From contig CAVOFT010000001.1 of assembly GCA_963695095.1 (NCBI GenBank), positions 3,296,001-3,360,000 of the forward strand: a stretch of DNA of 64,000 nucleotides, read 5' to 3'. This document shows positions 1 through 64,000 of this stretch, in pieces. The notes beneath the pieces are model-generated. The model was given only the letters and a program-made list of their open reading frames with translations. It did no database searches and was not told the origin of the DNA. The position numbers and the translations under genes were made by a program. Within the stretch, counting starts at the first letter, position 1, and each line of letters starts with the position of its first letter. The DNA comes from an uncultured bacterium (GTDB lineage: Bacteria > Krumholzibacteriota > Krumholzibacteriia > JACNKJ01).

Positions 1-1
1 C

Positions 2-502
2 CGCTCGCTCACCGCCTTCGGCAGCCCCGAGAAGCGCTTCAAGGTGCTGATCCTGATCACCGACGGCGAGGGGCACGAGGGCGACGCCCTGGCCGCCGCC
101 AAGGAGGCGGCCGAGGAAGGCGTGGTCATCTTCACCATCGGCATCGGCACGCTGGACGGCTCCACGGTGCCCCTGCGCGATCCCGAGACCGGTCTGCTGC
201 GGGAGAACCTGCGCGATCGCTCGGGCAAGCCGGTCTTCACCCGCCTGAGCCGCCAGACGCTGCAAAAGGTGGCAGCCGCGACCGGCGGCGCCTACTATGA
301 GTCCGGCGGCGGCAACCTCGAGCTGGATCACCTGCAGCAGACCATCGCGCAGATGGAGACCCGCGAGCTGAGCGGCCGCCAGGCGCGCAAGCCCATCGAG
401 CGCTATCCGCTCTTCGTCGGCCTCGCGCTGGCAGCGCTGGCCGTGGAGTTCGCGCTCGCCGAGCGCCGCAAGGAGGAGACGGTATGGTCCGGACGGTTCT
501 AG
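2..502 (+). CDS. batB: BatB-like VWA domain protein (5' partial)
   Basis: Frame open from the window start; VWA motif ILITDGE, FTIGIGT, C-terminal TM; directly upstream of batC/batD-like genes. Confidence 0.8.
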   Translation, partial: RSLTAFGSPEKRFKVLILITDGEGHEGDALAAAKEAAEEGVVIFTIGIGTLDGSTVPLRDPETGLLRENLRDRSGKPVFTRLSRQTLQKVAAATGGAYYESGGGNLELDHLQQTIAQMETRELSGRQARKPIERYPLFVGLALAALAVEFALAERRKEETVWSGRF

Positions 503-1245
503 CGGCCCTGCTCCTGGCCTTCGCCGCGGCGAGCGCCGGCGCGGCCGAGCCGGCCCCCGAGCCGCCGCGCGTTCCCGTCGGCACGGCGCGGGCCAATGCG
601 AAGGCCAACGCGCTGGCCAGCGAGGGGAAGTTCGACGAGGCCGCCAAGCTCTATCGAGAGGAAGCGCTCAAGCGGCCGGAGAACGCCGTCCTCCAGCAGA
701 ATCTCGCCGGGGCGCTCGCCCGCTCCGGGCAGATGGAAGAGGGCCTGGCCGCCTACCAGCAGGCCCTGCGCTTCGCCAAGAGCCCCGCTGCGAAGGCCGG
801 CGTCCTCTACGATCTGGGCAATGCCCTGGCCGTGAGCGGCCAGCTCGAGCCCGCCCTGCAGACCTACATGGCCTCCATGCTGCTCGATCCCGAGGACATG
901 GACGCGCGCCACAACTACGAGCGCGTCCTGGCCGAGCTGCAGCAGCAGGAACAGCAGCAACAGCAGCAAGAGCAACAGCAGGATCAGCAGCAGAACCAGG
1001 ACCAGCAGAGCCAGCAGCAGCAACAGCAAGAGGAGCGGCAGGAACAGAAGCAGGAACAGCCGCAGGACGCCGAGCAGGAGCAGCAACAGGAGCAGCAGAT
1101 GCAGCCGCTGCCCGAGGGCGAGCAGATGGACCCCGAGGACGCCCGCCGCCTGCTCGACGCCATGCTCGAGGAGGAGAAGGAGCTGCAGGCCGAGCGCAAT
1201 CGTCAGCTGCAGCCCCGCGATCCGCGCATCGAGAAGGACTGGTAG
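484..1245 (+). CDS. batC: BatC-like TPR protein with Q-rich linker
   Basis: Signal peptide, TPR repeats (YDLGNAL, ARHNYE), Q/E-rich linker, typical EDARRLLDAM...EKDW end. Confidence 0.8.
   Translation: MVRTVLAALLLAFAAASAGAAEPAPEPPRVPVGTARANAKANALASEGKFDEAAKLYREEALKRPENAVLQQNLAGALARSGQMEEGLAAYQQALRFAKSPAAKAGVLYDLGNALAVSGQLEPALQTYMASMLLDPEDMDARHNYERVLAELQQQEQQQQQQEQQQDQQQNQDQQSQQQQQQEERQEQKQEQPQDAEQEQQQEQQMQPLPEGEQMDPEDARRLLDAMLEEEKELQAERNRQLQPRDPRIEKDW
938..1103 (+). repeat. CAG/CAA-rich low-complexity tract encoding poly-Q linker
   Basis: Imperfect CAG repeats translating to QQQEQQQQQQEQQQDQQQ... Confidence 0.85.
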
Positions 1246-1247
1246 CC

Positions 1248-3899
1248 ATGCGCCGGCGGCCCCTGCTCGTGTTCTGGATCCTGGTCGCGGCGCTGGCCAT
1301 CGGCCCGGCGCCCGCCCTGCGCGCCGAGGACGACGTGCGCATCGAGGCCGAGCTGGACACGCGCAACCTCGTCGAGGGCGAGTCCTTCAATCTCACGATC
1401 ACCATCGACGGCCCCATGCGCGGCAGCGAGACGCCGCTGATTCCCTCGCTGGCGGACTTCGCCCTCGCCGGCACGTCCAGCTCCAGCAGCTTCTCCTTCG
1501 TCAACGGCCAGACCAGCAGCTCGAAGATCTACCGCTACACGCTCGTGCCGCTCAGGAGCGGCAAGCTGGAGATCCCGGCCATCCCCGTGCGCGTGAAGGG
1601 CAAGGTCTACCAGACCAAGCCCTTCTCCTTGCAGGCGGCGCCGGCCGGCAGCGGAGCGCCGCAGCGGGGATCGCCACCGGCGGGACAACCTGCCGCCCCG
1701 CCCGCCGGGCGCCCAGGTCGCCAGGACGCCGGCGCCGGCAATCGCGAGGTCTTCGTCCGCTCCTGGCTGGACCGCGATCGCGTCTACGTGGGCCAGCAAC
1801 TCACCCACCACTTCGCCCTCTTCCGCCAGCCGACGGTGAGCTTCCTGGGCACGCCGCAGTACGCACCGCCCGAGTTCACCGGCTTCTGGACCGAGCCGCT
1901 CGGCGACGAGATCAGCGGCTTCCGCTCCGTCGACGGCGTGAGCTACGCGGCCACCGAGCTGCGCATGGCCCTCTTTCCCAGCGAACCGGGCACGCTCAAG
2001 GTGGGCGCCGCCGGCGTGCAGGTGCGCCTGCGCGATCGCAGCCGCTGGGACTTCTTCGCCTTCGACGCGGGGCCGGAGAAGCTCCTGCGCACGCCCGAGC
2101 TGAGCGTCGAGGTGCTGCCCTTGCCCGGCGAGGGGCGCCCCGCCGCCTTCCAGGGCACCGTGGCCGAGCAGCTCAGCGTGAACATGCGCGTCGACCCCGG
2201 CCCCTATGCGGTGGGCCAACCGCTCACGGTGACCATTCGCCTGACCGGTCTCGGCAACCCGCGGGCCTTCGGCGAGCCGACCTGGTCGCCAGGCGCCGCC
2301 TTCAAGGCTTATGACGCCGAGCTCCAGAGTCAGACCAAGGTGGACGGGGAGCGCATTCGCGTCGAGAAGCGCTTCACGCGCGTCATCGTCCCGCGCGAGG
2401 AAGGTCGCCTCGCGCTGCCGGGCCTCGAGTACGCCTGGTTCGATCCCGAGCAGGGCCGCTATCGCACGGCGACGACCCAGCCCACGACCTTGAGCGTGGC
2501 GCCCTCGACCGGGCAGGAGGCGGCGCCCGTCGTCTTCGGCGACCTCAGGCCCGACCGCGTGGAGTTGCTGGGCAAGGACATCCACCACATCAAGACCCAG
2601 CCCCTGCTGGCCGGCGACGGTGCGCGCTTTCCGCGCTCGCTCGGCTTCTGGCTCTTCCTCCTCACCCCCTGGCCCCTGGTCGCGGGCACCTGGATCTGGC
2701 GGCAGCGGCGCGACGCCGAGCTCGCCGACGCGGCCGGCACCCGCGCCCGCGGCGCGCTGCGCAGCGCCACCGGCCGCCTGCGCGCGGCCGAGCAAGCCCG
2801 GGCCGCGGGCGACTACGAGGGCTTCTGCACGGCGCTGGCCGGCGGCCTGCGCGGCTATCTGGCCGATCGGCTCAAGCTCTCCGCGGCGGGCCTCACCGAC
2901 GATGCCGCCGAGAGCGCGCTCGGCGCGGCCGGCGCCAGCGAGGAGGCCTGCGGCCTCACGCGCAGCCTGCTCGAGGATTGCGACTTCGCCCGCTTCGCGC
3001 CCGGCGCGGCCGAGATGCAGGGCGCGCGCATGGACGCCCTACTCGAGCGCGCGCGGCTGCTCATCGCCCGCCTCGATGGCGAGACGGCGGCGAGGCGCAG
3101 CGGGCGGCGCCTGCCGCGAGGGCTCGGGCTCTTCGCGCTGCTCGCCGGCGTCGCCTTCTGCGGGGTTGGCCTGGCCGCGGCGCCTCGCGCAGCCTGGGCC
3201 GCCGGCGATCCCACGCAGCGCATGGCCGATGCCGCGGCTCGCTACGAGGCCGGAGACATCGCCGGGGCCATGAGCGTCTGGGAATCGCTGGGCCGCGAGG
3301 GCCTGGCCGACAGCCGGCTCTACTACAACCTCGGCAACGCCTCCTACCAGCAGGGCGACATGGGCCGCGCCGTCCTCAACTATCGCCGCGCCCAGCGCCT
3401 GGCGCCCCGCGACGGCGAGCTGCGCGACAACCTCGCTCTCGCCCGGGCCCGCCGCGCCGACGGCGACCAGATGGCGGCCGGCGGCAGCGCCGCGGCCAGG
3501 GCTTGGCGCGGGCTGCGCGCGCGCGTCTCCCCGGGCGAGCTGGCGGTCTCGGGACTGGTCCTGCTCTGGCTGGCCGCGCTGCTGACCGTGGCCGGCATCC
3601 TGCGCTGGGCAAGCTGGCCGCGCCTGCGCTGGCCGCTCATCGCGCTCGGCATCGTGCTGCCGCTGGTTTCGATCGCGGCCTGGACGGCCGAGTGGCAGGA
3701 CTGGAGCGGCCGCGAGGCTGTGCTCCTCGCGCCGGCGGTGCAGGTGACCAGCGGACCGGGGGCGGACTTCCTCACCCTCTTCGAGGTTCACGCCGGCGCC
3801 GAGCTGCGCATCGAGGAGGAGCGCGGCGACTGGATGCGCGTCAGCCTCGGCGAGGCCCTCGAGGGCTGGATTCCGCGCGGCAGCTGCCAGACGCTCTAG
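1248..3899 (+). CDS. batD: BatD-BatE fusion protein (BatD Ig-like domains, TM, TPR, SH3b)
   Basis: N-half BatD-like (SSSFSFVNG, YVGQQL, AWFDP); C-part YYNLGNASYQQG..AVLNYRRA TPR, two TMs and SH3-like GPG..FEVHAG..EGWI, as in BatE. Confidence 0.8.
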   Translation: MRRRPLLVFWILVAALAIGPAPALRAEDDVRIEAELDTRNLVEGESFNLTITIDGPMRGSETPLIPSLADFALAGTSSSSSFSFVNGQTSSSKIYRYTLVPLRSGKLEIPAIPVRVKGKVYQTKPFSLQAAPAGSGAPQRGSPPAGQPAAPPAGRPGRQDAGAGNREVFVRSWLDRDRVYVGQQLTHHFALFRQPTVSFLGTPQYAPPEFTGFWTEPLGDEISGFRSVDGVSYAATELRMALFPSEPGTLKVGAAGVQVRLRDRSRWDFFAFDAGPEKLLRTPELSVEVLPLPGEGRPAAFQGTVAEQLSVNMRVDPGPYAVGQPLTVTIRLTGLGNPRAFGEPTWSPGAAFKAYDAELQSQTKVDGERIRVEKRFTRVIVPREEGRLALPGLEYAWFDPEQGRYRTATTQPTTLSVAPSTGQEAAPVVFGDLRPDRVELLGKDIHHIKTQPLLAGDGARFPRSLGFWLFLLTPWPLVAGTWIWRQRRDAELADAAGTRARGALRSATGRLRAAEQARAAGDYEGFCTALAGGLRGYLADRLKLSAAGLTDDAAESALGAAGASEEACGLTRSLLEDCDFARFAPGAAEMQGARMDALLERARLLIARLDGETAARRSGRRLPRGLGLFALLAGVAFCGVGLAAAPRAAWAAGDPTQRMADAAARYEAGDIAGAMSVWESLGREGLADSRLYYNLGNASYQQGDMGRAVLNYRRAQRLAPRDGELRDNLALARARRADGDQMAAGGSAAARAWRGLRARVSPGELAVSGLVLLWLAALLTVAGILRWASWPRLRWPLIALGIVLPLVSIAAWTAEWQDWSGREAVLLAPAVQVTSGPGADFLTLFEVHAGAELRIEEERGDWMRVSLGEALEGWIPRGSCQTL

Positions 3900-3907
3900 C
3901 GACTCGC

Positions 3908-5713
3908 CTAGCTCCGGCGCGCGCCCCCGAGGATCTCGAAGCGGGGGGGCGAGGGCGCCGTCTTGGCGGGTGCCCGCCGCTGCGACAGCAGCTCGAAGGC
4001 CGGCGCGGGCGCGGAAGCCGCGGGGCGGGCGGACATTCGCGTCGGCGCGGGCTCCCTCGGCGCCGATGTCGCGCCGGTTTCCCGCAGCGGGGCCATGCTC
4101 ACGTCGCGCACGGAGACCACCGAACCCGTCGCCGCCGGCAACAGCTCGAGCAGCTTGCGCGTGGCGCCGAGCTGGCGGGCGAGGGTGAGCAGCAACTCCT
4201 GCAACTCATCGATGCCCTTCTGCCAGGCGGCCAGCTCGGCCGGCCGCGACGCCTCCTTGCCCCGCAGCAGGCGCTGCGGCAGGCGCCCGAGTCCGCTCTG
4301 CAGGGCCGTCATCACGCCCACCGTGAGGTGCAGGGAGCTGGTGAGCTGCTGATAGCTGTGGGTGTCGACGCCCGCGCGCAGGCCGCTGCGCGGCAGGCGC
4401 GCGAGGCGCTGCTCCGTTTCGGCCAGGGGATCGATCAGCTGGCCGATCTCGCGGCCCAGGCGCGCGAAGACGTCCACGCCCTGCTTGACGGCGGGCGCGA
4501 GCGCGGCGTCCTCCCGGCAATGGCCGGCCTGCGACTCCAGGCCCCGCAGCAACTCGGCCAGTCCGGCCGCCCGCCGCAGGGCGTGCAGCGCGGAGCCCGG
4601 TCCCCGGCCGCCCAACGGATCGCGGCGATGTTCGGCCAGGGCCTCGCTGCCGTCGGCCAGGGCGTGGAGCGTGCCCTGCAGGGTGCCGAGCACGGTGGCG
4701 AGCAGTTCGTAGGCCTTCTCGGCCGGCGTGAGCGGTCCGCGCGGCGCGGCCATCGGGGGCCGCCTGGAGGGCAGGGGAAGCCGGACGGCAAGCCTCCGCT
4801 TCAGAAGGCCGAGCCCAAGCAGCAGCAGCACGACCAGCGCCGAGGTCGTGAAGACGCGGCCCGGCCAGGGGGCCATCTCCGTCAGGCTGGGCAGGGTCGC
4901 CAGCAATACCTGCCACTGGCGCTGGAAGGCTGCAGCGTGGGGCTGATAGGCGCGCAGGGTCCAGGTGGCGCCATCTCCGAGCACGATCGGGTAGTCGGCC
5001 ACGTCATACTCGAGGCTGCCGAGAGCGGGCTCGCCGCCCGCCAGCAGGCGGCCTTCGCCGTCCAGCAGGGCCACGGCGCTGCCGGCCTCGGCACCGGGCT
5101 CGCCGGCCGCAGCCTCGACGCGGGCCGCCAGAGGCGCGAAGCGCAGGCAGTGGCTGAGCAGGGCGACGAGCCGCCGACCCGCGAAGACGGGCACCGTCAC
5201 GCGCAGGCAGCCCTCCTCCTCGGGGTAGACGCGCAGCAGATCGGGGTCATCATCCGGCCCATCGATGCGCGGCTGGGCCTTGGCGCCCGCGGCCGCGAGG
5301 GCGAGGAACCAGGGGCGCTGGCGATAGTCGTCGATGTAGAGGCTCTGCGTCGCCAGGGGCTGCTCGGCGGCGTCGTGCGCATTGATGGCGACGAGCTGGC
5401 CATCGAGATCCACGAGCTGGGTGAGCAGGAGGCCGTCGACATTGGCCACCGTGCGATCCATCAGGGCGACGATCGCGTTGTCCTGCCAGGGCCGGTACCA
5501 GTGCTCGTGATGGCGGAAGAGCGGGTCGCCGGCGTAGGCCGCCATGAAGTCGCGCTGCCGCGCAAGCTCGCCCTCGATCTGGGTTGCCAGCAGCGCCGGT
5601 GCGGTTTCAGCGGCCGGCAGCGCGGTGCCCGGAGCCGGGAGGGCAGGGCCGCAGAGGACCAGGAGCAGGAAGGCAGCAGGCCGCAGGCGGCGGGATCGCT
5701 GACGAGCTGGCAC
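3908..5713 (-). CDS. Membrane sensor with Cache-like periplasmic domain and helical cytoplasmic tail (degenerate MCP-like)
   Basis: Signal/TM AAFLLLVLCG; Cache-like LVDLDGQLVA..YRQRPWF, ALLDGEGRLLA; TM ALVVLLLLGLGLL; GTG start at 5713 inferred. Confidence 0.5.
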   Translation of the reverse strand: MPARQRSRRLRPAAFLLLVLCGPALPAPGTALPAAETAPALLATQIEGELARQRDFMAAYAGDPLFRHHEHWYRPWQDNAIVALMDRTVANVDGLLLTQLVDLDGQLVAINAHDAAEQPLATQSLYIDDYRQRPWFLALAAAGAKAQPRIDGPDDDPDLLRVYPEEEGCLRVTVPVFAGRRLVALLSHCLRFAPLAARVEAAAGEPGAEAGSAVALLDGEGRLLAGGEPALGSLEYDVADYPIVLGDGATWTLRAYQPHAAAFQRQWQVLLATLPSLTEMAPWPGRVFTTSALVVLLLLGLGLLKRRLAVRLPLPSRRPPMAAPRGPLTPAEKAYELLATVLGTLQGTLHALADGSEALAEHRRDPLGGRGPGSALHALRRAAGLAELLRGLESQAGHCREDAALAPAVKQGVDVFARLGREIGQLIDPLAETEQRLARLPRSGLRAGVDTHSYQQLTSSLHLTVGVMTALQSGLGRLPQRLLRGKEASRPAELAAWQKGIDELQELLLTLARQLGATRKLLELLPAATGSVVSVRDVSMAPLRETGATSAPREPAPTRMSARPAASAPAPAFELLSQRRAPAKTAPSPPRFEILGGARRS

Positions 5714-5997
5714 CAGGCACCCCCGAGCTGGGGCGGCGAAGGTGGCGGACGCTTTTCGTCCAGCCGGCGGATCGGGATCGACCGCCGGCCGCCACCCGGG
5801 CGGCGGGCCTTCGGCGGCGCCCTCGGCAAGCGCTTGAGCCGCCACGCCTTGGACGCCAGGCCCGCGCGTTGCCGCCGCGGACAAGCTCACCTGTGCAAGC
5901 GCCGTGCAGAGTCTGCCGCCCCGCTGGCCGCATGCAGCGGCTTGACAGCTTGGCCCACGCCGGGCTTCTCTCGCGCGGTCGTAGCTGGGGAGCGCGC

Positions 5998-7402
5998 ATG
6001 GTGAACGAGCAGGATCTGCCGGAGGCCGTGGACGAGGAGCTCGTCCGCCGCGCGACGCGCATCTCCACCGTGGAAGGCGCGCTGGCGCAGGTGCACTTCA
6101 CGATCGCCCAGCCGGGCAGCGTCTTCACGACGAAGTTCGCGCTGCTGCTCGGCGCCAGCCCGCTGCAGCTCGGCCTGCTCGCCGCCATCGGCCAGTTCGC
6201 GCTGCTCTTCCAGCCGCTCGGCAGCCTGCTCACCCGCAATCGCCGTTCGCGGCGCGGCACCGTGGTGGCCTGGGCAGCCAGCAGCCGCCTCCTCGTGTTC
6301 GGCTTCGGACTCGGCGCCCTGTTCCTGGCGCCGACCGCCGCACTCGCGCTCTTCCTGGTCCTGCTGCTGCTCAGTGCGGTGACCCAGGCCGTGAGCGCCA
6401 ACATGTGGGTGGCCTGGATCAGCGACCTCATCCCGAAGTCGATCCGCGGGCGCTTCTTCGCGCGGCGCTCGCAGTGGCTGCTGGTGGCGGGGACCCTGGC
6501 CGGCGCGGCGCTGGGCCTGCTCGTCGACGGCATGCAGAAGGCGGGCGCCTGGCCGCTGCTCGCCCGGCCGGCCTGGGCCCGCGCCGACAACCTGCTGCCG
6601 GCCTTCGCCTGGCTCTTCGCCGGCGCGGCGCTGGTCGGCGGCATCGGGCAGCTTGCTGCTGTGGCGCCAGCCCGAGCAGCCGAAGCCGCGCGAGGTGGAC
6701 AGCGCCGCCACCTTGCTCCTGGCGCCCTTTCGCGATCCGAACTTCCGCCGCCTGCTCGTCTTCGCCGTCTGGTGGATGCTCGCCGTCGGCGTCGGCGCGC
6801 CCTTCTGGCAGCCCTTCATGATCGACAACCTGGCGATGCCCCTGGTCGAGATCCAGATCTACAGCGCGATCAGCACCGCGGCCTCGCTGCTGTCGCTCAG
6901 CTTCTGGGGTCGCCTCGTCGACCGGCTGGGCAACCGCACGGCGATGGCGCTGTCCATCATCATGGGCGGCTTCATCCCCCAGGCCTGGCTCTTCGTGGGG
7001 CCGGGAGACTACGGCATCCTCTACGTGGAGGCCCTCTTCTCGGGAGTGATGTGGGCGGGAGCGGGCCTCGTGGGCACGAACTTCGTGCTCGCCATCGCGC
7101 CGGCCAACCGGAGACAGGCCTACGCCGGCCTCTACGGCGCCTGCGCGGGGCTCGCCATGATGGTCACCATGCTGCTCTCGGGCGCCTTCCTGCCGCGGCC
7201 GATCGACATCGGGCCAATGCACCTGCAGTCCGAGCAGGTGCTCTTCGGCGCCACGGGCTTGCTGCGCTGGACGGCGCTGATCCCGCTCTTGCTCATCGCC
7301 GAGCCCCAGGTGCCGACGACCGCCGAGGCCTTCGTCACGCTGCAGAACTACGCGCGGGTGCGCATCGCCATGGCCGTGGGACGCATCGCCCGGCGGCGCT
7401 GA
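5998..7402 (+). CDS. MFS transporter (frameshift near 6650)
   Basis: Multiple TMs; WISDLIP..RGRFF and WGRLVDRLGNR loop motifs split across ORFs 5584..7560 and 6653..7402. Confidence 0.8.
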
Positions 7403-7556
7403 GCGGGTCGGCAACCCGCAGGTGCAGGCGGCAGCCCACCCCGGCCCTGCCGGTCTCGCCATTCTCGCGAAACCCTGCGCAGTCCCTCCCGGTCCAAACG
7501 GGCGTACCCCCAACAGCCCGTAGCCACTCTCACCGACGCTCCGGAGGATTCACGGC

Positions 7557-9041
7557 ATGAGACCACTTCGCCTCCCGATCCTGCTCGCCTTCACCGTGGC
7601 GGCCGCGCCGGCAGCGGCCGGCGTGCAGCAAGTCGCCGACCCGGCCTTCCATGTCGCCGTCGCGCAGCCGGCCTTCACCGAAAGACCGCTGCGGGTGCTC
7701 TTCGACGAAGCCCACCACAACTTCCACTCGCTGCAGGGGCGCTACCGCCCCTTCGCTGCGCTGCTCGAGGCCGATGGTTGCCGACTCACGCCCGGCACGC
7801 AGCCCTTCACGCGCTCGCTACTGGCCGCCTGCGACCTGCTCGTGATCGTCAACGCAGCGGGCGATGACCTCGTCGCCGGGACCGAGGCCTCGGTCGCTCG
7901 CGCGGCCTTCACCCCCGCCGAGATCGAGGCCGTGCACGTCTGGGTCGAGGCGGGCGGCCGCCTCTTCCTGATCGCCGGGCACACGCCCTTCGGCGAGGCC
8001 GCCGCGTGCCTTGCCCAGCGCTTCGGCGTGGACATGGGCAGGGGCTTCACCCTGGACAGCACGCTGGCGCTGGCCGGTCAGCAGAGTCCCTTCGTCATGG
8101 ACTTCACGCGGGCAGGCGGCAGGCTGGGCGAGCATCCGATCATGGCGGGCCGCAGTGCCGCGGAGGAGATCACCAGGTTGATCGCCTTCACGGGCCAGTC
8201 GCTGCGGGGCCCGCGGGACGCGACGCCGCTTCTCCTGCTGTCCCCGGCCGCCCTCGACCTGCCGCCCTCGGCGCAGGCCGCCGGGGACGACCTGGAGGCG
8301 ATGCACCGGCTAGCCCTGCCGGCGGCGGGCCGCGCCGTCGGCGTCGCGCTCGTGGCCGGCCAGGGGCGTGTCGTCGTGATCGGAGAGCCCGGCATGCTGA
8401 CGGCCGAGATCGTCACCGAACCGGACCGCGAGCCGCAGCGGATCGGGATGAATGTCGCGGGCACCGACAATGTGCAGTTCGTGCTGAACATCGTCCACTG
8501 GCTGGCCGGCCTCCTGCCGGCGGACGCGGAGCCGGCGGGCGCCGTGGACGCGGTGGGGCTCGCGGATCGCTCGCGGCCGGAGGCCGCGCCGCCGTCCGCA
8601 GCAAACCCGGCGGCGACCGGCACCCTGCCGGACTTCTCGGGCACCTGGCGCCTCGCCGCGCAGGAGACGGAGGCCTGGCGCGGGCAGGGCTCGATCGGCA
8701 ATCATGAGGAGCCCGTGCGCATCGAGCAGACGGCGACGCAGCTCTCGTTCGCGGTGCAGTCCGCCGATCCGACGGGTCGCTTCCACTACGACCTGATCCC
8801 GAAGGCCGGCACGGGCGGCCCCAAGCAGGATGCTGAGCAGTGGAGTTCCGCCACCTGGGACGGCCAGAAGCTCGTCACGCGCGGACACCGCCTGTTCAAC
8901 ACGCCGAAGGGGCCCAAGGCCTACGACTTCGAAGAGGAACGCAGGCTCCTGCCGGGCGGCGAGCGGATGCAGGTCAAGACGCGGATCGAGATGTGGCCTT
9001 CCGATCTGGTTCGCAGCACCGAGTACGAGCGCGTGCACTGA
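7557..9041 (+). CDS. Secreted class-I GATase-like/DUF4350-like protein with C-terminal beta-barrel-like domain
   Basis: GGAGG RBS, signal peptide, RVLFDEAHHNFH, WVEAGGRLFLI, GQGRVVVIGE, NIVHWL; second domain begins PDFSGTWRL. Confidence 0.6.
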   Translation: MRPLRLPILLAFTVAAAPAAAGVQQVADPAFHVAVAQPAFTERPLRVLFDEAHHNFHSLQGRYRPFAALLEADGCRLTPGTQPFTRSLLAACDLLVIVNAAGDDLVAGTEASVARAAFTPAEIEAVHVWVEAGGRLFLIAGHTPFGEAAACLAQRFGVDMGRGFTLDSTLALAGQQSPFVMDFTRAGGRLGEHPIMAGRSAAEEITRLIAFTGQSLRGPRDATPLLLLSPAALDLPPSAQAAGDDLEAMHRLALPAAGRAVGVALVAGQGRVVVIGEPGMLTAEIVTEPDREPQRIGMNVAGTDNVQFVLNIVHWLAGLLPADAEPAGAVDAVGLADRSRPEAAPPSAANPAATGTLPDFSGTWRLAAQETEAWRGQGSIGNHEEPVRIEQTATQLSFAVQSADPTGRFHYDLIPKAGTGGPKQDAEQWSSATWDGQKLVTRGHRLFNTPKGPKAYDFEEERRLLPGGERMQVKTRIEMWPSDLVRSTEYERVH

Positions 9042-9065
9042 GGCTAACGACCGGCGGCGGCACGC

Positions 9066-10038
9066 TCAGCCCGCGGCGGATTGACTGAGCGTGATGCGAT
9101 CCTTGTTCACTGTGAGCCAGCGCGAGAAGTCCTGAAGCTCCGGATGCAGCCGGCGGGATTCTTCGACCGAACGCGCGGCGCAGAAGTCCGCCTCGAAGTC
9201 GTGCTTGAACTGGAACATGTTGCCCAGGTCCTCGGCCCCCGGGAAGTCGAGGCCGCGGTACGTCTCGAAGGGAACGGCGACGTAGCGCACCGGGCGGCCG
9301 AGGGCCTTGCCGAGAGCGGCGGCCATCTCCGCTCCGCTCAGGTGTTCGCCCGGCGATGCCCACGGTCTTGCCCACGAGCTCGGCTCCGCGCTTGAAGATG
9401 CCGTACGCGCAGGGGCCGATGTCCGCGGCCGCGATTCCCGGGAGCTTGCGCTCGCCCATGGGCAGGGCGAAGACCAGCTCCCCGTCCGCGCCGGGCTGGG
9501 GTCCCATGCCGAAGTGGATGAGGTTGTCCCAGTAGAACGAGGTGAGCAGAATGGTCGTCGGGCACGCCGGCATCGGCGAAGAAGTGGTCGGACTGCGCCC
9601 TTGGCGTCGAAGTGCGGCACCTTGTACTCCCCCATGAGCGTGGGCATGCTGGTCGCTCGTCCAGGGGCACCCACCTGCGCGTGTCCTCCAGCGTGGACCA
9701 GACGACGTGCTGTACCCCGGCCGCGCCCGCGGCCTCGGCCATCGGTCTCGCCTGGGCCATCTCCTTGTCCGGCGAGAAGTGCTCCCAGAAGTTGGTGACG
9801 CAGAAGGCGCCGTAGGCGCCGGCGAAGGCGCGGCGCACGGAGGCGGCGTCGTCCAGGTCGGCGGCCACCAGCTCGGCGCCGGCCGCGGCCAGGGCCCTCG
9901 CCGGGTCCGAATCGACCTTGCGCGTGATGGCGCGCAGCGGCGAAGGGTCCCTGGGTGTCGTGCCAGGATCGCACGCGCGAGACCGCCGCCCTGGGCGCCG
10001 GTCGCGCCGACGACGGCGATGATTTTCTTCGTTGCCAT
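9066..10038 (-). CDS. NmrA/HSCARG family NAD(P)-binding protein (several frameshifts)
   Basis: IAVVGATGAQGG, AFAGAYGAFCVTNFWE, VVWSTLED, KVPHFDAKG, TSFYWDN, EDLGNMFQF spread over three frames. Confidence 0.85.
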
Positions 10039-10098
10039 GAGGCCTCCAGTAAGCGTGAGGGGAAAAGCAGCGGCCGCGGCTCGCCCGCAGATGCCGTC

Positions 10099-10127
10099 AA
10101 GGTAGGGCCTGGCAGCGTTAGATACAA
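10099..10127 (-). promoter_or_regulatory. Putative sigma70 promoter for NmrA-like gene
   Basis: TTGTAT-17 bp-TACCTT on the minus strand about 60 bp upstream of the start. Confidence 0.4.
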
Positions 10128-10162
10128 TGCATCGGGCTTGACGCCTCGGAGTATGCGGTCCA

Positions 10163-11053
10163 TCAAATCTGCAATTGGCGCTGCGGCGGCGGGCAGAGGA
10201 TGCCCACGGGCTCGCCCGTCTCCGGATGCGCGAAGGCGAGGCGCATGGCGTGGAGCGAATAGCCCGTGTCGCCGGGCAGCGCGGCGCTCCCCTCCCGCAG
10301 GCCGCCGCCCGCGGCGTAGAGCGGGTCGCCCACCAGCGGATGCCCCGCGGCCGCCATGTGGATGCGGATCTGGTGCGGCCGGCCCGTCTCGATGCTGACC
10401 TCGACGAGGCTCGCCCCCTGCCGTCGCTCGAGGACATGCACGCCGCTGCGAGCGGCGCGGCCCGCGGGATTCGCGGCGAAGACCGATCCCAGCAGCGGGT
10501 GTGCGCCGCGCCCGATGCGCGCCTCGATCGTGAAGTCCTCCCGCTCGGGTTCGCCCGCGACGAGCGCGCGGTAGACCTTGAGGACGCGCCCCGCCCGCCA
10601 GGCCTGCGCGATCGCGCGCGCGGCAGCGGCCTTCCGCGTGAAGAGCACCAACCCCGAGGCGCCGCGATCGAGACGGTGCAGCGGCGCCGCGCCGGGGTAG
10701 CGAGCGCGCACGAGGGCGAGCAGGGTGTGCTCGAGGTAGCCGCCGCCCGGAAGCGTGGGCAGGCCGGCGGGCTTGGCGACGGCAACGAATGCCGGATCCT
10801 CATGGATCACTTCGAAAGTAAGCGGGGCCGCGGGCTCCTCCCAGGGCGGACGCGCCCAGCTGAGCGTGTCGCCGCGGGCAAGGACCTGCTCGGCCGACGC
10901 CGGCTGTCCAGCCACGCAGACCTGCCCTGCGGCGATGCGCGCGCGCCACTCCGCGCCGCTGCTGTGCGTGTAGCGCTCGGCCAGGTAGTCGAGCAGCGCG
11001 CGGCCGGCGCCGCGAGCGTCGATCCGCTCGCTGTAGGTGAAGCCGCGGTTCAT
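10163..11053 (-). CDS. RluA-family pseudouridine synthase with S4-like N-terminus
   Basis: KPAGLPT, HRLDRGASG catalytic motif, TGRPHQIRIH, GHPLVGDPLY, LHA. Confidence 0.92.
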   Translation of the reverse strand: MNRGFTYSERIDARGAGRALLDYLAERYTHSSGAEWRARIAAGQVCVAGQPASAEQVLARGDTLSWARPPWEEPAAPLTFEVIHEDPAFVAVAKPAGLPTLPGGGYLEHTLLALVRARYPGAAPLHRLDRGASGLVLFTRKAAAARAIAQAWRAGRVLKVYRALVAGEPEREDFTIEARIGRGAHPLLGSVFAANPAGRAARSGVHVLERRQGASLVEVSIETGRPHQIRIHMAAAGHPLVGDPLYAAGGGLREGSAALPGDTGYSLHAMRLAFAHPETGEPVGILCPPPQRQLQI

Positions 11054-11144
11054 AGCGGATCGGGGCCTTCCGTTGCTGGCATCGCGCAGCGAGGAGGCGC
11101 CGCGGCAAGCCTGGCGGCCACATCGCTCTGCAGCAGCCTCGGCG

Positions 11145-11867
11145 TCACCGATAGAGGGACTTGATCGCGCCCCAGGACGCTCGCTCGACTGGCGTCGTTG
11201 GCCAGATGAGCTCGCCGGCGATCACCGTGAAGTTGTCGAGCGCAGCCCGCACGGTCCAGTCCCGAAAGGCGTAGTCGTGGCTCCAGGCATGGAGCTGGAT
11301 CGCAATGTCACCGCTCGGCGCCCAATCCGTGAGCACTGGGGTCCAAGTGCCTGCACTGCCAAAATACCCCGTTTGCGTGGATCCCGACCGCACCAGGCGC
11401 AGACTGCCGCTCAAGTCGCTCGTTGGGACGAGCACGAAAGGACCAAAGTCGGCCACGTAGACCTCATGGGCGCCGAGGGGCTCGATAGCGGAGAGGCTGG
11501 AGCGCTCCATGCCGTAGTCGTCGAAGTTGGCATCGGTCAAGCCGATGGCCACACGCACGCCATTGTACAGGGGCCACGTGAGCAAATCGAAGTTGACGCG
11601 GATGTCGAAGTCACCACGCAGCTCGAAGCGGCTGATCAAGCGCGCGCCGAATTCCCCGCCTGAGGCATTCGCGGGCATGAAGAACTCGAGTCGCTGGTTC
11701 TGCTCGTGGAGCTGTGCCCCGTAGCCGTAGAGCTCGACCGTCCATACATCGGTCGCGATGTGATTGTCATTGAAGTTGTCCACGAACACCTGCGCATGCG
11801 CCGGTGCACCTGCGAGAATCAACAGCGTGGCGAAACCGACGCGTGCTCTTGCATTGGCGACACCCAT
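11145..11867 (-). CDS. Secreted beta-sandwich-like hypothetical protein ending TPVERASWGAIKSLYR
   Basis: GGAGG RBS, signal peptide ending AHA-Q, FVDNFND..W start, distinctive C-terminal motif. Confidence 0.7.
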   Translation of the reverse strand: MGVANARARVGFATLLILAGAPAHAQVFVDNFNDNHIATDVWTVELYGYGAQLHEQNQRLEFFMPANASGGEFGARLISRFELRGDFDIRVNFDLLTWPLYNGVRVAIGLTDANFDDYGMERSSLSAIEPLGAHEVYVADFGPFVLVPTSDLSGSLRLVRSGSTQTGYFGSAGTWTPVLTDWAPSGDIAIQLHAWSHDYAFRDWTVRAALDNFTVIAGELIWPTTPVERASWGAIKSLYR

Positions 11868-12141
11868 CTCATCCTCCCGTGTTTGCAGAACACCGTGCCA
11901 AGTATAGCTCAAGTCGGAAGGTTCTTGCAGCGCCGTGCGGCTTCCGCCTGGCGGAGGAACGTGCAATCCCGCGGCGAAGGTGTGGAATTGCATCTCCTCA
12001 GAGCCAGCGAACGCCAAGGACCAAGCGCGGAGCCGAGCAGACCGCGTGCGAGTGCGCAAGGGTGGTTGCATCGCTCGCGGCCCTGCGCTGCGTCCGATGG
12101 CGGACCACCGCGCCGGCTCTCGCCCGACGCGCCGCGCGCGA

Positions 12142-13149
12142 TCAGTGCGACCCGGCGCCACCGGCTCCCGATTGATCGGGCGCTGCGGAGGCGAGGGCCT
12201 CGCGCTCCCGAATCGCGTCGGCGTAGCGAATGACGCCGTCCGCGTAGGAGCCGATGGGATTGTAGCGGAGGAAGCCGCGCCTCCTGGGCGCGGCGCTCTG
12301 GCCGTAGCCGTTCGCCCGCAGGTAGCTGCCCACGCTGAAGACGGCGTCGGGCCAGTGATTGAGGTCGATGATCCCGTCGCCATCGCCGTCCGTGGCGTGC
12401 TTGAACGAGGCCGGCATGAACTGGGGATACCCGATCGCCCCCGCCCATGAGCCCAGCATGCGCGTGGGATCCTGCCCCTTAGCTTTGGCGAGCCTGAGCA
12501 GCGCGACCAGATTGGTGACCGCGCGCTTGTTCAGCTTCTCAAGGCGGCCGGCCTGCTCCTTCGGCGTCAGCTCGGCAGCGGCGGGCGGTCCGACAGTCGC
12601 CCGCTGCTCGTCGAGCGCGACCTGCATGGCCCGCTCGAGATAGAGCAACTGGGCGAGCAGCACGTTGAAGACGCGATGGCGGCCCACGTGTCGCCCCAGC
12701 CCCGATTCCCACATCAGGATCGCGACGATGTCCTGTCGGGCGACCCGGTAGCGCTCCTCCGCCGCCCGCAGCAGCGCGTCGTGCTCCCGCAGGAAGTCGA
12801 CGCCGGCCTGCAGCCGTTCGGGCTGCATGAGCTTCTGCGCGTACTCGGCATGATCCTGATCCTGATTGCGCTTGCTGCCGGGTACGGCGTAGCGGAAGAG
12901 CGCCTGGCGGTCGACCTCCGGATCGGCCTGCGCGCAGTAGGCGAGGAACTCCGCCTCGCTGACGGGCAGCCCTTCCCCGGTCGGGCTCGCCAAGCGTCGC
13001 AGCAGCTCTGCGATGTCGGGATTCGCCGGCGCGCCGCCGGGAAGGACGGCTTCGGCGGAGATCGCCCACGGCTCCGGCGCCTGGGCATGGCCGATCTCCG
13101 GCCCGGCCACGGCGACGGCGATGGTCAGGAGCAGCGCCGAACGCTTCAA
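12142..13149 (-). CDS. mltB: Lytic murein transglycosylase B family (SLT_2)
   Basis: IVAILMWES (catalytic Glu), GSWAGAIGYPQFMPAS, EF-hand DGDGDGIIDL, SVGSYLRANG, RYN. Confidence 0.88.
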   Translation of the reverse strand: MKRSALLLTIAVAVAGPEIGHAQAPEPWAISAEAVLPGGAPANPDIAELLRRLASPTGEGLPVSEAEFLAYCAQADPEVDRQALFRYAVPGSKRNQDQDHAEYAQKLMQPERLQAGVDFLREHDALLRAAEERYRVARQDIVAILMWESGLGRHVGRHRVFNVLLAQLLYLERAMQVALDEQRATVGPPAAAELTPKEQAGRLEKLNKRAVTNLVALLRLAKAKGQDPTRMLGSWAGAIGYPQFMPASFKHATDGDGDGIIDLNHWPDAVFSVGSYLRANGYGQSAAPRRRGFLRYNPIGSYADGVIRYADAIREREALASAAPDQSGAGGAGSH

Positions 13150-13195
13150 CTTGGGTTCTCCCGTCGCCGCCGCGATGCGCGCCGTTTTTCCGCGC

Positions 13196-16430
<3,235 letters not shown>

Positions 16431-16494
16431 GCGGGCCTCCGAGTGCGCGCACAGGCGCGGCGAACGGCGTGGAGGAGGAAAATGAGCGGCTTCG

Positions 16495-16523
16495 AGTATG
16501 CGTCCGGCTTGTACGGCTGTCAA
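16495..16523 (-). promoter_or_regulatory. sigma70 promoter for amidohydrolase gene
   Basis: TTGACA-17 bp-CATACT on the minus strand, 65 bp upstream of ATG 16430. Confidence 0.6.
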
Positions 16524-16611
16524 CGCGCGCGCGCGCTGCGGATCCCTTGGTGCGGCGCTCGCCAGCGGTGGTCGCATTGACTCAAGGGATCAATTATGGT
16601 CTACTTACTGC

Positions 16612-18318
16612 ATGAAGAACTCGACAGCTCTCCGCCGGTCCGCCCTGTTCTGCCTCCTGGCCCTGCTTCTGGCGACCCCGTCCCGCGGGAACGAGCCGCA
16701 GCGCGCGCCGTCGCGGATCGCCGATCACCACGAGGTGCCGGACGACCCCTACATCGCCTCGCCCCGCGCGGAGCATCCCCGCTCGCCCGGCATGCGCTTC
16801 GGCTCGCGCTCGTTCATCACCGTCCAGGTGAACGTCGATGCCCTCGGGCAGAACATCGTCGGCGATGCGGCCAACGAGCCCTCCATCGCCGTCGACGCGA
16901 CGGATCCCGACAAGATCGTGATCGGCTGGCGGCAGTTCGACACCATCAGCAGCAACTTCCGCCAGGCGGGCTACGCCTACACGACCGACGGCGGCCTCAC
17001 CTGGACCTTCCCCGGCGTGATCGAACCCGGCGTCTTCCGCTCCGATCCCGTGCTGGACTCGGACGCGGACGGCGGCCTCTACTACAACAGCCTCACGGTC
17101 GAGAACGGCGACGAGTACCTCTGCGACGTCTTCCGTTCCTTCGCGGGAGGGATGAGCTGGGATTCAGGCGTGTCGGCCCGCGGCGGCGACAAGCAGTGGA
17201 TGGCGATCGACAAGTCCGGCGGCGTGGGCGACGGTCACATCTACGCTTTCTGGAACGCCTACTTCAGCAGCTGCGCGCCGGGCTCCTTCACCCGGTCCAC
17301 GGACGGCGGCGGCTTCTACGAGAGCTGCACCACGATTCCCGACAACCCCTACTGGGGCACGCTCACGGTGGCTCCGGACGGCGCGCTCTACACGGTCGGG
17401 GTGCCCCTCTTCGGCGACGACTTCGTCGTGACGCGCTCGGCGAACGCCCAGCAGGCCGGACAGGCCGTCACCTGGACCTCCACAGCCTTCGCCCTGGGCG
17501 GCTCGATCGACTCGAACACCGGCCCCAATCCCGGGGGCCTGCTCGGTCAGGCCCACATCGCGACCATCCCCGATGGCGGCCCGCAGGGTTACGCACTCTG
17601 CGTGCTCTGTTCGGTGAATCCGCCGGGGTCCGACCCGCTCGACATCAAGTTCGCGCGCAGCACGGATGGCGGCGCCACCTGGAGCGCGCCCGTCCGCGTG
17701 AACGACGACACCGGCAACGCCTGGCAGTGGTTCGGGACCCTGTCCACCAGCCCTTCCGGCCGCATCGACGCCGTCTGGCTCGACACGCGGGACAATCCCG
17801 GCACCTACCTGTCTTCTCTCTACTACGCCTACTCCACCGATGGCGGGCTGACCTGGTCGGAGAACGAGCGGCTGTCCGAGGCCTTCGATCCGCACGTCGG
17901 CTGGCCGAACCAGCAGAAGATGGGCGACTACTTCCACATGCTGTCCGACGACACGGGCTTCAGCCTCGCCTGGGCGGCCACCTTCAACGGCGAGCAGGAC
18001 GTCTACTACGCGCGCATGGGCCTGGGCCCCACCGCGGCCGGGGAGACGCCCCCGCCACCGGTCGCCCTCTTGAAGAGCGACCCGAACCCCTTCACGGCGA
18101 GCACCACGCTCCGTTACAAGGTGCCCCGTGCGGCCTTCGTCACCCTGGAGGTCTACGATCCCCTCGGGCGGCGGGTCGCGACGCTGGTTGCGGACGAGCG
18201 CCAGGCGGGATCCTACGTGACGCAGCTCGACGCGCAGGCCCTCCCCGGCGGCATCTACCTCTGCCGGCTCAGCGCGGGCGACTACCAGGACTCGGTGAAG
18301 CTGCTGCATCTGAAGTGA
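16612..18318 (+). CDS. Secreted BNR/Asp-box (sialidase-like) beta-propeller protein with T9SS-like C-terminal domain
   Basis: Signal peptide; repeated S/TxDGGxTW Asp-boxes; DKQWMAID; GDY; CTD PNPF..LEVYDPLGRRV..GIYLCRL..KLLHLK. Confidence 0.8.
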   Translation: MKNSTALRRSALFCLLALLLATPSRGNEPQRAPSRIADHHEVPDDPYIASPRAEHPRSPGMRFGSRSFITVQVNVDALGQNIVGDAANEPSIAVDATDPDKIVIGWRQFDTISSNFRQAGYAYTTDGGLTWTFPGVIEPGVFRSDPVLDSDADGGLYYNSLTVENGDEYLCDVFRSFAGGMSWDSGVSARGGDKQWMAIDKSGGVGDGHIYAFWNAYFSSCAPGSFTRSTDGGGFYESCTTIPDNPYWGTLTVAPDGALYTVGVPLFGDDFVVTRSANAQQAGQAVTWTSTAFALGGSIDSNTGPNPGGLLGQAHIATIPDGGPQGYALCVLCSVNPPGSDPLDIKFARSTDGGATWSAPVRVNDDTGNAWQWFGTLSTSPSGRIDAVWLDTRDNPGTYLSSLYYAYSTDGGLTWSENERLSEAFDPHVGWPNQQKMGDYFHMLSDDTGFSLAWAATFNGEQDVYYARMGLGPTAAGETPPPPVALLKSDPNPFTASTTLRYKVPRAAFVTLEVYDPLGRRVATLVADERQAGSYVTQLDAQALPGGIYLCRLSAGDYQDSVKLLHLK

Positions 18319-18319
18319 G

Positions 18320-18430
18320 GCCAGCGGTTCCCGCTCCGCTCGCTCGGACGCCTTGCACTCGATGGCCAGCTCCATGTCACCCACGATGAAGTCGACTTCG
18401 AAGCCCGAACTCGTCCGCCAGAAGCTCAGC
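18320..18430 (-). pseudogene. Fragment of DUF4143-type (AAA+ ATPase C-terminal PD-(D/E)xK) gene
   Basis: Isolated LSFWRTSSGFEVDFIVGDMELAIECKAS, with no upstream ATPase part. Confidence 0.6.
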
Positions 18431-18526
18431 GCGTGTGTACTCCCGCCTTCCTGCCCCGGTGCCGTGAGGAAGGCAGCAGCGCTGCAGCAGCCACTCGCGC
18501 GGTCATCCTCGCCCTTCAGTGCCCGG

Positions 18527-18561
18527 GAAAGCAAGAGCCCGCAGCTTCAGGGCTGCGGGCT
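18527..18561 (-). terminator. Intrinsic terminator hairpin
   Basis: 10-bp stem AGCCCGCAGC/GCTGCGGGCT (18536-18561) followed on minus by CTTGCTTT, just after stop 18586. Confidence 0.6.
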
Positions 18562-18585
18562 GGGCGTCAAACAGCCGTTTCGATG

Positions 18586-18675
18586 CTAGTACAAAGCCTT
18601 GACGCTTGACCAGGCGCTGCTCTCGGTAGCGGTGCCGCCGATCGTGAACTCGACGTAGGTGTCCCGAGGCCACAT
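18586..18675 (-). pseudogene. Short ORF or C-terminal gene remnant MWPRDTYVEFTIGGTATESSAWSSVKALY*
   Basis: Hand-translated; ends in the same W-x-x-[IV]-K-x-L-Y motif as the 11145 gene; followed by a terminator. Confidence 0.55.
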
Positions 18676-18855
18676 CCCCCTGCGACAGCAGCCCCCAAAC
18701 GATCACGCCGGCAGGATCCCCACGTCCTTGCAGTCGAATCGATAGGAACTTGTGACTGCCCTGCCTCGGTGCTAGGATCTTGCCTCGTCCAACATCCGGT
18801 AGCAATCAGCGGCTCCGGGGCCACTCAAGACAACACGAGGCATCCTCCGTTTATC

Positions 18856-19512
18856 ATGAATCCTGAAGCTCTTGATGGCAGCGACGATCAGTCGACGATC
18901 CCCCCCGCTCGAAAGGAGCGACAATGGCAGGCGTCCGCCCGCAGGTGGGCGCTGGAGCTGCTCATTGTCTTCGTAGGAGTCTATGCTGCCTTCGCTCTAT
19001 CCGAACACCAACAGCATCTGCAAACAGTTGCGCATCGCGATCAGATCCAGCAAGCACTCTTGCTCGAAATCGAGGAGATCACCGTCCGCACCCGTCGGGC
19101 CGCCGAGACGATCCCTCAGGTTGCTGCCTACTATGATTCGAGCATCGCTGCAGGCGGAATGCCGCCGCTGCAGCCGATGATCGAACCGCTGAACGTGCAC
19201 CCGCACATGTGGGAAGCCGTCCTGCAGAGCGGCGGTTTGAATCTGCTGGACGTATCGACCCTGTACCGGATCTCCGAGTTCTACAACGCGTTGAACGCCG
19301 GCTTCGAGCAGTTGCGTCAGCTGCGACAGCTTTCGGAAGCCGTGCTCATTCCGAACCTGGATCGCGGCTCCGGGGAGTTCTACGATCCCGTGACGAAGCA
19401 GCTGCGCCCGAAGTACGCGTGGTACCCGCAGGGATTGCGCAGAGTAGGAGATCTCGCCTTCGGCATTACCGAACTCGGCGATGGCTTGGTGGCGGACTTG
19501 AAGGAGGATTGA
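18856..19512 (+). CDS. Hypothetical membrane-anchored helical protein
   Basis: ELLIVFVGVYAAF TM followed by helical region WEAVLQSGGLNLLD..ISEFY. Confidence 0.65.
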   Translation: MNPEALDGSDDQSTIPPARKERQWQASARRWALELLIVFVGVYAAFALSEHQQHLQTVAHRDQIQQALLLEIEEITVRTRRAAETIPQVAAYYDSSIAAGGMPPLQPMIEPLNVHPHMWEAVLQSGGLNLLDVSTLYRISEFYNALNAGFEQLRQLRQLSEAVLIPNLDRGSGEFYDPVTKQLRPKYAWYPQGLRRVGDLAFGITELGDGLVADLKED

Positions 19513-19576
19513 TTCCCTTGGTCCGGGGGCCTTCGCATGAAGGTCCGCTTCTCGCCTTGGGGAGCCAACCCCGCGA

Positions 19577-20634
19577 TTACATCTCGGCGTGGTAGGGACA
19601 AGCGGCGAAGTGCTCGGTCGCCACTTCGACCAGCGGCGGCCGCGCCTCGGCGCAGGCCGGCCGCGCGATCGGGCAGCGGGCGCGGAAGACGCAGCCGCTG
19701 GGCTTGTTGATCGGCGTGGGCACGTCGCCCTTGAGGATGATGCGCCCCGCCCGCGACTTGCGGGGGTCCGGCAGCGGCACCGCCGACAGCAGCGCCTTGC
19801 TGTAGGGATGCAGCGGGTGGTGGTAGACCTCGAGGGCCGGCCCCAGCTCCACGATGCTGCCCAGGTACATCACCGCGATGCGCGTGCTGATGTGCACCAC
19901 CACGCTCAGGTCGTGCGCGATGAACAGGTAGGTGAGGCCGAACTCCTCCTGCAGGTCCATGAGCAGGTTGATCACCTGCGCCTGGATGGAGACGTCCAGC
20001 GCGCTCACCGGCTCGTCGGCGACGATGAGCCTGGGGTTCGTGGCCAGCGCGCGCGCGAAGCCGATGCGCTGGCGCTGTCCGCCCGAGAACTCGTGCGGAT
20101 AGCGGTGGCTCTGCTCGGCGCTGAGGCCCACCTTGTCCAGCAGCCAGCCCACGCGCTCCATGCGCTCGCCGCGGCTCATGCCGCGCTTGTGGAGGGTGAG
20201 CGGCTCCTCGATGATCTGCCCGACCGTTAGCCGGGGGTTCAGCGAGCTGTAGGGATCCTGGAAGATCATCTGCAGGTCGCTGCGGTAGGGCCGCAGCTTG
20301 CGGCGGCCGAGGCCAAGCAGATCCACCTCGCCCCGTTCGCTGGCGAAGTAGGCGTGGCCCTTGATCTCCACGTCGGGCGCGGTGGTCCAGAGGATGTTGA
20401 GCAGGGCCCGGCCCACCGTGCTCTTGCCGCAGCCGGACTCGCCGACCAGGCCCAGGGTCTCGCCGGGGCGGATGGCGAAGCTCAGGTCGTCGACGGCGTG
20501 CACCTCGGCCTGCTTGCGCAGCATGATGCCGCCGAAGATGGGATAGCGCACGTCGAGGCCCTCGACGCGGAGCAAGGCTCCGCCCCCGGGGGCGGCCGGA
20601 GCTGTGCCGACCGGCGGCGTCGATTGCGGCTCGC

Positions 20635-20638
<4 letters not shown>
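19577..20638 (-). CDS. oppF: Oligopeptide ABC transporter ATP-binding subunit (OppF-like)
   Basis: [32 protein letters not shown]..CxFxxRC oligo_HPY tail. Confidence 0.9.
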
Positions 20639-21631
<993 letters not shown>

Positions 21632-21632
21632 C

Positions 21633-22698
21633 TCAGCGCAACCTCGAGAAGACCTTGGGGTCGAAGGCCTCGCGCACGGCCTCGCCGATGAAGGTCACCA
21701 TGAGCAGGGTGAAGAAGAGCGCGGTCAGCGGCGTGAGCACCAGCCACCAGGCGTTGGTGATCTCGTCCATGCCCTGCTGCACGAGCTGGCCCCAGCTCGG
21801 CGTCGGCGGCGGCAGGCCGAAGCCGAGGAAGTCGAGGCTCACCAGCGAGCCGATGTAGGCCACCACGCGCGAAGGGCGCGAAGCTGACCACCGGCGTCAG
21901 GGCATTGGGCAGGATGTGCCGGAAGATGACCTGCCGGTTGGACGCCCCCATGGCGATCGCGGCGGCCACGTAGTCCTTCGCCTTCTCGCGGTAGAACTCG
22001 CCGCGCACGTAGTAGGTCATGCCCATCCAGCCGAAGCAGGGTGAGCACCAGCACGAGCAGCGCGAAGTTGGGCTGCAGGATGGAGCTGATGATGATCATC
22101 GTGTAGAGGAAGGGCATCGCGCTCCAGATCTCGATCGAAGCGCTGCACGCTGATGTCGAAGCGCCCGCCGTAGTAGCCGAGCAGGGCGCCGATGGTGATG
22201 CCCACCACGTAGGAGACCAGCGTCGTGATCAGCGCGAAGCTGATCGAGATGCGGAAGCCGTAGAGCAGGCGCGCGAAGACGTCCCGGCCGCGGTTGTCGG
22301 TGCCGCACCAGTGGGCGCGGCTGGGATGGTGCGGCGGCTGGCCGGGCAACTCCAGCAGCGACTCGTTCGGGTGGTAGGGGTAGAGCGGCATCAGCGCGAA
22401 GCCGCTGCCCTCGGCCCTGAAGCGCGCGGCCAGCTTGCGATAGTTCGGCTCCTCGCCGCCCTCGCCGCCAAAGGTGCTGCCGGGGTAGAAGTGCAGCAGC
22501 GGGAAGTAGGTCCTGCCCTCGTAGCGCACGAAGAGCGGCTTGTTGTTCACCATCAAGGGCAGCAGGAAGGAGAGCGCGTAGAATCCCGTGAGCAGCAGGA
22601 AGGAGTACCAGCCGCGCTTGATGCGGCGGAACTTGCGCAGCCGCTTGCGAAAGAGGCTGACGCTCGACCTGCTCGCCCTTTGCGCCTTGAGCTGCCAC
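21633..22698 (-). CDS. Peptide ABC transporter permease (OppC/YejE-like; frameshifts)
   Basis: [34 protein letters not shown] loop [45 protein letters not shown]; start approximate. Confidence 0.85.
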
Positions 22699-22706
22699 CG
22701 CCCCCC

Positions 22707-24194
22707 CTACTTGAACCGGATGCGCGGGTCGATCACCGCGTAGAGGATGTCGCTGAAGATGTTGCCGAAGAGCCTCAGCAGCGAGCTGATCACCAGGATG
22801 CCCAGCACCACCGGATAGTCGCGCTTGATGATGCTGGTGAAGCCGAGCAGGCCGAAGCCCTGGATGTTGAAGACCTTCTCGATCAGATAGCTGCCGGCCA
22901 GGACCAGGCTGAGCAGGTGGCCGAGGCCGGTCGCAATCGGGATCAGGCTGTTGCGCAGGGCGTGCACGAAGATGACGCGCCGCTCCGGCAGGCCCTTGGC
23001 GAAGGCCGTGCGCACGTAGTCCTGGCCCAGGTTCTCGAGCAGGGAGTTCTTCATCACCACGGTGAGCGTGGCGAAGCTGCCCACCATGTAGGCGATCACG
23101 GGCAGAATGGTATGGTGCAGCTGGTCGAGGATCTTCGCGCCGAGGCTGAGCTGCTCCCAGCCGGCGCTGCGGAATTCGCCCAGCGGAAAGACGTTCCAGA
23201 AGCTGCCGCCGCCGAAGAGCACGAGCAGCACGGCGCCCAGGGCCCAGCCCGGAATCGAGTAGCCGAGAAAGACGATGGCGCTGCTCGCCATGTCGAAGCG
23301 GCTGGTGTGCTTGATCGCCTTGGCCACGCCCAGGGGCACGCAGACCAGGTAGCTGAGCATGAAGCCGATCAGTCCGAAGTAGATGGACACCGGAAAGCGC
23401 TTCTTGATCACATGCGCCACCGGCTCGGCGTAGACGTAGCTCTTGCCCATATCTCCCGTGAGCAGCCCACTGAAGCGCGTCCAGGCCACGGTGAGCTGGG
23501 GCTCGGCGCTCTCCGCGTCCGGCGGCTTGACCTCGGTGATCCGCCAGCGCTTGGTCACCGCCTCCTTGTCCAGTTCGAGCTGCCAGTTGCCGGCGGGCCC
23601 GCGGACGGCGCGCGCGCGCACGAGGCCGGGCAGCTCGGTCCACTCGCCGGCGGCCAGGGCCGTGCTGTCCTCCATGTTGCGCACCCAGGTGCCCGCGAAC
23701 TTGAGCCAGGCGACCACCACCGTCGAATCCGTCTCGCCGGCCGCGGGCGCACGGACTTCGGCGATCTGCCAGCGCTCGCTGAGCTCCGCCAGGTCCCACT
23801 CGAGGCGGTACTCGCTCGCGCCCTCGGCCACGGGCAGGGCGCGCGCCTTGATGCCCCGCTCGATCTGCTCCCACTTGCCGGGGGTGAGCGTGGCGCCATC
23901 CATTTCGCGGGGCCAGAGGCCCAGCCAGCGCAGGTAGCGAATGTGCACCGGCTTGTCGAAGCCGTAGAAGCGGCGCATCTCGGCCAGCGCGTCAGGCGGA
24001 ATCTCGATGCCGCCCATGGCGTCCGCGCTCGCGCCGGCCGTCTCGCCGCCCATCATCATCCCCGCCTGGAGCCTGAGCAGCTCCTGCTCGAGCGGCCCAC
24101 CGGGCACGAGCTGCATGATCACGAAGACCAGCAGCGTGATCCCCAGGAAGGTGGGCACCACGAGCAGGAAGCGGCGGATGAAGTAGCTGGTCAT
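22707..24194 (-). CDS. Peptide ABC transporter permease (OppB/YejB-like) with duplicated periplasmic insert
   Basis: YFIRRFLLVVPT..PGGP, GFDKP, DYVRTAFAKGL..HALRNSLIP, DYPVV, DPRI. Confidence 0.9.
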   Translation of the reverse strand: MTSYFIRRFLLVVPTFLGITLLVFVIMQLVPGGPLEQELLRLQAGMMMGGETAGASADAMGGIEIPPDALAEMRRFYGFDKPVHIRYLRWLGLWPREMDGATLTPGKWEQIERGIKARALPVAEGASEYRLEWDLAELSERWQIAEVRAPAAGETDSTVVVAWLKFAGTWVRNMEDSTALAAGEWTELPGLVRARAVRGPAGNWQLELDKEAVTKRWRITEVKPPDAESAEPQLTVAWTRFSGLLTGDMGKSYVYAEPVAHVIKKRFPVSIYFGLIGFMLSYLVCVPLGVAKAIKHTSRFDMASSAIVFLGYSIPGWALGAVLLVLFGGGSFWNVFPLGEFRSAGWEQLSLGAKILDQLHHTILPVIAYMVGSFATLTVVMKNSLLENLGQDYVRTAFAKGLPERRVIFVHALRNSLIPIATGLGHLLSLVLAGSYLIEKVFNIQGFGLLGFTSIIKRDYPVVLGILVISSLLRLFGNIFSDILYAVIDPRIRFK

Positions 24195-24209
24195 GCGGCG
24201 CCGGATCCC

Positions 24210-26118
24210 CTAGCGCTTGCCGAGCTTGCGCGGCCAGTAGGTGTCCTCGACCTCGCCCGCGGGCAGGCGCTTGCCGGGGTCGGCGATCGCCGCGCGCATC
24301 GCCGTGTCCCGCGCCGGATCGAGGTACCAGTAGGTCTGGATGGCCAGGTAGTCGCCGGTGCGCCCGATGTAGCCTTCCGGATAGCCGAACTTGTTCCAGA
24401 AGACGAGGCGCTGGAAGGGGCCGTACCAGGCCAGCGCGTAGGGGCAGATCTCCGACAGGCGGCGGTCGATCTTCTGGATCAAGGCCTCGCGCTTGGCCTG
24501 GTCGTACTCGTGGTCGTAGATCAGGGCCAGCGAGTCGATGAAGGCGTCCTTGACGCCGGTGATGTTGGTCGAGGGCGTCTGGTCCGCCACGCTCGAGTGG
24601 AAGGTGCTGTTCGGGTTGGGCCAGAACAGCCCGCCCCAGCTCTGGAAGGCGAGCTTGAAGTTGTGCTCCATGTTGTTCTGGAACTGCGTGGTGGCCGTCA
24701 GCTGCTTGAGGTTGAGCTTGATGCCCGCCTTCTGCAGGTCCTCCTGCAGCACCGTGTGGATGCGCTCCCAGCTCGGGCTGTCGAAGGTGAGCGTGAGCTC
24801 GATGATGCGGCCCTTGCCGTCCTGCCAGCCAGCCCTCGGCGTTGCGCTTCTTGTAGCCGGCCGCGGCGAGCAGCTGCTTGGCCCGCTCGGGGTCGTACTC
24901 GTACTTCACGTTGTTCGGGTTCTCGTACACGCTGGCCGGGAAGTAGGTGTAGAGCTTCTCGTACTCGTTGAAGAAGAGCTTGTCGATGAGCTTGTCGCGG
25001 TCGTAGAGGTGGGCGAAGGCCTCGCGCACGCGGCTGTCGTCGAAGGGCCACTCGCGCATGTTGAAGGCCAGGCCCGCCACGCCCTGCACGTTCTCGTTGT
25101 AGATCTTCCGCTTCAGGCAGATGCCGCGCTCGATCTCGTCGTAGTTGAACTCGTTCACCCACCAGCTCGCGCGGCTGACCGGATAGACGTCCAGCTCGCC
25201 CTTCTTGAACTTCTCGAGCCAGAGCCGCTCGTCCATGATGACGAGCCACTCGATCTCGTCGAAGTTGTAGAGGCCGACGTTCTCGGGCAGCTTCGCTCCC
25301 CACCAGTCCGGCCGCCGCGTGAGCCGGAGGCTGCGGCCGTTGTCGATGTTCGCCGTCTCCAGCGCGTAGGGGCCGGTGCCGGGCAGGGGCGTGTACTGGA
25401 GCTTCTCGAGGTACTCGCCTCCGGTCATCCCCCCGATGACGTGGGCCGGCAGCACGCGCATCGAGATGCCGAAGTAGAGGAAGTGCCGCCAGTTCTCCTC
25501 CGTGGTCGTGACGTGGAAGAGATAGGGGCTCTCCGCCACCGGCTCCGTGAACTTGCCGTAGAGGATGTTCGTGTAGGGCATCAGGATGCCCTCGTCGTTG
25601 AGCAGGCGCCAGGTGGCGACGACGTCGTCGGCGGTGACGGGCGCGCCGTCGGACCAGCGCGCGGCCGGATTGAGGCGGAAGCTGAAGGTCATCTTGTCGG
25701 CGGAGAGCTTCCAGTGCGTGGCCAGCACGGGCACGATCTCGAGCGTGTTGCCGTCGAGCGTGAGCAGGTTCTCGTAGAGCAGGCCCGCCACGGCGCTGAT
25801 GAAGACGTTGTTGGAGTCCTTGCCCACGGTGCGCAGGGTGGCCGGGAACTCCTGCATCGCCATGCGCAGGCGGCCGCCCTTGACGGCCGCGGGGTTGCCG
25901 CTCACCGTGGCCTTGGCCGTCTGCCAGCCGGCCTCGGGATGCGCCGTCGCCCAGGCATCGAAGCCGGGACCGCCGAGCTCGGCCGGCACGCCGGGCACCC
26001 CGGGCGTGACCGCGGCGGCGCTGTCGCTCACCGTCGCTTCGCGCTCCGAGCGGCGGCCGCAGCCGGCGGTCGCCAGCAGGGCGGGGATCAGGACCAGGGC
26101 GAGCAGTCGCAGCTTCAT
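24210..26118 (-). CDS. ABC peptide-binding lipoprotein, SBP family 5 (YejA-like; frameshift near 24825)
   Basis: Lipobox TAGC, AVKGGRL, ARWSDGAPVTADDV, GTGPY, YNFDEI, PFDDSRVREAF. Confidence 0.88.
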
Positions 26119-26234
26119 CGATGCGGAACCTCCTGCTAGGATGGCAGTGCCTGAATCTACGGGAAGCGCGGGGACAGGTCAAATGGACCAGAGGGCCGAG
26201 TGCAGGCCCTACGCGCGGCCCCCGGGAGGAGACC

Positions 26235-26868
26235 ATGGATTTCGCCCACGCGCGGCGGCGGATGGTGGACGAACAGCTCATCCGGCGCGGCCTCGCGGAC
26301 CCCCGCGTGCTGGCCGCCATGGCCGAGCTGCCCCGCCACGCCTTCGTCCCCGCCGACTGGCAGGACCAGGCCTACGCGGACAGCCCCCTGCCCCTGGGCC
26401 CCGAGCAGACGATCAGCCAGCCCTACATCGTGGGCCTGATGCTGGAGAAGGCCGAGCTGGCGGCGGGTGAGCGCGTGCTGGAAGTGGGCACGGGCTCCGG
26501 CTACCAGGCCGCCCTGCTGGCCGAACTCGGCGCCGAAACCTACAGCATCGAGCTGGATCCGGCCCTGGCCGCGCGCGCCGCGCGGGCCCTCGCCGCGGCG
26601 GGCTACCCGGACGTCCACCTGCGCGTCGGCGACGGCCGCGCCGGCTGGCCCGAGGCCGCGCCCTTCGCCGCCATCCTGGTCAGCGCCGCGGCCGGCGCGG
26701 TGCCGCCCGCGCTCGTCGATCAGCTGGCCGAGGGTGGCCGCCTGCTCATCCCCATCGGGCCGCGCGTCGAGGAGCGAGGAGCCACAGGAGCTGCTGCGCA
26801 TCCGCAAGCTGGAGGGCCGGGCGCACACGGAGCGGCTCCTGGCCGTGCGCTTCGTGCCCCTGCGCTGA
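26235..26868 (+). CDS. pcm: Protein-L-isoaspartate O-methyltransferase (frameshift near 26780)
   Basis: PRHAFVP, AYADSPLPLG..QTISQPYIV, VLEVGTGSGYQAA, GDGRAGWPEAAPF, VRFVPL. Confidence 0.92.
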
Positions 26869-26892
26869 GCCCGCGCCGGCAGCCGCAGGGGC

Positions 26893-26921
26893 TTGACCGC
26901 TTCGCTATCGCGGAATATCTT
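26893..26921 (+). promoter_or_regulatory. sigma70 promoter upstream of small membrane protein/heme oxygenase
   Basis: TTGACC-17 bp-TATCTT. Confidence 0.55.
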
Positions 26922-26974
26922 GGCCATTCTTGCGCACCTGGGGCCCCTGGGCTCCGCCGGCAGGGAGGCCACCG

Positions 26975-27124
26975 ATGGCAGAGCCCGGTAGCAAGCGGGC
27001 AGGAGGGAAGCGCCGCTGGGTCGGCAGGCTCGGCGCCGCCGCCTTCCTCTTCTTCCTCATCAAGGGCCTGCTCTGGCTGCTGCTGCCCCTGGCCATCATG
27101 TTCTGGGGATACCTGGGCTTCTAA
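26975..27124 (+). CDS. Small membrane protein (49 aa)
   Basis: GGAGG RBS; MAEPGSKRAGGKRRWVGRLGAAAFLFFLIKGLLWLLLPLAIMFWGYLGF. Confidence 0.7.
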   Translation: MAEPGSKRAGGKRRWVGRLGAAAFLFFLIKGLLWLLLPLAIMFWGYLGF

Positions 27125-27135
27125 GGGAGATCGCG

Positions 27136-27755
27136 ATGACCGACGCCACCGTCATGACCCGCCTGCGCGAGGAGACGCGCGACCTGCACGCCAGCGCCGA
27201 GGGCAAGGCCTTCCAGCGCCGCATGCTGAGCGGCGAACTCAGCCGGGACGAGTATGTCGACTGGCTGGGGCAGATGCTGCTGGTCCACCGCGCGCTGGAG
27301 GCGCCCCTGCGCCGGCTCTGGGCCAGCGACCCCGCCTTCGCGCCCCTGCGCGAGGAGCAGTTCCAGGAGCCCTACCTGCTCGCCGACCTCGCCATCCTGG
27401 ACGACGATCCCGCCGGCCACGCGCCCCTGCCCGCCACGGCGGCCCTGATCGCGGAGATCGAGCGCGCCGCCGCGCGAGACGCCGCTCGCCTTGCTCGGCT
27501 TCCACTACGTGCTCGAGGGAAGCAACAACGGCAACCGCTTCATCGCCCGCCGGCTCGTGCCCGCGCTCGGCCTCGCGCCCGGCGCAGGGCGACCGCTACC
27601 TCGACCCCTATGGCGAGGCGCAGCCCGCGCTCTGGGCGCGCTTCAAGCAGGACATGGAGGCGGTCGGCTTCGCGGGCCCGCAGGCGGATCTGCTCGTGGC
27701 CGCCGCGCGGCGCATGTTCGCGGGCATCGCCGCCATCAGCGACGAACTCGCCTAG
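27136..27755 (+). CDS. Biliverdin-producing heme oxygenase (frameshifts near 27485 and 27585)
   Basis: LREETRDLH (proximal His), YVLEGSNNGNRFIARRL distal helix, WARFK, AARRMF. Confidence 0.85.
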
Positions 27756-27770
27756 CGACCGCCGCGCGCC

Positions 27771-29399
27771 TTACTTGACCAGAAGCATGGGTCTGGCGGT
27801 CGCGCCGGCTGGAGTTCCCAAGCGATAGAAATAGACGCCCGAAGGCGCGGGCTGGCCTACCGCGTCGAGGCCATCCCAGCGCAGCTCGTGGCGGCCAACG
27901 GGGTAGCTCGCCTCGGCGGCCAGCGTGCAGATCAGGCGACCGCTCACATCGAAGACGGCCAGGGTGATCGCCATCGGCTCGCCCAGGACGAAGGGAATCG
28001 CGGTACTCGGGTTGAAGGGATTGGGGTAGTTGGCCTCTAGCGTGACGCCGCGCGGCGCCGGCGCGCCGACAGCGGTCAGCGTGCACTCGGCGCCATGGTT
28101 GCCCATGAGCACGCCGCAGGCGTTGTTCTGAGGCAGGCAGGGCGAGCTGTCGGCCAAGCCAAGCGTCTCGTAGCTCGGATCGCAGAGCTGCGGGTCGACA
28201 GAGACATTGCCGTTTACACCCGTCTGATCGGCATTCTCGTACTCCCCAAACTCATTGCCGTAGATGTTTGAGCAGACCGGCCATAGCCAGCTTCCGCCCA
28301 CTGGATCGTCGCTGATGCCGTAGCCGCCATTGTTGAAGGCAATCAGGCAGTTTTCAACATCGGCGGCATTGATGCCACAGCAGCCGGCGCCGATGCCGTC
28401 GCCATGGTTATTGCCCACGATCGTCAGGTTGCGAAGCACCGGAAACGCGTCGTTCATCAACTGGATGATGCCGCCATAGGCGCTGTTGTTGCCGCGGAAG
28501 TCGCAGTTCTCGACCAGCCCGCCGGAAGGATTGCCCTGGGAGTCATAGTAGAGCGCCGCACCCCAGCGCGAGGCATAGTTGCCAACGAAGACACACTCTT
28601 GGGCTGCAAGTGTAGAGCCACGCATCGACACAGCAGCACCATCGCGCGCATCGTTTCCCGAGAAGACGCAGTTCAGCAGAGAAACCTCTGACCCGTTGGC
28701 CATGAGGCCGCCACCCGAGATGCCGGCATGATTTCCAATGAAGTGCACGCCCTCCATGCTGACCTGACTGTAGTAGACATGGATGCCGCCACCGTAGCCG
28801 TTCGATGAGTTGTTGGCCAGGATGCAGTTCCGGATCGACGTCGACGTCGCCCAGTAGAGGCCGATGCCACCCGCCGGACCCCCGATGAGGCAGCTCTCGA
28901 TGATGACGCCTTCGATGTCCGCCGAGCCGCTGACGATATCGATTCCCCCCACCGAGTTCGCTCCGGCACCTGCAATACGCACATCCCTGACCGTTAGCCC
29001 CGAGTCCTCGCACCGGATCCCGCCTCCGTTGATTTCGCTGTTCCCCCCATTGACAATCCGGAAGCCGCGAAAGAGTGCTGCGGTCGTCTCCCCAGAAGTA
29101 AGAGTGAGGGCCCGGCCTATATGTTGGCAGTCGATGGATGTGTAGGCTGCTCCATCCCGTCCGACCAGCGCAAGGTCCTTTCCCCCGAAGTCCAACTCGC
29201 GGTTCCCCGGCCCAGCGAAGGTGCCCGGCAGAGCTAGGACGGTATCTCCTGGGGCGGCAGCGTCGATCGCGGCCTGCAGTGTTGGATAGCTCCCGAACCC
29301 ATCCGGGCGCACCTCTAGAGTCGCGGCCTGGATGCCCGAGAAAATCGTTGCGAGTGTCACACCCAGGCTACAGACCAAGAAGATCGACAACTTGCGCAT
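27771..29399 (-). CDS. Secreted right-handed beta-helix (pectin-lyase/Pmp-like GGAI repeats) protein with FlgD-Ig/T9SS-like CTD
   Basis: YPTLQAAIDAA..GDTV, repeated FxGNxA..GG motifs, GNVSVDPQLC, NYPNPFNP..WDG..SGVYFYRL. Confidence 0.8.
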   Translation of the reverse strand: MRKLSIFLVCSLGVTLATIFSGIQAATLEVRPDGFGSYPTLQAAIDAAAPGDTVLALPGTFAGPGNRELDFGGKDLALVGRDGAAYTSIDCQHIGRALTLTSGETTAALFRGFRIVNGGNSEINGGGIRCEDSGLTVRDVRIAGAGANSVGGIDIVSGSADIEGVIIESCLIGGPAGGIGLYWATSTSIRNCILANNSSNGYGGGIHVYYSQVSMEGVHFIGNHAGISGGGLMANGSEVSLLNCVFSGNDARDGAAVSMRGSTLAAQECVFVGNYASRWGAALYYDSQGNPSGGLVENCDFRGNNSAYGGIIQLMNDAFPVLRNLTIVGNNHGDGIGAGCCGINAADVENCLIAFNNGGYGISDDPVGGSWLWPVCSNIYGNEFGEYENADQTGVNGNVSVDPQLCDPSYETLGLADSSPCLPQNNACGVLMGNHGAECTLTAVGAPAPRGVTLEANYPNPFNPSTAIPFVLGEPMAITLAVFDVSGRLICTLAAEASYPVGRHELRWDGLDAVGQPAPSGVYFYRLGTPAGATARPMLLVK

Positions 29400-29430
29400 T
29401 CTACCCGCCTTCGGAGTCGCGGCCGATTAG

Positions 29431-29509
29431 AGTGTACACTATGGCAATCCCAGTGACAAGCCTTGGCAGAAATCCGCCATTGAAAAAAAAATCCGCAGCC
29501 TCCTATAAC
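29431..29509. promoter_or_regulatory. Divergent promoter pair with A9 tract
   Basis: Minus: TTGTCA-17-TACACT (29459-29431). Plus: TTGAAA-18-TATAAC (29480-29509), including poly-A 29483-29491. Confidence 0.45.
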
Positions 29510-29552
29510 CTGCTCGGGGCCCCAAGGACGGGGCACAATGAGGAGGTGTGCG

Positions 29553-32500
29553 ATGCTCAGCAGAAGCGTTTACGGTGGGCTGCTTGCCGCCGCGCTGGCT
29601 ATTTTCTTGGGCGCCCGCCCTGGAATGGCCATCACGGATTGCCTGCTGCCGACCTACGGAGATGCCTACCAGTTCGACCGCGAAGGGTACTCGGAGGTGC
29701 CGGATTCGGTGCTGCCCGCCGCTTTCAACGCGGTCTTCGACCTCCACGTCTACTGGGACTGGGGAACGGAGGAGTGGTGGCCGGACGAGGAGGTCATCGC
29801 CTTCGCGAACCTGGTGATGCCGGATTCCACGGGGGCGACGACGCCTGCCGGCTCCTATGCCCACCGGACGGCGGAGATGTTCGGCGCGGACAAGAACGAC
29901 CTCTATGCGGCAATCCACTTCGAGTACACCTGGAGCGGGAGCGCCCACGATCACGGCCACTTCGACATCTTCATTCGCAATGGCGGGGGCTCCTACGCCA
30001 CGTACAGCGACGGTCATTCTGGGGCTGCAGAGCGATGAGCTGACCGCCGATCAGGTGGCGAGCGACCATTTCGCCCACGAATGGGGCCACACCTGCTACT
30101 ACTCGACCGGCGCCAGCGGCACCAATGGCTGCCCGAGCTTCGGCGAGGAGTGGGTTTCGGGCAGCTCCTGGGACCACGGCACGCACGAGTTCATGGCCAA
30201 GAGCTCGGAGTACTTCAACGGCATGGTCGCCGAGGATTGGTACGGCACCTTCTGGGAGCAGCCCTTCACCGTCGGCATCGGGCGCGAGGACTGGTACGAG
30301 ACCTGTCAGAAGGTCCCCGGGGGCGGGCATGCCAACGGCTCGGACCGCCGCTGGATCTACTTTCCTTTCAGCGCCTACCTGCAAGATCACTTCAACGACG
30401 AGGGCCTGCTCTACGACTGGATCCACTGGGACGAGACCTGCACGGATTCCTCCAACGTCGGCCCTCACGATTTCGACTACCTGGCCTACCACCTTGGCTT
30501 TGAGACATACGGCAACAGCTTCTCAGAGACCACCGGCGACGCCCGTCTCCGCGAGCTGTTCTGCGAGTATGCCCTATCGATGTGGGTGAACGCGGATCAT
30601 CTCATCGACGACAACCCGGAGGCCTCCGTGCACATGCCGCTGCACGCAGGTGCTTCGCCGCGGGATAACTTCGGCTTCTACAAGCTCAAGGACGACGGCT
30701 ACTGCCAGGACGATGCGCTGAGCCAGCCGTACTACGTCGACGTCGACGAGGACCTGACCGTCGTCGACAGTGCGCTCTACGGCTCGGACTTCGGCTGCCC
30801 GTATCAGGACCTCTTCAACTTCCGCCGCGAGCTGACCTTCGACAGCTACGCCTTCAGCATTCTGCCTTTCCGAGCCGCCGAGGCCGTGCAGGCATCGGGT
30901 CGCTGCTATGACCTCGAGGTTCGCGTAGTGCTCGAGGACAGCGTCGAGTGCTTCAACCCGGGCGAGTATCGCGAGTGGGACGAAGCCGACAACGACTACC
31001 TCCACTTCTGGGTGCTCGGCTATCCGGAGCACACGGACAGCCTGGACATCTACGGCGACGAGGCCGTGCTGGTGGACGAGGTCGCCTACAACGACAACTT
31101 CGCTGCCGGGGACACGCTGGCTTTCACGGTGCCCTGCTTCGGTAGCGCTTTCAAGGCCGTCGCACTCGTTGCATCGCTCACCGAGGTGACCGCATCCGGG
31201 GGCAAGGCCGTTGCCCATGTGATTCCGTACACCTATTCCTGCTGGGCCGAGGACAAGACCGGCGACCTGACGATCAGCTCGAACACGACCTGGGAGGTCG
31301 AGGACGGCCCTTACTGCCTGGGCGGCTTGCTGACGGTGGACGGAAGCGCGACGCTGTCGATAGATCCTGGCACCTGGATCTGGTGCGCGGATCCGGATTC
31401 GAGCGGCGTCGACGAGGTCGGCTTCGCCGTCGAAGGCCGGCTTGCGTTCAACGGCGACACCGAGGATGGCCAGGTCAATGTGGTGCCCATCCTCGATGGC
31501 TGGGATGCCATCGAGATTGCCGATGACGGCGTCCTCGAGGCCAGCTTCCTCTCGGTCAGCGGCCTCAGCGGGCTGACCTGCAAGTACACCGCGGCGAAGA
31601 TCGATCTATCGGACTGCACGATCACCCTGGGCCCCGATGCCGCCGCCACGGGCCTCGACTTCAGCGCGGCAGATACGGTGAGCATCGTCGACTGCAAGAT
31701 CCACGACGCCTCCACGGTCGTCTTGAGTGACAACGACGAGATGACGGGGTGCGAGTTGCACCAGCGCGCAGGCAGCACATGGACCGCCATCCAGATCGAC
31801 GGCGATGCTTTGCTCGATGATGTCCTCGTCTACGCCGCGCGCACGGCGATCAAGTGTCTGAGCGGAGAGGCCACGATCACGAATGTCAGCGCCAGCAGCG
31901 CGACCACCTTGAGCTGCGCCAGTTCGCCGACCTACGGCCTCGTGGTCGAGAGCGGCGCGGATGCGGACCTCGCCAACTGCACCTTCGACGCCTTCTGCAC
32001 AGCAGTTCGCCTCAACGGCTCCGGCGGTGTGTACATGCGCGATTCCGAGGTCATCGATGCGGGCGACATGGGCGTCTACATCCCCGGCAAGACGGCAACG
32101 GCGGAGCTCGGCTACATCCTGAGTCCGCCGGTCGCCGGGATGTACGGGGACAACTGCATCGACACCGCCGACTCGACGGACTACCGCGTCTACAACCGGA
32201 GCAGCTACACCGCCATGGCGGTGGGCAACTACTGGGGTACGGCGAGTCCGACCTCCGGGCTCTTCTATGGCAGCGTGGCCTGGCAAGACTCCATCGCAAC
32301 GACGTGCCCGGGCGGCACGGGCGGCCCGGACCTGAGCATCGTTGCCTTGCCGGGGGCTTCGCCGCGGGCGCTGGCCCTTGGCCAGCCGGTGCCCAATCCC
32401 TTCAATCCGAGCTGCGAGCTGAAGTTCACTCTGCCTGCGAGCGGCGCCGCTGCAACGCTGACGATCTACGATCTCAGTGGCCGGCATCTCGCCACGCTGT

Positions 32501-32646
32501 TCAGCGGGCGGGCCGATGGCCGTGAGCACAGCCTGCGCTGGGACGGTCGCGATGAGCGAGGCCATCCCGTGAGCTCGGGGGTGTACTTCGCCAAGCTGAG
32601 CATCGGCTCTGATAGCCAGAGCCGCAAACTCGTGGTCCTGAAGTAG
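29553..32646 (+). CDS. Large secreted gluzincin-like metallopeptidase / beta-helix protein with FlgD-Ig CTD (frameshift near 30010)
   Basis: GAGGAGG RBS, signal peptide, FAHEWGH plus downstream HEFMA..E, beta-helix-like region, GNYWG, PNPFNP..SGVYFAKL. Confidence 0.7.
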
Positions 32647-32657
32647 GAGGTGTGGCC

Positions 32658-33156
32658 ATGCGCAGAATCTTCGCAGTTCTCGTGACGCTGCTCGTCCCCG
32701 CGCTGGCCGGGGCGGCGGTGCTCGAGATTCCCGTCAGCACGCAGTCCGTTGGTGTGCTCAGCTACGGCGAAGGCACGCTGGAGACCTTCACCCTGAACCT
32801 GGGCGACCTCGCGGCCGAGGATCTGCTCGAGGCCTCGCTCGAGCTGCTCCTTGCACCTGAGGCCCCGCAGGGCGCCCGCTTCGTTGAGGTGCAGACAGCG
32901 GCCTGGGTGTCCGGCGCACCCGTGATGCCCGCCGGCCAAACGGAGTACGTGGCCGAGCTGGCCGCCGACCGCGACGAGGACGCCACGGTCTACCTGGACA
33001 TCACGCCGATCCTGGCCGATGCCCTGGCAGCGCGAGCAGTCCGAACCCACGCTCGTGGTGGGCGCGATCGCCGAGGACGCTCTACCGGGGGCCACGGTGA
33101 TCCCCTGGGACGGTAGCCAGGGCATCTACGGCATCGTGCGAATCCTCAGGAAGTAG
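32658..33156 (+). CDS. Small secreted hypothetical protein (frameshift near 33040)
   Basis: AGGAGG RBS next to the upstream stop; signal peptide; continues TLVVGAI..GIYGIVRILRK* in another frame. Confidence 0.55.
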
Positions 33157-33184
33157 GGCGTCAGCAGCCCGACAGCGAATCGAA

Positions 33185-33336
33185 CCCGGGAGTTGCCACG
33201 TGGCAACTCCCGGGCCTGGCATGCGTGGTGTGTGCGCTGTGACCGCCGCGGCCCGCCCTCGATGCGGCAAGGGATGCGAAGGCCCTCCCCGACAACTCCT
33301 GTGAAGCGGAGTTGGAGGGGAGGGCCTTCGCATCCC
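33185..33336. repeat. Two strong inverted repeats between convergent genes
   Basis: Perfect 30-bp palindrome 33185-33214; 20-bp perfect arms 33271-33290/33317-33336 with inner 7-bp stem. Confidence 0.85.
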
Positions 33337-33373
33337 AGGAGGTATGGTGAGCGAGCCGCAGCGGGCGCGCGCC

Positions 33374-36208
33374 TTACTTGACGAGAATGATCTTCTGCAT
33401 CGCCTGCTCCGCGCTGCCGTCCGCACCGCGCAGCGAAAGCCGCGCCAGGTAGATGCCGCTGGCCAGGGGCTCGCCCGCTTCGTCGCGCGCCAGCCAGGTG
33501 GCGCGGTGCCCGCCGGAGCCCAGGGCCTCGCCGTCGAGCACCGTGGACACCAGGCGCCCCGAGGACTCGAAGATCTCCAGCGTCACCTCGCCCGCCGCCG
33601 GCAGGCTGAAGGTGAAGGTGGTCTGCGGATTGAAGGGATTGGGATAGGCCCCGGCAAAGACGAGGCCCACCGGCGCCGCACCCGCGCCGGTGCTCGGCGC
33701 CGTGAGCGCCGACTCGAAGGCGCCCAGGTCGGGCGCGCTGCCTGCGGGTCGAGGCCGCGCCTCGCCCGCCAGGTCCAGGGCCGGCGCCCCCGCCGGATCG
33801 CCGGCGCCCAGGCAGGGGCTGTCCTCCGCGAGCTGGAAGTCTCCGCCGGCCGCATCGACGAAGCGGGGATCGGCGCTGAGCTGCGTCGGCCCGCCGAGAC
33901 CCCCGGCCACCAGGCAGCTGCGCAGCTCGGCCCGCCCAGCAGCCAGGACCTCCGCCGCCACCGGGGCGAGATTGCCCCAGAGAATCGAGTTGCTGATCTC
34001 GGGCGCGGGCCCCGCGGCCGCGAGCAGCGCCAGGGCGCCGCCGCGCTCGCCGGCGCGGTTGCCCCAGCAGGTGAGCTGGCTGGCCGAGAAGCGGCCGCCA
34101 TCCACGCGCAGGGCGCCCCCCACCGGGGCCTCGTTGTCCGCGAAGAGGCAGTTGGTGACGAGCAGGTCCGCGCCCGGCGCTTCCCAGGCCAGGGCGCCGC
34201 CGCCGCGCAGGTCCCCGGGGCCGCTCTCCACCACGTTGCCGCTGAAGCGAAGGGCATCGAGCCCGGCGCTCACGCCCAGCAGCGCCATCGCGCCGCCGCG
34301 CAGCCCGGCGCGGTTGTCGAGGAAGCGGCAGCGGGCCGCGGCCAGCATGCCGCCGGCCTGACTGAGGGCTCCCCCTTCGGCGGCGGCCGTATTGGCCGCC
34401 AGCACGCAGCCGTCCAGCTCCACGCTGCCGCCGGCGACGTGCAGGGCGCCGCCGCTGCCGCCGCTGCGATTGTCGCGCAGCACGCAGCGCAGCATGCGCA
34501 GCGCGGCGTCCGTCCAGATCGCCCCGCCGCCGCCCTGCTCGGCCACGACCGTGCAGCCGGCCAGCTCGCAGTCCTCCAGGCTGAGGGCCACGCCCTCGCT
34601 GAGGATGGCGCCGCCGCGCTCGGCATCCAGGCCGTTCCAGAGGCTGAGACCCTGCAGCTTCAGGCGCGGCGATGCTCCAGGCGCTCCCGTGACGGCGAGC
34701 CGGAAGTGGCGCCGCTTGCCGCCCGCGTCCAGGATCGCGCTGCCGGCTTCGCTCGCAGCCCTGATCACCAGGTCCTTGCTTCCCGTGAAGAGCTCCGTGT
34801 TCATGCTGCCGCCGTAGCGACCGGGCAGGATCAGCACCGTGTCGCCGCTGGCGGCGGCGTTCAGGGCGAGCTGGATGGCGGCGAAGGGGCGCTCCGCGCT
34901 GCCGTCGCCCTCGTCGACGCCATGCTGGGCCGCGGCATCCACCCGCCAGAGCGGACCGGCGAAGGCCACGTCGATCCCGCCGGCGAGAAGGGCCAGGTCC
35001 TCCCGGCCGGCGGCATCGCGCACGCGCACCGTGGGCTGGTAGCGCCCGGGCCGGCGGAAGACGCGGCTGTGCGGCCCCGGCCCGGTGGCGTCCACCGTGC
35101 CGTCGCCGTCGAAATCCCACTCCCAGCTGCTCAGGCTCGACGCCGCCGTCAGCGAGCGATCCATGAACTGCGCCGCCTGCCCGCTCTGCAGGCGCTGGGC
35201 GGAGACCGCCATCGCCGCGAAGGGGCCCATGCCCTCGGGCGCGAAGGCGACCGAGCGCGTCCAGTCCCCGAAGCCGCAGCCGGCCACATAGGCGATGCGG
35301 AAGAAACCGCCCTCGCCCCAGCTTTCGCCCCAGCTGTTCTTGGCGATGAAGCAGCTCTGCGCGTCGTCGTAGCCGATGATCGCCACCGCGTGGTAGCCGA
35401 CCAGGGGGCCGGAGGCCCGGTAGACGCCCCCGGCGTAGGCGAAGAAGCCCTCGTGCACGGCCATGGTGGTGATCAGGGGGCCCTGCTCCCGCAAGGCGCG
35501 CTTGATCGCCAGGGGATCGGCAGCGGCGCAGACGAGGCCGGCCGGCGCAAAACGGAAGCGCCGGGCAGCGCTATCGGGACAGGCGAGCCGCTCGGTCGCG
35601 GCGTAGGGCAGACGGCCTTCCTCGAGGAGGCCCTCGCTCTCGGCCAGCCAGAGCGCGTCCTCGGGCCAGCCGCCCGCACAGCCCTGGCTGAGTCCGTAGT
35701 CGTCCAGGCAGGAGAGCAGCTGCTGCTCGGCGAGATCGAAGTCGGGCAGCTTTCCTCCCCGCAGCGCGCGCAGGAAGGCACTCTCGAGGGCGGCCGTGCT
35801 GGCGAAGGCCCACCCGGCCGCGCAGGGGCCCTGATCCCGCACCCCGCTGACGAAGTTGCCATTGGCCGCCCGCCAGTCGAGCCGGGCCGGCAGGCCGGCC
35901 TGGGCGCCCGGCCGCAGCGGGGCCGATGGATGCCGGGGGGGCTCGGGCCAGGGCCGCTCGCTCAGCCGCGCGCGCCGCTCGCTCGGGTCCAGGCGGAGCA
36001 TCCCGGTCTCGCCGGCCTGCCAGCGCAGCCCCTCACGCGCCAGGGCCGCCCGCAAGGTGCCCAGCTCCGCCTGCAGCGCCGCCCGGCGGCCGGCCCCCAG
36101 GGTGTCGGGCCCCAGCACCGGCGCCTGCGGCCCGGCCGCCCCGGTCGCCGCGGAGACAGCGAGGGCGATCAGCAGAGCGCAGAACCCAAGGGACCGTTGC
36201 CGGCGCAA
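33374..36208 (-). CDS. Secreted papain-like (C1) domain + PKD + beta-helix + FlgD-Ig CTD protein; catalytic Cys replaced by Gly
   Basis: AGGAG RBS and TTG start; LPARLDWR, QGPCAAGWAF, HAVAIIGY, KNSWGESWGEGGFFRI; PKD SWEWDFDGDG; YPNPFNP. Confidence 0.8.
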   Translation of the reverse strand: MRRQRSLGFCALLIALAVSAATGAAGPQAPVLGPDTLGAGRRAALQAELGTLRAALAREGLRWQAGETGMLRLDPSERRARLSERPWPEPPRHPSAPLRPGAQAGLPARLDWRAANGNFVSGVRDQGPCAAGWAFASTAALESAFLRALRGGKLPDFDLAEQQLLSCLDDYGLSQGCAGGWPEDALWLAESEGLLEEGRLPYAATERLACPDSAARRFRFAPAGLVCAAADPLAIKRALREQGPLITTMAVHEGFFAYAGGVYRASGPLVGYHAVAIIGYDDAQSCFIAKNSWGESWGEGGFFRIAYVAGCGFGDWTRSVAFAPEGMGPFAAMAVSAQRLQSGQAAQFMDRSLTAASSLSSWEWDFDGDGTVDATGPGPHSRVFRRPGRYQPTVRVRDAAGREDLALLAGGIDVAFAGPLWRVDAAAQHGVDEGDGSAERPFAAIQLALNAAASGDTVLILPGRYGGSMNTELFTGSKDLVIRAASEAGSAILDAGGKRRHFRLAVTGAPGASPRLKLQGLSLWNGLDAERGGAILSEGVALSLEDCELAGCTVVAEQGGGGAIWTDAALRMLRCVLRDNRSGGSGGALHVAGGSVELDGCVLAANTAAAEGGALSQAGGMLAAARCRFLDNRAGLRGGAMALLGVSAGLDALRFSGNVVESGPGDLRGGGALAWEAPGADLLVTNCLFADNEAPVGGALRVDGGRFSASQLTCWGNRAGERGGALALLAAAGPAPEISNSILWGNLAPVAAEVLAAGRAELRSCLVAGGLGGPTQLSADPRFVDAAGGDFQLAEDSPCLGAGDPAGAPALDLAGEARPRPAGSAPDLGAFESALTAPSTGAGAAPVGLVFAGAYPNPFNPQTTFTFSLPAAGEVTLEIFESSGRLVSTVLDGEALGSGGHRATWLARDEAGEPLASGIYLARLSLRGADGSAEQAMQKIILVK

Positions 36209-36441
36209 ACCTGCTCCTGACCGAGTTGTGGGGGGGTGTGTGCGTTGGGGAGTAGAGTGTAGCCTGAGTCGGGCCCTCGCGCGAGGGGCGCCGGGCGGGC
36301 AAGGGCAAAATACCGGTCCAGTCCTGTCGAAGCTGGAGATATCCAGTGTTGCAATTGAGAGATGTGGCAAGAAACAAGGCAATATCGGCCACTGCTCGGA
36401 GGCCGAGGGAGTGGGAAGGTAGCGGACAGCCCGGTCCGCAC

Positions 36442-37200
36442 TCATCGGAGGGCCTTGACCGCCAGGAAGACGAGGCGCCTGGCGTCGAGTTCGAAGGGCG
36501 CGCCCTCGTAATCGCCGAAGGCGCGGCAGTCGCCCAGGTTCTCGGCCTCGGCGAGGGCGCACAGCTCGCGCAGCGTGTAGAGCCGGATGCTGCTCCTGGC
36601 GCGCCGGCGCCGGCCGCCCTCCTTCGGGAAGAGGGTCCAATCCGTTTCCACGCGCCCCGCCAGCGCGTCGTAGCGGGTCTGGTTGGTGAGGATGACGCCG
36701 CCGCGCTCGCTCCACTGCTGGCGCGCGAAGCTGGGGAAGATCGTCTCCGGGCTGTGCAGGTCCATGGCAAGGACGCCGCCCGGCTTGAGCGCCCGGGCGA
36801 GCGCGCGCAGCTGGCGGCGATTGCCCTCTTCGTCGAAGTAGCCGAAGCTGCCCCACCAGCACAGCGCGAGATCGAAGCGTTCGCGCCAGCGGACGCGCCG
36901 CATGTCACCCTCCACCCAGTCCAGCTCGAGCCCCTCGGCCCGCGCCTTGCGCCGGCCGGCGGCGAGCAGGGCGGGCGTGGCGTCGAGCCCGGTCACCCGG
37001 TAGCCGCGGCGCGCGAACTCGCGGCCCAGGCGACCGTCCCCGCAGGGCGCGTCCAGCACGCGCAGGGGCGGCCGCAGGTCGAGCACGGCCTCGAGCAGGT
37101 CCACCGCGGGGCGGACCAGGGCCGGCTCGTCCATGGCCAGCTGGTAGCGCAGCCAGGGGCCGCTGAAGAAACGCTCCCACCACTCGCGCCGCTGGGCCAT
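36442..37200 (-). CDS. Class I SAM-dependent methyltransferase
   Basis: RVLDAPCGDGR, VTGLD, GDMR, SFGYF, LKPGGVL, SIRLY. Confidence 0.88.
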   Translation of the reverse strand: MAQRREWWERFFSGPWLRYQLAMDEPALVRPAVDLLEAVLDLRPPLRVLDAPCGDGRLGREFARRGYRVTGLDATPALLAAGRRKARAEGLELDWVEGDMRRVRWRERFDLALCWWGSFGYFDEEGNRRQLRALARALKPGGVLAMDLHSPETIFPSFARQQWSERGGVILTNQTRYDALAGRVETDWTLFPKEGGRRRRARSSIRLYTLRELCALAEAENLGDCRAFGDYEGAPFELDARRLVFLAVKALR

Positions 37201-37631
37201 CAGTCCTCCCTGAACACCTTGCTCACGCAGAACAGCTCGCTGCGCCCATGGTAGCCGAGGGCTTCGTAGAAGCCGAGCACGGAGCGGTTGGTCTCGAGCA
37301 CGGTGAAGGTGATCTTCACGACGCCCTCGCGCCGCCAGACGGCCTCGAGCGCCTCCATCAGCGCGCGGCCCAGCCCCTCGCCCTGGCGCTCGGGCGCCAC
37401 GGCCAGGTGCCAGAGATTGGCCCGGCGGCCGTCGAAGGTGCCCAGCGCGGCCCCCGCCAGGGCGCCGGCAGCATCCCAGGCGCCCAGGCAGGTCTCCGGG
37501 TTGCGGGCCAGGACGCGCGCCAGTTCGTCGAGACGATCGCTGGTGCCGAGCTCGATCCCCGCCCGCGCCCAGAGCGCGACGGCGGCCGGCAGGTCCGCGG
37601 CGGCCAGGGGCCGAATGCACAGGCCGCTCAC
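37200..37631 (-). CDS. GNAT acetyltransferase (YpeA-like)
   Basis: FDGRRANLWHLAVAPERQGEGLGRALM, N..VLGFYEALGY. Confidence 0.88.
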   Translation of the reverse strand: MSGLCIRPLAAADLPAAVALWARAGIELGTSDRLDELARVLARNPETCLGAWDAAGALAGAALGTFDGRRANLWHLAVAPERQGEGLGRALMEALEAVWRREGVVKITFTVLETNRSVLGFYEALGYHGRSELFCVSKVFRED

Positions 37632-38938
37632 GGCGCCTCGCCCCGCTGCTCGCGCCGCCAGGCGAGGAACTCGCGGATGCGGGCCTCGTGGCCGTGGCCG
37701 CTCGGCTCGTAGTAGCGCCGCGCGCCGATATCCTCGGGGAAGTGGTCCTGGCGCAGGCCGCCCGCGCTGTCGTCGGGCGCGTAGACGTAGCCGTCCCCGT
37801 AGCCCAGCTCCTTCATCAGTCGCGTGGGCGCGTTGCGCAGGTGCAGGGGCACGGGGGCGTCGGGCAGGGCCTCCACGTCCGCGGCCGCGGCCTTGATCGC
37901 CGTGTAGACGCGGTTGCTCTTGGGCGCCGTGGCCAGGTAGAGCACGGTCTGCGCCACCGCGGTGTCGCCCTCGGGCAGGCCCAGGAAGTGCACGGCCTGC
38001 ATGCCGGCCACGGCGAGCTGCAGCGCGCGCGGGTCGGCGTTGCCCACGTCCTCGCTGGCGAAGCGCACGAGGCGGCGCATCAGGTAGAGCGGATCCTCGC
38101 CGCTGGCCAGCATGCGCGCCGCCCAGTAGAGCGAGGCGTCGGGGTCCGAGTCGCGCAGGCTCTTGTGCAGGGCGCTGATCAGGTTGTAGTGCTCCTCGCC
38201 CGCCTTGTCGTAGCGGTGGCTGCGCCGGCGCATCAGCTCGGCGGCGGCGGCCACCTCAAGTTGCGGCGGATCGCCCGCAAGGCTCGCCGCCAGCATCTCC
38301 AGCGAGTTGAGCGCCACGCGCGCGTCGCCGTTGCTGGCGCCGGCGATGAGCGCAAGGGCGCCCGGCTCGGCGACGACCCCCTGCGCGCCGAGGCCGCGCT
38401 CCGGGTCGGACAGCGCGCGCTCGAGCAGAACCAGGATGTCCTCCTCGTCCAGCGCCTGCAGGGTGAAGACCCGGCTGCGGCTGAGCAGCGCGCTGTTGAC
38501 CTCGAAGCTCGGATTCTCGGTGGTGGCACCGACGAGGATGATCGTTCCGTCCTCGACATGGGGCAGGAAGGCATCCTGCTGGGCCCTGTTGAAGCGGTGG
38601 ATCTCGTCGACGAAGAGCAGGGTGCGCCGGCCGCTGAGGGCCTGGCGGTCCCGGGCCGCGGCGACGATGGCGCGCACCTCCTTGACGCCGGAGGTGACGG
38701 CGCTGAAGGTGGCGAACTCCGCCGCGACGATGCCCGCCAGGATGCGCGCCAGGGTGGTCTTGCCCGTGCCCGGCGGTCCCCACAGGATGAGCGAGCTGGA
38801 CAGGGCCCCGCTCTCCAGGTAGCGGCGCAGGGGCTTGCCCTCGCCGAGGAGCTGGCGCTGGCCGAGGAATTCGTCCAGATCGCGGGGCCGCATGCGCTCG
38901 GCCAGAGGGGCCGGCGCCTTGCTCGCGAAGAGGTCCAT
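37628..38938 (-). CDS. rarA: Replication-associated recombination protein A (MgsA)
   Basis: PLAERMRP, WGPPGTGKTT, FVDEIHRFN, GATTENPSF, YDKAGEEHYNLISALHKS, ASEDVG, VPLHLRNAPT. Confidence 0.95.
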   Translation of the reverse strand: MDLFASKAPAPLAERMRPRDLDEFLGQRQLLGEGKPLRRYLESGALSSSLILWGPPGTGKTTLARILAGIVAAEFATFSAVTSGVKEVRAIVAAARDRQALSGRRTLLFVDEIHRFNRAQQDAFLPHVEDGTIILVGATTENPSFEVNSALLSRSRVFTLQALDEEDILVLLERALSDPERGLGAQGVVAEPGALALIAGASNGDARVALNSLEMLAASLAGDPPQLEVAAAAELMRRRSHRYDKAGEEHYNLISALHKSLRDSDPDASLYWAARMLASGEDPLYLMRRLVRFASEDVGNADPRALQLAVAGMQAVHFLGLPEGDTAVAQTVLYLATAPKSNRVYTAIKAAAADVEALPDAPVPLHLRNAPTRLMKELGYGDGYVYAPDDSAGGLRQDHFPEDIGARRYYEPSGHGHEARIREFLAWRREQRGEAP

Positions 38939-38986
38939 GCGGCCAGGATACCAGGGCGGGGCCCCGGGCACCAGGGCCTCCCCGGC

Positions 38987-40405
38987 TCAGCGCACCCGGA
39001 AATCCGCCGGCCGCAGACCCAGCTTCTTCAGCAGCCGGTAGATGGTCTGCCGGGGCAGGCTCGCCAGGCGCGCCACTTCCGTGATGTTGCCGCGGGCGGC
39101 GCGCAGCAGCATGGTGAAGTACTCGCGCTGGAATCGCAGCTCGGCAGCGGCCTTCGCCTGCTTGTAGGAAAAGCCGGCGTAGGTTTCCGGAGCGATGAGC
39201 TGGAAGTCCGAGGCGGCCAGGGTCCCGTCGCGCTGGCGGATGAGCGCATTCTCGATCACGGTGCCCAGCTCGCGCACGTTGCCCGTCCAGGGCTGGCGCT
39301 GGAGCAGGCGCAGGGCCTCGATCTCGAGCGCCGGCACCGGGCGCTTCATCTCCCTCGCCTTGAGGGCGATCAGATGGTGGGCGAGCGGCTCGATGTCCTC
39401 GACGCGCTCGCGCAGAGGAGGCAGGTGCAGGCGCAGACCCAGCTGGAGCAGCAGGGGCTGCAGGAGGCGCCGCTCGCGCACTTCCCGCACGGGATCGCGA
39501 CTGCTGCCGGCGACGATCCTGGCTCGCAAGGGAATCTCCTGCCGGCTGCCCAGGGGGCGGAAGCGGCGCTCGGTGAGCATCCGGCTCAGCTTGTGCTGCA
39601 CTTCCAGGCTCAGCTCGGCGATCCCATCGAGGTAGACGAGCCCCTGCCCCGCTTCCTGGAGGCGGCCGACGCGGCGGCGATGAGCGTCGGCGAAGGCGCC
39701 CTGCTCGTGGCCGAAGAGCTCGCTCTCCAGGAGCGTCGGCGAAAAGGCGGCGCAGTTGATCGCCAGGAAGGGCTCGCTGGAATGCGCCCCGAGGGCATGC
39801 AGGGCGCGCGCACAGAGCTCCTTGCCCGTGCCGCTCTCACCGGTGACCAGCGCCGGCCGATCGCAGGAGGCAAGGCGCCGGATCTCCTCGCGCACGCGGA
39901 CGATGGCCGGGCTGTTGCCCAGCAGCTCCACCGCAGCGCCCTCGCCCGGCGCCTGAATGCGGATGCGCCCGCGGCGCAGCTCCAGGGCCGTGCGCAGGAT
40001 CAGCTTGAGCTCCTCCTCGCTCCAGGTCTTGGAGATGTAGTTGACGGCGCCCAGGCGCATGGCGCGCACGACGTTTCTCGGCTCGATGTGTTCCGAGATG
40101 ATGATCACCGGGATCTCGGGGTAATTGATCTGTAGATCTTCCAGGAGGTCGAACCCGGCCAGGAAGCGATCGAACTGCAGGTCGAGCAGGATCACCTCGA
40201 CGCTGTGCCCCAGGAGGTACTGCTGGGCTTGGCCGGGGCTGGCCACGTAGTCCAGCTCGTAGTCGCTGTCGAGCGCCATGTGCATGTCCGTCAGGAAGGG
40301 CTCGGGGACATCGTCTACCAGGAGAATGCGCGCCTTGGCGGCATCGGCGCCGTCGGCGATTCTCAGCGCGGTGCCATGGACGCTGTCGCCGGGCTCGAGC
40401 CCCAT
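38987..40405 (-). CDS. NtrC-like response regulator (REC-AAA+-HTH) with degenerate AAA+ motifs
   Basis: REC ILLVDD/LLD/NYISK; GESGTGKE; ESELFGHEQGAFADA; YLDGI; WTGNVREL; Fis HTH GNITEVARLA..TIYRLL. Confidence 0.85.
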   Translation of the reverse strand: MGLEPGDSVHGTALRIADGADAAKARILLVDDVPEPFLTDMHMALDSDYELDYVASPGQAQQYLLGHSVEVILLDLQFDRFLAGFDLLEDLQINYPEIPVIIISEHIEPRNVVRAMRLGAVNYISKTWSEEELKLILRTALELRRGRIRIQAPGEGAAVELLGNSPAIVRVREEIRRLASCDRPALVTGESGTGKELCARALHALGAHSSEPFLAINCAAFSPTLLESELFGHEQGAFADAHRRRVGRLQEAGQGLVYLDGIAELSLEVQHKLSRMLTERRFRPLGSRQEIPLRARIVAGSSRDPVREVRERRLLQPLLLQLGLRLHLPPLRERVEDIEPLAHHLIALKAREMKRPVPALEIEALRLLQRQPWTGNVRELGTVIENALIRQRDGTLAASDFQLIAPETYAGFSYKQAKAAAELRFQREYFTMLLRAARGNITEVARLASLPRQTIYRLLKKLGLRPADFRVR

Positions 40406-40406
40406 C

Positions 40407-40661
40407 TCAGCGACCTCCCCGCCGGTTCGCGCGCTGGCGCTTGCCCTTGGGCCCCAGCTCCGGATAGAGGGGGATGATGGGGGCCAGTCGACTCTCGACG
40501 CCGACCGCTTCATGGGAAAGCGCCGCGATCCCCGCCCGCAGGAAGCAGCGCACCCAGCGATTGAGGGTGCGCGACGGCAGTCGCCGGGCCTGGGCCAGCG
40601 CGGGAATTTCCGCCCCGCGGAGAACTTCGAGAACGAGCTCGGCCTTGTCATTGAGTGTCAT
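40407..40661 (-). CDS. Small HTH protein (transposase-HTH/DUF1153-like)
   Basis: GGGGGA RBS; KAELVLEVLRG..ALAQARRLPSRTLNRWVRCFLRAGIAAL; stop abuts the regulator start. Confidence 0.6.
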   Translation of the reverse strand: MTLNDKAELVLEVLRGAEIPALAQARRLPSRTLNRWVRCFLRAGIAALSHEAVGVESRLAPIIPLYPELGPKGKRQRANRRGGR

Positions 40662-40781
40662 GTTGATCCCCCCATTGGCCCGGCCCGGGCGGGATCGCAC
40701 ACGCGGCCAGCGTTTCTTCAACATCGGTGTGACACTGGAGTAGAAACCCCTTCGTCGAGCCTTGCTGGGATTGTCTCAATT

Positions 40782-40810
40782 AGACTAGGCCCTCCTGCCT
40801 GGGTGCTCAA
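40782..40810 (-). promoter_or_regulatory. sigma70 promoter for HTH/regulator genes
   Basis: TTGAGC-17 bp-TAGTCT in a lower-GC intergenic region. Confidence 0.5.
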
Positions 40811-40888
40811 GCCGGTAGCTAGTTCCGTACACAGAAAGGTGACACTCCTCGGGAGGAAGAATCACAGCGGAGGGAAGATTCTTGGAAG

Positions 40889-43800
40889 TTATTCCAGATT
40901 ACCCAGAAGGCGCAGGTGCAGCTGGAAACGGGCGCCGCCGAGGCTGCCCGGTCCGGGCAGGCAGGCAATCCGACCGCCGAAGCCGACGACCAGCTTGCGG
41001 GCGATCACCAGGCCGTCTCCCCCCAGGGGGACCTTGCTGCTTTCCCAGGGCTCGAAGATCCGCGCGAGCCTGCCGGGCGCGACGCCGGGACCGCTGTCCT
41101 CGAAGAGAAGGCGGAGCTGGTCGCCCTGCACTTCGGCCAGCAAGTGGAGGCGACGGGACGCGCCGGCGCTCATTGCCTCGAGCGCATTGGCAATGAGATT
41201 CTCGAAGACGATCGTGAGCTGCGCCGGCTCGAAGAACACCGGGGGCGCCTGTCCACCGAGGATGGAGAGGCTGAGTTCATCCAGTGGCGGCTCGGCCTGC
41301 AGGCAGCGTGCCAGGGCCGTCTGGAAGCAGGCCACCGGGTCCGCGCCCAGCCGCTCCGCCAGCCTCGCCTCGAGCCCACAAAGCCGGGGACCCAGGCGCT
41401 CCAGCTCCCGCGCCAGCCGGAGCCAGTCTTTCGGCCGCAGCTCCGTGCCGCTGGGCGCCAGCAGCGCTCGCAAGCTGCCGCGGCCACGGGGCTCGAGCTC
41501 TGCAGGCCAGGCTGCGTCCAGGGCTGCCAGGGGAGCGCGCAGGGCTGCCAGGTCGGCGGCGGCACGGCGGCTCGCTTCCGTTCCGCCGCGTGCGGCGAGC
41601 AGGCAGGCCTCGCGCAGGGCGCTGAAGCGCTCCCGCCTCCCCTCGCGGCAGCGCAGATCCTGCAGCAGCCCGAGCAGGAGGGCTCGGGGCTGCCAGGGCC
41701 CGATATCGGGCTCGCCCCGGCGCCGCCACCAGTAGCGTGGCCAGGGTAGCGCCAGGCCGAGCGCGAGGCCGAGAAGGGCCCCGAGACCCGGCCAGACGAA
41801 CCAATCCCGATCGCAGACGCCATGGCCCGAGCCCGGCGCGATCCGGAGCAGGAGCAGCTGGCCCATGCCGAGCAGGGCGACGCCGGACTTCCGCTGGCCG
41901 GGGGAGCAGAGCGCCAGCTCCCGGATGTCACGGGCACCGCCGGGACTCTCGTGCAGGCGCGCGCGCAGCACGAAGTGCCGATCCAGCAGCAGCAGGTCGT
42001 CGGGCAGGACGACCAGCAACTGGCTCGGGCCGTCCGCGATGAAATCCGCCGTGTGCAGGGCGAGCGGCCGCCCCGGCAGGGACCAACGGCCGCGTTCCTG
42101 GAGACGGCGGTCGTAGGCGATGAGCTCGCCCTCCCCGGCGCCGAAGCCGCCGGTCGCCAGCACGAACTCGTCGCTGCCGTCGCCGTCCAGATCGAGAACG
42201 GCCACATCCTGACAGGGCCAGGGCGGCTCGATCACCAAGGTCGGCGAGCCGTCCGCGGGACGATACTCCAGCCGTGTGTTCCCGGCCTGCCCTGACTGCA
42301 GGACCCTGAGCTCGCCCAGGACATGCTTGGCGACTTGCCTGAGCACGTGCCGCCGTAGACTCGAGCCAGGTTGGCCGCAGGCCTCGCCGCGCAGCACGCG
42401 GCCTTCGCCATCCAGATCGAGACACCAGCTCGTGCCGGCCGCCTGCAGACCCGGTGGCGGCCGCGGTCCCGCGCTCGCGGCCACGGAGACCAGCAGTTCG
42501 AGCTGTCCATCGGCGTCCAGATCGGCGAGGCCCTCCAGATGGGCGGGGCCGGAGAGATCGCGCTGCCACAGGATCCCCCGCGCCGGCGAGTAGGCGAGGA
42601 GGCCGCCAGGCGGGTCCAGGCCCGCCTGCGTGTAGGCGAACAAGAAGCCCTCGTCCTCCGGCAACGCGAGCATCTGATTGAAGCGCGGCGCCGGAAAGCC
42701 GGCAGCCGGCCGGGCGGCCGCGGGCAGCGCCAGCAGGCGTTCCGTTCCCGCCGCCTGCGTTGGGGATGCCAGCCGGAGCCTATGCAGCTCGAGAGCGTCG
42801 TCGGCCCAGCGGCTGAGCAGGATCTGCCTCCGCCCGCTGCCGTCCAGGTCCGCTGCGCCCAGGAGGCTCCAGCTGCCGGCACTGGCCAGGGGGATCGACT
42901 CGGACCCAGCCCGCCCTTGCGCCCTTTGCAGCAGCAGCCAGCTTGCCGAAGACGACTCGCTGTGGAGCAGGAGAGCGGCATTGTCCGCACTATCTCCCTC
43001 CAGGTCCGCGCAGAGCAGGTGGGCCGTCGCCGCCTCGAAGGTGATCGACTCCTGCACGCGGAAGTGATGCGTGGTCGGACCTCTCGGCTCAGTGCTGCCG
43101 GCGGGCCGAGCGGCAGCCAGAAGCGCCATCAGCGCGAGCAGGCCGGCCACTGCGCTGCGGGTTCTCGCGGTGGGCCTGCCCTCGTCCCGCATGGGCAGTC
43201 GCAGTCGCAGGGCATCGCCTTCCCGCCGAGCGTCGGCGAGCTCCGATTGCCGCTCGCTGAAGGCTGCCCAGCGCGCCGCCGTCGCCTCGCTGTCACTGCC
43301 GCCCGGCGTTTCGGCACTGAGCTGGAGGACATCCCGCTCTACAGCGAGACAGAGCCGCAGCGACACCCCGCCTTCCCGCGGAATGCGGGTCAAGCCGATC
43401 TCCACGAGGCCGCTGATCGCGTCTGCGAATTCTGCGAATCTCAGATTGAGACGACGCTGCGCGAGGTCGCCGGTCAATCGGAGCTCGAAAGGGACCCCGG
43501 CGGCGGCGGTCAGTCCCTGGAGCGTGGGCAGCAGCTGCAGCAGCTGGTCGAGCACCGGCTTCTGCGCCCGCAAGCGGACGCGCTCGGCGAGCGCCCGCGA
43601 GCATTGGCTCAAGTCCTGACAGCGATCTTGCAGTTCTGCGCCCTGCTCGATGGCGACTGCCCGCGGGTCCCCATCGGCTCGAAGCCGTCCCAGCGCCTCC
43701 CGCAGTGCGCTGGCGCCGGCGAGCACCCTCTCCGCTTCCGGGTCGTCGCCGAGAATGCGGCCTGCCAGCGGCGCCAGCTTGAGCAGTTCGCCCAGCGTCT

Positions 43801-45559
43801 CCTGCACCTCGGCCGCGGTGCCCAGCAGGTTCCTCCGGCGTTCGGCGGTGTCCTGATCCCGCAGGTGACCCACGCGCTTGGCCAGGCTGGGTAGCCGCGC
43901 GGAGAGACTGCCGCCATGGGCGAACAGGCGCAGACCCTCATCCAGCTCCTGCCACAGCGCCTCCTCCTGCTCGGGAGTCGGCAGCGCACTCGAGGCGGAG
44001 TCGCCCCAGCCGCCAGGCCGCAAGCTCCGCTGCTGCCGGCGCAGAAGCAGGACCAGCCAGAGGATCGCCAGCGCCGCAGCGGCGAGGAGGCCAATGAGCA
44101 GGCCGCGCAGGCGGCCCCATCCTGACTTCGGCTCCGTCCCTGTGACCGGGCTCGGTCCGGCAAAATCGGGATTGGGCTCGAGCCGCAGCATCCCGACCTG
44201 CTGCGGAGCCAGGCCGGCGACCGCGAGGCGCGGAATCCCGTCCCCGCCCCGCCAGCAGCGCAGCTGGATAAGGGGATTCACCAAGCGCTCCGTCAGGCCG
44301 CTTGGCCACAGGGCCAGCGGCACGAGCGCCCGGTCGCAGACCAGCAGGTCATCGCCGACGCGCAGGACGAGTTCCGGCCAGGTATCGCCGGTCAGGTCGG
44401 CTGCGCAGAGGGGCTGGACGGAAGGCGCGAACCACCAGCGCGCGCGCTCCTCGAGCCGGCTGTCGAGGAGAAGCAGGCTGCCGTCGGCCAGCCCGATCAG
44501 GACGTCCTCCGCGCCGTCGCCATCCAGATCCGCCACCAGGGGCGGGCCGGTCAGGCCACCTGGCAGCGGCCGCGCCCGCACCAGGAGCCCCGCGGCGTCG
44601 TAGAGGCGCAGCTCGTCAGCCTGGGAGCGGCTCAGGCTCGCCAGCACCAGGGGCAGCGCCTGCGCGCTCGGACGCAGGGGTTGCGTGGCGGCGAGGGTGG
44701 CGAACGCGCCCGCCTGCACGTTCAGCCGATCGCGGCCCGTCAAGTCGATCACCCGCCAGTAGGAATGGTCATCGCTGCCGCGCGCACAGGAGTCGCCATT
44801 GCCGCTGGCGTAGCTGGACAGGAAGAGCTCGCGCTGGGAGTCCCCATCCAGGTCGGCAAGATGATAGCCGAAGGTGTTGTTGGGCAGGCGGATCTGCGTG
44901 CGCAACACTCCCTGCAGGTCGTAGACCAGGAGCCCGCGCGGCGCGCTCCGCCAGTTGAAGCCCGCCATGGTCTGGACAAGGATGCGGCCCTCCGGGGCCA
45001 GGATCCGGCCCTCGAGATGGCTGCGCGGCAAGTGCTCGTGGCCCGAGCCCTCATGTCCCACCGCGATGTCGGCAAGCACGAGCAGCGTGTCGCACTGCAC
45101 CGTTCCCGTAGCGCCCCGCCGCAGGCGCTCTAGCCAGAAGCCCAGGCGCCGGTGCTCGCTGTCGTAGTGCCAGAACAGCAGCTCTTCGGCACCGTCCCCG
45201 TCCAGATCGCCACCGCCGGCCAGGCCGCCCTGATAGAGGGGAAAGTTCCACTGCCAGATCGGATTCTGGGGAGCCGCGAGTTCGAAGAGGAGGACGCTGC
45301 TCAGCCCTTCGCCCAGGGGTTCACGGCCGCTGGCCAGGAACTCGGGCGTCGCGTCGCCCAGGAGCTGGGCCAGCCGGAACTCCGTGGCGGCGAAGGAGCC
45401 CTCCTTGGCCAGGCGCCAGGGCAGGGTGGCGGGAGCCGGCAGGGCGTTGCGAGGCCTGTCATCGCCGACCGCCGAGTTCCCCCGGTGGGCCGGCAGGAAC
45501 AGGAGCAGGCAGAGGCAGGCCGACAGCAGGGGCCGGCGAGGCGGCGTCGTCCGCAGCAT
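40889..45559 (-). CDS. Tandem double FG-GAP sensor / histidine-kinase-like protein
   Basis: SP; DLDGDG repeats; TM; eroded kinase-like region; internal hydrophobic segment; second DLDG set; TM; HATPase_c with N-box ENLIANA, G1 EDSGPGV, F-box IFEP, GDGL. Confidence 0.75.
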   Translation of the reverse strand: MLRTTPPRRPLLSACLCLLLFLPAHRGNSAVGDDRPRNALPAPATLPWRLAKEGSFAATEFRLAQLLGDATPEFLASGREPLGEGLSSVLLFELAAPQNPIWQWNFPLYQGGLAGGGDLDGDGAEELLFWHYDSEHRRLGFWLERLRRGATGTVQCDTLLVLADIAVGHEGSGHEHLPRSHLEGRILAPEGRILVQTMAGFNWRSAPRGLLVYDLQGVLRTQIRLPNNTFGYHLADLDGDSQRELFLSSYASGNGDSCARGSDDHSYWRVIDLTGRDRLNVQAGAFATLAATQPLRPSAQALPLVLASLSRSQADELRLYDAAGLLVRARPLPGGLTGPPLVADLDGDGAEDVLIGLADGSLLLLDSRLEERARWWFAPSVQPLCAADLTGDTWPELVLRVGDDLLVCDRALVPLALWPSGLTERLVNPLIQLRCWRGGDGIPRLAVAGLAPQQVGMLRLEPNPDFAGPSPVTGTEPKSGWGRLRGLLIGLLAAAALAILWLVLLLRRQQRSLRPGGWGDSASSALPTPEQEEALWQELDEGLRLFAHGGSLSARLPSLAKRVGHLRDQDTAERRRNLLGTAAEVQETLGELLKLAPLAGRILGDDPEAERVLAGASALREALGRLRADGDPRAVAIEQGAELQDRCQDLSQCSRALAERVRLRAQKPVLDQLLQLLPTLQGLTAAAGVPFELRLTGDLAQRRLNLRFAEFADAISGLVEIGLTRIPREGGVSLRLCLAVERDVLQLSAETPGGSDSEATAARWAAFSERQSELADARREGDALRLRLPMRDEGRPTARTRSAVAGLLALMALLAAARPAGSTEPRGPTTHHFRVQESITFEAATAHLLCADLEGDSADNAALLLHSESSSASWLLLQRAQGRAGSESIPLASAGSWSLLGAADLDGSGRRQILLSRWADDALELHRLRLASPTQAAGTERLLALPAAARPAAGFPAPRFNQMLALPEDEGFLFAYTQAGLDPPGGLLAYSPARGILWQRDLSGPAHLEGLADLDADGQLELLVSVAASAGPRPPPGLQAAGTSWCLDLDGEGRVLRGEACGQPGSSLRRHVLRQVAKHVLGELRVLQSGQAGNTRLEYRPADGSPTLVIEPPWPCQDVAVLDLDGDGSDEFVLATGGFGAGEGELIAYDRRLQERGRWSLPGRPLALHTADFIADGPSQLLVVLPDDLLLLDRHFVLRARLHESPGGARDIRELALCSPGQRKSGVALLGMGQLLLLRIAPGSGHGVCDRDWFVWPGLGALLGLALGLALPWPRYWWRRRGEPDIGPWQPRALLLGLLQDLRCREGRRERFSALREACLLAARGGTEASRRAAADLAALRAPLAALDAAWPAELEPRGRGSLRALLAPSGTELRPKDWLRLARELERLGPRLCGLEARLAERLGADPVACFQTALARCLQAEPPLDELSLSILGGQAPPVFFEPAQLTIVFENLIANALEAMSAGASRRLHLLAEVQGDQLRLLFEDSGPGVAPGRLARIFEPWESSKVPLGGDGLVIARKLVVGFGGRIACLPGPGSLGGARFQLHLRLLGNLE

Positions 45560-45637
45560 GGCGCCCCATTCGATGGGTGACCCATCGAGTCTATCAGCTT
45601 TCATCTTTAGGAGATAGCGCTAATTCGAGGATCATCA

Positions 45638-47968
45638 TCATGAATCAGAGGCGGCGACCTGCCGCGAGCGCTCCGGCCCTTCGGCGAGGATGAACGCCAG
45701 CTGCACGCCGCCGTCCTGGCAGCGCAGGCCGCAGTGCAGGCGCGCGGCCGCCGCCGCGATGCCGAGCCGCTCCAGGTCGGCCGCGCCCGGAGCCGATCCT
45801 GCCAAATCGTCCCGGCAAGCGACCAGGAGCTGCGTGGGCTCGCGCCGCGCCTGCAGCAGGAGCACTCCCGCTCCGCCGCGGGCGCGCTGCCGGAAGAGTT
45901 GCCCGAGCAGGACGAAGAGCTGATCGGCCTCATCCGGATTGGCGACTGGCGCCTCGTCCCGCCAGTCGCCGGCGAGATCGAGGCGAAGCGAGAGTCCAAC
46001 GGCGGCGAAGCGGGTGAGCAGGAGGCCGATGAAAGCAGCGGGCGGGACGGCGAGTCGCGCGTCAACCTGCAGGTGCAGGGCCTCGATTCCGGCGCTGATC
46101 GCCCGCGCCGCCCGTTCCGCGGCGGCCAGCTCGTTGGCAGGCGGCAAGCGGTCGGGAGCGAGAACAGAGGCGAGCTGCGCGAGCCGCTCGGCGTCCGCCT
46201 GGAAGGCCCGGCAGCGCAGCTTGTCCCAGGCTCCGGCCGCGGCCAGGTCGCCGATCTGCCGCAGGATGGGCAGCGTCTGCAACCGAAAGGCCGCCGCCGC
46301 CGCCCGCAGGCGGGGGAAATAGCGCGCCGCCGTGTCCCGCTCCCCCTGGCTGTTGCGCAGGGCGAAGATCAGGCTGTCGAGCTGGCCACGGGCGGCGGCA
46401 CTATGGCGAAAGCCACGGAGCTGGTCGCGCAGCGGGCGCCAGCACTCCGCCGCCGTCGCCGCGCCGGCCGCGGACCCTCCCCGCTTCAGCCAGAGCGACC
46501 CTGCGAGCGAACCGATGGCCAGGCCTGCGACAGCTGCGATGAGCGCCAGAAGCCAGCGCGCCGGCTCGCCCCGCGCTTGCGCGGCCGCCCCCGGCAGCAG
46601 CTCGAGCAGCAGCGAAGCCCCCGGCTGACCGCGACTCATGGCGACGAAGCGCCGACCCTCCGCGCTGACCCAGCCGGTCGCTTGCTGAGGCAGCTGATGC
46701 GAGTAGAGCAACTCGCCGTCCCAGAGCGCCAGCGGCGCCAGCGTCTGGTCGAAGAGGCCGAGCCGATTGCCGACCGCGATCAGGAGATCCGGCCGGCCAC
46801 GGCCGCGCAGATCCACCGCCGCCAGTGGGCCCACCGCGGCCGCGAAGCGCCAGTCGGCGAGCAACTGCAGATCGCGATCGAGGAGCAGCAAGCGGCCGTC
46901 CGTGAGGCCGAGCAGCAATTCATCGCTGCCATCGCGGTCCCAGTCGACGACCAGACTGCGCCAGAGGGCCGCCGGCAGGCTACGCTCGCGCAGGAGGCGA
47001 CCGTCCGCGGCGTAGATGCGCAGGGGACAGTGCTCACCCTCGCCGAGCAGCAGCGCCGCAATGGCGGGGGCCTGCCCCGCGATGCGCATGGGCTGGGTCT
47101 GGGCCTCGCTGAAGGCGCCGCCCGCTTCGACGTCAAGCAGGCGGCGGGCGTCGGCATCGATCACCCGCCAGTAGGAGTGGCAGTCGTCCTCGCCGGGCAG
47201 CCTCTGGCCGTTGCAGGTGGCATGCGTGCCGAGGAAGAGCTCCGGCCGGCCGTCGCCGTCGAGGTCGGCCAGCGCCGTGATGTAGACATTCGGGGCGGCG
47301 GCGGCGTGCCGGCGCAGACGACCCTGCGCATCGAGCAGGAGCGGGCCGCGGGGCGCCAGGCCAAAGCCCGCGACAGGCAGGGCGACCCAGAGATCCGCCG
47401 CCGCATCGAGCCGCCCCGACCCGTGCATCTGCGGGGCGAACTCGGCGCCGGCGCCGGCAGTCGGCACTGGAATCGCCTCGCTGCGCCAGAGCGTCTCGGT
47501 CCGCAATCCACCGGGGCCGAGGCGCAGGGCGTCCGCCCGGAGCCGGAAGCCGCCTTCGTCGCGGATCCAGAAGAGCAGCTCTTGGCGTCCGTCGCCGGCC
47601 AGCAGATCCGCCGTGCCGGCCAGGCCGCCCTGGCCGGCGACGAAGTTCCATTGCTTGAGAGGACGCGACACCGAGCCCTCCAGCCGCGAAGCCAGCACGA
47701 AGCTGTGGCTGAGCGTATCGGGGCCTGCCCCGCAGGTGACGAGCTCCGGTGCGCCGTCGCCATCGAGATCGAGGACGAAGAGCTCACTCCCCCGCAGGGC
47801 CAGGCAGGTCTCCAGGGTCAAGGGCAGGGAATCCCGCGCGGGCAGCCCGACGGGCAGGGGCGCCGGCTCGCTGGTCACCCTGTGCGGCACGAGCGCGAGC
47901 AGGAGCAGGGCGACGCCCAAGCGGCGGACAACAGCGCAGCGCCTGCCATTGGGGATCCGGGTGCGCAT
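45638..47968 (-). CDS. FG-GAP repeat membrane sensor with degenerate kinase-like cytoplasmic domain
   Basis: SP; DLDGDGAPELV, DLDGDGRPELFL, DWDRDGSDELL; TM; paralog of first module of the downstream gene (DDxHSYWRVID, APRG, QWNF). Confidence 0.75.
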   Translation of the reverse strand: MRTRIPNGRRCAVVRRLGVALLLLALVPHRVTSEPAPLPVGLPARDSLPLTLETCLALRGSELFVLDLDGDGAPELVTCGAGPDTLSHSFVLASRLEGSVSRPLKQWNFVAGQGGLAGTADLLAGDGRQELLFWIRDEGGFRLRADALRLGPGGLRTETLWRSEAIPVPTAGAGAEFAPQMHGSGRLDAAADLWVALPVAGFGLAPRGPLLLDAQGRLRRHAAAAPNVYITALADLDGDGRPELFLGTHATCNGQRLPGEDDCHSYWRVIDADARRLLDVEAGGAFSEAQTQPMRIAGQAPAIAALLLGEGEHCPLRIYAADGRLLRERSLPAALWRSLVVDWDRDGSDELLLGLTDGRLLLLDRDLQLLADWRFAAAVGPLAAVDLRGRGRPDLLIAVGNRLGLFDQTLAPLALWDGELLYSHQLPQQATGWVSAEGRRFVAMSRGQPGASLLLELLPGAAAQARGEPARWLLALIAAVAGLAIGSLAGSLWLKRGGSAAGAATAAECWRPLRDQLRGFRHSAAARGQLDSLIFALRNSQGERDTAARYFPRLRAAAAAFRLQTLPILRQIGDLAAAGAWDKLRCRAFQADAERLAQLASVLAPDRLPPANELAAAERAARAISAGIEALHLQVDARLAVPPAAFIGLLLTRFAAVGLSLRLDLAGDWRDEAPVANPDEADQLFVLLGQLFRQRARGGAGVLLLQARREPTQLLVACRDDLAGSAPGAADLERLGIAAAAARLHCGLRCQDGGVQLAFILAEGPERSRQVAASDS

Positions 47969-48091
47969 GACCCTCCGGGGACGGAATCTACATATAAGGA
48001 GGATAGCGCGATTTGGCCGCGGGGGCGGCATGCAGGACGGGAACTGTCGCCCTGTTGCGACAGCTGCTCGCGCGAACGCGCAGCGTCCCTG

Positions 48092-49945
48092 CTACTTGAG
48101 CAAGAGCAGCTTCTGGCGGCCGAGATCGCGGTCGTCCAGCCGCAGGCGGGCGAAGTAGACGCCGCTGGCGACGCGGGCGCCGCGGCTGTCGCGGCCGTCC
48201 CAGCGGGCGAAGCCCGGGCCGGCGGGCAGCGCCTCGTCGAGCAGCGTGCGCAGCGCCCGCCCCTGGGCGTCGAGGATCTCCAGCCTGACGCGGCCGCCTG
48301 CGTTCAACTCGTAGCGCAGTCGCGTGCTCGGATTGAAGGGATTGGGGTGCGGCGCGAGCAGACGCCCCGCCCCAGCGTCCGGGAGCTCAGGCGCGGCGGT
48401 CCAGCCGAAGCCGGCGTCGCTGATCACCTGCCCGAGATAGGGACCCTGGGCAAGCGGCGCCGTGGGCGGCTGCGGATCCTCGCCCGAGCGAATGTACTCC
48501 TCGATGCTGTCAACGGCGATATGGCCCCAGCTCTGGCTGCTGAGGTCCGCGATGACGAGGAAGACGGTCTGCCCCGCGAGGCTGGAGAGGTTCCACAGCC
48601 GCGGCGTGAGGACATGGCTGTCCATGCCCGTCTCCGAGAAGAGGATGCGCTCGTCGCTGGCGCGCACCAAGGCCACGAAGGTGAGGGCGGGCTTGTTGCC
48701 GCCGCCGACGAGCAGCTTCATGCGATCGCCGCTCACGGTGAAGTCGTCGCTGCGGATCAGGCCGGTGGGCACATTGCCCTGGATGCGACCGGGCGGATAG
48801 ATGTCCGGGTCGTGGAAGAACTCATAGGTGGCGACATAGCTGTTGCCTTGCATCCCCGTGGGCACGCCGTTGCGCTCGTAGGGATTGTCGCCCCAGGTCG
48901 GCTGGAAGTTGAAGGCGGTGCCGAAGACGGTCGTCCAGTTGTCGGCGAAGCCTTCGTGGTAGCTGATCGTGGGCTCGCCCCCGGGCTCATCGAAGCTCAC
49001 ATCCCCGAAGCGGAAGAAGAAGCGGGTGCCGTCGCGCAGCTCAAGGCCGCGATGCAGACTCCAGAGGTCGGGCTCGCCGGGAATGCTCGTGATCTCGTTG
49101 GCATGGCCTTCGTCGATGTAGGTGCGATTGGCCTTGGACCAGGCGCCGGTGAAGCTGGGACTGGCGATGTGGCTGATCTGCTGCTCGCCCCCTTCCGTGA
49201 AGAACAGGTGGTAGTAGCCCCCGCGCTTCACGAGCTGCACGCTTTCGAGAACATTCCTGCTATCGTTGACGAAGAAGGCGCCGAGGTCCGTCCAGGGGCC
49301 CAGGTTGTTGCTGATGGCATGGCTGATGCCGCCCATGCTGTCCGGCGCGACGCTGACCGAGTTGAGCAGATACCACTGGGAACTGCCGTCTTCGTGGAAG
49401 AGCTCCGGATCGCGGCAGTTGGACCACTGGCCCGGGCTCCAGATCGCCCAGCTGCCGGGGCGGTACAGCGGGTTGCCCGCCCAGCGATACCAGTGGAAGA
49501 GATCGTAGGACGAGGCGAGGCCCGTTTGCTGCGTCAGGCCCCAGTTGGAGCCCGTGTAGTACATCAGCCAGTCGCCGCTGTTGGGATCGTCGATGATCTT
49601 CGGCGCCCAGACGAACTCCGACTCCCAGGCCGGCGGATTGGGGATGTCGACGGATAGGACGCTGTCCTGGCGCGTCCAGTGCCTGAGGTCGGGGCTCGTG
49701 ATGTGCCCGAACCACTGCTCCTTGCGCAGGTAGTGGCCGTCGGGCGGCAGGCTCTGGATGTAGAACACGTGATAGATGCCGTTGTGCTTGACCACCGCGT
49801 GGTCCTTGCACTGGATGCCCATCGTCTCGAAGAAGAAGGGGCGCTCGAAGTCGGCGAGCAGGAGGGCATCGGCTGCGGAAGTCCGAAGCATGAGAACGGC
49901 AAGGGCCCCTAGGAGAACCCGCGCGGCCATGGGGAAACGTGGCAT
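48092..49945 (-). CDS. Secreted GH32/clan GH-J-like five-bladed propeller glycosidase with beta-sandwich and FlgD-Ig CTD
   Basis: KDH..YHVFY, GHITSPDLRHW, WAP, RDP, ESV; levanase-type module LLVGGG..WGHIAVDSI; PNPFNP. Confidence 0.7.
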   Translation of the reverse strand: MPRFPMAARVLLGALAVLMLRTSAADALLLADFERPFFFETMGIQCKDHAVVKHNGIYHVFYIQSLPPDGHYLRKEQWFGHITSPDLRHWTRQDSVLSVDIPNPPAWESEFVWAPKIIDDPNSGDWLMYYTGSNWGLTQQTGLASSYDLFHWYRWAGNPLYRPGSWAIWSPGQWSNCRDPELFHEDGSSQWYLLNSVSVAPDSMGGISHAISNNLGPWTDLGAFFVNDSRNVLESVQLVKRGGYYHLFFTEGGEQQISHIASPSFTGAWSKANRTYIDEGHANEITSIPGEPDLWSLHRGLELRDGTRFFFRFGDVSFDEPGGEPTISYHEGFADNWTTVFGTAFNFQPTWGDNPYERNGVPTGMQGNSYVATYEFFHDPDIYPPGRIQGNVPTGLIRSDDFTVSGDRMKLLVGGGNKPALTFVALVRASDERILFSETGMDSHVLTPRLWNLSSLAGQTVFLVIADLSSQSWGHIAVDSIEEYIRSGEDPQPPTAPLAQGPYLGQVISDAGFGWTAAPELPDAGAGRLLAPHPNPFNPSTRLRYELNAGGRVRLEILDAQGRALRTLLDEALPAGPGFARWDGRDSRGARVASGVYFARLRLDDRDLGRQKLLLLK

Positions 49946-50064
49946 CGCTCACCTCACGAGAGGCCACTATTCTAGCAGATCCGGCGGCGGGGCGGGGGCG
50001 CAAATGCACGGGTGATCGGGGTCCGAAACGATGCGAAATCAGGAGCTTGTCCTGGAAACGGCGC

Positions 50065-51114
50065 TCAACCGACGGCGTCGCTCTCCCGCTCCCTGGCCTG
50101 CTGGGCAAGCACGCCGAAGGCTTCGGCGCGGCGCGGGTCCTGGCGCTCGGCATAGATGCGGCTGAGCAGGGCATACACCTGGGCCAGATCCCCCTTGCCC
50201 TCGGGAAGGCGCGCGAGCTGCTGCTCGGCGGCACTGAGCTCCCCCATTCCCACCAGCAGCTCGGCCCGACCCAGCGCGGCGCGCGCATAGCTCGGGTTCA
50301 GCTCCAGCGCCTTGCCGAGCTGCAGCAGCGACGCCTCGCGATGCTCGCTCTCCTGGAGCAGGCGGGCGAGATCGTAGCGCAGGTCCGGCCAGTCCGGCTG
50401 CAGGGCCACGGCGCGCTCGAGCAGCGTCACCGCCGCCGCCAGCTCACCCCGTCGATCCCGCTCGGCCGCCAGCTCGCGCAGGAGCTCGATGGACTGCGGC
50501 CAGCGTTGGCAACCGCGTTCGAGCAGATCGCAGGCCGCCTTCGCCTCGCCCGCTCGCCGCTCCCAGCGAGCGCGGTAGAGCCAGTGCCGATCGGGCTGCC
50601 GTCCGCAGAGGGCGGCCCAGGCATAGAGCCGGCGACCAGCTTCCGCCTCGGCGCGATAGCTGAAGAACTCGCCCATGGCCGCGAAGAGGCGGCGGAAGGC
50701 TGGACAGAGCAGCGCCCGCCGCGCTGCCGGCGCTTCGCTCGCCAGAGGCGCCACGGTGGCGAGCAGGGCTTCTCCTTCTTCTGCGCCCACTGAGAAAGCC
50801 TGGCGCAGCTCCTCGGCCACGGCCTCGGCGGCCGGCGGCGGAGCGCTCGGGCGCAGCCCGCCCTGGGCGGCGAGCCAGGTTTCCCAGAGCTGCCGATCCG
50901 CGAAGCCGGCCGCCTGCGCGGCCAGACTCGCTCGGGCCTCGGCGGCCGCGGCGAGGAGGGTATCGGCTGTCGGGGGATCGCTCTCGATCAGCAGCTGCCC
51001 GCGCAGCAGCGAGTAGAGACCCCACTCGAGCGTGAGATCCGGGTAGGGCGGGTGCTGCTCGCGCCGCCACCGGTAATAGGGTTCGATGCGCTCGAGGAGG
51101 GCGATCCAGTCCAT
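50065..51114 (-). CDS. TPR-repeat protein
   Basis: ERAVALQPDWPDLRYDLA, KALELNPSYARA. Confidence 0.7.
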   Translation of the reverse strand: MDWIALLERIEPYYRWRREQHPPYPDLTLEWGLYSLLRGQLLIESDPPTADTLLAAAAEARASLAAQAAGFADRQLWETWLAAQGGLRPSAPPPAAEAVAEELRQAFSVGAEEGEALLATVAPLASEAPAARRALLCPAFRRLFAAMGEFFSYRAEAEAGRRLYAWAALCGRQPDRHWLYRARWERRAGEAKAACDLLERGCQRWPQSIELLRELAAERDRRGELAAAVTLLERAVALQPDWPDLRYDLARLLQESEHREASLLQLGKALELNPSYARAALGRAELLVGMGELSAAEQQLARLPEGKGDLAQVYALLSRIYAERQDPRRAEAFGVLAQQARERESDAVG

Positions 51115-51120
51115 GCCGCC

Positions 51121-52065
51121 TCAGCTCTCGAAGAAGTGCTGCGCCTCGATCGTGCGAATCGTGCGCGAATGGCTGCGCATCACGATGCTGTGCGTGCTGC
51201 AGCCGCCCTTGTAGAAGCGCACGCCGCGCAGGAAATCGCCATCGGTGATCCCCGTCGCCGCGAACATGATGTTCTCGCCCATGGCCAGGTCCTGGAGATG
51301 GAAGATCTGGCCCGGATCGACCAGTCCCATGCCCAGGGCGCGCTCGCGTTCGGCCTCGTTGCGGAAGGCGAGGCGCGCCTGCATGTCCCCGCCCAGGCAG
51401 CGCAGCGCGGCCGCGGCGAGCACACCCTCCGGCGCTCCGCCGGTGCCGAGCAGGATGTCCACCGTGGCCTGCTCCACCGCCGTGGCGATGGCCGCCGAGA
51501 CATCGCCATCCGGGATCAGATGGATCCGACAGCCCACCTTGCGCACGCGGGCGATGAGCTGCTCGTGGCGCTCACGGTCAAGGATGGCCACCGTGAGATC
51601 GTGCACGGGCAGGCCCTTGGCCTCGGCGACGGCATGGAGGTTCTCCTCGGGGCTGCGCCGGATGTCGATGGCGCCCACGGCGGCCGGCCCCACGGCGATC
51701 TTCTCCATGTAGGTATCGGGGGCATGCAGGAACTGCCCGCGCGGCGCCACGGCGACCACCGAGAGGGCATTGGGCCGCCCGTAGGCCACGCTGTTCGTGC
51801 ACTCCAGGGGATCCAGGGCGATGTCCACCGCCGGCTCCTCCCCGGTGCCCACCGGCTCGCCGATGTAGAGCATCGGCGCTTCGTCGCGCTCACCCTCGCC
51901 GATGACGACCGTGCCGTCCATCGCGATCCTCGCGAAGCCCTCCCGCATCGCCGTGGTCGCGGCCTGATCGGCAGCATTGGGATCACCGCGTCCCAGCAAG
52001 CGAGACGAGGCGATCGCCGCCGCCTCGGTGACACGAACGATCTCGAGTGCCAGGTTGCGATCCAT
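51121..52065 (-). CDS. glpX: Class II fructose-1,6-bisphosphatase
   Basis: RVTEAAA, VVIGEGERDEAPMLYIGE, DPLE, APDTYMEK, DGDV, GGAPEGV, ATGITDG. Confidence 0.95.
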   Translation of the reverse strand: MDRNLALEIVRVTEAAAIASSRLLGRGDPNAADQAATTAMREGFARIAMDGTVVIGEGERDEAPMLYIGEPVGTGEEPAVDIALDPLECTNSVAYGRPNALSVVAVAPRGQFLHAPDTYMEKIAVGPAAVGAIDIRRSPEENLHAVAEAKGLPVHDLTVAILDRERHEQLIARVRKVGCRIHLIPDGDVSAAIATAVEQATVDILLGTGGAPEGVLAAAALRCLGGDMQARLAFRNEAERERALGMGLVDPGQIFHLQDLAMGENIMFAATGITDGDFLRGVRFYKGGCSTHSIVMRSHSRTIRTIEAQHFFES

Positions 52066-52083
52066 CTCGAGCCCCCTCCCGCC

Positions 52084-52560
52084 CTAGAGCGTCTGCGTTC
52101 CGGGTAGCGACTCCACGCGCGCCCGCGAAGGCTGCTCGTCATTGAGGATCACCGCTACGTCGTAGGCGTGCAGCATGTAGCCGACGACGAGGAGCGGCAG
52201 GGTTTCGCCGCGACTGACGAAGAGAAGGGCGAGGCCACCGAGCAGACCCCACCAGAACCAGTTGGGCTGCTCGAGGTAGAGATAGCTGAACGGTCCGAAG
52301 AAGAAGGCGAGCGTGGCGGCGAGGTAGGGCCGCTTGGGCAAGCGCGTGCCCTGCAGGCGCAGGGCGCGCGGCCAGAAGCTGTGGCTTCGATCCTCGCCCG
52401 CTGCGCTCTCGAGCGGGGGGTCGGCGCCCAGCGCCTCGGCCCCGTCGAGGGCGCTCTGGAGATCCGCTTCGCTGGGCAGCGTGCTCAGGTCGAGGCCGCA
52501 GGTCGGGCAGAAGCTGGCCTCCGCGGGTGCCGGCTGGGTGCAGCGAGGGCAATTCATCAT
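52084..52560 (-). CDS. Zinc-ribbon membrane protein
   Basis: CPRC..FCPTCG then KRPYLAATLAFFFG TM segments. Confidence 0.7.
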   Translation of the reverse strand: MMNCPRCTQPAPAEASFCPTCGLDLSTLPSEADLQSALDGAEALGADPPLESAAGEDRSHSFWPRALRLQGTRLPKRPYLAATLAFFFGPFSYLYLEQPNWFWWGLLGGLALLFVSRGETLPLLVVGYMLHAYDVAVILNDEQPSRARVESLPGTQTL

Positions 52561-52702
52561 GGCTCCTTTGCGGTGGCGGGGGTCCGGATCCTCGCGGCGC
52601 GGGTCGCGGCCAGGGCAGTCTAGGAGTCCCCCAGGGATCACGCAAGCATCATTCCGGCCGGATCCCTTGTCTCAATGGCAGCTCCGGCCCTACTCTCCAG
52701 GT

Positions 52703-53659
52703 ATGTGGCGCTCCTTCCTGGTCTCGCTCTTCGCCCTCGCCCTGGTCCTCGGCTGCTCCGGGCGCGAGGGGCCCGAACCAAGCCGCGAGCGCGCCATCCA
52801 GGGCGCGGCCAAGCAGGTCGACGCCGAGCGCCTCTACGCGCATGTCGCGGCACTCAGCAGCATCCACTCGCGCTGGATGCACTACGATCCCGGCACGGCC
52901 GCCACCATCAACTGGCTGCTGGCCACGCTGGCGGCCCAGGGCACGCCCGCTGTCACCGACAGCTTCACCTTCCATCGCCTGCGCGACATCCACACGGCCA
53001 ATGTCGTGGTCACCCTGCCCGGCCACGGCCGACCCGAGGAGTTCATCCTCATCGGGGCGCACTGGGACACCACCTCGTATCCAGAGAGCTGGCAGGACTC
53101 CAGCGCGCGCGCGCCGGGGGCCATCGACAATGCCAGCGGCGTGGCCGCCCTCATCGAACTCGCCCGCGTGCTGGCCGACCGGCCCCTCGAGCGCACGGTG
53201 CAGATCATCTTCTTCGCCGGCGAGGAAATCGGCTTCAAGGGCAGCACGCGCGTGCGCGACTACTGGTTCGCGGAGACCGGGCCCGACAGCCTCGTCTGCA
53301 TGATCAACGTGGACATGCTCGGCTCCGACCCCGATCTCCCCGATGCCAACCTGATCTGCAACGCCCTCAGCGCCCCGCTGGCGGCGGCGGCCTTGCCCTG
53401 GGCGCAACTCGCCGGTCACGGCGTGGCACTCGACACGATGATGCGGAACTCGGGGAACCCGGGGGGAAGCAGCGATTTTCTTCCGTTCTGGTACTACGAC
53501 ATGCCCGCGTTCTGGATACACGAGGGGCCCGAAGACGCCTCTCCGCTCGCCAATGATATGGGCGACAGCTTGCCCGCCCTGCAGCTGGATTTCTTGACCC
53601 ACGGCACGCGCGCGATCGTCGGCGCGGTGATGCACCTGGCCGAGCCCGTGCTACGCTGA
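52703..53659 (+). CDS. M28-family aminopeptidase lipoprotein
   Basis: Lipobox VLGC; NVV, IGAHWD, PGAIDNASGVA, FAGEEIG, INVDM, SSDF. Confidence 0.85.
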   Translation: MWRSFLVSLFALALVLGCSGREGPEPSRERAIQGAAKQVDAERLYAHVAALSSIHSRWMHYDPGTAATINWLLATLAAQGTPAVTDSFTFHRLRDIHTANVVVTLPGHGRPEEFILIGAHWDTTSYPESWQDSSARAPGAIDNASGVAALIELARVLADRPLERTVQIIFFAGEEIGFKGSTRVRDYWFAETGPDSLVCMINVDMLGSDPDLPDANLICNALSAPLAAAALPWAQLAGHGVALDTMMRNSGNPGGSSDFLPFWYYDMPAFWIHEGPEDASPLANDMGDSLPALQLDFLTHGTRAIVGAVMHLAEPVLR

Positions 53660-54760
53660 GGTCGTGGGCGCTGCCGGTCGCCGGCCGCGGCGCAGGGCCT
53701 CGAGCCGATCCTCGAGCAGATCCCGCCGCAGCACCCCGCGGATGCGCCCTTCAGCGTGCACGGGCCAGGCCTCGCGCCCGCTCGCGCGCAGCCGTTGCAG
53801 CGCCTCGCCGAGCGGCAGGCTGGCGGCAAGGGGCTGCAGCCCCTCCTCCACGAGCTGCGCAAGCGGCAGCCGTACGGGCATGACCAGGCTGGCCGAGAGC
53901 AGGGCGCGCCGTGACAGCAGGCCGAAGCGCCCACCCTCGAGATCCACCACGACCCAGGCCAGACCCTCGCGCACAGCGAGGGCGCTTTGCAGTTCGCCCA
54001 CCGCTGAGTCACGCGACGCCAGCAGCCAGGGCGCGGGATCCAGGTACTCGCCCGCTTGCTGATGGCGGAGCAGATCGTCCGCCCGCACGCCGCGCAGCTC
54101 ACGGCCGCCGGCCACGAACAAGAAGACGCCGATCAGTCCGAGCAACAGGTACTGCGGTCCCAGGAGCGGTAGCAGAATCAGCAGGCCGGCAAAGACGCGG
54201 CCGAGCAGCACGGCCCGCTCGGTGGCGCGCAGGTAGGACAGGCGCAGGGCAAGCCCCGCGCGCAGCACGCGCCCGCCGTCGAGCGGAAAGGCTGGCACGA
54301 GATTGAAGAGGGCAAGGGCCAGATTCGCGTGCAGGAAGCGGGCGAGCAGGCCATCCCCCAGGAGCAGCGAGGTATCAAGCGGCCCCGCGGCCAGCGCGAA
54401 GGCCAGCAAGACGGGCGCGGCGAGGGCGAGATTGACCGCCGGCCCCGCCAGCGCGATCAGGATCTCATCGCGCGGGCGCCGCGGCAGCGCATCCATGAGG
54501 GCGATTCCCCCCAGGGGCATCAGCGTGATCGATCGGATGCGCACGCCCAGTCGCTGCGCCACCAGGCTGTGCCCCAGCTCGTGGAGTAGAACGAGGGCGA
54601 ACAGTACGATCAGGCTGAGCAAGGTGATCGCCGCTTCGCGCCAGCCGCCGCCGAGGCCGTAGAGCAGGGCGAGAAGTAGCAGGAAAGGGGGGAAGCTGCC
54701 GTGTAGGACCACCTCGATCCCGGCGATCCGGCCCATGCGCAGCCGTCCAATGCCGAACAT
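53651..54760 (-). CDS. Site-2 protease (M50) with degenerate CBS domains
   Basis: LHELGH, LAGPAVN, FNLVPAFPLDGGRV, C-terminal CBS-like pair. Confidence 0.9.
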   Translation of the reverse strand: MFGIGRLRMGRIAGIEVVLHGSFPPFLLLLALLYGLGGGWREAAITLLSLIVLFALVLLHELGHSLVAQRLGVRIRSITLMPLGGIALMDALPRRPRDEILIALAGPAVNLALAAPVLLAFALAAGPLDTSLLLGDGLLARFLHANLALALFNLVPAFPLDGGRVLRAGLALRLSYLRATERAVLLGRVFAGLLILLPLLGPQYLLLGLIGVFLFVAGGRELRGVRADDLLRHQQAGEYLDPAPWLLASRDSAVGELQSALAVREGLAWVVVDLEGGRFGLLSRRALLSASLVMPVRLPLAQLVEEGLQPLAASLPLGEALQRLRASGREAWPVHAEGRIRGVLRRDLLEDRLEALRRGRRPAAPTTSA

Positions 54761-54821
54761 CTCCCGCCGCCTTCCTTCCCGGTGGCGCTCCGAGACATCT
54801 CGCCTGGAGCGCCCCTGGTGA

Positions 54822-54851
54822 TTGACCTTAAGCGAATTCGTCTGATATAAT
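54822..54851 (+). promoter_or_regulatory. Near-consensus sigma70 promoter for second GH32-like gene
   Basis: TTGACC-18 bp-TATAAT with extended -10 TG. Confidence 0.65.
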
Positions 54852-54896
54852 CTGGTCCATCGTGTGCTCCACCACAACCCCGCGCAGGTGTGCTGC

Positions 54897-56765
54897 ATGA
54901 CCCTTGGTCGGATCCGGTGCCTGCGGCTCTGCGCTGCTTTGCTCGCCACGCTCTTCGCGCTGGCGGCTCCGCTGGCCGGATCCGCCGCCGCTGCGCTGGA
55001 TATCGATTTCGAGCAGCCCTACTTCGTCGAAGCGCTCGGGGTGCAGTGCAAGGACCACGCCCTGGTCAAGGTCGATGGCGTCTACCACGTCTTCTACATT
55101 CACAGTTTTCCCCCGAATCCGCCCGACTATCTGCGCAGCGAGCGCTGGCTGGGCCACCTCACGAGCGAGGATCTGCGCCACTGGTCGCGGCAGGACAGCA
55201 TCCTGCCCGTCAGCGAGACACCTCCGGGAGGCTGGGAAGGCAAGTTCATCTGGGCGCCCAAGCTGATCCAGGATCTCGACACCAGTGCCTGGTTCCTCTT
55301 CTACACCGGGGTCAGCCAGTCCGTTGCCCAGCAGACGGGCCTTGCCTACGGCTGGAACCTCTTCGACTGGACGCGCTGGCCCCTGAATCCCATCTACCGC
55401 CCCGGCGCCTGGTCGAACTGGACCGCCGGCACCTGGGCCAACTGCCGCGATCCCGAGGTCTTCCACGAGACCGGCGACCTCTACTACTACTTGCTCAACA
55501 CCGCCAGCACGGCCGCAGGGCTGGGCGCGATCTCCTTCGCTCGCAGCCAGAACCTGGCCAGCTGGTCCGATCAGCCGCCGCTCTTCGTGAACAACAGCGC
55601 CGCCGTGCTCGAGAGCCCCCAGCTGGTCAAGAACGACGGGCTCTATCACCTCTTCTTCACGGAGGAGACGGTGCAGGGCACCAGCCACATCACGGCGCCC
55701 ACCCTGACCGGCGCCTGGAGCAAGGACAACCTCGCGATCATCGACGCCGGCAATGCGCCCGAGATCTCGGATCTCGGCGATGAGGTCGTCTTCAGCCGCC
55801 ACAACGCGCTGGCGTCCCCCGACGGTCCGATCTTCTACTATCGCTTCGACCACATCGCGCTGGATGGTCCCGGCGGCGCCGCTCAGATCAGCCCCCTCGG
55901 CCCCGCGCTGCCCGGCTGGAGCGTGGTCTTCGGCTCGGCCTTCGACAATCAGCCGACCTGGGGCGACAACCCCCATCAGCGCGGCGCCGGGCACAGCAAC
56001 CTGGAGGGCAACAGCTACCTGGCCACCTACGAGGACTTCCCGGCCCCCGTGGAGGGCGAGGAAGGCAACACCCAGGGGGTCCTGACCGTGGGCCTGCTGC
56101 GCGGCGCTCCCTTCACGATTGCGGAGAATCGCCTGCAGCTCCTGGTCGGCGGCGGCGGCAATGTCGAGCGCGTGTTCGTAGGCCTCGTGCGCTCGAGCGA
56201 CGAGACGCTGCTCTTCCGCGAGACCGGCGAGAACAGCCACGCGATGAGCCTGCGCCTCTGGGACTGCAGCACGCTCATCGGCGAGGAGGTCTACCTGGTC
56301 ATCGCCGACCTCTCGTTCACGAGCTGGGGCTGCATCAGCACCGACGCCATTCGCGAGTACCATGAAGACGGCGAGGATCCCTTCCCCCCCAGCCAGCCCA
56401 ACCTGGCCGGTCCCCTGCTCGAGGATGTGCTCGCCGCGGCCGGCTACGGGCAGACCGGCGTGGCCGGGTCGGCCCCGCTTGCGGTCGCCGCGCGGCTGCT
56501 CGCGCCCTTCCCCAACCCCTTCAATCCGAGCACGCGCCTGCGCTACGAGCTGGCCCGCCCGGGGCGCGTGGAGATCGACATCCTCGATGCCACCGGCCGC
56601 CGGCTGCGCCGCCTGCTGATCGCCAGCCTGCCAGCGGGTCCGGGTTTCGTGACCTGGGATGGGCGCGACGAGGCCGGCCACAGCCTCCCCAGCGGGGTCT
56701 ATCTGGCGCGCCTCACGCGAGACGGTGCCCTCGCCGGTACGCGCAAGCTCCAGCTCATCCGCTAG
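54897..56765 (+). CDS. Secreted GH32-like glycosidase with FlgD-Ig CTD (paralog of 48092..49945)
   Basis: QCKDHA.VK..G.YHVFYI, WAPK, NCRDPE, LESPQL, QPTWGDNP, LLVGGG, PNPFNP; colinear with paralog. Confidence 0.72.
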   Translation: MTLGRIRCLRLCAALLATLFALAAPLAGSAAAALDIDFEQPYFVEALGVQCKDHALVKVDGVYHVFYIHSFPPNPPDYLRSERWLGHLTSEDLRHWSRQDSILPVSETPPGGWEGKFIWAPKLIQDLDTSAWFLFYTGVSQSVAQQTGLAYGWNLFDWTRWPLNPIYRPGAWSNWTAGTWANCRDPEVFHETGDLYYYLLNTASTAAGLGAISFARSQNLASWSDQPPLFVNNSAAVLESPQLVKNDGLYHLFFTEETVQGTSHITAPTLTGAWSKDNLAIIDAGNAPEISDLGDEVVFSRHNALASPDGPIFYYRFDHIALDGPGGAAQISPLGPALPGWSVVFGSAFDNQPTWGDNPHQRGAGHSNLEGNSYLATYEDFPAPVEGEEGNTQGVLTVGLLRGAPFTIAENRLQLLVGGGGNVERVFVGLVRSSDETLLFRETGENSHAMSLRLWDCSTLIGEEVYLVIADLSFTSWGCISTDAIREYHEDGEDPFPPSQPNLAGPLLEDVLAAAGYGQTGVAGSAPLAVAARLLAPFPNPFNPSTRLRYELARPGRVEIDILDATGRRLRRLLIASLPAGPGFVTWDGRDEAGHSLPSGVYLARLTRDGALAGTRKLQLIR

Positions 56766-56773
56766 ATCCGGCG

Positions 56774-58618
56774 CTAGTCCGCGACGAGCAGGCTCAGGTC
56801 CTGCCGCGCGGGCATGTGGTAGAGGATGTGCAGCAGCTTCAGCTCGTCGCCCGAGGGCCGATCCACGGTGTTCGTCGTCGCCAGCACGTGCTGGATCTCG
56901 TTGCTGTGTCGCTGCGGCCCGAGCGCGTGCCCGAGCTCGTGCAGGATGACCCGCTGCAGGGTCTGCTCGGAGCCCGGCTGGCCGTTCGCCACCCAGCGGA
57001 TCTCGCTGCGCAGCGGCACGCCCGTCCCGGGTTCCCAGGCCGTGTAGCGGTGGCTGCTGTAGCCTTCATCGGTGTAGACGATGTCCACGGCGCTCGCTGC
57101 CGGCGAGGCCACCTCGACGAAGAGATCCAGGCCGCAGTCCGCTTCCCAGATGTCCAGGGCGTTGCGCGCCAGCTCGTGGTAGGCGATGCCGGCCGCTGTC
57201 AGCGGCGGCAGGTAGATCGGGATCGGGTAGCGCGGATGAACAAGCACGCCCTCGCCCAGGTCGTTCAGGCCCCCGGTCACTCCCATGCTGAGCAGGTAGG
57301 CGAGGAATTCGGGATAGACGCCGGTCTGGGTGGGCCCGCCGCCAAAGGTGCCGTGCTCGTAATGCAGAGAGTCCCCGATGGCCCGCGTGTCCACGATGTC
57401 GTAGTAAGCGCCGACGCCGACGCCCGGCTCGTCGCGGATCAGGCCCGGCGGATTGCTCTGGCTCGCCGCCTTGGCCGGCACATCGGCACAGTGAAAGCGG
57501 CCTTCGGCGTCCGTGAAGACGCGCACCTCATCCTGCGTGCGTCCGATCCCGTAGCGCACTTCAAGGTTGGGCACCCCCGAGCCCGACTCCCAGTCCAGCA
57601 CCCGTCCGCCCACGGCATAGCCGGCGACCTTGCCCCCGGCGGCCTCGCTCCACGGGGACCGATTGCCGCAGCGATCCTGGGCGCGCACCCGCACGAAGAA
57701 GAGCCGCCCCGGCGCCAGGTTCGGGATCGTGAAGAGCTCCTCATCGGCGCCTGCCGTGGCCGGCAGCAACCCGATCAGGTTGGTCGTGCTCCACTGCTCG
57801 GGCGGCAGCAGGCTGTCCCAGAAGCGGACCTCGTAGCGGGCCGGGGCGCCCATAGGAGCGTCCTCGGACGCGCTGAAGCGGATGACGAGATCGCCCGGCG
57901 CCGGTCCCGGGCCGATGCGCAGGTCGCCGGGGGCTGTCGGCGCTTCCTGATCGCTGCAGGGGGACACCTCCACCCGCCAGTAGTGGTACAGATCGATGGT
58001 CGTCCCGGGCACCCAGGCGTGGCCCTCGACCAGGTTCTCCCCCTCATCCTGGGGAATGAAGGTCAGATTGGCAGCGTCTCCCACGCGGGTGCCGTTCACA
58101 TGCCAGCGGTACTCGACGGGACCCGGAGCGTTCACGATGTCCATGCTGAAGCTGAGCGTATCGCTGACCACGGCCGCAAGCTGGACCTGCGGCGGCACGA
58201 CGATGAACTCGATGCCCGGGGTGACGCTCACGCGCAGCGGCCAGCTGCGGCCCAGGGTGACGCCGGCGTCCTCGATTTCCATCCGAACGGTGATCAGGCT
58301 GTCCTCGCGGATGAGGGGCCAGATGAGGCCGAAATCGGCGGGGCTGAACAGAAACTCCCCGCCGGCCAGGGAGACGGTGTCGGGCAGGAGCGCCCGGTAG
58401 ATCGCGGCAGCGCTGGCCTGGGCGCTGAGAATGAAGCGCTCGGTGCCCTGCTCGTCCAGGACGAGGGTGTCCTCGCCGCTGGGCGCGAAGTACAGCAGGC
58501 GCGGCGGCAGGGTTTCCGGCGGCAGGCTCCGCCCGCAGGAGCCCAGGCCGAGGGCCCCGCCCAGCCCCAGCAGGAGCCCAAGCCGGAGGCCCAAGCGTTG
58601 GAATCGTTTGCTTTTCAT
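56774..58618 (-). CDS. Lipoprotein with Ig/FN3 domains and C-terminal metzincin-like peptidase domain
   Basis: Lipobox LGSC; FN3 NLAPG..FFVRVRAQD.GN.S.WS; HELGHALGPQRH. Confidence 0.7.
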   Translation of the reverse strand: MKSKRFQRLGLRLGLLLGLGGALGLGSCGRSLPPETLPPRLLYFAPSGEDTLVLDEQGTERFILSAQASAAAIYRALLPDTVSLAGGEFLFSPADFGLIWPLIREDSLITVRMEIEDAGVTLGRSWPLRVSVTPGIEFIVVPPQVQLAAVVSDTLSFSMDIVNAPGPVEYRWHVNGTRVGDAANLTFIPQDEGENLVEGHAWVPGTTIDLYHYWRVEVSPCSDQEAPTAPGDLRIGPGPAPGDLVIRFSASEDAPMGAPARYEVRFWDSLLPPEQWSTTNLIGLLPATAGADEELFTIPNLAPGRLFFVRVRAQDRCGNRSPWSEAAGGKVAGYAVGGRVLDWESGSGVPNLEVRYGIGRTQDEVRVFTDAEGRFHCADVPAKAASQSNPPGLIRDEPGVGVGAYYDIVDTRAIGDSLHYEHGTFGGGPTQTGVYPEFLAYLLSMGVTGGLNDLGEGVLVHPRYPIPIYLPPLTAAGIAYHELARNALDIWEADCGLDLFVEVASPAASAVDIVYTDEGYSSHRYTAWEPGTGVPLRSEIRWVANGQPGSEQTLQRVILHELGHALGPQRHSNEIQHVLATTNTVDRPSGDELKLLHILYHMPARQDLSLLVAD

Positions 58619-58791
58619 GGCCTTCACTGCTGTGGACGGGCAGCCGGGTCCAGCCCCGGCTGCCCGCAATATGCGGGCCCGGCAGCCCGGAAGCAAAGCG
58701 AAGCGGGCAGGGCCGGGCTTGATGCGGTTTCGAGGCTCCTGTATATTGCCCCTGCCTCGAACCGGATTCCCCAATTCTGATGAGGATCGAC

Positions 58792-59937
58792 ATGAAATCT
58801 GCGTTCCGCTTCGCCACCGCCTTGCTCTGCCTCTCCTTCGTCGCTGCCGATGGGATCGCCCAGCCCAGCGAGGTGGATCAGCTTGTCGCCAGCGGCGAGG
58901 AGTACTACCGCAACGGCTTGTACCGTCAGGCCGTTGCCAGCTTCCGGCAGGCCTTCACCCAGGACAGCAGCAACCTGCAGGCCGCCAGGGGCTTGGGCAG
59001 CTCGGCCATGCAACTCCAGGATTGGCGGAACGCCAAGACCGGCTTCGAGGCCGCCCACAGCCTGTCTCCCGAGGACTGCAGCGTCACCAACAGCCTGGCC
59101 TACGTCTATCTCGCCCTGAAGATCGAGGAGCGGGCCAAGGCCACCTATGAGGAGATCGTCGGCAAGCCGGGCAGTCCCGGCTGCGATCCGGGCAACAACT
59201 TCGCCAAGGTCAACCTGGCGAGCCTCTACCTCCGCTCCCGGAACGAGGAAGATAAGGGCCGAGCGCTGCAGGTCCTCAACCAGGTCGTGAATGCGGAGAG
59301 CCAGGACACGTCCCTGCTGGCGCGCGCCCACTTCTCCCTGGGCACGCTCTACAGACAGAACAAGAACTACGATCTGGCGATCACCCACCTGGAGAAGACT
59401 TTCGAGTACGATCCGGCGAAGCTGGATGGGCGCTACAACCTCGGCTTGCTGTACTTCAACAAGCAGCAATTCGACAAGGCGCTCATCCATCTGGAGAAGG
59501 CCTACGCCGAGCAGGAGGGCGACTACAACATCAACCTGATGCTCGGCCTCGTGCACAACGAGATGCCGGGCGGCCAGGAGAAGGCCCAGGGCTATCTGCA
59601 GCGGGCCGTCGATCTCATCGCCGACCTGGAGCCCAGCGCGCGGCCGGACAGGAACCTCCCGCACCGCTACCTTGGCAATATCTACAACGACATGGGCGAG
59701 CCGGCAAAGGCCATCGAGGTGATCCAGGCCGCGCTGCCGCTCGTCAAGGATGCCACCGAGCGGGCCGGCCTGCTCTGCACCAAGGGCAAGAGCCTGGAGA
59801 AGCTGGGCCGCTATGAGGAAGCGCTGGGCATCTTCGAGTCGATCGCCGGCGACCCCCAGTGGGGCAGCTACGCGCAGACCGAGATCAAGCGGCAGGAGAA
59901 CCTGATCGCGCGCGACCAAGCGCAGCGGGGAAACTAG
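58792..59937 (+). CDS. Secreted TPR-repeat protein
   Basis: Signal peptide; many TPRs (AHFSLGTLY, RYNLGLLYF, RYLGNIY). Confidence 0.8.
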   Translation: MKSAFRFATALLCLSFVAADGIAQPSEVDQLVASGEEYYRNGLYRQAVASFRQAFTQDSSNLQAARGLGSSAMQLQDWRNAKTGFEAAHSLSPEDCSVTNSLAYVYLALKIEERAKATYEEIVGKPGSPGCDPGNNFAKVNLASLYLRSRNEEDKGRALQVLNQVVNAESQDTSLLARAHFSLGTLYRQNKNYDLAITHLEKTFEYDPAKLDGRYNLGLLYFNKQQFDKALIHLEKAYAEQEGDYNINLMLGLVHNEMPGGQEKAQGYLQRAVDLIADLEPSARPDRNLPHRYLGNIYNDMGEPAKAIEVIQAALPLVKDATERAGLLCTKGKSLEKLGRYEEALGIFESIAGDPQWGSYAQTEIKRQENLIARDQAQRGN

Positions 59938-59953
59938 CCACCGCGCGGAGAAC

Positions 59954-61231
59954 ATGCGCCTCACCTGGTTTCTCGCCCTCAGACAGCTCGGTAGCCCCCG
60001 CCGCGGCCGCGCTGTGACGATGACGGCCCTGGTCGCCATGGGTGGCATCACTGTCGGCGTCCTCGCGCTGACGGTGATCCTCTCCGTGATGAACGGGCTC
60101 GAGGCGGAACTGCGCCGCCTGATCAACGACGGCGAAGCGCACATCGAGCTGCGGCCAGCCGGCAGCGGCGCGATCGCGGCGCCGGAGGGCATCCTGGACG
60201 CTCTGGCCGCACGCCCCGCCGTCGCGGCCGCTGCGCCCTTCGTCCGCTCCGAGGTGCTCGCGGTCGCGGCCGGCGCCAGCGGGCACGAACTCATGGAGAC
60301 GGCCACCCTGAGCGGCATCGCCCCCGCCCGCGAGGCGGCGGTGACGGGCGTGCTCGCCATGAGCTATCCCGACTTCACCGGCTTCGCGCCCCACCCCGGC
60401 TGGATCCTCCCCGAGGGCGACAGCGGCGAGCCTGGCATTCTCCTCGGCGAGGAACTCGCGCGCAATCTCCAGCTCGGCCTCGGCGAGCGACTGCGGCTCG
60501 TCGTACCCGACGCCAGCACCCTGGCCACCAGCGATCTGGACTCCCTGCGCGGCCGCGAGGCCTGGTTCCGCCTCGTCGGCTTCGTGGATGCGGGGCTCTA
60601 TGAGTTCAACGCGACCCGCGCCTTTGCCGACATCGCCGTCTGCGCCGATTTCCTGCAGGTGACCGGTGCCGCCCAGGGCATTGGCGTCCGCTGCCGGCGT
60701 CCGGAGCGGGCAGGCGCCGTAGCGGAGAGCTTGCTCAGCCTGCCGGCCCTGGCCGGCTTCCGCGCGGAGACCTGGCAGCAGCGCAACCAGGTGCTCTTCG
60801 ACGCGATGCGGCGTGAGAAGGTGATGATGTACCTCTTCCTCCTGCTCACGGTGTCCGTGGCCAGCTTGGGCATCGTCAGCGCCTTGACGCTGATGGTCAG
60901 CGCCAAGCGCGCCGAGCTGGGGATCCTGCGCACCCTGGGCATGAGCCGCGGCGGCATCCTGGGCCTCGTGGTGCTGGAAGGCTGGCTGGTTGGACTGCTC
61001 GGCGTGCTGGCCGGCCTCGCGGGCGGCTGGCTGCTCGGGCTCTTCCTGCAGAGCCATCCCCTGCACATCCCCTGGGACCTCTTCGTGCTCGAGACGGTCC
61101 CAGTCTTGCTGAATCCCATTGACTTCCTGCGGGTTGGAGCCATTACGCTGGCGGTCTGCCTGCTGGCCACCCTCTATCCCGGCTGGGAGGCGGCGCGCCT
61201 GGATCCCATCGCGGCGATCCGGGCCCTCTGA
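59954..61231 (+). CDS. LolC/E-family lipoprotein-releasing ABC permease
   Basis: GITVGVLALTVILSVMNG, ILLGEELA, TWQQRNQVLF..EK, ELGILRTLG, ATLYP..AARLDP. Confidence 0.88.
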   Translation: MRLTWFLALRQLGSPRRGRAVTMTALVAMGGITVGVLALTVILSVMNGLEAELRRLINDGEAHIELRPAGSGAIAAPEGILDALAARPAVAAAAPFVRSEVLAVAAGASGHELMETATLSGIAPAREAAVTGVLAMSYPDFTGFAPHPGWILPEGDSGEPGILLGEELARNLQLGLGERLRLVVPDASTLATSDLDSLRGREAWFRLVGFVDAGLYEFNATRAFADIAVCADFLQVTGAAQGIGVRCRRPERAGAVAESLLSLPALAGFRAETWQQRNQVLFDAMRREKVMMYLFLLLTVSVASLGIVSALTLMVSAKRAELGILRTLGMSRGGILGLVVLEGWLVGLLGVLAGLAGGWLLGLFLQSHPLHIPWDLFVLETVPVLLNPIDFLRVGAITLAVCLLATLYPGWEAARLDPIAAIRAL

Positions 61232-61255
61232 CGCCGCGGGCGAAAGGGTCGCGCA

Positions 61256-62056
61256 TTGGGCATCGATTACGTCATCCCCTTTCCCTGCCGCAATCGGGAG
61301 GAACTCGGCGAGCCCGGGCTGCGCCGCTGGACCTTCCTCTTCATGATTCACAAGTACCTGCAGGATCACCCGGAGCTGAGCCGCCGCGGCCTCGAAGCCA
61401 AGGAATGGCAGATGCCCTCCTACAAGGGCGAGTTCAGCGAGCCGCAGAGCTTCACCATCGAGGATGTGCGCCAGGTCGGCGCCGCCATCGGCCAGCGCTT
61501 GCGCATCTGCCAGGACTGCCAGGCCAACCTGGATCCCAAGGCCGAGGAGTTCGGCTGCGTGGGGCGGATCAACTACCCCTTGCTGGCCAGTTTCGAGGAC
61601 TTCATCGCCGAGCGGCTGCAGCGCGTCATCGACCGCCGCGGTGTGGAAGAGTGGCCGACCCTCCTCAACCTGATCCTCCGCAGCGACTCGCCCTTCGACG
61701 GCGCCACCATTGCCCGACTGCGGGCCACCGAGCTGCGCGGCGGCAGCCGCCTGCTCGAACGCCGGGAGCCCGTGGCCTTTCAGCGGGCCGGCGACGGCAT
61801 CTCCACCGACCACATTCTGCACGCCCTGCTCGGCCTCGCCTCCCCCAGCCACGCCGAGACCGGCTACAGCCGCGAGATTCCTCGGGAGCTGGTGAGCATC
61901 TACATGGACTTCCTGGCCGGACTGCTCTACGCGCACCTCAGCGAGGAGCGCGTCGTCGACTTCTCCCGCAGCTGCTCGACCTATCTGCAGTTTCGCTGGA
62001 TGCACCGGGCCCTGCGCCTGGCCTTCAAGCTGGACGCGCCGCTGCTCATCCACTGA
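61256..62056 (+). CDS. Hypothetical cytoplasmic protein with Cys motifs
   Basis: 266-aa ORF with TTG start and coding-like codon use; IDY..PC, CQDCQAN, FGCVGRINYP. Confidence 0.7.
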   Translation: MGIDYVIPFPCRNREELGEPGLRRWTFLFMIHKYLQDHPELSRRGLEAKEWQMPSYKGEFSEPQSFTIEDVRQVGAAIGQRLRICQDCQANLDPKAEEFGCVGRINYPLLASFEDFIAERLQRVIDRRGVEEWPTLLNLILRSDSPFDGATIARLRATELRGGSRLLERREPVAFQRAGDGISTDHILHALLGLASPSHAETGYSREIPRELVSIYMDFLAGLLYAHLSEERVVDFSRSCSTYLQFRWMHRALRLAFKLDAPLLIH

Positions 62057-62064
62057 GGACGGGC

Positions 62065-63546
62065 CTAGATCTCGTGGGGGAGCACTTCCTCGGGGCTGAG
62101 GAAGTACTTGTCGGCCGGGTAGAAGAGGACGTTGCTCACGCGCGAGGTGTAGAGGCAGGCGAAGTCGCCCATCTGGTCCCCGAAGCGACTCAGCTCGTTC
62201 TCCACCTTGCACAGGGGCCCCCAGTAGGGGTTGAAGCGCCGCCGGATGCCGGCCTCGATCTCCTTGATCGCCAGCAGGTTCGCCGTCAGCTGCTGGTCGA
62301 GCGCCCGTTCCTCGGCGCTCTGGTGGACAAGGCGTTCGTCGATGGCCCGCATGGCCTCGGGCGCCAGGGAGCGGTAGCCGGTGAGCTTGGCTTGCCGGGC
62401 GGCGTCCAGGGCCTCGCGCACCTCGAGGAGGCGCTCCAGGATGGCCTCGTTCTCCGCCTGCAGCCCGTCGATGCGCTCGGTGTCCGGGGCGCTGGCTTCC
62501 ATGGCCCGCAGCTCGTGCTCCAGCTCCTCGACGATCATCATCGTCCGCCAGCCGCAGCTCTTCTTGGAGCGCAGGATGTCCCCGTAGATGTGATCGCCGA
62601 CATAGAGGATCGCGTCCCCCGCTGCCCCGAGCTCTTGCTGGAGGAGCTGGACGTTGCCGCCGGCGAAACAGGGAACGCCGTGGCAGTCGCCTTCCACTGG
62701 CCGCCAGGCCGCCTGCTCCGAAAAGAAGCCCGGCTTGCGGGAATCCGTGACGATCAGGTCGAAGTAGGCCCACCAGGGCCGCTCGAGCAGCCCATCCGCC
62801 AGAACGTAGGCGAGAACGGCCTCCGTGTACTCGAGATCCGAGTTCGTGAGCAGGAAGAGCTTCTTCCCGGAGCGGCGCAGCTTGTCCAGGGCCGCCGGCA
62901 GCCGCGGATCGCGCAGGAAGCACTCCCCCAGCCGATCGAGGATGAGGCTCTTCAAGGTCCCATCCCGGTGCACCTGATCGACGCTGCTGCGGATCTCGTC
63001 GAAGAGGCGGCGGTAGTCCGGTTCGCTCTGGGCTTCGGCTTCGAGCGCCTGGACCACGCCGGCGTAGAGGGAGATCTCCGGCAGGCCGAAGAGCGTATCG
63101 TTGCTCCAGAAGCGGTCGCCGGACATGCGCAGGCCGTCGCTCGTGTAGAGGTCCTTCCGCTTGTCCTTGTCCAGACGCCGGCGTCCGTGCAGGGCTTCGG
63201 CAACATACTGGAACTTGTCCATTTTCAGGATGTTGCCCTTCTCCTTGTCCACCACCAGGCCGCGGATCCCGAAGTCCGGGTCGTAGCGCACCTCGCGCAG
63301 GAGGGCGGGGTAGCCATGGTCGCGGATGAGGGCATCCTTGGCGAGATCGAAGGCCAGGGCCTCGATGAAGTTGCGGTTGTAGAGGGCCAGGGTATGGTCC
63401 ATGTCGAAGCCCACCCAGCGGATGCTGCCCATGCGCAGGTTCCGATTGACGAAGATCCGGTTGGGCTTGGCGATGAAGCGCTCGAAGCGGTGCGAGGCCA
63501 CCGTCGGCAGTCTGTAGTCGGGGAGGTCGGAGGCCTTGCGCATCAT
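62065..63546 (-). CDS. HAD-IG family 5'-nucleotidase (cN-II-like)
   Basis: IFVNRNL, GFDMDHTLA.Y, RGLVVD..GNILK, LFLLTNS, KPGFF, LYVGDHIYGDI, LYTSRVSN, LPHE. Confidence 0.92.
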   Translation of the reverse strand: MMRKASDLPDYRLPTVASHRFERFIAKPNRIFVNRNLRMGSIRWVGFDMDHTLALYNRNFIEALAFDLAKDALIRDHGYPALLREVRYDPDFGIRGLVVDKEKGNILKMDKFQYVAEALHGRRRLDKDKRKDLYTSDGLRMSGDRFWSNDTLFGLPEISLYAGVVQALEAEAQSEPDYRRLFDEIRSSVDQVHRDGTLKSLILDRLGECFLRDPRLPAALDKLRRSGKKLFLLTNSDLEYTEAVLAYVLADGLLERPWWAYFDLIVTDSRKPGFFSEQAAWRPVEGDCHGVPCFAGGNVQLLQQELGAAGDAILYVGDHIYGDILRSKKSCGWRTMMIVEELEHELRAMEASAPDTERIDGLQAENEAILERLLEVREALDAARQAKLTGYRSLAPEAMRAIDERLVHQSAEERALDQQLTANLLAIKEIEAGIRRRFNPYWGPLCKVENELSRFGDQMGDFACLYTSRVSNVLFYPADKYFLSPEEVLPHEI

Positions 63547-63672
63547 CGTCCTGAGAATGTGGGCCAGCGCCGGGCGCGCGGCAAGGCGAAGCCAGAGGAT
63601 GGTGAGAACTTCCCGTTAATGCATAATCCTTGCCAATAGTGCCGAGGCTGCACAAATTCCTTCGACAGGGGC

Positions 63673-63701
63673 TTGACCGCACTCCCCCCGTCTGCCAGAC
63701 T
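63673..63701 (+). promoter_or_regulatory. Putative sigma70 promoter for 3D-domain gene
   Basis: TTGACC-17 bp-CAGACT. Confidence 0.45.
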
Positions 63702-63730
63702 CAGCGCTTGACCCCAACCACTGGCCGTTC

Positions 63731-64000
63731 ATGAAGACCACCCTCGCGCCTGTCCTTGCCCTCGTGCTCACCCTGGGTCTGCGCCCTGCCCAGCCCTGGC
63801 AGCAGCAGGCTTCAGAGGCGGGCCCGGAGGCGGACTCCGCTTCGGGGCTGCAGCTCGCCTCCCCGACCTGGGCTGTGGTGGACGAATGGCTAGGCCTGCT
63901 CAGTGCGCCCATCTATGCCGTCACCGTGACCGGCTACTCCAGCAGCGCGGCCCAGTGTGACGCCACCCCCCACCTGACGGCGACCGGGACCCCTGTTCGG
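63731..64000 (+). CDS. 3D-domain protein (3' partial)
   Basis: Hand-translated MKTTLAPVLALVLTLG...VTVTGYSSSAAQCDATPHLTATGT, resembling the start of 3D domains. Confidence 0.7.
   Translation, partial: MKTTLAPVLALVLTLGLRPAQPWQQQASEAGPEADSASGLQLASPTWAVVDEWLGLLSAPIYAVTVTGYSSSAAQCDATPHLTATGTPVR

Follow-up and report, generated by a model that had tools for sequence, protein, structure and literature searches.

Can the two halves of a histidine kinase active site be shared out among neighbouring membrane receptors? The question is raised by two genes of an uncultured bacterium of the Krumholzibacteriota (genome G000), which lie in a 64,000-nucleotide stretch of contig CAVOFT010000001.1 that was analysed as a whole and is called the window here. 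An earlier note, made from the letters alone, had described three tandem FG-GAP modules and proposed that two of them supply a phospho-acceptor histidine and the third the catalysis; the positions it gave for both ORFs and all the motifs it named turned out to be correct. On the minus strand, module A is a gene of its own (45638..47968, 776 aa), and modules B (43193..45559) and C (40889..43192) share a fusion gene (40889..45559, 1556 aa, with an alternative ATG at 45604). All three modules are built alike: a signal or TM segment leads into the FG-GAP ectodomain, and a TM helix connects this to a cytoplasmic part of ~280 aa. Integrin-like FG-GAP propellers are a Ca2+-binding family. The FG-GAP repeats were borne out by Pfam, with FG-GAP_3 above the cut-off in both ORFs, and by DxDxDG motifs, of which the ectodomains of A, B and C hold 3, 2 and 2 against ~0.02 in shuffled sequences (0/2000 shuffles reach these counts). 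The ectodomains are 41% (A/B), 31% (B/C) and 28% (A/C) identical, and to judge from such likeness the three modules are paralogs. In a repeat search, the FG-GAP coding repeats and the paralog similarity alone stood out among the 20 families listed, and a promoter and terminator scan returned nothing above shuffles.

Module A runs from a signal peptide through the propeller and TM helix to a His bundle and a pseudo-CA domain (45683..46048, minus strand). Its His522 (LRGFRH, 46403..46405, minus strand) aligns with the sole invariant residue of the family's helical domain, and the pseudo-CA is devoid of the N-box Asn, the G1 glycines and G2. Module B has the same order of parts, with His548 (LRLFAH, 43916..43918, minus strand) in the bundle, followed by a strongly eroded pseudo-CA. 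Module C has a propeller, a TM helix, a shortened bundle without His and an intact CA domain; Cys1304 (LQDLRC, 41648..41650, minus strand) stands at the His position, and the ATP boxes occupy 41009..41203 on the same strand (N 41183-41203, G1 41084-41101, F 41048-41059, G2 41009-41020). The motifs ENLIANA, EDSGPGV, IFEP and GDGL are confined to C, no His occurs from the TM helix of C to its N box, and HATPase_c was matched in C alone (E 5e-12). The proposal that A and B lack the ATP boxes holds in full for B, where the N, G1, F and G2 boxes are all gone, and in part for A, which has lost DxGxG but retains the G1 Asp720. The His at the putative phospho-acceptor position and the ATP-binding domain are thus found on different modules, as expected of a split kinase, and no single module combines the two as class I would demand. 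The His of B and the CA domain of C do share one ORF, in which two TM helices and a propeller separate them. No CheW-like domain was matched in A or B-C, and none of the modules lacks a TM helix or an ectodomain.

The partition recurs in relatives. Protein searches returned three full-length A homologs (63-69% identity) and four homologs of the B-C fusion (55-61%), and a representative search added a fifth fusion at 44% and three cytoplasmic A-like pieces; the linkage of P0002-4, P0008-11, P0018 and P0169-72 was deduced from equal contig spans (22851, 269238, 15681, 13632 and 8154). The His is present in 6/7 A-types, in 6/6 B-types, so that His548 is invariant in the fusions, and in 0/7 C-types, which read C, C, L, L, L, R and S at this position. 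The N-box Asn shows the mirror image (0/8 A-types, 0/6 B-types, 7/7 C-types), DxGxG and G2 are retained in the C-types alone, and the G1 Asp is retained in 7/8 A-types and lost in B. The expectation that the His would be conserved in homologs therefore stood for A and B with one exception, the A-like P0021, which has neither His nor ATP boxes. In HHalign comparisons with the profiles of the intact bundle and the intact CA domain, A scored probabilities of 98.5-98.8% and 19-72%, B 96% and 29%, and C 49% and 99.9%; matched as single sequences to the bundle profile, A gave 90%, C 0.4% and B 12%, the B alignment placing its His in register. An adjoining gene pair in G003 (same family, other genus), 22-30% identical (~26%) to the window modules, comprises an A-like gene that has the His but is devoid of ATP boxes and a C-like gene in which the boxes are present and the His is missing. 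Two pattern scans of genome contigs yielded no similar loci, and pattern scans of metagenome contigs no close ones, with 8 generic FG-GAP loci among the matches listed. On this comparison the reciprocal partition of His and ATP site is confirmed as real and conserved, and the complementarity that the earlier note had read from one locus was upheld.

Redundant tandem copies could also have decayed neutrally, and the family offers some material for this idea: G116, G169, G171 and G173 hold tandem pairs with both copies intact, and the single genes L071 and L133 appear frameshifted. The explanation is nevertheless largely refuted and very improbable. All the full-length homologs (three A, five B-C and the G003 pair) are uninterrupted ORFs; among A homologs the dead CA domain is 55-67% identical, as conserved as the bundle (58-69%), which argues against free decay; and mirror-image losses are fixed across two genera, the same His-only and ATPase-only pair being found in the distant G003. 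The decay of one copy among intact homologs, which had been named as one outcome that would speak against a split receptor, was not what the relatives showed.

The losses can be judged against a parent family of single-gene kinases that have the same propeller, TM helix, juxtamembrane His and long helical region together with a complete CA domain. In a set of 62 proteins, the His is present in 60/62, the N-box Asn and the G1 DxGxG in 62/62 and G2 in 61/62; P0041 and P0101 are otherwise intact proteins without the His. Since 30 of the 62 members had been seeded on the His motif, the count was repeated on genomic loci (GTDB) picked by a full-length profile. These are the best-scoring profile matches, together with the matches of one other search, and lower-scoring, possibly split, members may lie among the rest. 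They comprise 104 distinct segments, 92 of which are complete family members outside split loci; the other 12 are three segments truncated at contig ends or gaps, four pieces of the two apparently frameshifted genes, two unrelated kinases and three split modules. All 92 complete members carry the His (92/92), and 90/92 carry N, G1 and G2 together, the remaining two being without the N-box Asn alone. Across 44 genome-derived intact members, the His is the sole invariant residue of the 145-aa helical domain. G000 itself encodes an intact paralog (C1:3511765-3514242).

How the window array may have arisen can be read from its junction and from trees. B is joined to C by a third hydrophobic helix (residues ~803-821; 43097..43153, minus strand) that resembles the old signal peptide of C, with small-residue (A-x-A-like) sites after it; hydrophobic helix and small residues recur in this order at the junction of 6/6 fusions. 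With this helix the topology is consistent, both cytoplasmic parts lying inside, and going by its sequence the junction might be cut by signal peptidase. We considered an assembly or stop-loss artefact and rejected it because the same layout occurs in five other fusions, in which the internal Met790 is Leu. A FastTree phylogeny of whole modules groups A with B (support 99), the C modules (98) and A+B+C (86), and an IQ-TREE phylogeny of ectodomains only gives 97, 79 and 95, both with a long-branch warning. The simplest history suggested by these sequences starts from an intact propeller sensor kinase: a tandem duplication would have been followed by loss of one half of the active site in each copy, His in one and ATP site in the other (the state seen in G003), and then by a second duplication of the His-only gene, whose copy B was fused to the ATPase-only C. 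Genomes show each of these stages, from the single gene through the intact tandem pair and the complementary pair to the triple with its fusion.

The identity of the His domain had been taken as HisKA-like, and this could not be sustained. Six intact members gave no Pfam HisKA or HPt match at E<=1, the bundle profile reached 8-12% against HisKA in HHalign, which is not significant, and when 44 intact bundles were compared with Pfam, 2/44 matched HisKA_3, at E 0.13 (25 of the 39 families listed). The His domain is not HisKA, and a four-helix bundle is predicted in its place. In the AF2 models of the cytoplasmic parts (pLDDT 90.9 for A and 89.9 for C), a four-helix bundle leads into a GHKL fold, the latter in agreement with what the earlier note had asked for; in the C model, the first helix is interrupted where the His was. 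Since intact kinases made up most of the AF2 alignments for A and C, they have partly guided the A model. In fold searches, both A (Z 11.9) and C (Z 18.6) matched histidine kinase CA domains best, and in an Atlas search with the A sequence alone the second match was a HATPase_c cluster (0.93). A GHKL fold for the C-terminal part of A is supported by these models, with weaker support from sequence comparison (HHalign 19-72%). As the His domain of the ~90 intact kinases examined goes unrecognised by Pfam, kinases of this kind have probably been miscounted as His-less.

Kinship of the bundle is harder to assign. Its structural matches in A include FAT domains (Z 11) and CheA P1 (1tqg, Z 9.7), values in a range common for helical bundles, and the bundle sequence by itself, searched against the PDB, returned only generic helical proteins. 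An origin by tandem duplication of a HisKA hairpin was unsupported (HHalign 2-12%). The alignment with LvrB (8vc9) begins in the His region (E 5e-6; Z 11.0, rmsd 7.5), and Atlas clusters with 16-24% HEF_HK (PF19191) members scored 0.83-0.84, within the chance range, with no HEF_HK match among the Pfam results listed (25 of 39 families in one set). We treat kinship with HEF_HK or LvrB as a lead only; LvrB is controlled by a receiver, unlike A, B and C. We infer that the family His accepts phosphate because it is invariant, is accompanied by a CA domain and has partner regulators. It could alternatively be a structural residue or metal ligand in a family of GHKL ATPases or PDK-like Ser/Thr kinases, with C as the enzyme and A and B as non-catalytic co-receptors, and the failure to match HisKA or HPt as well as the PDK/BCK chains (four-helix bundle and GHKL) among the matches of both fold searches fit that idea. 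We give it a slight probability, given that the CA domains of histidine kinases score top (Z 18.6), that many intact members adjoin Asp-bearing NtrC-type regulators (31 distinct receivers) and that the conserved His is single, with no second ligand.

If the His is phosphorylated, where would the phosphate go? Downstream of the array, on the minus strand, lie a small HTH-like ORF (40407..40661, 84 aa), which overlaps the regulator start, and an NtrC-like response regulator (38987..40405, 472 aa) with a receiver, a degenerate AAA+ domain and a Fis-type HTH. The small ORF, labelled HTH-like by eye, had no NCBIfam match; its homolog in G002, at the corresponding position, is 37% identical. The receiver of the regulator keeps its acidic pocket, Asp75 (40181-40183) and conserved Lys; its AAA+ domain reads GAFADA for GAFTGA, with the Walker B Glu replaced by Gly and the arginine finger lost. 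Across 13 regulators of the clade, the GAFTGA Thr is lost in 13/13, the arginine finger in 12/13 and the Walker B Glu, as Gly, in 8/13, and the phospho-Asp is kept in 12/13. The genome G000 contains rpoN. By these motifs the regulator is an atypical NtrC-like protein that probably acts independently of sigma-54. A parallel is VpsR, described in the excerpted source as NtrC-like, without the residues for sigma-54 binding and ATP hydrolysis, and working with sigma-70 (PMC6158489); the window regulator shares this type of loss in its architecture.

The earlier note had linked the array to this regulator by adjacency, and that part of the link is weak evidence, since in five of five relatives carrying the regulator (G002, G003, G006, G007 and G008) a GH32-like gene lies upstream of it and the kinase array is absent at that locus; in G003 the split pair and the regulator are on different contigs. 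The link drew better support from phylogeny and from loss of the Asp. In a receiver tree of 136 columns, one of the 45 G000 receivers, that of the window regulator, joins the 31 found beside intact family kinases (support 94). The regulator was found in 6/208 genomes, and its Asp is kept in the three where a family kinase is present (G000, split and intact; G003, split only; G008, intact only) and replaced in the three where none was found (Glu in G002, Ala in G006, Ser in G007), a correlation that compares 3 with 3 related genomes. All the kinase candidates of the three genomes without a family kinase were scored (112/112, 128/128 and 134/134), and 150/174 in G003, an assembly of ~1120 contigs, where the split pair was the sole family kinase among the candidates scored and the regulator keeps both Asp and Lys. 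Retention of the Asp with the kinases and its loss without them is, in our view, the best sign that the split pair would deliver phosphate to the regulator.

The split kinase might still have its main target in another receiver, the neighbouring regulator being cognate by ancestry only. The GH32-like gene that directly precedes the regulator in relatives, at the locus of the array, would suit this, as would the lack of an NtrC-type regulator in the 20 kb examined near the G003 pair. We consider it improbable, however, since 0/44 of the remaining G000 receivers group with the partners of the family and the regulator is without its Asp in the genomes where no family kinase was found. A different donor is a more serious alternative. 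The intact paralog at C1:3511765 could itself explain retention of the Asp in G000 by phosphorylating the regulator, with A and B as sinks, phosphatases or relay points and C as an ATP-binding modulator similar to DivL. Besides the presence of this intact member, for which the surrounding 17 kb yielded no NtrC-type regulator, a network of pseudokinases would agree with G008, where the regulator keeps its Asp with an intact kinase only, and with P0021, which has no His; excerpts of the literature offer DivL and RetS/GacS as precedents (PMC12189002). We nonetheless hold such a network to be rather unlikely: in G003, where 150/174 candidates yielded no intact member, the split pair is present and the Asp retained, and exactly complementary losses in neighbouring genes at ~26% identity would be unexpected for independent modulators.

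We therefore return to the split kinase with the neighbouring regulator as its output, a reading we hold with moderate confidence to be the probable one. In a membrane complex, C would bind ATP and phosphorylate the conserved His of A and/or B in trans, the phosphate would pass from there to Asp75 of the NtrC-like regulator, and the regulator would then work without sigma-54 or ATP hydrolysis. The modules A, B and C, complementary as they are in sequence, probably function only as a team. By inference, C would contact A and B, transfer would run in this direction, and signals might be integrated. The single-chain four-helix bundle that is predicted could mean that the parent acts as a monomer, and this would make a reaction in trans less automatic.

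Histidine phosphotransferases of the Spo0B and ChpT type are soluble and take their phosphate from a receiver. A and B are like them in combining a His domain with a dead CA domain; as to a relay receiver of this family in G000, none was found besides the regulator among the 45. Closer to the present case are two adjacent membrane kinase-like paralogs of Streptococcus pyogenes, FasB and FasC, which according to the parts of the report at hand form heterodimers only in two-hybrid assays, with His246 of FasC required and its kinase domain dispensable; its authors' model has the CA domain of FasB phosphorylate the His of FasC and then the response regulator receive the phosphate, FasB retains candidate histidines, and phosphorylation in cis is not excluded (PMC12675982). 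In contrast, the site in C is without His, and the sequences of A and B are without the ATP boxes. As far as the same account goes, Fas comprises six-TM sensors and a ComE-like regulator, whereas the window array has three propeller ectodomains and two His donors, joins B to C in one gene and carries a four-helix His domain. Phospho-acceptor and ATP-binding activities are also reported on separate proteins for CheA3/CheA4 of Rhodobacter sphaeroides (excerpts of PMC3591291), and Hik36/Hik43 of Synechocystis is described as a split CheA (excerpts of PMC7656254). As in these, separate acceptor and ATP parts would have to meet and the His lies in a helical bundle; the split CheAs, as described there, are cytoplasmic chemotaxis kinases that arose by domain loss, whereas the present receptor paralogs keep their domains and sensors and have lost catalytic residues only. 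DivL, which is described as a pseudokinase in the portions available of two papers (PMC12189002; PMC4211667), resembles C as a kinase without His in which the CA domain is present (DivL 4q20 against C, Z 16.4), but it has no complementary His-only twin, unlike C.

Split HisKA/HATPase pairs have been predicted by Amin et al. from domain counts only, in the part of the text consulted (PMC3591291), and we found no description of the family or the locus in open-licence PMC and bioRxiv main texts, although supplementary tables of genome surveys could list such proteins. To go by the features compared, the array would work like a split kinase and stands outside the HisKA and CheA families. What is new is the reciprocal inactivation, at the level of residues, of whole receptor paralogs with separate ectodomains. 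New too are the presence of two His donors per catalytic module, the joining of B to C in one gene and a parent family whose His domain is as yet unclassified. Most natural split kinases studied to date are cytoplasmic CheAs, and in FasBC the case is one-sided. In the window array, the sequence shows inactivation on both sides, either half retains an extracellular sensor of its own, and the intact parent family is a built-in control. Two soluble domains of ~280 aa and one receiver suffice to probe obligate trans phosphorylation and two-input gating, and the array is also suited to probing the ultrasensitivity predicted for split kinases. Tentatively, and with clearly less confidence than we place in the trans reaction, all these features may belong together: a novel kinase class with phospho-His on a single-chain four-helix bundle in place of a dimeric DHp, and a locus that would form an obligate multi-receptor logic gate, with C catalytic, A and B as alternative His donors with their own propellers, a B-C polyprotein maybe cut by signal peptidase to give a 1:1 ratio, and output through an ATPase-dead, sigma-54-independent regulator that would become a pseudo-receiver once the kinases are lost. 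If this is true, the array would be a receptor akin to the kinase/pseudokinase receptor pairs of eukaryotes, built from the parts of a histidine kinase.

The NtrC-like response regulator encoded downstream of the split kinase genes (window 38987-40405) belongs, together with loci L145-L149, to a family-specific clade of NtrC-like regulators, whose AAA+ domain is degenerate. The receiver aspartate is replaced too in G002 (Glu), G006 (Ala) and G007 (Ser), three relatives that carry the regulator and in which no family kinase was found; judged from these substitutions, their regulators would be pseudo-receivers, yet still conserved. The start of the regulator is overlapped by a small HTH-like ORF (window 40407-40661), which had no match in an NCBIfam search and has a counterpart in G002.

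Elsewhere in the window, two divergent paralogous secreted proteins (48092-49945 and 54864-56765) are kept at the same locus in five relatives, the first combining a GH32/GH43-like propeller with a FlgD-Ig tail (Pfam). Judged by eye, a long ORF (window 33374-36862) appears to pair a papain-like domain with a FlgD-Ig-type tail and to contain PKD as well as beta-helix repeats; its putative catalytic Cys motif is CAAGWAF.

Beyond the window, the same genome encodes an intact member of the propeller-kinase family (G000:C1:3511765-3514242) with His, N, G1 and G2 all present, and no NtrC-type regulator was found in the 17-kb stretch surrounding it. A 305-aa protein resembling the cytoplasmic part of module A (P0021/P0167) begins at Met and lacks propeller, His and ATP boxes; P0021 occurs on 8 contigs. 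In the intact kinase L041:7426-10959 (G111), a segment of ~350 aa with FG-GAP-like motifs lies C-terminal to the ATP-binding domain, as if a second module were starting to fuse.

Some single family members lack only the His (proteins P0041 and P0101) or only the N-box Asn (loci L102 and L104), and these may be further half-kinases that arose independently. Intact family kinases also occur as tandem pairs, at L075 (G116:C17), L076 (G169:C55), L077 (G173:C206) and L078 (G171:C292), which possibly represent the precursor state of the split.
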